From positions 11,430,174 to 11,494,173 of the forward strand of contig MU054693.1 in the NCBI GenBank assembly GCA_013239625.1: 64,000 nt of DNA. The letters are read 5' to 3'. Of this stretch, positions 1-64,000 are shown piece by piece (the first letter of the stretch is position 1; each line of letters starts with the position of its first letter). The notes beneath the pieces were generated by a model. It was not told the origin of the DNA and made no database searches. It worked only from the letters and a program-made list of their open reading frames with translations. A program made the position numbers and the translations under genes. The DNA comes from Lama guanicoe (Eukaryota).

Positions 1-185
1 CCTGCCACATTGACCATGGAGGCCATGTAATCCAGATGGCACAGCTGTAGATTGGTGAAGCCTCCATCAGCCTGTATTGCTGAGTCACCACAGGGAGGAG
101 AGTTGGTCTTAGCAAAAAATAGACCTGAGTTTTGCTAAACCACTGAGATTTTTAAAAAATCACTACAGCATAATGTAGACTTTCC
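1..185 (+). mobile_element. 3' part of an MLT1 (MaLR) LTR, MLT1H/I-like, truncated by the window start
   Basis: 'gaagcctccatcagcctg...ttttgctaaaccactgagatttt...tacagcataa' resembles the MLT1 LTR 3' end. Confidence 0.6.
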
Positions 186-224
186 TTATCAATAAAGATT
201 TCTTCCAATGGCATGTGGCCATAG

Positions 225-440
225 TTCCATTTATAGTTGGTGTTCAAGGTAAGATCAAATGTCATTAAGATTTAAAGTTCATGGCTGGTCTCTGAATATG
301 CACCACCTAGTCTGTCACAAACAGCTCCATGAGATTGTCCCAGAGATGCTATGAATTACATGGCTTCCTGCAGCCCAAGTTCCATGCATGCAGGGGGCTG
401 GAGTGATTTAGGTGAAGTGAAGTCACCTTGATCAACAGTA
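225..440 (+). mobile_element. Possible ancient SINE remnant (MamSINE1-like)
   Basis: 'catggctggtctctgaatatgcaccacct...cagcccaagttccatgcatgcagggggctgg...gtgaagtcacc' resembles my recollection of MamSINE1; unverified. Confidence 0.3.
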
Positions 441-474
441 ATCTTCATCAGACATTGCAGGTTTGTGGGGACTG

Positions 475-912
475 TAGTAGCCAGATATTACTGTAATAAT
501 GTTGCATAAAATCTTTTATGATTCTGACTCTTTTGTTCACTAGTTTATGAGTTGCCTGCACAGAGAATGCTCTGCCACAGGTTGTGTGCCCTTCATTCCA
601 CAGGTATTTCATTCTGGTGTCTCAGGCTATCCAGGGCATGGTCTTCTCATGGTGGGTGGAAAAAGCACAAGAGACCAAAACAAATCAAGCAAGCACATTC
701 AAAGGCTCTGTTCTTGCCGTATCTGCCAATATATCATTGGCCAGAGAAAGCCAGATGGATAAGGCCAAAGTGTTTGGAGGTGGGATCAGAGTGAGGTTAT
801 ATAGTATCCCCTACTCTGCTTGGAGGCACATCAAAGCCACGTGCCAGAGATACAGGTGTGTAATTCTACTAAAGGGAAGGAGTGAAAAATAGAGAAAAAC
901 TCATTCTACCGA
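475..912 (-). mobile_element. MLT1H-like MaLR solo LTR
   Basis: 'cttctcatgg...gcacaagag...caagcacattcaaaggctctg...atcattggccagagaaagccagatgg...gtgtaattctactaaagggaaggagtgaa' matches the reverse MLT1H pattern. Confidence 0.7.
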
Positions 913-2319
913 AGGAATCATACTGGAACGGGAAGAATTAACTCAAGGTCTTTTATTTCAAGTGACTGTAAAATCTTAAATTATCTTTCCCCTTGATGCC
1001 ATTCAGCTACATATTATTTCCCTGTCCTGAAATATTTGCTCTTGCTATTTATTTCTATATTAATATAGTTATTTGGTTTTTGATTACTTATGTGAGGATT
1101 TTTGTGTCTTGGCCACTTGAGAGCAAATGCTTATCTTGCCTCTTCCTCCTTTGGCAAAGGGCATTTTCCTTTCACTATATACTTAATTCTTTTTGATAAA
1201 TTGTAAAATTGCAAATAACTCCTGATTTAATCAGTGAGTTAGTATAACATTGCTCCCTTATATTGTGTAAGCAATCATGTACATTCAATACAATATATAT
1301 TTTCTAAATTTTTCCAATTTATAGTTATTGTTTTTGACCAATAGAGCAATTGAGTAAATAAGTTGTCTCTATTTCTCTACTTCCTTCCATTGTGATTTAA
1401 CAAAGAACAATTCAAGGTTTCTAATTTGTTTTTCATCGGAAATATTCCTTGGGGTCTGCCACAGTGAATGGCCATACTAATGCTTTCATCTTTCTTATCC
1501 ATGCCTCGGTCCTATACATCACGAAGGCTTGTACTTGGACAGACAGTCCACAATGTGACTAAAGAAAAGATAAACTGGTAGCGATAGAACCACTCAGAAG
1601 ATTAACTCTTCTGCTCAAGTTTCAGCTGTTGAGGTTTTGAGCTGGGACTTGAAGTGCCCTTTGTGTGGTTTTATTCCAGGTGAGGTTTTGGATTGAGAGT
1701 TGAAGGGGAGGAACCATCTGATATTCAACATGTGAGCCTATTCTTGGAACACACAATGCTGCAAACTGAGTTATCTGATCCTAATTCAAAAAACATGAAT
1801 CAAACACCTATGTTTCAGGCATGCTCTGGGTTCTGGGAATATAACAACAAACAAAACAGACAAATTCCTGTCCTTATGGTGCTAACATTTTAATGGGATC
1901 CTGAGGAGTCAGGAAGTTCTTTTTAAAGTAACTTTCACAGTAAGACTCCTACCAATAAATCTTCAATAACTGCTCTTACTTGGAACATGGCCTCACCATC
2001 AGACTAAGGGAAAGGAATGAGGGTGTGTTCTGTTTTTATTTAAATATGAGCTGTTAAGTCTGACTCCAAAAGTCTGAAATACCTTGAGACATCAGGCTGC
2101 TATTAGAGATATAGATATGGTAACAATGAGTGTGTTTTATTTTCTGATCTCTTCTGGTTATAAGAACAAACATCCCTTGGCTCTTCCACTAGTGGTTTTG
2201 ATTTAATATGCCTTGAGTGGGTCCTGGATGATTAATAATAAATGGTTCAGTGATTGTTATAATCAGCTATGTTTAAAAAACACAGCAATAGGAGAAGTGA
2301 AAGAGTAGGTCCAGCCTCC

Positions 2320-2490
2320 AAGGCTCATTTTCCTTAATTATCACAACAATCTTGCAGTGTAGACATCTTTGTCTTTCTTTTACAGACAATAAGAATAGTA
2401 TTTCTAAGACCACAAAATTAGTAGGTGGCAGACCTAAAATTGGAACCCAAAGACCAAAGTCTGTCTCCAAGGTTCATGCTCCTTTTGTCA
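2320..2490 (-). mobile_element. MIR SINE
   Basis: 'tcacaacaatcttgcag...ttttacagacaataagaa...gtctgtctccaaggttcatgctcc' is the reverse MIR core. Confidence 0.6.
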
Positions 2491-2504
2491 CACCACACTG
2501 TCTT

Positions 2505-2830
2505 TTCATTAGTTCATTCGTTCATTCAATCTTTGCTCCAAAAGATATTTGTTGAGCCTTAGTCCTAGGGATAAGTCATTTGGGAAGAGGGATAATGAAT
2601 TTGAGTAAGATCCAAAGAACTCAAATCTAAAATGTATTGCATTTATCTAAGTCCACGAATCATGTCCTGGGATCACAGAGGAAAGAAAGGTCAGTTATAG
2701 GTGGGGAAACACTTCACAGAGGAGGTGGCATCTCAGAGTGTATATAGCTGAGGACAGAAGGCCAAGAATTCTAGGTGGAGGGAACAGCATGAAGAAAATC
2801 CAGGGGTCAGAAGACACAGATTACAGGGAA
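2505..2830 (-). mobile_element. L2 LINE 3' fragment
   Basis: (ttca)n tail then 'atatttgttgagc...acttcacagaggaggtggcatctcagagtg'. Confidence 0.6.
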
Positions 2831-2864
2831 TCACAGGAGTAAAGAAGAGAGGTTTCCATAGCCA

Positions 2865-3113
2865 CACACCTAATTTTAGAACACTTAAACAATAGTTAAG
2901 ATTGACAGATTTCACATATATATTGGATATAAGAATCCTTTGGAAAATGTGAAGCTATAGCAGCCCAGAGCCATCTTTCCCCTTAGGCACAATCTACTGA
3001 AGCTAGGTAACAGTTGTCCTTTCATAGGAAGCATCTAGTCTAATCGTCTTGGGCTGGTGTATGCGTTTATATTATCTGCTCAGCCACTGTGTGCATTTGA
3101 GTTCAAGCCTTTG
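2865..3113. mobile_element. MER102-like hAT-Charlie MITE
   Basis: 'agatttcacatata...ctttggaaaatgtgaag...tttatattatctgctcagccactgtgtgcatttgagttcaagcctttg'. Confidence 0.6.
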
Positions 3114-3989
3114 AATAGAAGATACAGAATAATTGGTAACAGATGAAGCTACAAAGATGGGTTGGGGCACTGGTATGTTTCCTTCCCCAGGGATCAGTTG
3201 ATGGAAAAGTCACCTAAGGGTACTGAGTCTGCTGTTAGCTGCTTAAAATATGTTTTTAGCACCTCCCTCTATGCAGAGATGGAGCCAGAATGCAGTGTAA
3301 GTCCTGGACAAGTCCAGTCCTGCCTAGGAATTTTCAGGCTGCTAAATGTGCTGGGCAGATAGTTCTCTAGACAGAAAGTGGGCATATGGATGGGATGTGG
3401 GGCTGTGGAGCAGTGAGCTTGGCCAAACAGCCTTTTCTTAAAAGGTAAAACCAGTCAGTGATTAGTGAAGTCCTACTTCTCCATTATTACCTTGGGGCCC
3501 CATTCTGTGACTTAAATGTTAGCTTTACTTAGCCAGCTAGGGAGACAGTAATGGCTCAGTGAAGGGGGAGACCCATGAATTTGTAAGATTGGTTTGGCAT
3601 TTTCTTAACCTAGAGATAACTGCTGGAGCACATATCAACGGAAGAAAGAGAAGGAGAAAGAAGGAAAGAGAGAAACAAGACAAGGACAACTACAAAAAGA
3701 GGAAAATACAACAAATGTTTATTGGATACCTACTGTGTGCCAGACACCTCCCCTGGTGGTCAGACTAGTGACTATATGGTGGAGAACATGCTAGACATTA
3801 TTTTTTTCACAAAAGACAAACATTATAGAAGTTATTTATGTGAATACAAAAATATATTAATGTGAAGGTTCTGGGTCAGTTAAGCCAAGAGCAGGTAGAA
3901 ATTAGATGGACCACTTGGACTCAGCTTAAACACACTTGAAGACTGACTCATTATAAGAAATGGGTAAAAGAATATTTACTCAGTTCAGG

Positions 3990-4200
3990 GCAGTTGGTAT
4001 AATGGCAAAAGCATGAGTTTTGGAATCAGCAAGTGCTCTGTCACTAACATCCTTCACAGTATCTAGGAAATTTCTTCAAGACTCAGTTTCCTCTTTTCTG
4101 CAAAATAAGAATCATAACTATTCTCCTATAACACAGAGTTTGGGTGAAGATTAGATGATAATACATTTTTTTGACACACAATAGGTTCTTTATAAACAGG
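3990..4200 (+). mobile_element. MIR SINE
   Basis: 'ggtataatggcaaaagcatgagttttggaatcag...actcagtttcctc...gtgaagattagatgata'. Confidence 0.65.
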
Positions 4201-5589
4201 AAATCACGTTCCCTCTTCAGCTTTCTTAGTGACATGGTCCTAGTCTTTAACAATCCTAAGTAGTTTTATTTATCTGAAGGATAGGAGACAAAATAAATTC
4301 AGGCCCCCAAACCTCTAAATGAAAACTAATGAAAAATGTATATTCTCTCAGTCCCTTATTTGGCTGCCTGCAAGTGATGTCTCTCAATGCATGCTAGTTC
4401 CTCTGCTACTCTGTGACTTCAGACACTGAACTTTGAGTCTTTGTCACATCAGCAGCGCCGAGTAATTCCATACAGAAGTCTGACATTTCCAGTTGAAAAA
4501 AATAAATTGATTAAAATTCAACAGACATGTAGTGTTCGGCATTTAAAGGTCGAGGAATCTAGGGAACTATCAACTGTAAGATAATTCAACATTTAACACT
4601 GGTGGGGGTAGCCAGGATACGTTTCCTTCCCTCATGGCCCTAGCATCTGACTGTTAGAAAGATAATTGTGGCATATTTAATTACAGCCTTAAGATGAGCC
4701 ATCCATCTTTGGGAGTCTTTAGCAGTTGGGCTTCCAGAGAGTTAAGAAAGATTGATTTGACTTTCCATGGATTATGTCTTCACTTTTGTTAGGCAGGAAG
4801 GAATCTTTGCTTTCCTTGCCTGAGTTCTCTGGAACTGCCTTCTTTGACTTTTGAAGTTCCCAGGATGACTGCAAGCCAGTTAGTCTTTGCTTAAAGAGAG
4901 AGAAGGATTAGATCTCTAGACCATGAGCTCCAGGACCCGACCTCTTCTGCTCCATGCTTGACTCATTATGCTGGCATAGTGAGAGGTCCCATTTGTCATT
5001 ATATAACAAATGCCTAGTATAGGACTGGCACATAGTAAGTAAGCCATATTTGTTGACTGAATGAGTTAAAAGACCACATTTAGGTTCTTTCAGATATTAT
5101 TCAATCTCAGGCCACTGTGGCCTCAGTTTCCATCTTACAAAATAGGGACAATAATGCCTCCTTCACAGTTGTTATATTGTTCTTCAATGTTAGCTTTATG
5201 TTTTCTCCAGCAGACAGTGATCTTTAGTGCAGGGTCTGTTTTCTTAGGTCAGCATACCACCTCTTTCCTGGCAGAGCCCAGCACAGTGCCTCAGAAAGGA
5301 TAGGTGTTCACTGATTTAAAATGAATTAGAGTCTACACCATGTAGCAGTCAGAATACTGAAATGGAATACAGGAGCCCCTGGGTTTAAATCCCTATCCTG
5401 TCACCAATGTGAGATGTGACCTCTAGGTCTTAATTGGCTCATCTGTCAAATGAGAGATTTATGTTAGAAAATTTCCAAGGTCCCAATGAGTTCTGATATG
5501 CTTTGATCCTTATTCCTGTTTTATCAGGACTTTATTCATTAGAGATCATTTATTAAGTCTTAGTAATGACTTGAAATTACTGCAAATAA

Positions 5590-5780
5590 AAGAGTTTTCT
5601 GAAAACATGAGATGACTTTAGGGGATGACATGACTGCTCTCTGCAAATATCTAAAGAGTTTTTATGATAGGGCTGTTGATCACTTGTTCTCACTTTTACT
5701 AAAAGGAACAGGCTTTGCTTACTGCAGGCAAGGATGCAATTAGACCTGGGGAGAGATTTCTTGATTACTACAGGGATAAA
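5590..5780 (+). mobile_element. L3/CR1 LINE fragment
   Basis: 'agatgactttaggggatgacatgactgctctctgcaaatatctaaagag...ggagagatttcttga' resembles the L3 3' region. Confidence 0.5.
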
Positions 5781-5896
5781 ATGATGCCTACTTTCATTCT
5801 CCTCTACAGGTGAGAGCTCAAGTCCCCAATGAGTCAATCAATGAATCAAGAAATATTTACTAAGCCTGCTTGCTGCTCATTTTCCCCTTCATGACA

Positions 5897-6078
5897 TTTT
5901 ACTCAAAGTGTGGATCGTGAACCACCTGCATCAGAATCACCTGGAGCTCATGTTAAAAATGTAAATTCTTAGACTCACTCCTACTGAATCTGACTCTCTG
6001 GGGCTAATGTCTAAAATCTGTGTTTTAATAAGCTCCCCAAATGATATTTCTGTACATCCTAAAGTTAGGCAAACACTA
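5897..6078. mobile_element. MER5A/B hAT-Charlie MITE
   Basis: 'actcaaagtgtggatcgtgaaccacctgcatcagaatcacctggag...ctactgaatctgactctctgggg...aagttaggcaaacact'. Confidence 0.8.
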
Positions 6079-8194
6079 TTCTTGAGTTTAATAGTCTTAA
6101 ACAATACTTCCTCCCAACCTGGTGGCTATTAAAATATAACAATGGCAGATAGTATTTGTTAAGCACCAACGATGGGCCAAGCATCTTATTTATATAATTC
6201 ATAACAGACACACTTGCCCCATGAAGTAGGTATTCTCCAACCTAAGAGATGAATCAAATGGACACTGAGTGACAAAGTGACACAACCAGAAAGTGGCAGG
6301 ATTAGGGCTGGAATCCAGGTCTCCTGAGTTTCATTCCATGACATGATGTTTGCTAGGAAGGGCATTCTGTGAGACTCGTGTTCTGAAGCCATTACCTTGC
6401 TTGTGTCTGAGAGGAGAGAAGAGGTAAAGAGGGTCACAGAGATGCAAGCTCATCCATATTCATGTTGGTCTCTTAGCTTCAAGTTTCAGAGAGGAGACTG
6501 AGCAGGAGATGAGTCCCTAATTCCCTGCAAAGATCCTGAAGTACGTTTTCCCAGAAAATTCATAGATTTTTTTTTCTTTTCTCTCAAGGAGAGTATGAGA
6601 TTGTGTGTGTGATCTTACTGTGAACCCTACAGGTTACTCAAAGCCGAATAAGCTGACAACCTCCTTCACAGATCTCAGTCAAAAGGAGGGACTCCAGGGA
6701 GCCACTTTCAAATGGCCCTCATTTGCATTATTTCTTATAATTGCAAAATAAAGTCTCTCTTTGGATTCTCAGCTTCTGGAGGTCAGCAAAGGTCATGGAG
6801 GACCTCCCCCTCCTCGCTTTGGACAAAGAAGGCTAATAGATTATTAACTGGCAGAACTGACAATCTCACAGTAAAATAATCAAATAACCATTATGTCCAT
6901 TATCAGTGATAATTTGACAGGTATGTCAGAAGTGGAAGGCAAATTTGAGATAGGTAACTGGGCTGGTGGTGTAGAAATGCAGATGATTTTAGGAGACTCT
7001 TCCTATCTTCCCTAACATCTTCTAGATAGTTGGGATACAGACCCAGATCTTCAATGTGTTTCCAACCTAATTCTTTAAGGGTTAAAATGTCACCCAACTA
7101 ACTCATCTGGGATAGTTTAAGGAAAGCATTACAAAGACAGAGGAATGGTTAAAATGACCTCACTTCTTGCTGAAGTTCATTCATTCAACTTGTCTTGATT
7201 GTCAGGCGAAGAGGACTGGAGGCTGCAGAAATAACTAACAGTCCCGCTATGGAAGAGCTTATGGTTTTGTAATTCATTTGCTATATGAGGGAGGGGAAAA
7301 AAAAAACCTACCACTGAGGAATTCTCAATGTTAGAAGAGATGACAAGAAAAGCAGATAAAATTAAGGTCATAAGGAGTAGGCAAAGGGTACGGCCATGAA
7401 ATTGCCTGGGTGGCCTTGGATGAGTCACTTAACCTCTCTGGACCCTGATTTCCTTATCTCAAATGTAAGGGAGTTGGATTCGGTGATCTTGATGGGCCTT
7501 TCTGGCTCTTAGAGTCTATGATTCTACATTGATTTTTATAGACTTATAAGCTACTAAACTTAGATGTATGACTTGTCCAGAAATACTCAATCTATTAAAA
7601 TACATTTCTCCATTGCTCAGAAAATCTGAAATCCACCTTGGAATCTAAAGCTCCTTAGTGAAAACCTGGACTAACCCTATCCATTTATAGATGAAGACTC
7701 TAAAGTTCAGAAAGGAAAAAGAACTTGCCCAGGGTCACATGCAAATAGTAGCTGGCACTCTTAGAAGGCAGGCCTCCGTATTCTTATTCAAGAAGGAAGA
7801 CAGTCCAGGGCACTTACCACCCCACTGCCTTGCTATCCATTCATTCATTACTTGATATACTTTAGAATATTTTTTTGGATATAAAGTCACTTTATTAGTT
7901 TTGGAACATAAAATATATTATGCATGCCTAAGATTGCTCTTAGAACCAACAGGTTTACTGATATGAAAGATGAAGAGAAAATAGGAGGTTTTTTTTTTTC
8001 TCAAAATGCCAACAATATTAACAGAAAACAAAGCATCTCCTCATTGCTTCTGCACTTTTTCCCTTCATATGTGTAATTTTATACCCAATTAAGGACTTCC
8101 AGAGATTTTGTGGAGGCAGTCATGGAAATAGTAGCAGCTGTAGGATTAGTGATATTGGTGTTGATGAAGTCAGTGAAGGTCATTAGTTTAATTA

Positions 8195-8570
8195 TATAAC
8201 TTTGGATGCTTTAAAAATGAAATTCAGACTTAGACAATAAAGGAAATTTATTACATCAAATACATAAAATGTAGACATATAGGCAAGCCACAATTAAGGA
8301 TTGATCCAATAGAGTGACAGTGTCACCAAGAAAAACACTAAGAGCTTTTCTGTCACCTTTTTCTACTTCAGTGTGGGTTTCATCCTAAGATTGATTCCTT
8401 TTATAGTTATGAGATGGTTTCTAGCAACATCCTGGGTTGTATAGTTTCTTATGCATGTCCAATGAGAGACAATTCATCTGTTTCTTCTGACTGACCCACA
8501 GAGTTCTGAATCTGAATCTCATTGGGCCAACTTGGATTACTTTTCCATCCTGAGCCCATAGATAGAATAA
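8195..8570 (-). mobile_element. MLT1J/K-like MaLR LTR
   Basis: 'gacttagacaataaaaggaaatttatt...gtgtgggtttcatcctaag...tctcattgggccaacttggattac'. Confidence 0.55.
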
Positions 8571-8744
8571 GATATAACAGCTATCATCATGGTACCATTA
8601 TGTTTGTAGACTTACTGAAATCACCACCAGCTCTTTGACCCAGGGAGGGAATTTAATTCTTTCCTAAACTCCATGGGTACTGCATAGTGGTTAAGATAAG
8701 GAATAGGCATTGGAATGAATAGCAAAATGTACCCGACAATGCTG

Positions 8745-8920
8745 AGAGTAAAGCTGATGCTGATAATGGTATAGATGATGAAGATGACAAAGTAGTGAAG
8801 AGGAATAAAGAGGATGAACTTGGTAAAGCCATCAAGGTAATAAAGATGATGATGATAATGATCGCAGGAATGATAGAGAGGAGGTAAAAGTGAAGGTGAT
8901 GATAATGATGTTAATAATAA
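8745..8920. repeat. Degenerate (GAT/AAT)n low-complexity tract
   Basis: Repeated gatgat/gataat units seen directly. Confidence 0.7.
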
Positions 8921-9231
8921 GGGGAAAAGTAGGAAGTCAACATTCAGTTAATGTAAGCTTTGTGAAATTGCATGCCTTGCCCATGCATCCTTTCTAAATA
9001 ATTTGCCCTTGGTCACAGCTCCTATTTTTCCCTTTATCTGATGCTGTTGAATCCCCTCTTCCTGGCCATTGCTGATTGACTTAAGGATGGACATCTGATC
9101 CAGGAAAACCAATCCATAGTTTGGGCTATCCTAAGTGAATTGAAACATCTATCAAGAATTTTCAGTATGACACAAGTTGTAGTCCAGTGTTGATGGACAC
9201 TTTAAATGTCAGGTCCAGTGTTCCTTATTTG

Positions 9232-9617
9232 TTGTATATTATTTGATCACAATTATTTGTTCCATCCTCATCCCCTGTTATGCTTCCCTGCCCCATTTTC
9301 TTGGAGCTTTGCCATATCTTGATCAATGTGATATGAGCGGACATGATGTGATTTTCATATGCACAGAAGCTTTCAGTTTGATTTCATGGCTTGGCTGAAT
9401 TCTTTTGTTCTGGGTCACCTCTATGTTGGACAGAATATTCCGAATAGTGGTTTCCCCTTCAGCCTAGGTTACAGAATGAGAAAACATGTGGAATCCAGCT
9501 AAGTCTAACCTGTAGTTGACCCAACACCCTCAAGAAATTTCATAATTATATATGTATTGATAAGATTTGGAGGTTGTTTGTTATGCAGCATAGCCTGGAT
9601 AAAAGCTGACTGATAAA
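9232..9617 (+). mobile_element. MLT1I/H-like MaLR solo LTR
   Basis: 'ccccttcagcctaggttacagaatgagaaaacatgtgga...gatttggaggttgtttgttatgcagcatag...agctgactgata'. Confidence 0.7.
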
Positions 9618-10724
9618 TTTACATTCAAGCCAAGAGCTAACCACAGAGTTTGCAAGGTCATACGCAACTATAGATGTGAAGGAACAGAAAACCTCTAAGA
9701 AAGCAAAGGAAGTTATTCTGCGGAAATAATTAAAGAAAAATATCTCAACATTTCCTTCCTGTGGAGAGCTGAAGGGATAGGGTTGGCTCTCAGGACATCA
9801 CAATTGCAAGATGAGTGCAATGCCAGATGCAGTAGCCCCAGGGTACCATCATAGCTGAGATGCTGTATGCAACCTCATCCCTGTATCTGTCATCAGAGCA
9901 GAAGCAGCTCTCTAAGGCCCTTATATTTTAAGTGAGGGGCTCATTGCTTATTGGTGTATTTCCTCCCAAGAGCAAGTGAAAGAGAAGTAATCTCACTATA
10001 ATTAAGTCAACTCCTTTCTCCTACTGAGAGCAATATTTCCAATAAATCAAACATTCTCCAGCCTGGATCCTATTTCCTAAAAGTCATCTTTTAACTCAGT
10101 CAAAAATTTTGTTAAAACATACAAATCCAGTGAACAATGGCATTTTTCTATTTTCTACAAGAGAGAATTTCTGAAGATAAAAATTTCCGTAAACAAATTG
10201 AAGCTTCTCTCATCTGTTTTTTAATGTCACATAAATATCAAATGATCACAAGCAGAAATTTAAGAGATTACCTCTATAAAAATCTCAATTTCTTTATCTG
10301 TGAAAAGGAAATGATACCTATGTTTTAAGGATCACGTGAGCATTATACTAGAGAGTATGGTGGGTGTGTGACACTCTATGAATAACAACTGTTATTAATA
10401 TTGAAGGGAAAGATGGGGTGGGATAGCTAGAGGAAAAGGAAGTGGAAATTATTTGTGAATTAAATAACAAACACAGAGATCCCACCCAAATGGGGTTGTT
10501 TGGGAGAAGGGAGAGAACAAGTTATGCAAACAGCGAACCTGTCCAAAGCTAACAGGAAAAGAAACCCAGAGTGCATCCCATCTGCTTTCTGTCTGCACCT
10601 GCTATTTATTTACTTTTCAGCTTCATCAAACGAAGCCAAATTACTATTTTTTTTTAAATCTCTAAACATAAGGCAAGGAAAGAGAAAGATAGAGAGAGAG
10701 CAAGAGGGAAAGGAAAAGAATGAG

Positions 10725-10985
10725 ACCCTAATAGCTAGTGTTTATTGAGTGCTTACTATGTGCCCAGCACTGTTTTAGGTGTCATGAATAAATTAATACA
10801 TTTACTATTCATAGTAAGTCTATAGGGAGGTTACTCTTGTCCCTATTTTATAGGTAAGGACTGAAGTGTGGAAATATTGAGTGCTTTGACCAAGGTCTAA
10901 CTGCTTGTAGAAAAGGAGAGTCAGCATTTAACCCAGCTAGTCTCATTCCAGAGACTAACATTTTAAATCCTTCTATTACATAACC
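10725..10985 (-). mobile_element. MIR SINE (near full length)
   Basis: 'tttattgagtgcttactatgtgcccagcactgttttagg...ctatttttataggtaaggactgaag...ttgaccaaggtc'. Confidence 0.8.
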
Positions 10986-12201
10986 TCAGAAGGTGAGTTA
11001 GTATGGAAAGGAGAAATATCCCAGGAGAGGAAGGAACAGGAAAAAGAATCTCATCCTTTTCCTGAGGTCGGACAGATCTTTATATGTGGGATGGAAAGCA
11101 ACCTGACTGGGGAGCAGTATGGTTTGGGACTCTTCCTTACTCTTTTTACTTAAAACAGATGCCATTTGGCTTATGACTTCTGCAGGTTCAGTAAATCTCA
11201 AATCCTCAGTTTCCTCATTTGAAAAATCCTATAGCTTTCTAACTCATCTTCAGAGACCAAATAATAATAGGAGAATGGTTATCTGACTGTTTTAAAAATT
11301 TTATCATGTCATTCAGGCAAAGTAATTAGTGCATGGTAACTGCTCAGTAAGTGATGGCTGTTATCTTGTAATCACATATATTATTAAATTAGTTGGAGAA
11401 GAAGAATCAAGAAATTCTTCATGAAAGAAGTGGTATTTCAGCAGCTTCTAGTGGAAGGGGAGGATTCTCAGCGGTAGAAGTCAGATGGATTGTTCTAAGA
11501 GAAGGAAGAGTATAAGTAAGGCATAGTTGTAGGAAGACACAAAACTGATGTTCTGACTTCACTATTTCAAGAATCAGGGAAGCATATGGTATACTTTGGA
11601 AATGCACAGCTCTAAAATTTGTGGAAAGACAACCTTTAGGAACTTAACATGGCAGACCCTTAGCCACGTGGGAACTTTTTGCTAAGTGGAAAGACAGTCC
11701 CAGAAGGCTCTCCATACTGGAGGTTTTACTGCAGCAAAACACAAATAGACCCAAAATCTGTTTCCATAGGACTGCCAGAGAGTGTCCATCAGAGATCCTT
11801 TTCTCCCAGACAGTTGGCTTTTCCCTTTATTTTCTGCTGAAGCTATTGGAGGATCCACTGACAAAAGCCATTATAGGATCAGACTTCAATTCCAGAATCT
11901 TATTACTAAAGTCAGCTCCAGATGTGGTTGAAGCTCCTCAGATACATCTTGTGATCTTTTTTTATCTAAAAACCTGTGACCTAAAAAGGCATCGTCTTCT
12001 CCCACTGACCCAACACACGATGAGCTAGAGACTGGATAACCACAAAGGATAATCTCACTTAAAAGGGGGAGAAATGAAAGTGCCAGAGCTGTCACTCTTC
12101 TGGGTGAGTGTTGTCAGGGCCCCGTAATTTAGGAACAGTTACTGTTCTTTGAAAAGGGCCTGCATTTACTCCCTGGGAGTAGCTCCCAAATGTGTTACTA
12201 C

Positions 12202-14450
12202 CTTTATTTATTTTTTTGTTTTCTTGTTGCTTGTTTTTTTATATTTTTATTGAAATATAGTTGACATGCAATATTATGTTAATTTCAGGTGTACAACATA
12301 GTTATTTGACATTTAAATGCATTGCAACATGATCATCATGATAAGTCTGGTAACCGTCAGTCACCATACAAAATTATTGCAGTATTATTAACTGTATTTC
12401 TTTATGGTGTGTATTACATCCCTGCGACTTATTTATTTTATAACTAGAAGTCTGTACTTCTTAATCTCCTTTGCCTGTTTTGCCCAACTCTCTAGGTAGG
12501 CACTCTACCACTGAGCTATCCTCTCCCCTTGTTTTGCCCAACTCTCCACCCTCCTCCCCTCTGGCAACCACCAGTTTGCTCTCTGTGAAATAAGGAATAA
12601 GTCTATTTCTGTTTTGTTTCATTTGCTCATTTATTTTGTTTTTTAGATTCCACGTAGAAGTGAAGTCATATGGCATTTGTCTTTTCTGTCTAACTTATTT
12701 AATTTAGCATAATATCCTTTAGGTCCTTCCATGTTGTCTCATGGCAAGATTTTATTCTTTTTATGGCTGAGTAGTATTCCATTGTGTATGTGAGTGTGTC
12801 TGTGTGTGTATGTGGTGGCAGGGGGCACATCTTCTTTATCCATTCATCTATCAGTGGACACTTAGGTAACTTCCATATCTTGGCTATTATAAATAATACT
12901 GCTATGAACATTAGGGTGCATGTATCTTTTCAAATTAGTGTTTGCATTTTTTTTCAAATATATACCCAGGAGTGTAATTGCTGGATCTTAGGGAAGTTCC
13001 ATTTTTAGTGTTTTGAGGAACCTCCACACTGTTTTCCATAGTGGATATTTTCCCACAAACAGTGTAGGAGGATTCCCTGTTCTCCACATCCTCAGCGACA
13101 TTTGCTATTTGTATTCTTTTTGAGGATAGGCACTCNNNNNNNNNNNNNNNNNNNNNNNNNNNNNNNNNNNNNNNNNNNNNNNNNNNNNNNNNNNNNNNNN
13201 NNNNNNNNNNNNNNNNNNNNNNNNNNNNNNNNNNNNNNNNNNNNNNNNNNNNNNNNNNNNNNNNNNCTGTCCCTTTTTTAATCTGATTGTTTGGGTTTTT
13301 TGGTATTCAGCTGTATAATTTCTTTATATAATTTTCATGTTAATGCCTTACTGGATTTATCATTTGTAAATATCTTCTCCCATTTGGTAGGTTGCCTTTA
13401 CATTTTCTTGATGGTTTTCTTCACTGTGCAAAAGGTTTTGATTTGATTCAGTCCCATTTGTTTATTTTTGTATTTGTTGTCCTTGCCTGAGGAGACAGAT
13501 CCAAAAAAATATTTCAAAGATCTGTGTCAAGGAGCATACTGTATATGTTTTTGTCTAGGAACTTTATGGTTTCAGGTCTTACATTTAATCCATTTTGAGT
13601 TTATTTTTGTATATGGTGTGAGAAAGTAGTCCATGTTGATTCTTTTGCATGTAGCTGTTCAGTTTTCCCAGAACCATTTATTGAAGGGCTGCCTTTTTCT
13701 CATTGTGTGCTGTTACTTCCTTTGTCCTAGATTAATTGATCNNNNNNNNNNNNNNNNNNNNNNNNNNNNNNNNNNNNNNNNNNNNNNNNNNNNNNNNNNN
13801 NNNNNNNNNNNNNNNNNNNNNNNNNNNNNNNNNNNNNNNNNNNNNNNNNNNNNNNNNNNNNNNNNNNNNNNNNNNCAGCTCTCAAGACTGAAAGATTTGG
13901 TTTTCTGGGTGTTTTGTAGCTCTCTATATACAGTTTAGGATTATTTGTTCTAGTCCTGTGAAAAACACTGTTGGTATTTTAATAGGGTTTACATTGAACC
14001 TGTAGATTGCTTTGGGTAGTATGGACACTTTAACAATATTAATTCTTTAAATCCATGAGCATGGTATATCTTTCCACTTATTTCTATTGTCTTCAGTTTC
14101 TTTCATAAGTGTCATAGTTTTCAGAGTATAGGTCTTTCACCTCCTTGGTTAAATTTATTCATAAGTATTTAATTCTTTTTAATATGATTGTAAATAGGAT
14201 TGTTTTCTTAATTTCTCATTCTAATAGACCATTGTTAAGGTATAGAAATGCAACAGATTTCTGTTTATTAATTCTNNNNNNNNNNNNNNNNNNNNNNNNN
14301 NNNNNNNNNNNNNNNNNNNNNNNNNNNNNNNNNNNNNNNNNNNNNNNNNNNNNNNNNNNNNNNNNNNNNNNNNNNNNNNNNNNNNNNNNNNNNNNNNNNN
14401 NNNNNNNNNNNNNNNNNNNNNNNNNNNNNNNNNNNNNNNNCAATACTATG
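12202..14450 (-). mobile_element. 5'-truncated L1 (3' UTR plus degenerate ORF2 C-terminus), interrupted by three N-blocks
   Basis: T-rich tail at ~12202-12250, then L1 3'UTR 'ttgaaatatagttgacatgcaatattatgttaatttcaggtgtacaacatag'. Minus ORFs 12699-12911 (MFIAVLFIIAKIWKLPKCPLIDEWIKKM...MEYYSAIK) and 14216-14521 (INKQKSVAFLY) are typical ORF2p motifs. Confidence 0.95.
12493..12529 (-). pseudogene. 37-nt tailless 5' fragment of a tRNA-Ala-related RNA (tRNA half or vic-1-type SINE head) with a 17-bp TSD
   Basis: Minus strand reads (A)GGGGAGAGGATAGCTCAGTGGTAGAGTGCCTACCTA (A-box TAGCTCAGTGG). It is flanked by identical tgttttgcccaactctc at 12476-12492 and 12530-12546. Confidence 0.8.
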
Positions 14451-15616
14451 TTGAACAAATTCATTACTTCCTTTAGGTGTTGATGCTCCCTCCTGGATCT
14501 CGACTTCACCCTCTGAGACATTCTTGCTATTTTACAAGAAATGGCCCTTGCTTACAACTAAGTAAATTTCTTAGCTTTTTTTCTTACCTATAGGCTAACC
14601 TGGGGGCTTGGAGACCTTTTAGAAATAATAGCAATCTCAATCCCTTTAAATGCAAGCTGATGGTATATTCTTGATATTGCTCCCTTAAAAGCATTATGGG
14701 CTTTCTATATATCAATGTAGAAATGTAGAATTAAATGTCCAATTCATTTAACAGAAGCTACAGCTACAATCCTTTTGATATGCTTCTCTTTACTTTTGCC
14801 ATGTATTGCTGCTGGGGCAAAAATGCCCTTAAGATTCTGAGAATCCTTTTATCTGACTGAGAGGGCCTGCTGGGCACAACTTTAAATCTTTTGAGTATCT
14901 TGAAACCATACTTTTAATACCATTAGGCAATTTCTTACTTTGTGAATTATTTAAAACTTCAGATAAGGTTAGATTTTGGCCAAAAAAACATTTTATTCAT
15001 GATTTTTCAGATGTTGTTTTGGTGCAAAATGAGAATGGTTTAGCAAATGTTTATCCATTTTTAATTACATTGTTCTCAGTACCCTAGTTATGGTATTTTT
15101 TCTTGGCTTTTAAAAAAATCTCAAACCAGTATTACCCCCAAATAATATCCAGTTATAATACCTTTTTGACTGTATTTTATTTCCTTATTCATCCCCACAA
15201 TTGCATTCATGTAATAGGATTATAATTTCCATTTTATAGTAAAGAAAAAGAAGGCTCAGAGAGGTTAATTTTCATTCCAAAATTACACCACTATTAGCAT
15301 AACTGGTGTTTAAACTTCAATTTGTCTGTCTTCAAAGCTAGAAAATTGACCATTTCACTCCGCTGTGTTTCATCATCATAATCTCACCCTCTGGCATTAC
15401 ACTTTACAGTTTACCAAGCATGATCTCATTTGATCTCATTTAATCCAAGCCCAAGAGATAGGAGGATTCTCTGTCATGGCCAAAGAGAGGGCTAAACTAA
15501 AATATAAAACTCCCTCTTCTCTAATCTTCATCAACAAAACAGAAATGAATAATTTCAAAACAACTTTCCTTCTTCCTTGTGGGTAAGAAAAAAGTGCTTT
15601 GCCTAATCATTTTCAT

Positions 15617-15673
15617 CCAACTAACCTAGTGAGTTTCTGATCAACCAACTAACCTTAGAGAGTTTCTGATCAA
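15617..15673. repeat. Imperfect 28/29-bp tandem duplication
   Basis: ccaactaacctagtgagtttctgatcaa followed by ccaactaaccttagagagtttctgatcaa. Confidence 0.9.
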
Positions 15674-16003
15674 CAGCAAGTATAAACACTTGGCAATTAT
15701 TAATGTCTTTCCCCACTTTGCTTTCCTTTCATTGAATTTGGTTGATTTATGCAGTAGGAGAAGCAGGTCTGTGTTTGGGGAGAGATGTCAGACTGGACCT
15801 CATTGTGCAAACTGTAATGGCTACCTCGTGAACTAAGTCTCTCACATAGATTGTGGTGGTCCAGCTGATGCCCAGGGCTATAGGAGGACCAAGACTCAAA
15901 AGCCAGTTAGAAACAATCATCTACTATCATTTTTCAACTTTACCCAACAATATAAAAAACTGAATTTGGACCTCTGTGTACTTGCCAATCACTCAGCATT
16001 TTG

Positions 16004-16023
16004 AGCTACCACCTAGTGGCACT
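16004..16023 (-). promoter_or_regulatory. Candidate CTCF site
   Basis: Minus strand AGTGCCACTAGGTGGTAGCT versus core CCAC(C/T)AG(A/G)(G/T)GGC(A/G); one mismatch, in non-repeat sequence. Confidence 0.45.
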
Positions 16024-16440
16024 GCATGCCAGCCAACAGTTCAGAGTGGGCAGTTTTGCCACATTCTCTGTCTAGCAGGGTGTGTTTGTCCAAGTGATTG
16101 CCTTTTATTTAATTGCATTCTGTCCTTCCTGTCGTATAATTGTGGATGGACAGTGAAAACATGCAAGTGCTGCTGCTTGTAGCAAAAGCAGAGATATAAT
16201 AAGCTTAATACAATCAAGGAAAAGATGGAAGTCACTCCAGCATAATCTTCAGGATGTGTGTGGGCTCTGAATACAGGCTGCTTTGAATGTAGGCTCCATC
16301 ACTTACCAGCTGGATGACCTTAGGCAAAATGCTTTTCTGTCTTCTACAAAATGGGGATTATAACAAAATTCTTTTCTCATATGTTATGTGAGGATTAAAC
16401 TTTATAGTCATGAAAGATGCTAGTTAGAGACCCTGTAAGG

Positions 16441-16610
16441 CAGTGGTTTTCAAAATAGAGTTTCCTGACCAACAGCATCAGCATCACCTGGAAACTTGTT
16501 TGGAATACAAATTCTCCAGCCCTGCTCCAGACCTACTGGATCAGAAACTCTAGGAGTGGGCCCAGCAGCCGTGTGTCACCAAGCCATCCAGGTGACTCTG
16601 ATGCACTCTA
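16441..16610. mobile_element. MER5A hAT-Charlie MITE
   Basis: TIR 'cagtggttttcaaa' then 'cagcatcagcatcacctggaaacttg...ccagacctactggatcagaaactct'. Confidence 0.85.
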
Positions 16611-18564
16611 ATGCTGATACTGCCATATGTTATGATGGAGAAGAACAGGCTCAGAAGTTAACTGATCTGGATTTAACTTCCAGTTCTGCCTTCCTAGTAA
16701 TTGTGCGATTTGGGGTGAACTCTACAGCCTGTGTCTGCCTTTGCCTTTCTCATCTGCAAATTTAAAACAAAATTGTGTTTATCCTGGATTCGTAATGAAA
16801 ATTCAAAAACTTATCAGTCGTATAACAAGTCTTCAATAGATGGTACCTAGTTGTTTTGCGGTTCTTATTATTGTTTTAATTACTTCTGACTTTCATTGCA
16901 CTTAATCAAATTGACTTTATTCTTAATTGTGGAGGAAAATTAAAATTAAAGAGCAGGTATGAAATACTGAAAATATATTATGGGAGTTTTTTTTTCTAGA
17001 ATTAGAGACAAATATGAATTTTATTTATTTTGTAGCTATTTTGGAAAAATAACCCTTCTCTACAACATGGTAGTTTATAGTTTGATTTCTTTGCTTTAGA
17101 CCATCATATACTTTTAAAGAAATGTATCATTTCAGAATGTACTGTCCTAGCAAAACATCAGTGGCCCAGAGCTGAATTCTCTCACCAGGGACTTCCTGGT
17201 CTGCCAAGAAGGTAGGGGAGGATGGACACAGAGAAAGAGGAGAAATGTCCAGGGCCTGCCAGCCAGGAACCTAAAGGCCAGTTCCTCCCAGTACAGGGCT
17301 GGCATTTGCTTTGGCCAGAGGCCCACTCCAAGAAATCCTGCTGGGACCAGGAACCCATGCCCCATCTCTCAGGTACAGCTTGAGCAGGTGTGACCAGCAG
17401 GCTCTCTGATGGCCTCTGCACCTGCCAGCAGGCAGGCATAGTGAAGGATCCAAAAACAGAGGAAACAGGAGAGAATGTAACTGTGAGCCAAGCCTCAGGG
17501 AGCCGTGGAAACTCTGCTGTGCTGGCCAGGACACAGAGGAGGAGCAAACCCTTCTCCTGCAGGGGAAGAGGACAAGAGCAAAATGGATTGTGCTCCTAGT
17601 CATTTTTCTGCCACTAACTCATTGTCAGACTTCCCTACACGTCTGGCCCCTCTGTGTTTCTCCATCTGAAATCTATAGGAAGAGCTGCCATGAAACCCAG
17701 GATTTTAACAATTTGTATGTAAACCAAAAATCTACCCATGGAGACCGGGTTTTCTAAGAGGTGCCCTTGACCATGATGGTTACTCTTCTGCCAACTCCAA
17801 TAACCACCAACCCCCAATGCTGGTGCATATCTCTCCCTGTACCGCTGCTATTGGCACAGCAACACTGGCATCTTCCCATACCTAACCCCAGGCCTTTTCT
17901 TGCGTGGCTGGGTTCTTGGATGGCTGTGTTTCCCTTTTGCCCATATTTGACCTGGTAACAGCCATTGTCATGGATGCCTCAGACACACCTGTACCACAGG
18001 ATTTAAGGGCACCTCTGATTTCCTGGCATTTCCTAACTTGCTCACTTTCAGAAGAAAAGTGCCTTCATTTTCCCTAATGTCTTTACTCTGCATCCTCTTT
18101 TCTTCCTCTTCAACACCATCTCTTCTAAGCTTGGCTTTTGGAAAGAATAAACATATTTGGAGTCACAGTTGACCTTCACCAAGTTACATAACTTCTCAGA
18201 GCTTCAATTTTTTCATCCAGAAAACCAGGATAGTGGCATATATCACTTATCATCACCAGGGAGATTAAACAAAAAAATATACATAATGTGCTTAGTACAG
18301 GGCCTGTTCTGTAGTAAGGTCTCAACAAATGAGCACCAATTTTATCTTCATCATCATCAAGAGCTTAGAGCAGACACCACTGGATTTATCTACTTATTTC
18401 AAGTATGTCTCCCTGCAGGACCACAAGTTCCATGAGGCAGGTACCTTGTTTTGCTCATTACTGGTTCTTCACCTAGTGACTGTACACAGAAGAGGTTCAG
18501 AAAATACTTGTGAAATAGATGTTAGAAAGCAGAAGCTGGGTAAAGATGTTTCAAGTATGATGCG

Positions 18565-18635
18565 AGTGTGTGTATGTGTGTGAGAGTGTGCATGCATGAG
18601 TGTGTGACTGCGTGTATGTGCACCTGTGCGTGTTT
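18565..18635. repeat. Degenerate (TG)n microsatellite
   Basis: gtgtgtgtatgtgtgtgagagtgtgcatgcatgagtgtgtgactgcgtgtatgtgc. Confidence 0.75.
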
Positions 18636-19034
18636 CTGCCTGTGCGCTGCAGTCCTGAAGAAGCCCATTCCCTTCTCTGCTGCACACACAGTTCCATCTC
18701 CCATTTAGAGCCTAATCAACAGGAATGGCTTTGGGGACTCGCTGGTGTCACTGTATTTTAGTCCCTTCCCTAAGTCACCCAGCCTGCCCTCCCTCATCCC
18801 CAGGGAGCCACAAGATCAGAGCCAGGGCCATTTGTTACATACTTACTAACTGGCGTGGAAGATGGAGGCTAAAAATTGACAATAAATAACCAGCTTATCC
18901 ACAATTAGTGTTTTCAAAAAAAAAAAAAAAACAGAGAATGAAGGGCATTTACATGCCAGTTAGGACCCCAAACACAATACTTCAAGAAATAGACATCCAG
19001 AGCTGCCTGTTCTGGCTCAGCCACATTATTGATC

Positions 19035-19360
19035 TATTGACAAACCTATACTGAGAATGTGACTGTGTGCCAAACACCATGCTAAGTACAGTTATAGAGA
19101 AAATTATAAGTCTTTGTTGGCTAGGGAAGGAGTGTGGACCAGAAAAAAAAAAAACAGAATTACAATACAAACTGGTGAACATGCCTCTGTGGAAAGCACA
19201 GAGCACTGTAAGTGGTACTTCTTTCTTCTGGATGAAGTCAAAGAAGTTTTTCCAGAGGAAGCAGCATCTGAGCTAAGTTTCTCAGGAGAGTTAGAGTTAA
19301 CCAGACGAAGGAGAGGCATGTGTAAATGCAGAGAGTGAGAACATGATGCTTGCTGGGAAA
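19035..19360 (-). mobile_element. L2 LINE 3' fragment
   Basis: 'tactgagaatgtgactgtgtgccaaacaccatgctaag...gaagtcaaagaagtttttccagaggaagcagcatctgagctaag'. Confidence 0.65.
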
Positions 19361-19850
19361 TCCAAGTGCTGACAATGACAGGAATCCTAATAATAAAAGT
19401 GACAGAAATACAGAAGCTAACACTTTAAAGAACTTACCACGTGCCAGACCCTGTTCTAAGCATTTTACACATTCTAACCCATTGAACGACTAGAACATAG
19501 GGTTCCAGGAGTTGAAGGACATTGGGAGAAGCCAAGTTCAAAACTAAAAGGCTTTATTTAGATCTTAGTGGTTTTATGAGTAGGCTTGGGTAGGTTAGAG
19601 TTTGACCGTGGAATGATGGATAGTTACATAAGGGCATGATTTGATCTCGATCAAGTAGATGTTTTGGAATGATTCTTTTCATTGCATGGTGGTGGAGGGA
19701 CAGGAGTGAGCTTCAGCCTGATGCTGGGAGATAAGTGTACACACTGCTGCAGAGTTCTAAGTGGGAGGTTTGAGCACTGAATCAGGAAGCAGCACTGGGA
19801 AGAGTCAACATCGATTGACTTGCTGAGGGCCACACAACTAGGTACAGGTT

Positions 19851-19945
19851 GTTTTTTTCCCCCCAGCTTTCTTGAGGTATACTTAATGTACAACACATTT
19901 TACATATTTAACGTACACATTTTGATGAGTTTGGGGATATGCATG
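19851..19945 (-). mobile_element. Short L1 (L1MB-like) 3' terminus
   Basis: 'cagctttcttgaggtatacttaatgtacaacacattttacatatttaacgtacacattttgatgagtttggggatatgcat'. Confidence 0.65.
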
Positions 19946-21324
19946 CTCCCTCTACAGTCTTTACTGCCTTCTCTACTTCACATTGTCTCTCAGGTATCAG
20001 AACACTGGGGTTTTCATGGACCCTTCTCCCTGGACTCTATCACTTACCAGCTGGGTTATCTTAAATAGCCCTTTATTTCTCTCAGTCTTGGTTTCCTCAC
20101 CTGTTAAGTGATGGTAGTAGGACCTGTTCTGCTTATGTGCAGATCAAGTCAGCTCACTTTTGTGTTTTACAAATATGAAACTGTGATGTAAATGTGAGGG
20201 CTGTATCATGCAGATGTAGAAGACGGGGGTGAGGATGAGGATGAGGATGATGATGACCACTCCTTTCCAGAAACCACTTCCCTTTGGTTTCACAGACCAA
20301 GTCCTACCCTTTCAGTTAATCCTTCATGGCACCTTGTTCCAGCACCTCTATCCTTCCAGAAAGAAAAAAATTTCTCTCTCTTCTCTTGTCGCATTAAAAC
20401 TGTGCTCATAATTCAGCCCTTATATCAAACAGACTGCAGTCCTTAAATAATGATTAATTCTGGGTAGATTATTATTGATGCGTGGCTCAAGACCTAAACC
20501 CCCCCCCAGTGTCCAGGGACTATGAGGACAATTTTAAATATGTGTACCCTTATGTTTAGACTTGAAGACCATAGTATTTTTGTTGCTGTATTATTTAATT
20601 ATTCAAAACAGAAGTCACCAGCTACGGAAAATGACTGCTTGCAACATGTAATTTGCCTTCCAAACAAGCTCATTTGGGCTTTGACATTTGACAGAGAAAG
20701 GTCTGGGAAGATGAGCTGTTCAGAAAGGGTGTCTCTGCATCTGACACTGCCTGAACTTTGGTAGGTTGATTTTTACAATCGCCAGATCATCAAAGGTTAA
20801 ACTCATTTAAATTCTCCCTCTACTAACAAAGAAAGAAAACAAAATGCCACAAGCTGCCTTAACCTGCTGTCCTCCACTACATGCACTAGCTGAGGACACT
20901 GAGAAAATTCATAACGTCGGCAAAAGGTGCTGTGAATTTGACGAAGTTAATCTCCCATACCCTTGTGTGTACTTTCTGCATCCTTTCCTCTCTGAAAATC
21001 CAGAGGTCTACTGCTCCACTGAAATCTGTTCCGTATAAAAACTCTCTTCCATCAGTACTCACTCAGCCCTCCATTCGTTCACTTTCCAAATGTTCTTGGG
21101 TTGTTTGGTGTCAGGCACAGGGCTGGGCACTTGTACACACAACTGAATGTGTGTCTGCTGTCCCCGTCTCTTTCCTAGGATGCTGAAATAAGCTTCCAAC
21201 TAGTGTTCCCTCACCATTTTGCTCCAGGCACCCTGCAGCACTTTGCTAAAGCACTGGTGTAACTGTTTCCCTCCAATGGCTGCAAGAATTTCCATCATAC
21301 ACCTGAGTCTGAGACACAGAGCCT

Positions 21325-21750
21325 TTTATTAATTCACTTTGCAAAGAATTATTTAGTACCCAGTATATGGCAGGTATGTTGTACAAGGTGTTGGGAGATA
21401 CGGCAGTGATTAAAATGGGAAATGTCCCTTGCTCTCACAATAGATAAATAAGTAAATAAATAAATAGCAGAAAAATATATATATATATAGCTTTGAACTA
21501 CCTACTTAAGAAATAAACACTACTATGAGAGAAAATGAGATAAGACACCCAAGTTAGATTGGCATGAGGAGCCCAGGGGGGTTCTCTGGAGTCTGAGGGA
21601 GGGACGATCTAGTTAAAGCTTGGAACGTGAGTAGGAGGTGAGAAACCCCATGATGTGCTCAAGAATGACAGTGTGTCAGGAGCCTACTTCTCAAGGGAGA
21701 GAAGTGAAGGTGGACGGGTAGGTAGGGCCTGACTATGTCATGCATTATAG
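21325..21750 (-). mobile_element. L2a-like LINE 3' fragment
   Basis: 'atttagtacccagtatatggcagg...gttgggagatacggcagtgattaaaa...gtcccttgctctcac'. Confidence 0.65.
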
Positions 21751-21751
21751 G

Positions 21752-21910
21752 GCGGTGTTCTTCAGCCCTGACGTTCGATGCCAGGGAGATTTTTTTTAAC
21801 TACAGGTGCTCATTCTGAGTCCCATAGGGAGGGGCCTTGGGCATGCATTGTTTCATACAGCTCTCCAGGTGATGATTCACATATGCAGCCAGAACTGGGA
21901 ATGTCCACTG
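21752..21910. mobile_element. MER5B-like MITE
   Basis: 'cagctctccaggtgatgattcacatatgcagccagaactgggaatgtccactg' end. Confidence 0.5.
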
Positions 21911-22089
21911 TTCAGTCTTTATAAACTGACCCAACCTCCGTCTCTGTTTCTTCTCTGTCTTGCCCATCCATTCCCTAACACTATCCCACAACATCCTCCC
22001 TTCCCCTTACATACTAACCACTTCCACATCTCTTCATTTCTGCTTAACTAGTTGCCTCGGCTTAAAATTCAATTCCCCTCCCCCCACAT

Positions 22090-22532
22090 TTGGTACGAAT
22101 GTTTTGGGCTGCATATGAGTAAAACCCTGACTAGGAATAGCTTAACTAAACAGAGGCTATGATCTTCATATCATGAGCATCAAGGCAGATGTCGGCTGGC
22201 ATCGTTCAGAGGCTTAATAATACCAGGGCCTGCAAGTCAGCCTCCAGTGCAGGAAGGAGGGAAGAAATAGGAGCCTCAGGTCCTTTCCACCAGGAAAATA
22301 AGAGTTTTCCTAGAAGCCACGCTGTGGCTGACACCCCTTTGTGTCTCACTGGCCATATCCGCATGACAAGCTATCCTTAGCTGCAGGGGGGAGGCTGAGA
22401 GAGTAAAAGGTGGGTTTGAAATGACTCACTGGGATCGACCATGCCCATCACCTAGGGCTTGGTGCTGGGGTTCTGTTAAGTGGAATAAAGGGAGGTAGTT
22501 ATTGTTTAGACAACAACCACTGTCCACCACAC
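22090..22532 (-). mobile_element. MLT1K/L-like MaLR LTR
   Basis: 'gaatgttttgggctgc...aaaaccctgact...gtctcactggcca...ccttagctgcagggggaggctgagag...caaccactgtccaccaca'. Confidence 0.6.
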
Positions 22533-24109
22533 ATGCTCTGAATCTGCTCAATGAACTCCTACCATCCCTCAGTAAATGAAGATTGTGGTTCAGGAAGAAA
22601 ATGTAACACACGGAAGGTAATGGGTGCTAGAGGTTATGAGAGACTAAGTCGAAGCAGCTCTTGCTCATGGAGCATCTACACTCAGGTTTTAGGTGGAGAC
22701 TTTTTTTTTGTGAGTAATGAGTGAGGTTGGGACATGGGGATTTGGAGACATGGTAAAGGGTACAGATTTGCATCTTTGTGAAACATGAGCGTCTAGTGGC
22801 CTGACTAGATTCCTGAGTTTGTGTTCTATAAAATTAAAGGACTTCAGAGAAGTAGAGCAGCAAGGAGGGGAGTGGGCAGTCCTCTTGGATGACCTTAGAG
22901 GATATGGGAGCTAATAGGTTTTCTTAGGTAGACAGAAGGGGAAAGGATGTGGGCTACAAAAAATATAACTCCAGTCCGACTTTCAACTTTCAACCCACTT
23001 CGTGAGCTTTAGAAGAGGGTGAGAGTCCAGAAAGAGATGATCCAAAGCTCTTGCAGGATCAGGGGTTAAAACTGCCCTGAATAGTCTCAGCCTTCTCTGC
23101 CATCAGCATCCGAGGAAGGGACTGCTTCCCCCAGATGACCCTTTGACGCACATTCTTGTATTTGAACCCTATCCCCAGATGTCCCTGGCAATTTTTTTAA
23201 AGCAAAAATCTATTTTAATCAATGCCCTTTCTGCTGTGGGTAGTGGAACAGACAATAGGCTGTCACCCCAGGGGAATGGGCATGGTTTGCTGCTCAGAAA
23301 TATGGGTGATGAAATTAATCAAAGTCCTTCTACTTTCTGCTGCTGACCCTAGACTCACGTGTGGAAACTCATATCATCGTTAGATAATTCTGACTATGAT
23401 AATTACTATCATTACAGGCATGATTTTCATTAAATTTTTATAACCTAAAGAGGTAGATTTCATTATTGTCCCCATTTTTCAGATGAGGAAGTGGAGGCAA
23501 AGAGAGGGTATGCAGGACTCACTGGATGGTCGGGACTGGGATCCAGCCAGTATGGCTCCAGAGCTTGTGCTGTTAACTAGCCTGCTACTTCTTTTCATAA
23601 CCTATTGTACTATACTACCTCCCCATTAGGAATGTCTTCCTCATATCCACTTGGAATCTGTCTTTTTGGTACCCACTCTAAACCAAAGACCATTACTGGC
23701 TGACCATCCTACTCACTATGTAATCACAGGTCGCCAGAGTGAGCCACAGACAACTCATGAACAGTCTCAAGAACCAGTTGTCACCTCTCATTCCTTCCCC
23801 TTCTTCTCACTTTCTCCCCGTCCCCTTGTTTATCCCTCCTCTTGGATTTGCCTCTGTCCTCATGCTTGCATTTAAAATTGGACTGTCTTTGGCTTTCACA
23901 GTTTTAATCCACTGTGCTTTGAAAGGATAAGAACTGTCTGGCTTTCCCACCCTGCCCTCAAACTGGATCTCCCAGATGCTTTGGCTAATTTTATGGAGCT
24001 AGTTCAAGCCCCCTTGACCCCAATTTCAGTGCCAGCTATGTCTGTTCCAGCCCCTCTGCCTTCCAGTTTTGTTTTTGTTGTTGTCGGGTATTGGTTTTTT
24101 AAGTTAGTG

Positions 24110-24335
24110 TTTGTTGAGCTCTTGCTTTGTACCAAGCACTGTGCTAAGCACTTACTCTGTCTCACTTTATTCACCCTCCTCTAAACCCTGTGGGGGTAAC
24201 AATTACTATTATTATCTCTATTGTACAGACAGAGGAACTGAGCCCCAACAAGACTCACTTGTTTGCATAGAGTTGCAGAACTCTAAGTGGACAGATAGGA
24301 CCCAAGCCTATGTCTGGCTGACACCAAATTTCCTT
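24110..24335 (-). mobile_element. MIR SINE
   Basis: 'tttgttgagctcttgctttgtaccaagcactgtgctaagcactt...attgtacagacagaggaactgag'. Confidence 0.75.
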
Positions 24336-24344
24336 CTTTGAGAG

Positions 24345-24640
24345 CTTCACAGAACGAGCCTGAATCCTTCTTCATGTGGTAGCCCATCAAATGCTAGGGA
24401 ACAATTCTTAAGTTTCCCTGAGTCTCCTCTAGTTTCAGTAACCACAGGTCCAGCCGTACTCATCTGCCATGATTTTACCTTCATCTCCACTTCGTCCTCA
24501 GTGTGTCAGTGTTAATCTGTTTTTGGAGTTTGGTGTAGACCTGTATTCACTACTCCAGGTGTGGTCTGATTAACACAACATACAGGTGGCCTATCACCTC
24601 CTTCATCCTTTATGGTCTATTTCTGGCAATGAAACCATAC
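24345..24640 (-). mobile_element. L3/CR1 LINE fragment
   Basis: 'tccttcttcatgtggtagcccatcaaatg...tactccaggtgtggtctgattaacac...ctatcacctccttc'. Confidence 0.6.
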
Positions 24641-24950
24641 ATTATTTTGACAGCCTCTAAGACCCCAATCAACAGAATGAATGAGTCCAGAGGGAAATTG
24701 CTTCTGAAGGTGTCAACTGTTAACTGTGGAAACGGGTAAAGTGAATGAAAGTAAAGGAGAAACTGGGAGAAACAATGCCTGTTGAGGAAGATGGTTAGCA
24801 GACTCTCGTGATGGCAGTGGGGGTGTGGTTGGCCATAGACATATTGGTTCACAGGTAAGATATTACCCCAATCCAGATGCGGATGGCCCAGGTTTTTCCC
24901 GGAAATTCCCCTGGGGGGAAGGCCATCTTGGAGCCATCTGATGTACTTAC

Positions 24951-25011
24951 CTTTGTGTTCCGCCCAGCAGTTTGTGTTTTTGATGCTAGGTCCCCCTTGG
25001 TTCTTGTGATC
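24951..25011 (-). other. Candidate 61-nt internal exon of an unidentified minus-strand gene (5'UTR, lncRNA or coding)
   Basis: Minus strand cctttaatttgattccattatgtcacAG|GATCACAAGAACC...GGAACACAAAG|GTAAGT: consensus donor, plausible acceptor, unique sequence with ~400 bp of repeat-free flank. Confidence 0.5.
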
Positions 25012-25554
25012 CTGTGACATAATGGAATCAAATTAAAGGCCCATTTACCAGCTTTATTGCCGATTATTTATAATACTCTGGTTCCAAAGTGCTTCTTTAT
25101 AGAGTGCTTAAGCTGCCATCGCTGGATAGAGCTCACCGTAAATGCCTTCACACGCACGGCACATTATGTCCCATCGCTGCAGCAAAAAGGGAAAGATTAT
25201 TCTCAATTATTTCATATAATCTATTTTATTGTTTTATTGTAATAAACCGCCATACCTTACACCACTTTAAAATCAATAGTTTGCATTAAAAATAATGAAA
25301 CATGGCCATTAATCTTGCTGCTATAACTTTCTGATAGTGAATCCGTAATATAGAAAAGATAATAATTACTCCCTTCCAATCAATAGAAACATTTTCAAAT
25401 ACTCCTGCGTATCCTACTGCTATTGCATCAGTGGGAGCTGATGACAATAGGGATGTAGATTTAGAGAATCTTAGTTGGCATGAAGTTCTTCATGCCCTCC
25501 CTGCACCTGCCAGCACATCCCCTGACACTCAGAATACCCTTCTTTAAATACCTG

Positions 25555-25820
25555 GAGACAATATGACAGAATAGTTAAAGACACAGGCTTTGGAGTCAAA
25601 CAGCCTTGGCTTAATTCCCAATTCCAGTGCTCACCAGTACCATGTGAATGATTTGGGCATGTTATTTAACCACTCGCTGCCTCAGTCTCTCCATCTATGA
25701 AAAGGGAATGAGAATGTCTGCCTTGCAGGATGATTGTAAATATTACATGCAAACTTACAGGACATGCTTATCACAGTGTCTGAATTGTGATACATGCACT
25801 AGAAATGATAACTACTGTTT
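25555..25820 (+). mobile_element. MIR SINE (near full length)
   Basis: 'atagttaaagacacaggctttggagtcaaacag...tttgggcatgttatttaaccactcgctgcctcagtctctccatctatgaaaaggg'. Confidence 0.85.
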
Positions 25821-27574
25821 TTATGCCATGCACACTTGGCATTGAGAATGGCCTGACAGACAGCTGTTATTTCCAGAGAGCTGGTAGCAAAAGCAGGTGG
25901 AATGGCCGGTGCTGTTTCTATCCTTTTGTTCCTTCATTTCAACCTGGCATAAGAAGACCCAGCTGTGCTTTGTGGTGGTACTCAGCATCTGGGCTTGAAA
26001 CCCTGAGAGGAGAAATTGAGCCATCAATTTGGCTGCGATGCAAGAGGCCTTTTAACTCCCAACCCTCTGCTCTTCAGCAATGTCTCTGGGAGACAGTACT
26101 GGAGTGAATACATGGTTTTGTCAGTAAATACTCTTTGATCAACACTCAAGTCAAATACAAAAAGAGTGGAGACGGTGAATGCTTAAGCCATAATTGAAGG
26201 CACAGCTTTTCCAATCCTGTTTAATTTAATTCAACAACAATCTATTGAACAGGTAATAGGTGCCAAGAGAAAGCCCAGGTGTTAAAGGTAAAGAGATTCA
26301 AAGATTAATAAAACATAATATTTGCTGTTTAAATACCTTAAAATCTAGGCAAAGACTCACATGTCACCTAATGTCTTGAGTCCAAAATGCAGAAAGAAAG
26401 ATTGATTCTGTCTAGCACGGGGAAGTTATTTCATCTAAAGCACAAGTGGGTAGATCCTCATCAGGGAAAACAAAAGAAAAAGAGTATTCCAGAGAGAAAA
26501 AAACAAAAGATGCAAATGCCAAAGATGGGCAAATGTGCATCTCAATGTTGCTCTATTAGCATAAAATCCTTCTAAATTCCCTGCTGCCTAAAACACACCT
26601 CTCAGCCTAAGTCCACTCACTATATTATCCTACCTAACCTATCCTAAAACTACACCAAAACTATTTGTATCTTTTGAACACTATGTCCTCTGTTTCATGC
26701 CTCTCTAAGCTTGCATTTGCTATCTCTTGTATTCAAAATTTATTTATCTACCTGAAAAACTATTCTCCTGGAAGTCTCAGTTTGAATATCACCTCCTCTA
26801 TGAAGTCTTCCCTGATGCTCTCAGATAATATCACAGTTTGGCACAGCTCTTTGTCTACATGTCTAACGTTATGTTTCTTGAATGAATTAATTAATGAATG
26901 CACATGTGAATGAATAGATGGGTGAATGGAATCGTGTATGATGTATTCAGAAAATGGCAAGCCTGGAGGGATTGGGACATAGCCTATCTGTGTACACAGT
27001 GAGCTGGGCTTATATGACAGGCTACAGAATTTCAAGTTTATTTTATTTAAGATTATGTAAATAACTAGGAAAATCTCCTGAAAAGATGAACCTAACAGTG
27101 CTGTGTAGAAAAATTTGGCAAGAGAGAAACTAGAGGCAGACATCCTACTTTAGATAATAAGATAACAAAATGAAATAGTTATAGCCTAAGTTAAAAGAAG
27201 AAAGTGGGGGATATTTCAGAGAAAGATCACAGAAGATGGCCATCGATTGATTAGAAAAGGGAAGAAGAGTGAAGAGGCAGAGCTGAACCTCATATTGTCC
27301 CTCCTATCACTGCAGATACTGCTGGGAAGAGATGTTCCTACATCATTCCCCTCCCTACCCCACCTTACTTTAAAAAGAGTTACTAATCTGTTTAGGTCAG
27401 ATTCTAGGAGAGAGATAGGGAGAAGGTACCGCAGGGTGGAGTCACTGAATTATGAACACAGTTGTCATGCTCTCTTCTAGTCTTTCCTTTCATTGCAACC
27501 AGATCAATAGGTTAGCTGATCAAGCTTGCAACTTCCCCTTCTCTTTCCTGTCAAGACCTCTAAGACTTTGGTAC

Positions 27575-27735
27575 AGAAAGCATGGTCCGTGAACCACCAG
27601 AGCCAGCAGCAGCAGCACCAGGGAGCTTGTAGAAATGCAGACTCTTGAGTCTCACTCCAGAGCTACTAAATCAGAGTCTGCATTTTAACAAGATGCCAGG
27701 TAATCTGTATGCACATAAAAGTTTGAGAAGTACTG
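27575..27735. mobile_element. MER5A1-like MITE
   Basis: 'gggagcttgtagaaatgcagactc...ctactaaatcagagtctgcattttaacaagat...aaagtttgagaagtactg'. Confidence 0.8.
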
Positions 27736-27778
27736 CTCCAGGAAATTATCACTTCAGTGTCAGACAGCTAGCTTAGAA

Positions 27779-27953
27779 GGCGTGACTTGCAACCTGGGCT
27801 GCATATTAGAATCACCTGGAGAACTTCTAAAAAAATCTCATTTCTCCAGTCTGCATCTCAGATCAACTAAATTAAAACTTTTGGAAGTAGGACCCAGGTG
27901 TTTTAAAAAGCTCACTGGGTGATTCCATACATGGCCAAGGTTTAAAACCACTG
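27779..27953. mobile_element. MER5A/B MITE
   Basis: 'ggctgcatattagaatcacctggagaac...gggtgattcc...ccaaggtttaaaaccactg'. Confidence 0.75.
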
Positions 27954-30900
27954 GACTAAAGTTAAGATTTAGACTGGACATAATAGGAAAAATCTTTCTC
28001 CTTCCTCATCCCCCATTTAGCCCTTGGTTCTAGGCCAGGTGTTCCAGTCCAGTTTAGCAAAGAGATCAAGTTTGGGTTTCTGGCCCAGACACTGCCAAAA
28101 TAAGGTGAAACTTTGATTTCTTATTTACTGTCATTGTTTATATATTTGTTTCCCTTTGAGATTCTTGCAAAGAAACAAATAGATGGTGTAAGGCAGGATT
28201 CAGGTATTCTATGTGTCTTTTAGCCAAATACCATTTAATAATGCTCCAAAACTTAAACATTATTAAGATGAAGTTTGGAACTCCATGCTAGTAAGACTAG
28301 AAATGCCACCAACTAAAAAAGGACACAGAACAGCTTGATTAAGGAGAAAGCTTTAAATGGGGGCATGATTTCTACCTCCTCTCTCTATGAACACATACCC
28401 AGTATTCTCCACTGATTATTCCACACTGGAGTTTTCACCTGTTGAGCTCAATGGTTGCATTCCTCACCCCCTCTTCAATATTGTAGATGAAAATGTCTGA
28501 CCAGAGGTTTGATTTAGTCCATATTTCATACAGTGAATCAGTAATGGAAAAAAATCCAGAATATTAATTCTCTGTAATGATATCATCAAGAAAGGGGGGA
28601 AATATCATTCTATGATGTTGGTTTTATTGTAAGAATCCAGGGCAAGCATTTATGTGAGTCAGGGTTTGCCGCTGCTGGATATAAACCACTGTAATAATGA
28701 AGACCAGACTGAATTATCTTTGGCCACGATTAAAGATCAAAGTTTTTCTTCGTTTTGGGTTGTTCTTTTTTTTTTTTTTTTCCTAATAAATCCAGTCTTG
28801 TTCGTCTTTGTCTGAGTTGGTTTAGGTTAAGCAAGGCGGCTAAATAGACAGATGGAAAACTAAAGGCCTTTTCAACAAAGTAGCCAAGCAGGAAATACAG
28901 GAATGGCCGAATGGATTTGTGGGTGGGTAGCTAGATGGCTTGTTGTATAGATGAAAGAGTCTGTGGTAAACAGAACTTTTTAAAGGACAGTCAGGGGACA
29001 TGACATGATCCCTTGCTGCTGGAAATAGTATTTTTAAAAATAATCATAATGATAATGTCAGCTGTCACTTTCCGAATATCTACTATATGCCAGGTACTGA
29101 ATTAGATGCTCTAAAACATTTATTTGGCTTATTTGATTATCTGATCTAAATAATAACCTTGTAGGGCAGGTATTATCTCATTTTTAAAAAAAGGGATCTA
29201 AGGCATATCAATGTTTAGTAATTTGTTCAAGAAATTCATGGACTAGAATTTAAATCTGTCTTTCTCTTAAAACCTGTGGCTCCTTTCACAGTACGTTATT
29301 CCTTTCAATTAATGTAATGATTCTAACACTGGCATAGTGGAGGAATGGATGCACTGATACATCCCTTGTGAATGTGAGACAATCTCTCCAGGAAAAAAAA
29401 ATGCATTTCCTCCCATGTACAAAATTTTATGAAATGTCAGGTTATTCCCTGACTCCCTAAATCCATATAGGGTTCCACATTAAGAAGCGAGTCCCTGAAG
29501 ACTTAGAGAAGTAATGAAAAGAGGTGAAAAGGAAAGAGGACAAATAAGAAAAAGCAGTAGATAGTTTACGAGGAATGTCCTGGACTTGCTCTGCTTGGAG
29601 CAATTATATTTCTTGAATTTGGTTCTCTTAAATTCGCTTTTAAAATTAACATGTAATGTACATGCATTTGCATAATTGCAAGTTAATGCTTAAAAAAATT
29701 TTATGACCCCAACCTGTCTGGAAAAACAAAGCAAAACAAGCTCACTGCCACTTAGACTTCCGTGATGTCATGGTCATTGTCCATTAAAACCCACACCGTG
29801 CTGTGGCTGTGAAGCGACCTGAGACACATTGATATCAATACAGGTCATTTCCTGCCCATAAGATCATACTGTCATCACTCTCCCCATTGTAATGGAGCAC
29901 ACTTAATCACAGTGGAGTGGTTTTGTTTTTAATGGGTGCTCACTGAAAACAACACCTTTCAACTGTTCTGGTGTCTAGTGTCCTATATTTCTCTTGACTA
30001 ATTTGAAATAATGCAGTGTTTCATGTAGTCAGTCTGTAACAGCTCCTCCATCAGCAGCAGCAGGGCATTGCCCTTCTCTGATTTCAGGTGCATTCCTTAA
30101 CATGCACGTGGCCCTTGGTGCCTTCTCTTCAACAGAGCCATTCTGTTCTGCTCTACCCATTCTTTTCAATTCTTTTTGTTTAAAAATGTCTTTCATTTCA
30201 GTCTTAATTCAGTATCACCTGGATTAACTTGATCAATTTATGATTAAGAAAAATTTCACTTGACCTGGACCCCCTCAAGCCTTATGAACAGCTTGTGGAG
30301 AGGGGTGTTTTTAGTCAATTTTGGGGATTTAAGCCGTGATAGGTATAAACTTTGGAAAAAGGAAAGTGTTGGCTTAGAATTTTGGAATTGCACTTTGTGC
30401 TATTTAGGGATATTTTGACTAGAGACATTTGTCTGACTTGATATTTATATTATCAAAAGACATTCATGCATTCAACTGACATATTGAGTTCCTAGTTTGT
30501 ATTTGGTCTTATGGAGCAAGCCTGTATCAGAAGCCTTGCATGTATTCAAGTATAATTTAGGGAGCTCTAGATTAGAAGTCAAAACACCTGAATTCCAAAT
30601 CCCATCAACAACCACAAGAGCAGAAAGGCTGCCACTTACTAAACATTTACTAGGGACCTGGTACTACGCTGTGTTAAGTGCTTTATAGACTCTATTTCGT
30701 GTATCGCCAGTAACACACTTTCTCACATCTTCCAAGATATTTAACATCCTATTGTAAGGAAAGTATGGAATTGTTACCTTTGAGATAAGAAATTAGATCA
30801 TAACATCTTAAAGCTAGAAAGCCTTTCAGACCTCATTCACCTCCATATCCTTCTGCTGCAAAAATAGGTAGACTGAGGTCAAAAAGGGAAGTGACTTTCC

Positions 30901-31207
30901 CAGAGTCAGACACCAAATCAGCCTCAATACTGGCACTAAAATCCAGGCCTCTACTTTTAATCATGCATCAATTCATTCATTCACACAGGTATTGAACACT
31001 TACCTGGGAAGCAATGAAGATACACATCTGCATAGCAATGAGAAAGACAAGCACGTGGTATCTACATTAGAGAGAGGAGACCAGACATTCCACAACCACA
31101 TACATAACCACAATTATGGAAATGCTACCCAAGGAGAAGCAGCACTCCAAAACTCTTAGGGCAGAGGTAGGGGGCAGTGTTCTCTCACCACAACGCCTTC
31201 GGGGGAG

Positions 31208-31460
31208 CACTTCCCAAAGTCTTTTTCACAGCTCACCAGTTGCACGGATAATCTGAAAACAGGGCTCTGTGGTCCAATATGTTTGGAGATGCATCATACT
31301 AACCCCCTCTCCGGGAAACTTGGTGCATTGCCTCTGAGAAGTCCTTCATTTAAAAAAAAAAAGTCTGCTCATTGTTTTTTAATACTGAATCTTCCCTCTT
31401 ATTTAGTCTCAAAACATTTTTTTTTCAGGTAACATTCATAGACATGCAGAACTCTGTGTG
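31208..31460. mobile_element. MER112-like hAT-Charlie element
   Basis: 'ttcccaaagt...ggctctgtggtccaatatgtttggagatgc...ctctgagaagtcc'. Confidence 0.5.
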
Positions 31461-32489
31461 ATGCAGGGAAGTGAAGGGTCTTTCTGCTCTGTTCTAGGGA
31501 AATGTCAAGAAACACATAAAGCTGTAATTGCTAAGTCCTTCGTTTTTTAAGGCAATTAGGCATTATACCTCCTTCCACCATAATCATGAAGCCCCTCCTC
31601 TCCTCCACTGACAAAAAAATGCACACATAGTTTATTCAAAACCTCTTCCAACTCTTACTCTACCCTTTGGAAATGGCTCCCAACGGCCCCATCCCTTTCA
31701 TTGCCATTTGGAAGGAGAGACCAAGATGGCTGGTCTTCATCTGCACGCAGTTGTTCTGGTCCTCAGGATAATGGATCTCATCCTGACATCACTCGGGGCT
31801 GCTCTCCCAGGACACAGAATCATAAAGTCTTCCAAGGGGGAGAACCTTCACATTCACTTAGCACCACCTGCTCTGACCATAGTCCAGAAAGGTACACTGA
31901 GGCCTGTGATGTTCAGTGACTTCCTTGTGGGGCTCCCCCCTCTGTCACCCCCACCCCTTGGACTGCCTCATGGACATCATCCTTCCAATATCAGTTGACA
32001 TATCTTTTCCCCTGAAGTTTGTATTATCTGCCTCCCTTTTGTGCTCTCACACCATTCTGTATTTTCTCCAGTGTCATCTTTGGCCTATAATAAAGTGATG
32101 TGTTTATTGCTTATGCTCCCACTGGAAACCCCATGAGGGGAAGGTCCATTTTCTGTCATGTTCTCCTTGTTCCCACAGAGCCTAGCACAGTGTGTGGCCC
32201 CAGATTCATTTGACTGTTAACAGTAATAGAATGAGTTGAAGAATGCCTAAGATCACTGAGTGAAGAATGGCTAAGACAAAGGTACTTTGACTCAATATTC
32301 AGTGTTCTTTTCAACAAACCATGCTGTCCCTGACTCCTGTGTCCAGATACGAGGAAGGTCTAGGGACAGAGATTTGCAGAGAAAGTGAGAGAACTTTCAT
32401 TCTCAGGCAGGTTGATGTTAATCTCAGCCAGGTCCAATAAAACCCTGAAAAAAAAAAATCAGAAGGCAGAAACAAACTGGGTTGAAAAG

Positions 32490-32874
32490 GGATGTTTTAT
32501 GTCTCTGGGTCTAAGCATAGGGCATGTGTCTCATTCTAGCTAATCAGCATGATCCCCACATCATCATTACATGAACACATGACAAAATTCAGGCCGGCAA
32601 GGAGGGAGGAGAAGTTTGTAGAGAGTTTCTGGCCAAGGCTGACTGTCCTTCTCAGAGAGAGTTCTCTAGATATGGATGGACATACAGCCCTGGACATTCT
32701 GATAGTCAATTCATGGCCAAGAAATAGAAACAGCTTTAGGATATAGTTCACATTGTAGAAGGCAGAGGAAATAAACAGGACAAAACCAGGGACTTGATGA
32801 CACCACAGAGTCAGTGAATTAAACCAAGTTGAAATCCACCCTATTTCTGACCTTCCAGTCAATAAGATCATTTG

Positions 32875-32875
<1 letters not shown>
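32490..32875 (+). mobile_element. MLT1K-like MaLR LTR
   Basis: 'gcatgtgtctcattctagctaatcagc...gaaggcagagg...cagggacttgatgacacc...cctatttctgaccttccagt'. Confidence 0.55.

Positions 32876-32876
<1 letters not shown>

Positions 32877-32913
<37 letters not shown>
32877..32913. repeat. (CA)~18 microsatellite
   Basis: Perfect AC run seen directly. Confidence 0.97.
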
Positions 32914-32916
<3 letters not shown>

Positions 32917-33339
32917 CGTCACCCCTTTTACCTGCCCAATCTGTGCTATTCCTAGACTCATGGCTCCCAAAGTCTGCTTATGTTTAGATTTTTAAATTCT
33001 GGCTCAAGTACTGTTTTTTTCAGTTTCTAACCCTAATCCCTATCTCGGAGGTGTCTGAACAAAATGCATCATGAGGGCCTGGGGCAATGATCCCTTTCCT
33101 TTCTCCCCAGAGTCTCCTCCCATCTGCTTCAGCCAACACTAGATGTTCCTATGAACAGCAATTCGTGTAAATAGATGCCCACTTCAGTCACTTACTGAAA
33201 TGTTTCTCTAATAAGTATCTGACTCCCTGGATTGAGCCCCCTGGATGTGTAGTACCTCTGAGTTCCAAGAACTTGGCTGGAAAAGAAGCACCTGGTCCTT
33301 GCTCCCTACAAGGACCCCATGAGAGGAAATAACATTTTT

Positions 33340-33572
33340 AGAGAGTTTATTTAAGAACATGGACTTCAGTGTCACACAAATCATGATTTTCCCATAGACC
33401 TTACCACTTATGTAAGCCCGGATCAGTTGCTTAACCTTACGTTTCTTAGTTATCCTGTCTGTACAATGGATAATTGTGATCCAAGCTGCAACTGACAATT
33501 GTGAATGAGATCATGTAACTTAAATGATTAGCAGAATTCCAGGCACATCGGAGAAACCCAGTGAATAGTGGT
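33340..33572 (+). mobile_element. MIR SINE
   Basis: 'ttaagaacatggacttcagtgtc...cttaccacttatgtaag...ctgtctgtacaatggataat...ccaggcacat'. Confidence 0.65.
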
Positions 33573-34085
33573 TATGCTGGGCATCTTTCAAATGCTCCCT
33601 GTTCCTGGTATTCAAGTACATATATAATTCTCCCCTCTACTGACTTGCTCCTAGCAAACAGGATACAGCAAATATGATAGGATGTCACCTCCATGGTCAG
33701 GTTATGAAAGCCCATGACGTCCATCTTGCTGGACTCTCACCACTGCCTCCTCAGCTTAAACACTTTTATGAAGCCAACTGCCATGTTGGAGAAATCCTTG
33801 CAATAAGGAGCTGAGGGTGGCCTTAGGCCAACAGTCAGTGAGGACCTGAAATGTTCACTCCAACAGCCTCTGAAGAACGAAATCCTATCAACAACCAGCA
33901 GGAGACTCTTCCCCAGTCAAGCCTTGAAATGAGACTACAGCCCCAGCCAAGAGCAGGACTTCATCCTGTGTGAGACTGAGTCCATCCATGCCCTGCTTCC
34001 TGATCCACAGGAATCATGAAATAACAAACGTGTGTTGTTTTAAGCCACAACGCCTGGGGATAATTGGTTAGGCAGCAATAGATAA
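33573..34085 (+). mobile_element. MLT1F-like MaLR solo LTR
   Basis: 'ggatgtcacctccatg...gaagccaactgccatgttggaga...ccccagtcaagccttgaaatgagactacagcccc...gtgtgttgttttaagcca...ggcagcaatagataa'. Confidence 0.85.
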
Positions 34086-35235
34086 GGAGCCCTCAGGCTA
34101 CCATCACTGTTGCTCTTCCTACTCCTGCTGCTGTGGCAACTGTTCACTACAGAGAAAAGAGTGAAAGCCTGGCCCGGGGATTTCAGGACATAACTGGAAA
34201 GTTAGCCATCCACAATCTCAAAAGTTTTATCAGGTCTTCTGTTTGTCTTAAATGTATTCAGATTTTCAACACTTGCTTTCTACTCTTTAATACAAACTTG
34301 ATTCTTTTTAAAAGTTTAGAAGAATGTACGAGTGAAATTCATTAATTTCCCCCACCTCGAGTATTCAAATCAGATGGTCTCTTTGGGACTCTATGTCTTA
34401 CTCATTTCTAGGCATCCTTCTCCCCCTCACATGTTACCTGTCATTCATCTCAAGCAAATGCATCTTGGGAATGGTACCAACCTACACCTGAAAACTGGCT
34501 TTGGTAGTTTGAAGAGAGACTGAGCCTATTGCCTTCACCTAAAAAATGAGGGTAATGTCCCCCATCCTCAAAGTGTTGTTTTGAGGTTTCAGTGAGAGAA
34601 TATATATCAAGTGCCTGAGAAGTAAGTATCAACCAACGTTTATCTTTTGTTTCAAATATCTCTTGTGCATGAGTCGTAGTATCTTGGAACATTACGGAGC
34701 TTAGTGTGCCATAGGAAATTACACTGAGAAATAACAAAACTATACCAAATCGAAAAGGAAAATAAATGGCTTAAACCCACAGCAAACTTTTTTTTTAATT
34801 ATCTCAGGACTTCATTTCTGTAGGATTCCATATACATATCTGTACATTTTTTTTTCCCTTAAGGGAAAGTAAAACAGACCCTTTACTCCTCTGAGGGTCT
34901 GGGGTGGCCACACATTGGGGTGTTTCAACAAAACCTCCCCAACATTTGCTGGGATTCCATGGTCTCAGACTGAATGTCAGTAAAAGAAGATGGAGTAGGA
35001 ACTGGGGATACTGGCTCCAGTAAGGGCAACTGACCAGGGACTATAAGGCTCAGGGACCTCTGAAAACTCAGGCATGGTCTGGCAGGCCTTAGGGTTCCAT
35101 CTTAACTGGCAGAGTAAATCTAGCTACTTGGGGATTCCCAAATCCAGGTCAGCCTTCAATGTGTGGTGTGACCAGATGGGTGTTCTTGTTTTCTGGAAAA
35201 AGAGACTGGCAGGGATGAGGCAGTGTTGTGTAGCA

Positions 35236-35400
35236 CAGTGCTTCTCTTAACAGACAGGTCACCTGGAGATCTTGTTAAACTGTAGATTCTTATTCAGTAG
35301 GACTGGAGTGGGCCTGAGATACTTAACACTGCGGAAACGCTTCCAGGCTCCCAGATGATGCCAAGTATCTGATCTGTAGATCTCATTTTGGGTAGCAAGG
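35236..35400. mobile_element. MER5A1-like MITE
   Basis: 'cagtgcttctc...tcacctggagatcttgttaaactgtagattcttattcagtaggactgg...ttttgggtagcaagg'. Confidence 0.7.
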
Positions 35401-35620
35401 GCGTAGTGGGAAAAGCAAGGGCTTTGGAGTCAAGCAAACATAAGTCTGAGATCTAGCTTAGCCATTTGTTTGCTGTGTGACCTCAGGCAAGTCACCTAAC
35501 TCCTCTGAACCTATTTCCTCATCTGGAAAATGAGTTTTGTTTCCTAGGGTTGTTGTGAGGGTTAAAGGGGAAAAAATAAAAGTTTGTAAATGCTTAGCCA
35601 AGTGTTCTGATGTAATAAAT
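35401..35620 (+). mobile_element. MIR SINE
   Basis: 'gggctttggagtcaagc...gctgtgtgacctcaggcaagtcacctaactcctctgaacctatttcctcatctggaaaatg'. Confidence 0.85.
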
Positions 35621-36182
35621 TGTAGGGAGAGGAAAATTCTACCACATCTCTTATGTTTCCACCTCTGTCAGCCCCTCTAGCAGCTGATCTAATTGGTCAT
35701 CCCCAGGATGTTGAATTAGCCATGTTCGGGGTTACTTCCTGCTCACAAAGGGTAAGAAAAACACTTTTGCCTTCTTGGAGAAAGATAAACCAAATCCGTA
35801 TGTCTACCCCATTTCACGTGTGCCTAGAACCAAGTGAGAAGCTCCTGCTATGTAACCTCCTCTGCAGACTCAGCCACTTCACATTTTAAAAAGGGGGTTA
35901 AACAGACCAGCCTCGATCCCTTAGCCTCATGCTGCACGTTGGCTTTTACCAGAGCTCATCGTTGGAGGTTACTGGCTGTTGGTTCAGCTGTTAATAGAGA
36001 GGATATGGATATTTTCCCAATGTACATAGTCGTCTCAGTTGAGAGCCCCAGAGTGTGTGAGCAGCAGACTAGCTCTTGAGCATTTACTTAATTCCTGGTG
36101 CAATACATTTCAATTTTGCAGAACCTCACCCTGATCTCTTAATTGTAGCTGCCATCATTTCATTACCACTACCTCTCTTGCT

Positions 36183-36183
<1 letters not shown>

Positions 36184-36213
<30 letters not shown>
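36184..36213. repeat. (TCA)10 microsatellite
   Basis: Seen directly. Confidence 0.95.
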
Positions 36214-36214
<1 letters not shown>

Positions 36215-37179
36215 TCCCAGGCAGCCCCAAACTCAATTTTGTTCAATTCAATTTGAAGTGAAATTACTTGAGTGTCTGCATCGTGCTGTATGGTGGATTT
36301 CTGCCCTCTGCATTTGTGTCATTGGACGGACCAGGTCCATTTGAATGGTCTGAGTGCACTGGACATTTTGGTACTAGGTGCTATAAGTAAAGACATATCA
36401 GGAGCTGCTTACCTCAGGAACGAGAGCCAACTTGGGTCTCAAATGGTCATTTCCATTAGGGACTCCAGCTTCAGGAAACAATGGGAGAAAGTGAGCTTGA
36501 GTGTACCTTCATCCCAGTGGGGTCTCCCCTAGCTTCGAGCTGGGGTGAGGGAGGGAGGAGGGTGCTGGCCATAGACATAGGCAACACGAGGAGATCTGTT
36601 CACACTACCAATGGGATTCTTATCTAGTGGGACATTATCTGAAATTAAAATCATACCTGACATATGAGGCCCTGGAGGAAATGGATCTTGCTTTTTCCAC
36701 CTGAGACTATCTCTATTTAGTTCCTGTGTGATAAGAAGGACAAATAGGGGATGCACTGCCCCCCACCCCACCCCACCCCACAACCACTTTTCTTTCTGGC
36801 AGGAAAATGGTCTTCCTCTAGGCCATGGCTTTTGGAGAAAATTCTTCTGAGAGTGGCTCTCTTGGAGAGGAAGTGAAGCACTGACTTTTGTTTGGAAGAC
36901 ATCATGTCTGTGTCTGGCCCCAGAGTGGGTGTTGTCCTGTCCCAGTCCCTAAGCCTCACTCAGAACGAGCACGATGCCTTGCTCATGATGGCTCCGGTGG
37001 CACCATGCTAATATTTGCACCCATGTTTGCTTGTTCAATCCTGTAAAAACCTACAATACAGAGAGAATTCCTGGTCTCATTTGACAGTTGAGGATACTGT
37101 ATCTCAGATAGCACGGGGAGTTTTAAGTGCATGCAAACTTGGATTCTAACCCATGTCCTTTGGCTTGGTCCCAATACCC

Positions 37180-37377
37180 TTTTCTCTAGGGCCAAGTAGT
37201 AAATATTTTAGGTTTGTAGGCCATGAGGTCTCTGCATCAAGGACTCTCCTCCACCCTTATTGCGTGGAAACAGCCACAGATAGCACACAATGAATGTAGC
37301 TATTTTCCAATAATGTCCCACTGTGTTTATTTACAAAACAGGTAACCAGCCCAAGGGCAATAGTTTTGCCACCTCTG
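37180..37377. mobile_element. MER58A hAT-Charlie MITE
   Basis: 'agggccaagtagtaaatattttaggtttgtaggccat...cagccacagatagcacacaatgaatg...tttatttacaaaacagg...tagttttgccacctctg'. Confidence 0.8.
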
Positions 37378-38574
37378 TTCTCAAATGCTCTCTAGACACC
37401 TACCTCTGATATTTGGTGATAAACCAGGTAAAAAGGCAAGTAAACTTTAGTGGCCTCCCAGTTCCCCACTCTGTCCAATGAAGACCTCATGACTCAGGCC
37501 TGGTCCCAGGCCCTAACTCACACACTGTGGCATTTCTCATGTCAGATACAGCCCACATCAGTCATCAGTCACTATGCAACACCCTTTCACAGGGGCATGT
37601 ACATCATAGTAGAACACAGTCCACATGTTCTTTGCTTAGCTTCATGGTAGGGCCCATTATTTCATCTTAGGACTCTTTCTATAATATAATTAGAGTCTTT
37701 GAAGTCCATTGAGTTAAATAGTGGATGCAATCTTCAAGCACAGTTTCAGAAAAATACACACTTCTTTCTCCTGGGCAGTTTTCCTATCGACCCTCTGTAA
37801 AGGCAAAGAGCAAAATATTAAGTCATAACTCAGGGAAAGCACTTCTGCCATGGGCTGACATAATGTGACTCAGATGTTTCTGTTCCAGGGGTTACTGGAG
37901 ATGAATGGATAGTTAGCATGTCTATTAGACTTTCTCTGTCAAACATCAGATGTCATAAACGAGCCTCTGAGAAGTGCTGGCTCTCATTCGATTCACAACC
38001 AAGGACTTAGAGTGCAGATAATCTCTATTGGGGATTAAAGGAGAACTCATGCATTTTGGCCACTATGTGATACAGAGAGGCAAAGATGCCATCCTTCGAG
38101 AACACTTAAGAACTGATCATTCAACGCCTTCCCAGAGAAAGCGCCAGACCACTTCAGTACAAATATGAGCAGAATATTCCCCTCTTCCGGGATGTCTTGG
38201 CTTGGGGTTGGCAGAGACCATCCTCAATAGAAACAGGTGGGTGTTACAATCAAGAAAGAATAAAGATCTAAGAGTTGAATAGGAAGCCCAGACAAGATGC
38301 AGAAGAATCCTTGGGAAATTGCCTGGAATTAATTTTATTTATTTCAATGGTATGTGCAAAAGTGGGCCAACTCACGAAAAGGATCAGTAAAGAAAGAAAA
38401 TGGATTGGTTTGGTTAATGAGATGAACATAGTTAAGGCTTTTAATTAGTAAAAAACCAACTTGGACCCAAGAAATGTTGGTGAAGATATAGCATAACAGC
38501 AGTATGTAGGAGTCTCTGCCAACATTTCTGTAAAAGACAATCCTACGAATCAGAAATCCAGCCATAGAGCCATT

Positions 38575-39720
38575 GATTCACAGATTCATGCATGGATGTT
38601 TTTATTCATTTATGCATGTAAGCATTCGTCTATTCCTGGATTAATTTGCATCGTAGGCTCCCAAGATATATTTGAATGCATAAGTACACCAATTCATTTA
38701 TTCATCCATGCACGAAGTCATTTATCCATGCATCCATGCAACTTTGATACACTCCTTCACTTATGGGTTCTCAAAAGTATTCATTAATCTGTTCAACAAA
38801 TTGCCATTTAAAACTTACCATACAAGATAGCACTGAATTAATCTGTGTGGAACAGAAATGATTCCCTGTCTGCATGGAATGCACACTTAAGCGGAGAGGA
38901 AATAAAACATGAGCATAAAAAGGCTAAGTATTAGATCAACTAACAAAATGTGTTGCAACTAAAGGATTGTGGGAGCTAGCAAGCAGGGAGGATTTATTTC
39001 CATTCGGGGTAGAGATATGGTGAGTAGGAAGCGTATTTTTCAGGAGAAGTTTGACCTTTAAGCTGAAGCATAACAAGTGGACAGAATTTGGACAGGATCA
39101 GCGAGGACAAGGGAACCAAATGTGTACATGCAATGAGTTGAGAAAACACAATGGGTCTGCAGAAGAACATGCTGAGGAGTAAGGGGAGGCTCTGTACGGC
39201 TGGAGTCCAGGGACTAGAGAGACACTGGATACTAACAGAGACTGAATGGCAAGACAGAGTCAGATCATCAGGGTCCTTAAATGCCAAGCTAAGGATTTGG
39301 GACTTGATCCTGTAGGTGGTAGTGAGCTGCTGAAGGATATCAGAGAGAAATTATACCATCAGAAATGGGTTTAAGGGGGTTTACTTTGGCTGTCATGCAC
39401 AAAGAGGCAGGAAGAATAGCTAAGAAGTTATTAAGGGGAAAGATATTGAGAGCCAGACCTGGAGCCTTGAAAGAAGAGATGTGTCAGGGAGAGAGATTTG
39501 GAAGATGTTTGGATAGGACTTGGAAGTCTGGTCATAGAAAGAGTCAGGGGAAGGATAGGGAGGTGTCTCTGGGGCTTCTAATCCAGGAGATGGTGGTGCC
39601 TTTTGAACACGATGAGGGACTAGAGGAAGAGGAGCTGGGCTGGGAAGGAAGATGAGGAGATAGAGCTGGACCTGGTTTGTTTGCTGTGATTTTCAGGATG
39701 CTGGCAAAGCCCTTGAAAGC
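38575..39720 (-). mobile_element. L2 (L2b/c-like) fragment with expanded (attc/atgc)n tail
   Basis: 'agatcatcagggtccttaaatgccaagctaaggatttgggacttgatcctgtaggtggtagtgagctgctgaagg'. Confidence 0.75.
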
Positions 39721-41287
39721 AGAGGCAAGTAACTTCGGAGTCTGTGTGAGCTGGCACACCGGAGAGGCCCTCCTGCCTCCCCACCATCCCCAACAGCCTC
39801 AACTCCTCTCACCACCAACTCTGAGTACAATCTCCAGGAAACCATCAAGAGAGGCCACTGGTTACTGGTGGGAGGAGAACAGGGCTGGTGAGGGGAAGGG
39901 GAGAATTACTCACAAAGTGACTCCTCAAGCTTGCCTGTTTCCAGTGCATCTCCTCAACCTTGGCCTGAGCTAACGAACCTCAGAGAGCAAAGCTGTCTTT
40001 TGCTTGTTTGTCATTTTGAGGTTTTCTGGTTGATTAAGATCTATGCCAGCAGGAGGGTATAAAATGACCAGCAATTCTTAGTTTGAGGATCAGAGGGCAT
40101 TGTCATCTCCTCCTGACAAAATGCTGAGCTTAATATAAAAATGTTGTCTCATCCACTTTAGATGAGAGNNNNNNNNNNNNNNNNNNNNNNNNNNNNNNNN
40201 NNNNNNNNNNNNNNNNNNNNNNNNNNNNNNNNNNNNNNNNNNNNNNNNNNNNNNNNNNNNNNNNNNNNNNNNNNNNNNNNNNNNNNNNNNNNNNNNNNNN
40301 NNNNNNNNNNNNNNNNNNNNNNNNNNNNNNNNNNNNNNNNNNNNNNAGGCCAAGGGAAGGAAACAAGAGAAAAAGGGAGCTCTTAGTGGGTATCACTTTG
40401 AGGCTTACTTTTCCTCATCCAACCCTGGCCTCTCTTTCTCCAGGGGCCATTTTGTCAACCCCCACCAAAGTCTAACCTACATCCTTGAAACCCCTAACTC
40501 TTGCTGGAGAAAGAATGCAGCCTTCAGAGTTTCTATCTTCTGGGAGAATGTAATTATCTAAACTGGCGTGGACCCAGAATTCAGCTCCCCCATGAGAAGG
40601 ATTTCTCATGAAAGATTAAGTGGTAAAACACGTTTGTCAACAGCACTCCTAGCTCGAGTAGTTCTGAGCAAACAAGAAGGTGGCAACAGTTCCTCTTTCC
40701 AGTCTGGAAACTCCCTGGGTCTCCTTCCACCCCAGGTGGCACAGAGATCTTGGATTTGTTCAGGTGTCTTATCTTGGAAGCCAGTAGACAGGTGAAGGGG
40801 ACAACAGGTTTATCTGTGGTGAGTGTTGAGGGAATGGGAGCCAGGGAAGCAGCTGGGCGGCAGACAGCCCTGTGAGGCTGGCTGTTTCAGGCGCGCTGCA
40901 CTGGCCACCAGGTCTGCTAAGTCAGGGCCTCTTTGCTGTTTCCTGGAACCCTCTGTCTCTGCCGGCATGGCAACACTGCCCTCTGCTGGAGAAGCACAGC
41001 TATCGCGTCCCCACCAGAGAGCTGATGGCCAAGGACAATGGAATATGGTGGGGAGAAGAAAGGCTTGACAACTCATCAACCTCTAGAGTCAGCTCTTATG
41101 TGGCTAGAATGTCAAGAGTCCCCATCTCTGATGTCAGCCTTGACCCAGCGATGTGGAATTAGACAGACAGCTCTGCCAAGCACTTGCTCTGTGACCCTGG
41201 GCATGCTTCACCTTTCTGAGATTCAGAACAAAGAGAAAGCCACCTATGTTATGGGGCTATGGTGAATATGAAATGAATAGTATCTCT

Positions 41288-41405
41288 TCTGCTACCATAC
41301 ATCCCAGTTTCCCCAGGATGGTCTCAGTTTATGCCTCTGGTCCTGATGTAATTACCAATAGTGCCCTTTCTCATTCTTTGGATGATAAACGATATAGTCA
41401 GCCTG
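41288..41405. mobile_element. MER94-like hAT-Blackjack MITE
   Basis: 'ccatacatcccagtttccccaggatggtctcagtttatgcct...gtaattaccaatagtgcccttt'. Confidence 0.6.
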
Positions 41406-41895
41406 TCCAAAGTACAGGGCACCCTGCTGGGTGTGGTAGTTACTTGACGAATCCTAGTTTTTCTCTTCTTTATTAGGTTGCTAGTCTTCTACTGTGAATG
41501 CTTACATCCATTTTTAAAGGGACAGGTGACGCAGTTTTCTTTTTCCTTCTTTCTATGGGACAAAGTGGACACTAGTTTTCCTGCGTTCAACTAAGAAAAC
41601 AGTACTGCAATGTTAAGAAAAATCAATGATGAAGGGGCTAGTAGACATAGACAAACCAAGGCAACAACATTTGGGAATATCATAAGAAAGCCCCTACACC
41701 TTATCACTGCCTCTTGAAGAAGAAATGTTTTACCTTCTTTGCAGGGCAGCGGCAAGACCCAAATGCGTCAATCGGTATGAAAATGAGGTACTAGACATTA
41801 CCTTATTTTCAACGGATAGCAACTATCCACAGTTGGAAAAATAACTAGAAGAAAAAAATGCAAAACTGCAGCATGTATAGGCACATAGCTCTCTC

Positions 41896-42170
41896 GTCAG
41901 GGCCGTGCATTTAAGGGCAAGGGGAAAGGAGGACAATCACACAACCAGTAAGTGACAGTGGCAGAATTAGAACCCTGGCTAGTGGAGGGGAAAGGTGCTG
42001 ATGGAAGCTTAATGTTGGTGTGATCAGGGGATGGAGCTTTCTGGAGCTTGGTTTCCAGATGTTGGCTTAAATCAGGAGCTTTTAAGTTGTGTTCTGCAGA
42101 ATCACAGGGGTTCCCTTGGAGGACCCCCCCACACACCAACCATGAGGTTCTGGTTGCATGTATCTATTTC
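41896..42170 (-). repeat. Left arm of a long inverted repeat (inverted copy of 43125-43405)
   Basis: Base-by-base comparison: 41903-42127 is the exact reverse complement of 43174-43398 (225 bp); differences occur only at the edges. Confidence 0.98.
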
Positions 42171-42409
42171 TTCCAAGCCTGAGAAATGCAGGGAATTATT
42201 AAAATGTCTACCACCATGATAACTCAAATCAATCGGCAACAGTGGTCAAATTTTGTTGCATCAACATCCCTGATGGGAAGCTGGCACCAATGCCAGGGTG
42301 GCAGCTGATCTGCATGTCTATTTACATAAATTTGCATTGGCACGATGTTAAAAAATAAATGCTGATTATTACGGAAAGTGGCTCTCCCCCAGACTAAGTC
42401 ATCTCAACA

Positions 42410-42640
42410 GCGCAGCAGTGAAGAGCACAGGCCCTGCAATCTGGCTGTTACTTTCTATTTGCATGACCTTGAATAGGTTATGATCTTGTTATATTGTTTC
42501 TTATCTGGAACTGGGAATAATAAGAACACCACCTACTACAGAGGGGTGGTGCAAAGACTGAGTGAGTTCATGTGTATGAAGGACTTAGGGCAGTGCCTGG
42601 CCTATTAAGGGCTCAGATATCAGCTACTGTTATTATAGTA
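42410..42640 (+). mobile_element. MIR SINE (within the IR spacer)
   Basis: 'gtgaagagcacaggcc...gcatgaccttgaataggtta...gtttcttatctggaactgggaataataa...cagtgcctggc'. Confidence 0.75.
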
Positions 42641-42753
42641 GAGCCTGTTTTGTCTCCCACCACCGACCTTTGTAACAAGGCCTCTGTTTTCTTCCATCTG
42701 TAAATCATACAAGTTGGAAATTTGGACCTGGGAGGGAATCTCAGAACATCTAA

Positions 42754-43228
42754 TCGGTCACTTTCAAACTTTTATTTTATTCCTTTTAAAATAACCATGG
42801 AACACGTTTTGAAAATGAAAGCTTATGTGGAAACCCAGCATGGGGGGCCATATAGCATTGTGGTTAAGAAAATGTGCTTTGCAGACAGACAGGTCTGATT
42901 TCCAGTTCCGGCAGAGCTGCCTATTAGCCTTGTGACTCAGGGCAAATGATTTACCTTGGCTTTAAGCCTCCATTTCACAAAGTGTAAAATAGCAGTAGTA
43001 ATTGTAAATATTTCATAAGGTTATTATGAAGCTAAATGACTTCATACCTATTGAGTGTTTAGTGCAATGCCTGGCACATGATAAGGACCCAATAATTATG
43101 TTAACTCTTGAGATTTTAATATTTGAAATAGATACAAGCCGAGCCAGAGAACCAGAACCTCATGGTTGGTGGTGGGGTCCTCCAAGGGAACCCCTGTGAT
43201 TCTGCAGAACACAACTTAAAAGCTCCTG
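42754..43228 (+). mobile_element. MER117-like hAT-Charlie element split by a MIR; its 3' part lies in the right IR arm
   Basis: 5' part 'ctttcaaactttt...catggaacacgttttgaaaatgaaagcttatgtggaaacccag'; 3' part 'gaaatagatacaagccgagc...cccctgtgattctgcagaacacaacttaaaagctcctg'; loose TSD-like flanks atctaatc/atttaagc. Confidence 0.55.
42845..43105 (+). mobile_element. MIR SINE (within the IR spacer)
   Basis: 'tatagcattgtggttaagaaaatgtgctttgcagacagacagg...gtgcaatgcctggcacatgataag'. Confidence 0.8.
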
Positions 43229-43405
43229 ATTTAAGCCAACATCTGGAAACCAAGCTCCAGAAAGCTCCATCCCCTGATCACACCAACATTAAGCTTCCAT
43301 CAGCACCTTTCCCCTCCACTAGCCAGGGTTCTAATTCTGCCACTGTCACTTACTGGTTGTGTGATTGTCCTCCTTTCCCCTTGCCCTTAAATGCACGGTC
43401 CTGAC
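43125..43405 (+). repeat. Right arm of the long inverted repeat (probable ancestral copy)
   Basis: Reverse complement of 41896-42170; contiguous with the MER117-like element that begins in the spacer. Confidence 0.98.
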
Positions 43406-44039
43406 ACAGCCTTTTTGGTTTAAACACCTTTTTCCAGACCCTATTAAGCTAAGCAAAAGTGTGGCATCCCCTGCAGTTGGCTCCCAATGGGGCAAAAGTG
43501 TCCTGAACTTGCACTTCTAACATCTCCTGCTCCCTTCCGGAGCCTTCAACAGCTCACAGCCAGAGGGGAAATGAGTCATTTTGTTAAAAATAAAAACACT
43601 ACCATCTTCTCTCTAATGGCTTTGTTCATGACCAGTGCAGGCTGGCACTGATGTGCATTCCGAGCAGCCAGGGACAGCCAGTGGGCAGCCCGGGAAGCTG
43701 GCCTACCTGAAACCACAGCTCTCTCATCGCCTCCGCTTTGCTGAATCTCCAGGATCCAGCCATCCCTACCTTGGCTGGGATGTGAGTGATGTGGGGGCAT
43801 GGATGACCTTAGCATGGGGTGGGCAGAATGGCTAGGTTCCAGAAGAGAAAGGCAGTGCTGGACCCAGGAGTCATTCAGTTAAGGGATAGAGGTTAACATT
43901 CATAGCCCACAAAGAGCTGGTCCAACCTCTTTGTGTTGCTGAGACCCAGAAATGGAAGAGCCTTATCTAGGATGACTTAGCTGAGAGTGGGAGAAGCCAG
44001 ACAAGGATTCAGGGCTCCTGTCTATAGCAATTAAAACTA

Positions 44040-44290
44040 CTGCTGCTACTAGTGCTCTTACTTCTATCTGCTGTTCAAAGCATCAGGCTAAATGCTTGAC
44101 GTTCATTGCCTGATTCAGTCCTCAAAACAATTCTGGGAAGGAGGGACTCTTACTCTCATCATGCGGATGAGAAAACTGAAGGTTTAGAGAGGTTAAGTTA
44201 CTTGCCTGAGCTGCACCAGCTAGTATGTGATGAAGAAGTGTGTGTGAAGTAGGTTCATTTGAGTTCAGAGCCTGGATCCCCAAGCACTGA
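44040..44290 (-). mobile_element. MIR SINE
   Basis: 'cagtcctcaaaacaattctgggaagg...gatgagaaaactgaaggtttagagaggttaagttacttgcctgag'. Confidence 0.8.
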
Positions 44291-44786
44291 GTCATCAGAG
44301 TTTGGGTAGTGGATGGGAATTGTGTTTCTTTGCCTGTGTGTGTGCTGAAAGAGCAGGGACCACATCTTGTCCATTGTTCAGTCCTCAGTGCTTATCACGG
44401 TGCCTACACGGGAACAGACACCCCAAGTTGAGTTCACGTGTGTTTGTTCCATTAGGGCCTGGGATTTTTTTTTTTTTCTGTCTTACTAATTGAGGATATC
44501 AGTGACTGCTATACACCGCTGGTCTAGACAACTTCCTCTGGCCGTTTTGGGTAGCCTCTCTCTTCTCTCTCCATCAGATACTTGACTTATGCTCAGGCTT
44601 GTGAGAGGCAATAAATGTTAAGGCTGAATTGGAAGTTAATGAAGCCATCACTGTAGTCTCAGTTCCATTATGTGACTTTGGAGAAGGCACTCATCTTCTA
44701 GGAACCTTGATGTTCTCAGCTGGAAGGAAACCAGATGGTTTGCAAGGACTTTACCCAGCAGAGCTTCATATAGGCACGGTGTGGAG

Positions 44787-44970
44787 CAATGCTTCTCAGC
44801 TCAACATGACTGACATTTTGATCAGGACCATTCTCTGTTGGGAGGTCCTGTCCTGTGATTTGCAGGAAACTTAGCAGCATTTTCATCCTCTACCCACTGT
44901 ATGCTAGTAGCTCTTCCCCAGTGTGACAAATGAAAATGTCTCCAGACGTTGCCAAATATCTCCTAGGGAG
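44787..44970. mobile_element. MER20 hAT-Charlie MITE
   Basis: 'tgacattttgatcaggaccattctctgttggg...ctgtcctgtg...cctctacccact...gtgacaaatgaaaatgtctccagacgttgccaaat'. Confidence 0.85.
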
Positions 44971-45711
44971 GAAAGGAACAAAACCTCTGATGTGAAGTGA
45001 CCCAGGCTGTCCCCAGCATCATCTATCTCAGTGTCCTTTGGTAAGTCCTGTGGCCTCTCTGAGTCTGACCCCTCACCTGCAAAAAAGGAGGGTGTTGTCC
45101 TTTTGTCCAGGATGACTGAGCCATGAATGTGCTCCAGCTGTGATCCTGTCCTACCTGTGCCACAGAGGGAGGTAATGATGAGTTGAGAAAACTTGATGCT
45201 ACGTGCTTTGGTGCAGGTATGTGACTGTTAGAATCCATTATGTAGAGAGAGTATTGTGTTTGCTGGATTTGTAAAACCTCACAATCATATTTTCAACTCA
45301 AGGAAAATCATGTTTACCCCATTTCAAACCTTCCACCAACCCTGGATGCCCACACTCCAAGATCTTGTCATATCAGGTTTTTCATGATCCAATCCCTAAA
45401 TCCCCAATTCTTCAGGTAATCTTGTGCCATCTTTTTACTCTGAAAAGCTACCACCTCTGACAGGAATACCCTTCTCTCTATCATGCATGAGAAACTCTAG
45501 ATTTATCAATCCAAAACTGAGGTTAGATACCACCTTTTCCAGGAAGTCTTCCCAAATCCCCTGTGTATACATTTAACTTCTAGGTCTTTCTTATATAGCA
45601 TGGTGGCTGCCACACGTGAGACTCAGATATGAAGCATCACGTCTGTAGGCTTCAAGGTTTTCATCTGTGTAATTGGTTCTGTTTCCCTTGAAAACCTTGA
45701 CTGTTATATTC

Positions 45712-45712
<1 letters not shown>

Positions 45713-45753
<41 letters not shown>
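45713..45753. repeat. (CAT)~13 microsatellite
   Basis: Seen directly. Confidence 0.95.
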
Positions 45754-45754
<1 letters not shown>

Positions 45755-46719
45755 CTGTTGTTCATACGCCAGAAGCTTTATTGGACTCTGGGATCAGACA
45801 CCATTTCTCAGTAAGAGCCAGAGGCCTTGGTTCTGCCTCTTTCTGCTCCGGGACCACAAACTCCTTTTAGGAAGTGAATGTGATATGCCACCTCCCCCTG
45901 CCTCCCAGGGACCTGCTAAGTGTCTCCAGTGAGGTAAAAGGTGTAGGAGTCCTTCGCAGTGTCAGAAATCACCATCCTTATAAGAGATTGTTATTTCAGA
46001 ATTAGCAGGAAGGTCACCAGTTCTGTAGATGTTAAGCATTCCAGAAGCAGGATTTTGTGTTTGTCCACTGCTATATGCTCTGTGTCCCGAGCAGTGTCTT
46101 GTCGGATAAATAAATGAAAGGCCTTACTTTTCTGGCTGTTGGCTCGGAAAGCCAGGATAACATATATCCATGTTCACATTGAATACATAGATACACATGC
46201 CATCATGTAAGGAATTCCAAACCTCAGAGAATGATTTTTCTCTGAAATCTTCTGGAGTTTTCAAATTTCCTTTGAGGAGCAGGTCACCCTCTCTCTTCTT
46301 CTCCTCCCTCTTTTTCTAACTTTTCTTGAAAAATCTCAAGTCTCTGGAGAATGCAATTTGAAAACAATTGGCCATAAATATTTTGAGTAAAAGTTTGGTG
46401 TTGGAAGAGCACTGTACAAGGAGTCTGAAGGTTTTAGCTTAGCCTTCTTTCTGCCTCTGACTCAGTGTGACACATCTGACCAGGCACTTCCCTTTCCTAT
46501 GCCTCAGTTTTCCCATCTCTAAAGTGGGTGAGATGGAATTTCTTTGAGTGGTCCAATCAGAGGTGCTCATCTCAAACAAGTGAAGGAGGCACTCACTTAA
46601 TCCATCTGTTTCTTCCTCCTTTTGCTAAATCCCTTTTATATTAATTTTTGTTTTATCTCTTTCTTCTTGAAGAGAGCGAGGGCCCAAGGGGGACCCAGTG
46701 ACATGTATCCATGTGACAG

Positions 46720-46870
46720 AGCTTCAGCTGCAGCACCTGAGCAACTTTATGGGGTTACTGTGGCAACCTGAGCTCTCGAATGGGGAAATTAGGTCTCTGC
46801 ATGACCTGATCATAAATGACAGGGGAGAAAACAAAAGACGCATAGTTGTAACAGCAGCTGGGACCCCACG
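46720..46870. promoter_or_regulatory. Candidate enhancer: RFX X-box plus E-box cluster
   Basis: GTTACTGTGGCAAC (46754-46767) resembles the palindromic X-box GTTGCCATGGCAAC; CAGCTG/CACCTG at 46725-46739 and CAGCTG at 46855-46860; non-repeat sequence. Confidence 0.35.
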
Positions 46871-47474
46871 TTTGGCTTGAGCCGGGTGGAGGCACAGTGC
46901 CGGCGGCTGTGTTCCAGGCACTTAAAAGAAATATCAGCATCTATTTGCCAACTAATTACAGAATATCATTCACACATCATCCGGCCAGAACCTGCTCTCT
47001 GGTCCTCACAGGACCCTGACTGATAAACAGCCTTTTTTTTCCCTCTTCTCATTATCCCAGTAATATTGGATGAACATCTTATAACTTTTCTTGGCATAAG
47101 CTTGGCTGTGATGGGACTTGCTTTGTCAAGATGCTCTCTTCTGCCACAAAAATGTACACCTCTCCTCTTTGCCTGATGTTCTGACTCAGGTTTTCCAGCT
47201 TACTTTTGCCTGTGTCCTGCATGGTGTCAGGGAGCTGGAAAACCTACCTTCAGTTCTTGCTTCTGTCATTTCCTCCTGGACTAATCTTTGACGACTTCTC
47301 TGAGTGTTGGTTTTCATGTCCAATATGACTTCTCAGTCAAGTTCCCAGGTTGTGAGAAAATCAAACTATCCCATGCATTTTAAAGTACACTTCAGGGTAC
47401 AAAAATATCACACAGACGTTAGTATTTTTGTGGTTGAAATGACTGTTTACACTTTACAGACTTTTCACTTCCAT

Positions 47475-47725
47475 AATCATTTCCCAAATTGGGTATAAGG
47501 GAAGTCTAGTTCTATGAAATGATAATAAATATGCTCTAGGGGAAAAAAAAGTTAAGGGTTCACAGAATAAATAAAATTGAATTTTCAATTATGTACGTTT
47601 CTTTGTGCAGACCTTCTCAGTGCCTTACGCTCGAAATGTTATCTGACCCCTAGAAACCTTTTTTCCCCCTCAGGAATCACTTATTATCATATCTGGAACT
47701 AGTTTAGCAGAAAGTAAAATTTAAG
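47475..47725. mobile_element. MER112/MER113-like hAT-Charlie fragment
   Basis: 'tttcccaaattgg...ctagttctatgaaatg...gcagaccttctcagtgcctt...gaaaccttttttcccc'. Confidence 0.45.
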
Positions 47726-48338
47726 AATTACTGAACACACTGTCTTCTATTAAGAAAAGTACATTATAATAACTGTTTTTAAAACTGATTAATACCAGCA
47801 TATCTAAGAAAGTCAGACAGAGAAATTAGGTCACTTCAGTTTTTTCTTGGCTCTGTAGTTGTTTTTCTTTGTATGTTTCTCTCCCCTCCCCCTCTGTCTC
47901 TCTGCCCCCCACACCGCGTTTAAATCACTTGGTAACTTGCCATAAATACAAATTTTCATGCCCCTCCCCAGATCTACTGAATCAGAATCTCTTCAGTGGA
48001 GTTCAGCAAAAAGTGATTCTGATGGACACTAAAGTTTCACTTTAAATCACCGATTTAGTTACCTTTTTTTTTTTTTTTGATTTAGTTACTTTTTCAGAGT
48101 GCTTTTTTTCAATTCTCAGTGTCCCTATTTGGACTATGAATTATATGATCACCTTAAATATGGCTATTTTAGCTACCCTATGTTGGTTAAAATATTTTGA
48201 TAAATAATCCCATCCCTTTTGATAGACAGCAGCTGCACACTCACATGTGCATGCACACACACGCACACACACACATACACACCCATACAGTCCAACCCTG
48301 GACAAATAGACATACCAGCTACTGAAGAATTAATGCTG

Positions 48339-48586
48339 CTGATTAGCAGATATAAACTACTGTATGTAAAATAGATAAACAACAAGGTCCTACTGTATAG
48401 CACAGTAAACTAAATTCATTATCCTGCAATAAAGTATAATGGAAAAGAATATGAAAAAGGATATATTTATATATACACACATATATATGTATAACTGAAT
48501 CACTGTGCTGTACACCAGAAACTAACACACCATTGTAAATTAACTATACCTCAATAAAAAGAAAAGAACAAACTAGGGGGGAAAAA
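48339..48586 (+). mobile_element. Cetartiodactyl-type L1 3' end with a 14-bp TSD
   Basis: 'gattagcagatataaactac...aacaaggtcctactgtatagcacag...ataactgaatcactgtgctgtacaccagaaactaacac...tcaataaaaa'; TSD aagaattaatgctg (48325-48338) / aagaattaacgccg (48587-48600). Confidence 0.92.
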
Positions 48587-48632
48587 AAGAATTAACGCCG
48601 AGCACAGCAGAGCATCCAGATCCTTGTTTCAA

Positions 48633-48653
48633 CGCAACACCATGGACAGAGTC
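48633..48653 (+). promoter_or_regulatory. Candidate RE1/NRSE (REST) site
   Basis: cgCAaCACCATGGACAGagtc versus consensus TTCAGCACCACGGACAGCGCC; canonical spacing, imperfect left half. Confidence 0.35.
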
Positions 48654-48829
48654 CTTTCTGAAGGATCAGTGCCCTTATTATGATGATTAAATGATAATTG
48701 TGTCAAGTACTTAGCACAGTATCTACTATACAGGAAGAACTCAATAAGTAGCAGCTCTTGATATTTATTTCCTTCTTTTTCTGGCACCTTCTCTGTGTCA
48801 GAAACTGTGGTGGATTCTGGGCACTAAAA

Positions 48830-49420
48830 AATGAAGCAGAGAGACTTGACCCTCCCCCACAAAAGACCTTATGGTCTAATTGCAGATACTGACTGCACAC
48901 AGTTACGATCCAAGGTGATAAGTGCTGTGGCTGGACAGGCAGGATGGTGTAGCAGCACAGGGTCAATTTATCACCTGGGCAGTGGTGGACAGCAGTCAGG
49001 GTGGGGAATAGACATTCTCTAGGCGAAGCAAGGGCATGTGGAAAAGTCCAGGAGATGAGAAAGAGTGTGGCTACTTTGGAAACTGCAAGCAGCTCAGATT
49101 GGCTGGAGTTCATAGTTACAGCTGGGAAAAAATGGGGAATAATGCTGATGGTAAGAGATGAGTCTGAAGATGTTGGAGGGGGCCTAGTCATCAAGAGGTT
49201 TTTGAGCCATGTTGGAAAGTTTGAAAATCATTTTGAGGGCAATGGGAAGCCATGGAAATGGAAGGGTGTTCAGCAGAGGAGTAGCATGTTTAAATTAGTT
49301 TATTATGAACCTCATTGTGACTATTGCTTGTGCACATGAGTGAATGAAAGAGGAACAGAGCTCTGAAGTCACTCCAGTCGTAACTGGTGGTGTCCTGGAT
49401 GAGGAAAGTGGAGTCAGCAT
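48830..49420 (-). mobile_element. L2 LINE fragment
   Basis: 'gagccatgttggaaagtttgaaaatcattttgagggcaatgggaagccatgg...gttcagcagaggagtagcatg'. Confidence 0.7.
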
Positions 49421-49698
49421 CAAATGGTATATCTGATTGAATTTTGCTTCCAAGTTATAAAGTAAAATATTGATTGTTTTCTCTCTCACTATACATCATT
49501 AAGTTTTGTTTTGGAAAATAAAATGATCACAATATTATCTGGGTGTTTGGATCCTTAGATGAGTTCTGGTTCTTGCTATCTTTATTGTTCAGACCTTACA
49601 CCTCATTGTAGATTTCTAGTAAGTGAGACATTTATTAGTCCATCTAACTATCTAGTATCCATATATTATATTACTGCTAATAAAATTATAGTAATATT

Positions 49699-50265
49699 GT
49701 GATTTATAGAAAATATATATTTGGTCATTCAAAAGACCAAAATATATTTCTCATGTATGTTTGATCTCAACCCACAGTTCCTGGCTCACAGCCCCCCAAA
49801 CCCTTGGAATTTCCTGAGTGATAAGAGCAATGAGAGCATCTTTTGTCATAATAATTGGTCCCTTGTCCTCAGAGCCATAAATGTGTTATGGATGTCTTGT
49901 TATTCATAACAGGCTCCTTTCCACTACAACTAGGCTTATATTAATAAAGGTGACTTTTGGAAAGTACTCAAATATGGGGACTGGTTGCTAGGGGAACCAA
50001 CCAGGAAGAGAGAGTTGGAACTTTGAGTTTCACCCACTTGTATCCAGGGAGGGGAAAAGGATTGGAGATTGAATCAATTGCCAATGACCAATAATTCAAT
50101 CAATTATGCTTATATTATGAAGCTATAAAAACTCAAAGGGATGGTGTTTGGAGAGCTTCTGAGTCGGTGAACACATGGAGATTTGGGGAGAATGGTGTTG
50201 CTTATTAGTGTGAGCAACCCACCTACTCCACCCCTAAACACACACATTGGAATTTGTGACCAGAA
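49699..50265 (+). mobile_element. MER21B/C-like ERVL LTR
   Basis: 'cagttcctggctcacagccccccaaacccttggaatttcctgagtgataagag...ggttgctaggggaaccaacc...ggagagcttctgagtcggtgaacacatggag'. Confidence 0.85.
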
Positions 50266-50769
50266 TCTTAGTTATTTTGCTTCTTATTTGATATGCAATA
50301 CAGATCTGTGAATTAGGCCAGGTAAAATTGGAAATTGAGACCATGAGAGTGTTGGCCATGTTCATACGGATGGCAAGGTGCCTGGTCTTTTGTCTCCAAA
50401 TCCCATGCTCTTCCACATCATCACTCTGCCTCCTACTAATGCATCATTGTGTCAGGAGGACACTGGGAGAGCCAGGATTGGAGAGATGGAAACTTCTGTG
50501 AAGATTTGAAATGAGTTGCCATGTTCTGCCTACACCTGTGTCCTACCTAGGCTCAGGACAAGAGATGAAAGAAAGGAAAAGGAAGAAGAAAGAGGGAGTG
50601 AGAGGAAGAAGGGCTGTGTCATCTTCTAATACTGCAAGAACAGCAAAGGTGGCACTAGAGGACAACTTTCTACCAGATTTATAGCTCCTGAGCTGCCATA
50701 GAGCTGCCTCATACTGCCCCAAACAAATCTACAAATATTTCTCTGAAGCTGGATCCAAGAGAGAGTCAC

Positions 50770-50911
50770 CAGCATAATAAGAAGAGCACTAGGCTGAGCC
50801 CCAATTCTGCCACTTCCTAGCTGGGCAGCATCCCCCTCTCTGAGCCTCAGTTTCCCCACCTGTAAATGAGGATGTTAATAATACATACCTCCCAGGGTTA
50901 TAATGAGGATT
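50770..50911 (+). mobile_element. MIR SINE interrupted by L1 (continues at ~51607-51645)
   Basis: 'ctctctgagcctcagtttccccacctgtaaatgaggatgttaataatacatacctcccagggtt'; resumes 'gaggattaaatg'. Confidence 0.8.
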
Positions 50912-51606
50912 TATTTTTTATTGAAATAATAGTTGATTTACACTATTGTGCTAGTTTGAGGTGTATGGCAAAGTGATTCAGTTACACATCTTTTTTTTCC
51001 AGAATATTTTCCATTATAGGTTACTTTAACACATAAATATAGTTCTGTGTGCTGTATAGTCGGACCTTTTTGTTTATCTTTTTTATGTATAATATTTTGT
51101 ATCTGTTAATCCTATACTGCTAATTTATCCCTCCTGCTCCTCTCTTTTTCCTTTTGGAAACCATTAGTTTGCTTTCTGTGTTTGAGTCTGTTTCTGTTTT
51201 ATATATAGATTATTTGTATTTTTTTAGATTCAGCATTTAAGTGATATGTGATATTTTTCTTTCTCTGTCTGACTTAGTATGATAATCTCTAGGTCCATCT
51301 ATGTTGCTGCAAATGGCATAATTTCACTCTTTTTTTACAGTTGAGTAGTATTCCATTGTAGCTATACACCACAACTCTTTTATCCAGTCATCTGTCGATG
51401 GACATTTAGGTTATTTCCATGCCTTGGCTGTTCTAAATAGTTCTGTTATGAACATTGGAGTGAATGTATCTTTTAGAATTAGAGGTTTTATCATTTCTGA
51501 ATATATGCCCAGGAGTGGATTGCCTAATCATATGGTACTTCTATTTTGAGTTTTTTGAGGAACCTCCATACTGTTTTCCATAGTGGCTATACCAATTTAC
51601 ATTCCC
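50912..51606 (-). mobile_element. 5'-truncated cetartiodactyl-type L1 with a degenerate 13-bp TSD
   Basis: 'ttgaaataatagttgatttacactattgtg...gcaaagtgattcagttac...gaggaacctccatactgttttccatagtggctataccaatttacattccc'; TSD-like tataatgaggatt (50899-50911) / tatggtgaggatt (51607-51619). Confidence 0.92.
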
Positions 51607-51659
51607 TATGGTGAGGATTATTGAGAGGATTAAATGTAGTAATGCCCCGAACACTGTTC

Positions 51660-52030
51660 CCCCAAATAGCTGCATAGTTCCCTGACACATGCCAGGCCTT
51701 TACTCAGATGCCTTCTCTCAGGGAGGCCTTTCCTGTCCATCCCATTTAAAATTGCAGCACACCTCCCTCTGGATCCCTCCCATCCCCCTTCTGGCTTTGC
51801 TTTTCCCCACAGAACATCCATTGCTGGCTAACAATAGATAGCAATGAACAAACCTCCATTTAACATAGTAAATATTCTGCTTATTTATTCGTTGTCTCCA
51901 CCTTTCATAGGAAAGCTAGGATGGCTTGTCTGTTCTGTTTATCACTTTATCTCTAGTTCCTAAAAAGATACCTAGCACAAAATAGGCATGCAGTAGGAAC
52001 CAGCTGAATGAAGGGTAAATGAATAAATAA
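51660..52030 (+). mobile_element. L2a 3' end
   Basis: 'ctcagatgccttctctcagggaggcctttcctg...tgtctgttctgtttatcactttatctctagttccta...cctagcaca...ctgaatgaa'. Confidence 0.8.
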
Positions 52031-53639
52031 GTAAGTGAAAATACTTTATTTTCTGACTTTACATTTCCAGAATTGTGTTACGCTCTTGGAGTTTTCAGTA
52101 AGCCAAGTTTGTCTCTTAATATGTGGTACATGAATACTGTCACACACAAAAGAAATAATCACTACAAGAATATAAAATAAAAATACGCAAATAATTACAG
52201 CCAAAAGAAGGGGCCTCCTTCAACATCCTTATCCTCTTTCTTCCCCACAGTGAACCACTGTTCACTCTTTCAAATCTATCCTATTCCATCACAGGCTTAG
52301 AAGTGTTTAGATATAGTAATAAATATGAGTGCAGACATTTTTTGTGGTACTTAACTACATTCCAAACATGGTTCTAAACACTTATATACATTAACTCTCT
52401 ATCTCCAAAACAGCGCTGTAAGATGGGAGCTATTTTAACCCCAGTGTATAGATACAAAAGCTGAGGCAGAGTTGCTATTTCTTTAATGTATAAGTGGGAT
52501 CATACTAGATCTATGAGCTCGCAGTGTGCTTATTTCACTTAAAATATGCTGTAGTTAGGTATACCTTGATGTGTAAACTCAGACTCCATCTGTTCCTTCC
52601 ATAGCTGTTTCAAATTAGCAGAGGGCTTTAATGTCATTCCATTTACTGGTTTTTAATCTTGTCCTCAGTCTCCTCCCTCTTGGGAGCTGAACTGAGTGCC
52701 CTTAAAATGCCTTTCTCTAATGGCCCATGGTTTTGCTCTGCCAGCATCTCCCTAACTCCTCACAGTCTCTGTGGTTCCCTCTGAGATGTGGTACAGGGTG
52801 GTATCTCCTGTTCCCCAACCCCGAGGTCAATTATGAGTTATCACAAGCCTCCTTTGAGTTTCCTATTGCAACACCATTTGATTCCTTGCTCCCTTGCACC
52901 AAGAAATGAATCACTTCCCACTAAGTGAGGATGTTAGAAACCGGGGCAGAGGGGAGGATAATGTCAAACATTCTTTAAAATCAACAGACATCCAAGGAAG
53001 TCAGGCAGGGGAAGCAATTGTGGCTATTTTTGCTAATTTGCTGACATTTTAAAACCAATTATTCAACTTCTTTAAGTCTCCGGTTTCTTATATATTAAAT
53101 GACAGTGGCTCCCACTTTACTGCCTTGTGTGTCTGAAGTCTAATATTTTGGGAGAATCTACATAATCATAATGAGTTATAACCATCCCTCACGCTTACAG
53201 AGTGATTTACAACTCACCAAGCACTTGTTGAAGAGGGTTATTTCCTAGACTCATAAAATTTCAAAGGTGAACCTTACAGATGAACGTATCCAGTGGTTTC
53301 CCAACTCTACTGCACACTTCAGAACAAGAANNNNNNNNNNNNNNNNNNNNNNNNNNNNNNNNNNNNNNNNNNNNNNNNNNNNNNNNNNNNNNNNNNNNNN
53401 NNNNNNNNNNNNNNNNNNNNNNNNNNNNNNNNNNNNNNNNNNNNNNNNNNNNNNNNNNNNNNNNNNNNNNNNNNNNNNNNNNNNNNNNNNNNNNTGTAAC
53501 TTATTAGATGTAACCTCTTGAAACTTTGGGGGTCTATAGGAAAAAGAAAAAGTTATGGAAGGAAAGCTTAATGGTGCAGTGATGAAGGATTTGGATCACA
53601 GAGGTGTCCACATTTTATAGGCGAGGAAAGTAGAGCCCA

Positions 53640-54150
53640 AAGATGCAAGTTGTACCCTAAAACTACTCTTCTTGTTCACCACTGCTGTCTTGGATTATGC
53701 CTCCTTTGTCCTCTGTTGGAATTATGCACTAATGTCTGAGCTTCTCCTAGTCTCTACTGTCCCCTTCCGCCTACCCTTTGAACTGCAACCAAACTGACCT
53801 TTTTGTGTGGATCTCTCCTCCCCACTGATGGGTTGGCATTCTCTGATGTCTCCCTAATTGCTGCTAGGATGAAGGCACACTCTTCTATTGGCACCCAAGG
53901 CTCTTCATGATCTGGCCTCTCCATCCCTTGAGATTCACCTTGAGCTTGAGCCATGCTTAATGATTTTGGGTCCCTGGATGTACCAGGCCTTCTCACTGTC
54001 TCTCTAAGTCTTTGAACAAACTGTCCCCTCGGCAGAATGCCCTTCCTTCACCTGCTTACCTATCAACTTAACTCATAATTTACATTTCAGCTTCATCACA
54101 CCTCCTCCAGGAAGCCTTCACTGCCTGCTGCTCCTTCACACCAGAATGAA
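53640..54150 (+). mobile_element. L2 LINE fragment
   Basis: 'ggcacccaaggctcttcatgatctggcc...ctttgaacaaactgtcccctcggcagaatgcccttcc...cacctcctccaggaagccttc'. Confidence 0.75.
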
Positions 54151-55887
54151 TTGAGTGCCTGTTCTGGGCATTTAAACACCCCATGCTTCCATCCACTTCT
54201 GTTACTGGGTCCCCCTCTCCTGGGTGGACAGAGGATTGTTAAATGAACATGACTTCCCCAAGATCTCATGGCAGAGGCAAGAGGCAAAATACTAAGTCTT
54301 CTTTTGGCTCCAGGGCTCTGTGTGTTGCAGAATACTGAAGTGTTTTGAAAATCTCAAGGCTTGGCTTTCCCCTCCATGGATCCCACATTTTGAGGGAAAA
54401 CAAAACAAAACAACAACAACAAAAAACCCCCTGTCCAACATGGAGTTTATTAAGGGATAATTTTAGGACTACCAGAGAGGAAGAAGCTGCGCCCTCGGGA
54501 AACTTAGCAATTGGATTCTATCCTCCAGACTGGAAACATTAGGAGATCTGTAAGGGCATGAGCCCAGAGTAGAAGCACCTTTAGGCAGAAGCACATAAAG
54601 CGGCTCTGCCACAAATGCTGCGCAGGGGCAAGCAAGGTCAGAGCGACCCCGTGACCCGTGAGAGAGAACCCAGGTGAGGATCGGGAGGCCTGGTCCCATT
54701 ACGTCAGGCTCACTCAAAGGGCATTTTCCTCTGGCCTCTCTGCTTTCTGAGACCCGTCAAGTACAATGCCAGGCAGGGAGACCAGCATCTTACTGTCACC
54801 TGCTTACACGTACAGAGCTGCTACCTACCAAGTCCTTGGCCCTTAAGAACATGGACCCACTGTAGAACCTTCAGGCGCTGGTCTCCAGCTGCTGCTTTAA
54901 GAGACAAAAAACAAAACAAAACAAATAAACAAAGAACAGTAACAAGTAGGAGGATTCCCCCCCCCCCAGCTTATACTCAGGAGACCCAGTGCTTGCAATA
55001 AATAGAATCACTATACTTAACTCACAGTACATTACATCTGCATTATGAGGACCTATAACAACCTCAGGCAATTGACAAGCCAGGGATATTTGTAATGTTG
55101 TCTCTTTTTTTAAATGAGATAAACAAAGCTAAAAGGTGTTTAATGACTTTCCTGAGATCTGATGAAAGTATGGAAGGTCTCTGTGTACTAACAGATCCAT
55201 CAGTCTGAAAATGTCAAGCTTTACCTCAGCCATGCTGTGTAATATTATGCAAGTTACTTAACCCCTCTGACTTAACCTATTCACTTTCCTCATCTCTGAA
55301 AGAGGGATAAAATGATCACTTTCCCGTGGTTACTGTGAGATGAAATGAATCAATGTGCCTAGTACTATACATGGTCACACTTGATGCCTAGAGCGTCAGG
55401 ACCCCAGTCTTCTAACTCCAGATTCTGACTCTCCTTTCTGATCGTTCTGCCTCAAACATGCTCTAAGACTCTGGGTAAATTATTTAGTCTTCTGGGCTAC
55501 AATTTTTCCATCTATAAAGGAGGCTCTAGTGACCTTATACAACCTCTCTGCATCTCAGTTCCCTCCACTCTAAATTAGGAGGCGTAATTACAGTTTCTTC
55601 CTTATAGGGTTATTCTTAGGAGTAAAGGAGATAATGCTTGGAAAGCATTTAAGACAGTGCTTGGCACATAGCCAACACTAAAAATAAATTAACTCACATC
55701 ACTGTGGTTGTTGCTAATGTTAACATTATTAGTCCTTCCCATTATAAAATGGGATATATACCCTCTTACTCAGTAAAGTGATCAAAACTCAGTTCTATTT
55801 GGATCAAAGGGAGATAATAAAATTTCTGTACCTTTACTACTAAAGCCTTTCCCCCCACACATCCTTTTTCTTATTGCAGCTGACTTC

Positions 55888-56230
55888 AGAGAATCATAGA
55901 CTCTCAGGCCTAGAAAGGTTTTCAGAGGCCACCCACTTGACCTGTTCTGCAATTTTTAATTTCTTTCTACAATATATCCACCAAGTGGCATATACTTAAA
56001 TACCTCTGCTGTTGGGGACCTCACCACCTCGTATGGTAGCTCATTCTGTACACAGTTCCGTGTGGTAAGAGCTCTTACATTAAAGCCAATATGCAAGTCA
56101 CAATAGCTTCTTCCTTTTGTCTCATGTCTACCCTTCAGCTCTAGCTAGATCTACAGAAGTCACCAAGAATTTGCAGGAGCCAAGCTTCAACAACATTTTT
56201 CTCCAGACTGTAACAAACTTGAATCGTATT
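55888..56230 (-). mobile_element. L3/CR1 LINE 3' fragment
   Basis: 'agagaatcatagactctcaggcctagaaagg...cttaaatacctctgctgttggggacctcaccacctc'. Confidence 0.6.
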
Positions 56231-57714
56231 TGTTGGTCATTTTTTTCCTTCCTCCTTCCGAAAAAAAATCTTAAGCACATTTCACCACTCGAAAGATTTT
56301 TTTTTTTCTCCCCGTCTGCTGGTTCCCACTGGGATGAAAAGCAATAAAAAGTCAGAAAGAAGTATAGGTTTGCCTTCTGGCTTTGTCACTTAGACGAATA
56401 GCACCGTAAAAAACGGTGAATGCTATCGGTTAAAGCGAACTCTCTCCTCTCGCTCTTACGTTTCACTGAGTTCTGATGCAAGGGGTTTGGACAGGAAAGC
56501 CTTTTTCTGGAGATGGATACGTTGGTGAGTTAAAGATTTTGCATTAAAAACAGATTCTGGTTATAATATCTTCCTGACAGTTGCATTTTGCTACTCTGTT
56601 CTGTGAGTCACATTAATAAATCTCAGGGGGCACATCAGTTGAATAGGGGCTATCTTGGAACCATGTGAGATGTCTGCCAATCAAAGCACAATCAAAAGAA
56701 GCAGTTCCAAGCCAGTCCCTGCAATTATCAAGGGGTCTGTCTGCATTCTTTCTCCTTCCCCATCCCCATCAGCGCTCCCTTCTCCTCTTTTTAATATTCT
56801 TTGTATTTCCAGTCAGCTTCCTGATCTGGCACTGGCTTCAGGAAGTCACATGAATAGATGACATGAAATGATCTTGTAATATTTCACACTTTCCAGTGAA
56901 AAATATGCTGGTTGGAAACGTTAATATTTAATCACAGATAAAGTGTCTGAAAAGTTGCAGGAGAATTTTCCATTAAGATTTGGAGATACTTGGAAAATAT
57001 ACTCACTTTGTTAGAAAAACCTTATCAGGCAAGTAGACATATATGGTGCTAGAAAAAAGATGCTGGGACAGCAGCCATGGGGCTAAATCTCTTGCCCTGC
57101 TGTGGGTTAAATGTGAATTGTGAGTCCAGAGTAAACGCAAAGCAAAGAAAGTGCTCCTTGATCCACTGCATGTCTCTGACCAGCTCAAGAAGATTAGGGA
57201 ATAAAATGTAGTCCCTGGGCCTTGGGTCTGGGCAGGAGGGGCCAAGGCTGGTTGTCAAGGATGACTTTGAACTCTTCTCCTGTGAGAATGGACACAACCA
57301 TAAGCCATAAGCTAAAAGTTACCTTTGTGTTGCAATATATGTCATAATGTATCTTCTCATTTATTGTCTCATTGGACAAACCATCGTGAATGATACAAAT
57401 CCCCTTTTATGGAGGATAGGGGGTTCAGAGTCTTGAAGCTGTCCAGAGTTACAGAGTATATATGTGGTTGGGTTTTGAATGTAGGTCTTTCTGACTCCAA
57501 ACCCAGTACTCTTCACTAAAGTACATTTTCTTCCATCAGGAAAAAGAGAATCAGGTCTTCTGTGGGTGATGATAGTGATGATGATGACAAAGATGATGCT
57601 GGTAAATTAATACTTAAATTATCTTCATCTTTCTTGTCCTACTAAATGTCAAGCCCTATGTTAGGTACTTTCTGTGAAACCTCTCATTTAATCCTTATAA
57701 CAGCCATAAAATGC

Positions 57715-57728
57715 ATTACTACTACTAC

Positions 57729-57757
<29 letters not shown>
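57715..57757. repeat. (TAC)n(TAT)n microsatellite inside a minus-strand MIR (~57640-57870)
   Basis: attactactactactattattattattattattattattatt followed by 'cattttacagatgaacaaccaggctcagagaag'. Confidence 0.9.
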
Positions 57758-57759
<2 letters not shown>

Positions 57760-58763
57760 TCATTTTACAGATGAACAACCAGGCTCAGAGAAGTAAAATG
57801 ACTAGCCAAATATCATATAGGGGATTATTCAAACCTCGCTCTAGACAGATTTAAAATTCCTGCCCTGTTACTAAACAATGGAAAAAGGAAAAGAGTGGGA
57901 AGTGAGTGAAGAGGAAGATTTAGAGTTGGGATATGTGGAGTTCTGAGGAAGCCAGGAAGGCTGATCTATGTAGATAATCCTTTCAGAACTTCATTCACTT
58001 GGAGGTGCTCATAAGACAACTGGACTAACAGGGGCCTGGAGCTGAGGAAAGACACTGGAGACACACCTGCAGAGCCAGTCATGTCCTAGGCACACACTGA
58101 GCACCTAGTGCATGCAATTGCAATAGGCACAGGGGCAATTTGGATGGGGATCCTTATAAAAGCCCTAAACTATTTAGAGATTTTCTAAAATCATTCTGTA
58201 GCCTTGGGGAATACCTTTATCAGCAGAGTACAGGAGGCTGGGTTACAATGCACAGAGTCACAGTGGGAAGTGAGGAAGGACAGGTACCAGCAAGCTATGG
58301 AGAAGTGTGTAGTCACAGAGCACATTGGCAAAAGGGCTTCAAGGATTATCAAGGTCAAGGGACTTCCCCCTACTTCTTTTAAGATAAGAATTGAACCCTT
58401 TCATGGGCTACAGAAGGATTCAGTGAAGAGGGAGAGATCAAAGATATAGGAGAGAGAAGAAATAATCAATAGTGTGATCAAAGGCAATGTTGGAGGATTG
58501 CACTTCAGAAAGAAGGGTCACCTTCCTCTAAGACTCCAGGCGTAATGAAGATTTGAGTCAGTGAATAAATCATATCAGATTTCTGAAGTGGGAAAATCTC
58601 AGGGTATGAACAAGGCAGACTTAGGTTTGAATTCTGATTCTGTCACTTTCTAACTCTCTGGTCTTGAATAAATCAATTAACCTCTCTGGGCCTCAGTTTC
58701 TGCATCTGTGAAAAAGATGCAAAACAGAGATGTCATCACCCAGCTTACTGGAATGTTCCAAAG

Positions 58764-59337
58764 CAGAGATTCCCAAACTTGCTTGATTCACAGGTACTAT
58801 TCTTAGTATCTCAGTAGTTTTTCATAGGGTCCCTGGGCCAAAAGAAATACCCAACAGTTCCATTTACTGAGTATGTATTTGATAAGTTCAAGCAATTTAA
58901 TAATTATGTATATCCTACACTTTTTACACATAATTTGAAAGAAAGATAACATCATCATTTTGTTCTTAAATAAATGCAATCACCTACATACTCCTGGAAG
59001 GTGAGGGACTGTGGACACTGTACAATTCCTCAAAACTGGGATCAGATTGAATACCAAAATCCCCATTTCCTGTTCCACGTTGATCCTTGCATGTTACTAT
59101 TTTTTTTAATTACATCAACTCACTAAAACCCAGCATCACCTGCACAGGATGGCACTGAAAGGACTGCAGTGTGATCTAATGCTGAGATGGTGAACTCCCT
59201 CACTGTGGTAGTTCCAGGGTATTCAGCAGGTGTTAAATATCACTGAGTTTCTCTCTCAAGTGTTAAATATCTCTTCAAGCCCCTTTTAAGTTTTCTGTGG
59301 CCCACCCTGGGCAACTTGGCACAATTTGAGAACCATC
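58764..59337. mobile_element. MER119-like hAT-Charlie element (near full length) inserted in a MIR
   Basis: TIR-like ends cagagattcccaaact / aatttgagaaccatc; internal 'gggccaaaagaaatacccaacagttccatttact'. Confidence 0.7.
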
Positions 59338-59429
59338 ATTCTGACAATTAAATGAAATACTATATGTACCATGTGCATTATATACAATTTCTTATCCATT
59401 ACAAATTGGACGGACCATCCAATCCATCC

Positions 59430-60295
59430 AATTCACTTGAAAAGGTGAATCATCCCATTAGAAAAAGGCAAAGGATTTGATGGGCAAATATCAGAAGAGA
59501 AAATCCTAATGCTAATAATACAAGCCTAAACTAGGGTGAGGCTCCCCTAGTTGTTAGAGAAACACAAATCAAAACAACAATGAAATAACATTTTTGTCCA
59601 ACCAATGCATGAAGACTAAAGATTGATTCCAGTTAGTAGCCGACAAGGGGATAGGAAAATAAAAACTGTCTCCTATTGCCAGTGAGAATAGAAATCCCTG
59701 TGGCATTTTCAGAAATGAAGCTAGAAGGATCTCATAAAACTTGAAAACTGTATACCTTTACCGCAGCAATCCCTCCTGTAGGAATCCAGCATACAGACAT
59801 AAAAGTACCAGCATACATGAATAGACAGTCCAGGATCCTTATTAGATAATTGTTTATCGTAACGTAAAACAGTCTGGAAACAACCTTAATGTCCATCAAT
59901 AGCAGAATAATTCTTCTGCATCTAGCCTATGGAGAGTTGTTTAGTTATTAAAAGAATGAGTTTGATCTATGGGTATTGACAAAAAGGAATGTCTGTGATA
60001 TATTGTTAGTGAAAAAGGCAAATATGGAGTAAATGAGCATAGTAGGATATGTTTTTGTTTTTTAGTAAAGAAATAGAATAAACCGAAGACTATATTTATA
60101 TAAGCATATGGAAAAGCCAGATAGGACAAAAGCTCTCATATTTAATTGTTGATACTTATTACAGTATGGGGGAGGGGTGGGAGGCTGTGTACATAGAAGG
60201 GAAGATTACTGGTTTTGTCTGTCTGTGTTCATATCAGGGTAGTTTGGCAGGTATTCATCCATCCACCAGTATTTACTGCCCTTCATAATTTGAAC
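59430..60295 (+). mobile_element. Ancient L1ME/L1MC 3' region
   Basis: 'cacaaatcaaaacaacaatgaaataacatttt...cagcaatccctcctgtaggaatc...ggaaacaaccttaatgtccatcaatag...atattgttagtgaaaaaggc'. Confidence 0.8.
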
Positions 60296-62301
60296 AGAAA
60301 ACCAAATGAAGTACCACCCCCTCCCCCCCAAAATACATTCAGTATACCTAACACCGTGCCTAGCACGTAAGAGGGGTTTTTATATGTCCGTGTCCTGTCT
60401 CTCGGTTTTCTCTGTATGTCTCTCCATCACTCTGTTGCATTTCTCTCTACCTAGGTATACACCCATCTCTCATTTCCTCCCTACTCTCTCTCCTGCTTTT
60501 GAGCCAGATGATGGGGACAAGGAGGAAGACCGAACTCCTGCCCTTGAAATGCTTACAATCTGCTTGGCTGAAGATTAACGCATTTTCAGAGAAAGAGAGA
60601 GAAAGGAAGTTGAGGGAGATGGCAGATGGACTCAATTTCAGTAAAGAACAGGGTAAGTCATCTACTTAGGAAAGGAGGGAGCTGAGGACTTACAGGGGAT
60701 GAAAGCAACCGGGCCTGCAATGCAGAGTCAAGGGGAGATAAATGGAGGGATTATGGCTCAGCCATCCCCCTGAGTGGTTTCAAGATTCATCTTTCTGAAG
60801 GCAGGAGTCTGGCTCAGGCAGCTCAGAAAGCCTCTTCGAGATCTGATTCCTTCATTTCTCAGGTCTGTATCTAAGACATACGGACAGACGGACCCCTTCC
60901 CCTACCTAATATAAATCTTTGCTATTTTAGCTGTGCTCAGAGGCCAGCTGTCCTTACCCATTCCCTCCCTGCCCTGCCTTTCCAATAAAGAGAAACAGCA
61001 GACTCTAACTAGCTGTACCATCCCACAGCCTGACCCTCCTTCCCCACCCCTCACTCCATACAACATCCTCTTTTTGGCCGCCAGCAGACCAACATTCCTG
61101 GGCCAGTTCTGCCCGTGTCTCCCTAGACGATGGTCCTCACAAGGACAGAAGAAGGGTCAGATGGCAGAGCCACTGGGCTGGTATCCCACAAGCTGTGTCC
61201 TAGTTTTCCAGGATAAGCTGTCAGGAGTTGCCTCAATGCAGTCCCCTCTTCCCTCTCCCCAAATCCCTTTTCTGAGCCTGAAGGAATGGATTTGCCAGCC
61301 TCAGGAGAAGCCTCTTGCCCGGGGAAAGCCAGGCCTGAGAAGCTGCCATCAGACCCCATTGTCTATGTCCTGGGACCACAGCCAAGGCTTGGGCATCTTG
61401 GCTGGGGATGTGGAAGGACCCTGTTCTGATCCCATCTGTTCGGAGTGGGAGAAAGACGCCAGGGCTCCTCCCCCTTCCCTCTGCCCTCAAACCCCAGGCT
61501 CTGTGGATGAGTGGCTTTTCAGAGATGAAAAACCGGAGCCCTGTCAAACACGTCTTCTTGCTTGACAAAGATAGAATCTAAATATAGAAAGTTACAGCCG
61601 AACTCCACGGCAGAGTGAGCAGCCCCATCTGGCACACGGCTTCGGGGGTTTCCTCCCTTGCCGTGGCATCTAGCCCAGGGTCCAGGACACACTAGAGGGT
61701 CAGCAAATGTTTTGTTGAACTGACCTTCTGAATCCTGCTCAACACCCCTCCCCTACCAGCAAAGAGCTGCTGTACAAACATCCCCCTGAGACCCACTGAA
61801 GCTGCACTGGACCCCTGACTTCCCACCTCCACATAGCCTTGGCCCTTCTCCTATTGAGAACATCCTTACAAAAAGCCACTGTCTTCAAAGAAACTTTCCT
61901 GAAATGGGGGTGGGTGATTAATGCATACATTTTGCTTTTCCATGTGCCTGGCACTGTATATCCGCTACCTTATCCAATCCTCACAATATCAAGGATGTAA
62001 TTACTCCCATTTTATAGATATGAACATTGAGGCTAAGAGGTTAACTGACTCACAAAAGGCCTTGCTGAAAGCACAAGTCTATTTCCCTACTCCAGAGAAC
62101 ACCATGGGCAAAGGGGGATTCATGCTGCTAGACCTCCTTGGCGGCCGTGGTTTCCCCCGGATTATTCACCTCAGTAGCTCCAGAACCCTATTCGGTTTAC
62201 CTAAGAATCATAGGCTCATACCTTTGGAGCCAAAAACGAATTTCAAGACAGCACAAAGCCCAGTCTCCTGTTTTCAAGAAGATAACATGGTACTCAGATG
62301 G

Positions 62302-62763
62302 TATATTGGATTCCTGCCATAACAGATCATACATATACTTGGTAGCTTAAAACAACAAAAATTTATTATCTCACAGGTCTAGAGACTAGAGGTCTGAAAT
62401 CAAGTTGTTGGCAAGGCCATACTCCATCCAAAGGCTCTAGAAAAGAAGCTTTCCTTGCCTCTTCCTAGCTTCTGGTCGTTCCCAGCAATCCTTGGAATTC
62501 CATGGCTTGTAGCTCACTCCAATGTCTGCCTCTGTCTTCACATGGCTGTCTTTCCTCTTTGTGTGTCAATGTCTTTGTGTCTGAATCTTCCTCTCCTTTC
62601 TCTTATTTATAAAGACACCAGTCATTGGATTTAAGTTCTCCCCTAATCCTGCATGACGTCATTTTAACCAGATTTTATTTGCAAAGACCCTATTTCCAAA
62701 TAAAGTCACATTCTGAGACTGGATGGACGTGAACTTTGGGGGAGCACTGTTCAACCCAGCACG
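62302..62763 (-). mobile_element. MLT1B-like MaLR solo LTR with a 5-bp TSD
   Basis: 'gcttaaaacaacaaaaatttattatctcacag...gcaaagaccctatttccaaataaagtcacattctgag...ctgttcaaccc'; TSD gatgg at 62297-62301 and 62764-62768. Confidence 0.9.
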
Positions 62764-62768
62764 GATGG

Positions 62769-63000
62769 TATAGCATGGTGCCTAGAAGGGTGAACTCAGG
62801 AGTCAGGTTGCCTGGGACTTTAATCCCAGATCTGCCACTTGCTCATTCTGTGACCTAGAGAAACTCTTCACCTCCCTGAATCTCAGTGTCCTCATCTGTA
62901 AAATAAGAAAAATAGGCTGGTTGGAAGAAGCCACAAAGATAATCCATGCACAGAGTTTACCCCAATGCCTGGCACACAGTAAGTGCTCAGACATTAGCTC
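62769..63000 (+). mobile_element. MIR SINE
   Basis: 'ggagtcaggttgcctggg...tctgccacttgctcattctgtgacc...tctcagtgtcctcatctgtaaaataag...tgcctggcacacagtaagtgctca'. Confidence 0.85.
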
Positions 63001-63230
63001 TGCTCCCTGCATTTTGGTAGTTAGGGGTGCATGTTCTGTAGTCAGGGTGCTGGGGTGAAATCCTGGATCTATCATTTTCAATTGTGGAAGGATGGACAAG
63101 TTACTTAAAATCCCCGAGCCTTAGTTTCCTCATGTATAGAACAGAGATAATACTTGTAGCTATTTCATGAGTTAGACTGAGCTGCACATGAAGTTACTCA
63201 GATAAGGTATTTAAGAATATCTTGCGTGTA

Positions 63231-63579
63231 TTGTATCACTTATATGCAGAATCTAAAAGATAATACAAACAAGTGTATATGCAAAACAGAAAGAGACTCA
63301 AGGATATAGAAAACAAACCAGTGGTGAACAAAGAAGGGAGGGAAGGGGGAGGGACAAATTGGGATTTGGGATTAACAGATAGGAACTACTATGTATAAAA
63401 TAGATAAGTAACAAGGATGTATTACATAGCATAGAGAAATATAGTCATTCTCTTGTAGTAGCTTTTAATGGAATACAATCTATAACAAATACTGAATTCT
63501 ATCACCTGAAACTAATATTATACTTCAATAATAATATATATCAACTATACTTCAATAAAAATAAAATAAAAATGAAAAC
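63231..63579 (+). mobile_element. Camelid/cetartiodactyl-type L1 3' end with a ~20-bp TSD, inserted in a MIR
   Basis: 'atcacttatatgcagaatctaaa...gcaaaacagaaagagactca...tagataagtaacaaggat...tcaactatacttcaataaaaataaaataaaa'; TSD ttaagaatatcttgcgtgta (63211-63230) / ttaagaatatcttgcatgta (63580-63599), TT/AAGA endonuclease-like site. Confidence 0.93.
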
Positions 63580-64000
63580 TTAAGAATATCTTGCATGTAA
63601 CAAATTCTCAATAAATGGCAACTATTGTGATACTAATGTTCCCAATTTGAATCTATATGGTATTATATAATCTTATCACAGAGTAGGCACAGACTCAGCA
63701 GAGGGATCCTGGGATTCTGGCAGAGAAAGACCAGAGTTTTGTAGGCATCAGTGAAATGTGCTTTTCCCCAGAAGGGAGGGACCCACAGGCAGGCCTGATG
63801 TCCTGAGACCAGGCTTCTCTGTCCTCGGCAGGGGTCCAAGAGGCTGAACCCCTCTCCTCCTCTCCTTGGCGGTTGGCTCACACCCAGTGTACATATGAGG
63901 GATCTAGGAGCTGCTCTAGCTCCTGGGCTGGGCACCGCCCCCCCGCAGACTCCCACCAGTCTCCAGCTGCCAGATGAAGGTGACTTAGGAGATCTGGGGT

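Follow-up and report, generated by a model that had tools for sequence, protein, structure and literature searches.

How can the two arms of an inverted repeat remain identical, letter for letter, over most of their length while their margins differ? The question is raised by a repeat of about 280 bp in a stretch of 64,000 nucleotides from Lama guanicoe (contig MU054693.1, positions 11,430,174 to 11,494,173), here called the window, whose numbering is used throughout. The answer that we favour, with a probability of roughly 0.55, is an old two-copy inverted duplication, derived from its right arm, in which arm-to-arm gene conversion has kept the core identical.

Geometry of the repeat and its presence in sequencing runs

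The repeat consists of the following parts:

41896-42170, plus strand: left arm, 275 bp; likely the derived copy, judged at the inner edge (repeat-profile score 2.4 bits, p 0.43)
43125-43405, plus strand: right arm, 281 bp; likely the parent copy (repeat-profile score 10.0 bits, p 0.015)
41903-42127, plus strand: perfect core, left copy, 225 bp
43174-43398, plus strand: perfect core, right copy, 225 bp
42171-43124, no strand: spacer, 954 bp, old repeats for the most part
41896-41902, plus strand: outer edge, a 6-bp match and then one substitution at 41902
42128-42170, plus strand: ragged inner edge, with one substitution next to a 4-nt indel, 22 matching bp, one substitution next to a 10-nt deletion, and 12 matching bp
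42171-42193, plus strand: left-side-only stretch of 23 nt between the arm and the 15-mer
42194-42208, plus strand: 13/15 match to 43110-43124 (p about 0.001)

The arms are mutually reverse-complementary and the cores pair with zero mismatches on the main diagonal, bounded by mismatches at 41902 (outer) and 42128 (inner). Every arm-to-arm difference is confined to the edges and none lies in the core, which has 49.8% GC and a single CpG. Upon realignment, the coordinates, the mismatch-free core and the edge-only differences reported in a first-pass annotation of this DNA proved exact, as did its finer description of the edges (the 4-nt indel, a 3-versus-13-nt replacement and the 12-bp match). 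A search of the 2.05-Gb genome with the arm, which passes over very common words, returned two matches, both at the locus. In the 664 kb around it, with partners at most 10 kb apart, the next longest perfect inverted run measures 32 bp, and the other two of the three local inverted pairs are 78-83% alike. DNA folding prediction places both arms, together with part of the 15-mer, in one stem; such a predicted fold is to be expected for inverted arms and carries no in-cell meaning.

A rival reading is an assembly artefact, or a core that appears identical through assembly or polishing having merged the two arms. Of the 24 runs listed, 20 contain 0.91-0.96 of the words sampled from 41500-43800; they come from 7 studies and carry 6 organism labels. 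These word shares suggest a difference of only about 0.1-0.3% between the holders and the window, and the best-holding run may be the source of the assembly. Among the matches listed, the run search returned only near-identical holders, and an exact 23-mer scan of metagenome contigs for outgroup copies found 0.

Contigs of four runs (X15, X4, X10 and X12) were compared with 41400-42051. Their cover reaches no further than 41932, short of most of the core and of the inner junctions; this shortfall keeps an artefact in play but carries no evidence of its own. In X15 and X4, however, two separate contigs end at 41932, 30 bases beyond the marker at 41902, and they arrive from opposite flanks. The first enters from the left flank and has no other letters over 533 bp; the second has the right flank as its loose end and shows a single deviating letter, which fits the right-arm allele at 41902. 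Both outer junctions are present in these two of the four runs, while X10 has the left flank only and X12 has no matching contig, so that neither bears on the junctions; the left flank is without other letters over 470-533 bp in three of the four. The first-pass annotation had held that a single arm in long reads would expose an artefact; at the outer junctions, two arms are what these runs contain, and we consider an artefact very improbable indeed. The two contigs have similar depths (22.4/19.4 in X15, 8.37/8.3 in X4), and no empty allele was seen in either run as judged by contig depth, which is a weak guide only. In X10, the left-flank contig ends at 41869, 27 bases short of the arm, where X15 and X4 continue; this stop may be a junction-side variant or a filter effect.

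Repeat content and direction of copying

The arms had been described as carrying pieces of ancient MER117/MIR-like DNA. Profiles of local repeats locate the following elements:

41936-41980, minus strand: MIR-like fragment in the left core (profile, E 3e-6 in a 2.6-kb search)
42438-42615, plus strand: first MIR-like element in the spacer (MIR-like profile)
42764-42843, plus strand: 5' half of a presumably MER117-like MITE-like element (E 8e-9)
42876-43095, plus strand: almost complete MIR-like element, interrupting the MITE-like one (E 1e-34; the profile was seeded with it)
43119-43229, plus strand: 3' half of the MITE-like element, which begins in the spacer and reaches the right arm (scores of 10.0 bits, p 0.015, at 43119 and of 15.9 bits, p 0.0003, from 9 copies, at 43191-43229)

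The MIR-like profile, built from 420 local copies, detects one 45-bp fragment per arm besides the two plus-strand elements of the spacer. The MITE-like family, about 200 bp long, was rebuilt from 33 of 69 fetched genome pattern hits (100 hits, control 23), the remaining 36 being discarded as poor members. The MIR fragments and the MITE-like family are thus borne out by profiles, while MIR and MER117 are names that we assume or take from the first-pass annotation. In composition the arms are mixed, with a MIR-like piece, one half of a MITE-like element and DNA that no family accounts for. A pair of transposon terminal inverted repeats (TIRs) or of young transposable elements, which had already been argued against, is out in view of this patchwork and of the two genome copies only.

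The split MITE-like element also bears on which arm came first. In other copies of the family the search motif is followed by 30 nt that here turn up at 43119, past the MIR-like element and entering the right arm, and the 3' end of the family lies at 43191-43229; the same matrix on the left arm reaches only the score listed above. Because the element runs on across their boundary, the spacer likely passes without a break into the right arm. As far as the sequence comparison goes, the right arm would likely be the parent at the inner edge, and the 10-nt deletion likely the derived state, located in the left arm. This polarity is read from ungapped matrices, one of them modest (p 0.015; real-copy median 4.9 bits) and one drawn from 9 motif-picked copies. 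A gapped MITE profile missed the 3' half, and support for the polarity is therefore moderate; a joined test gave the spacer half only, and nothing in three of four test sequences. We infer the copying direction from the inner edge only: at the outer edge, the flanks could not be told apart with a MIR 3'-end profile (p 0.50-0.84).

About 190 bp of the spacer (42209-42400) match no repeat and contain, by eye, words that we take to be octamer-like and forkhead-like. This stretch could be a candidate regulatory element within a potentially invertible segment.

Decay at the arm edges and its possible causes

Going inward from the core, the matching blocks shrink stepwise (225, 22, 12 and 13/15), each step being bounded by an indel. 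The inner-edge substitution and 4-nt indel sit within a C/CA run, and the 3-versus-13-nt replacement would most simply be a 10-nt deletion plus one substitution. The 13/15 match, offered by the first-pass annotation as a possibility, exceeds chance expectation at search widths of 60-200 nt, both against shuffles (p = 0.0006-0.0018) and against genomic windows (p = 0.0004-0.0012). The 15-mer may be either what decay has left of the duplicate's end or a microhomeology that served for priming, and the 23 nt beside it either a later insertion or ancestral sequence of the landing site; no template for them was found locally. Decay is lopsided, with 7 bp at the outer side versus about 80 bp at the inner side, and no deeper homology was detected past the edges within 300 bp on either side.

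The clustering of differences at the edges rejects uniform decay of the arms. Under uniform decay, a clean run of 225 bp has a probability of 0.005 with 4 events in 275 bp, 0.001 with 5 events and 0.0002 with 7 events in 290 bp. Substitutions occupy 5 of the 61 edge columns and none of the 225 core columns (Fisher p 0.0004), or 3 of 46 edge columns when the 15-mer is left out (Fisher p 0.005), the boundaries between edge and core having been set after the fact.

In the history that we favour, about 280 bp of old intergenic DNA would have been copied in inverted orientation, with the right arm as source, through a template switch during replication or repair. Later arm-to-arm gene conversion would then keep the 225-bp core identical, while indels build up at the edges, outside conversion. 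Edge-only differences favour conversion, since raised edge divergence is its published signature: in Drosophila genes, edges are more diverged than the middle (PMC2588116). The locus has such a high-identity middle with edges of lower identity, the pattern used to recognise concerted evolution. The duplicates described by Osada and Innan 2008 (PMC2588116) share with it an identical middle, diverged edges and a shrinking identifiable block; they are, however, Drosophila gene duplicates dated by orthologues, whereas here we deal with an undated, non-coding inverted pair of 280 bp whose decay is almost solely at the inner edge. Large indels are reported to disrupt pairing, and conversion to be higher at short distance (PMC3924837). 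The mean human non-allelic conversion tract is 250 bp (10.1101/135152), and the closeness of the 225-bp core to this figure counts for conversion. We infer an age above what the core suggests.

Several observations weigh on the other side. Conversion is slow on average, at 2.5e-7 per base per generation, and has a small average effect that fades as the copies diverge (10.1101/135152), which counts against it. The precedent for edge decay comes from Drosophila genes and not from short mammalian inverted repeats, which makes the parallel an imperfect one. With the holders diverging by 0.1-0.3%, the probability of a clean core in the absence of conversion is about 0.5-0.64; at a minimum age set by such close holders, conversion is not needed. 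Moreover, indels make up 3 of about 8 edge events, one of them in the slippage-prone C/CA run. This share exceeds what we would expect from neutral ageing, and edges so rich in indels count against conversion. Finally, an outer edge of only 7 bp with nothing homologous beyond it resembles a sharp junction, which again argues against conversion.

An alternative that we regard as possible, at less than even odds, is that a template switch made the duplicate recently, leaving a messy junction, and that no conversion followed. A nascent strand would fold back at the pre-existing 13/15 inverted match with a 23-nt loop, slip several times in the first 45 nt, copy 225 nt cleanly and return via a 6-of-7 microhomeology at the outer end. 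Such an event would by itself account for the 15-mer, for the 23 nt and for an outer edge of 7 bp, and a clean core is expected as long as the arms diverge by at most 0.5% (p at least 0.32). Local inverted duplications are a common class attributed to replication errors (PMC4617611), and template switches are known to create inverted repeats, often flanked by indels, from far shorter fragments (PMC5453318). In the four-point model of the latter work a single event likewise yields an inverted repeat that encloses a spacer and is edged by indels; it was made for clusters of tens of bases, as against a fragment of 280 bp and a jump of about 1.5 kb here. Microinversions of 17-33 nt are a small-scale analogue (PMC8755829). 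What speaks against a young switch is the density of errors that it demands: point mutations beside replicative junctions number about 2 in 15 kb (PMC4352052), far too sparse for four events in 43 bp at birth. For the 23 nt, too, no template was found, the best shared word being 10 bp, and the similar contig depths of X15 and X4 give no hint of an empty allele. The first-pass annotation had preferred conversion. Its premise stands, the differences being too clustered for uniform decay; conversion itself is no more than the likelier cause, and a young template switch is also compatible with the clean core.

In comparison with known systems, the closest likeness is to the local inverted duplications of Sudmant et al. 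2015 (PMC4617611), which are shorter than 1 kb, inverted, at most 5 kb apart and free of signs of retrotransposition. They account for 54% of 229 resolved human inversion sites, nearly all being less than 1 kb long and within 5 kb of the other copy. The present arms, of 275/281 bp, are inverted around 954 bp in two genome copies, and by eye no poly-A tail or target-site duplication is visible at the left-arm ends. By size and spacing, the locus would accordingly read as a further example of this class, whose members are polymorphic human variants with no decayed edges described in the passages concerned; at our locus no empty allele was seen in the four runs. The mammalian intergenic inverted duplicates of Chen et al. 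2017 (PMC5398296) are similar in having two copies, an intergenic position and a spacer below 1 kb; a minority of them are expressed (7.8% in human, 5.7% in mouse). Among the papers listed on ASTN2/TLR4 inversions, camel or alpaca inversions and concerted evolution of short inverted repeats, none on this locus was found.

Genomic setting and orientation of the spacer

The repeat is intergenic, between TLR4 and an astrotactin gene. TLR4 is recognised, by match to solved structures, in a 778-codon LRR-TIR frame 142-144 kb to the left. On the other side, a first exon of signal-peptide-like sequence is situated in a CpG island at about 116,480 in window numbering (L022:2480-2926), some 73 kb downstream of the repeat, and a later frame matches the Pfam Astrotactin 1/2 N-terminal family. 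From exon sequence and neighbourhood, we take this gene to be ASTN2 rather than ASTN1. Its first exon has Gly/Ala/Thr repeat tracts and no Pfam match. Rfam gave 0 matches at gathering score in the 64-kb window, and a crude finder proposed 17 exon candidates there, none with a Pfam match and none in the spacer.

Recombination between the cores would flip the spacer. This has a stronger form, a recurrently flipping cassette in which core crossovers invert the 954-bp spacer, both orientations segregate and astrotactin regulation 73 kb away is possibly altered. It is compatible with the conversion history and does not exclude it; we nevertheless hold it to be quite unlikely. Human inversions between near-identical repeats recur (PMC3961182, PMC6748972), the more frequently the higher the ratio of repeat to inversion length (PMC6748972), which is about 0.29 here, and a class with short repeats of at most 500 bp is recognised (PMC6044046). 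These human inversions arising through non-allelic homologous recombination (NAHR) resemble the locus in that near-identical inverted repeats surround a short segment. Their repeats, however, range from 654 bp to 24 kb and both orientations were genotyped, whereas the present arm measures 275 bp and falls below the smallest flanking repeat (654 bp) among the 24 validated human cases (PMC6748972). In addition, inversions at a Y palindrome are reported to be rare relative to conversion (PMC3723533), and the spacer contains mostly old repeats and neither an Rfam match nor an exon candidate.

The lopsided decay at the edges points towards a broader conjecture, for which we would offer only long odds: mammalian inverted repeats of 250-550 bp might form a widespread class homogenised via a fold-back hairpin rather than by break-induced conversion, perfect outward, decaying on the loop side and flipping their spacers recurrently, with a segregating 1-kb inversion upstream of astrotactin as the local instance.

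Taken alone, the repeat is of little weight: it is probably selectively neutral, a DNA-repair scar in a gene-free interval. If arm-to-arm conversion is true, it becomes a compact natural test of the minimum length at which mammalian inverted repeats undergo concerted evolution. It comes with built-in phase markers, 41902 outside and several indels inside, so that one long read would reveal the orientation of the spacer. It also indicates that near-100% arm identity is unsafe for dating such repeats.

Two further duplications were observed to the left of the window. The first is a head-to-tail direct duplication of 2,140 bp with 99.7% identity and a 3-bp gap, situated 47,036-42,756 bases left of window position 0 (contig about 11,383,100-11,387,400), either a tandem duplication of very recent date or an error of the assembly. 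The second, a 1.4-kb inverted pair of 94.9% identity whose copies are 41.5 kb apart (124,166 and 79,790 bases left of window position 0), overlaps a reading frame that we take to be LINE-1-like, and probably represents two young LINE copies.
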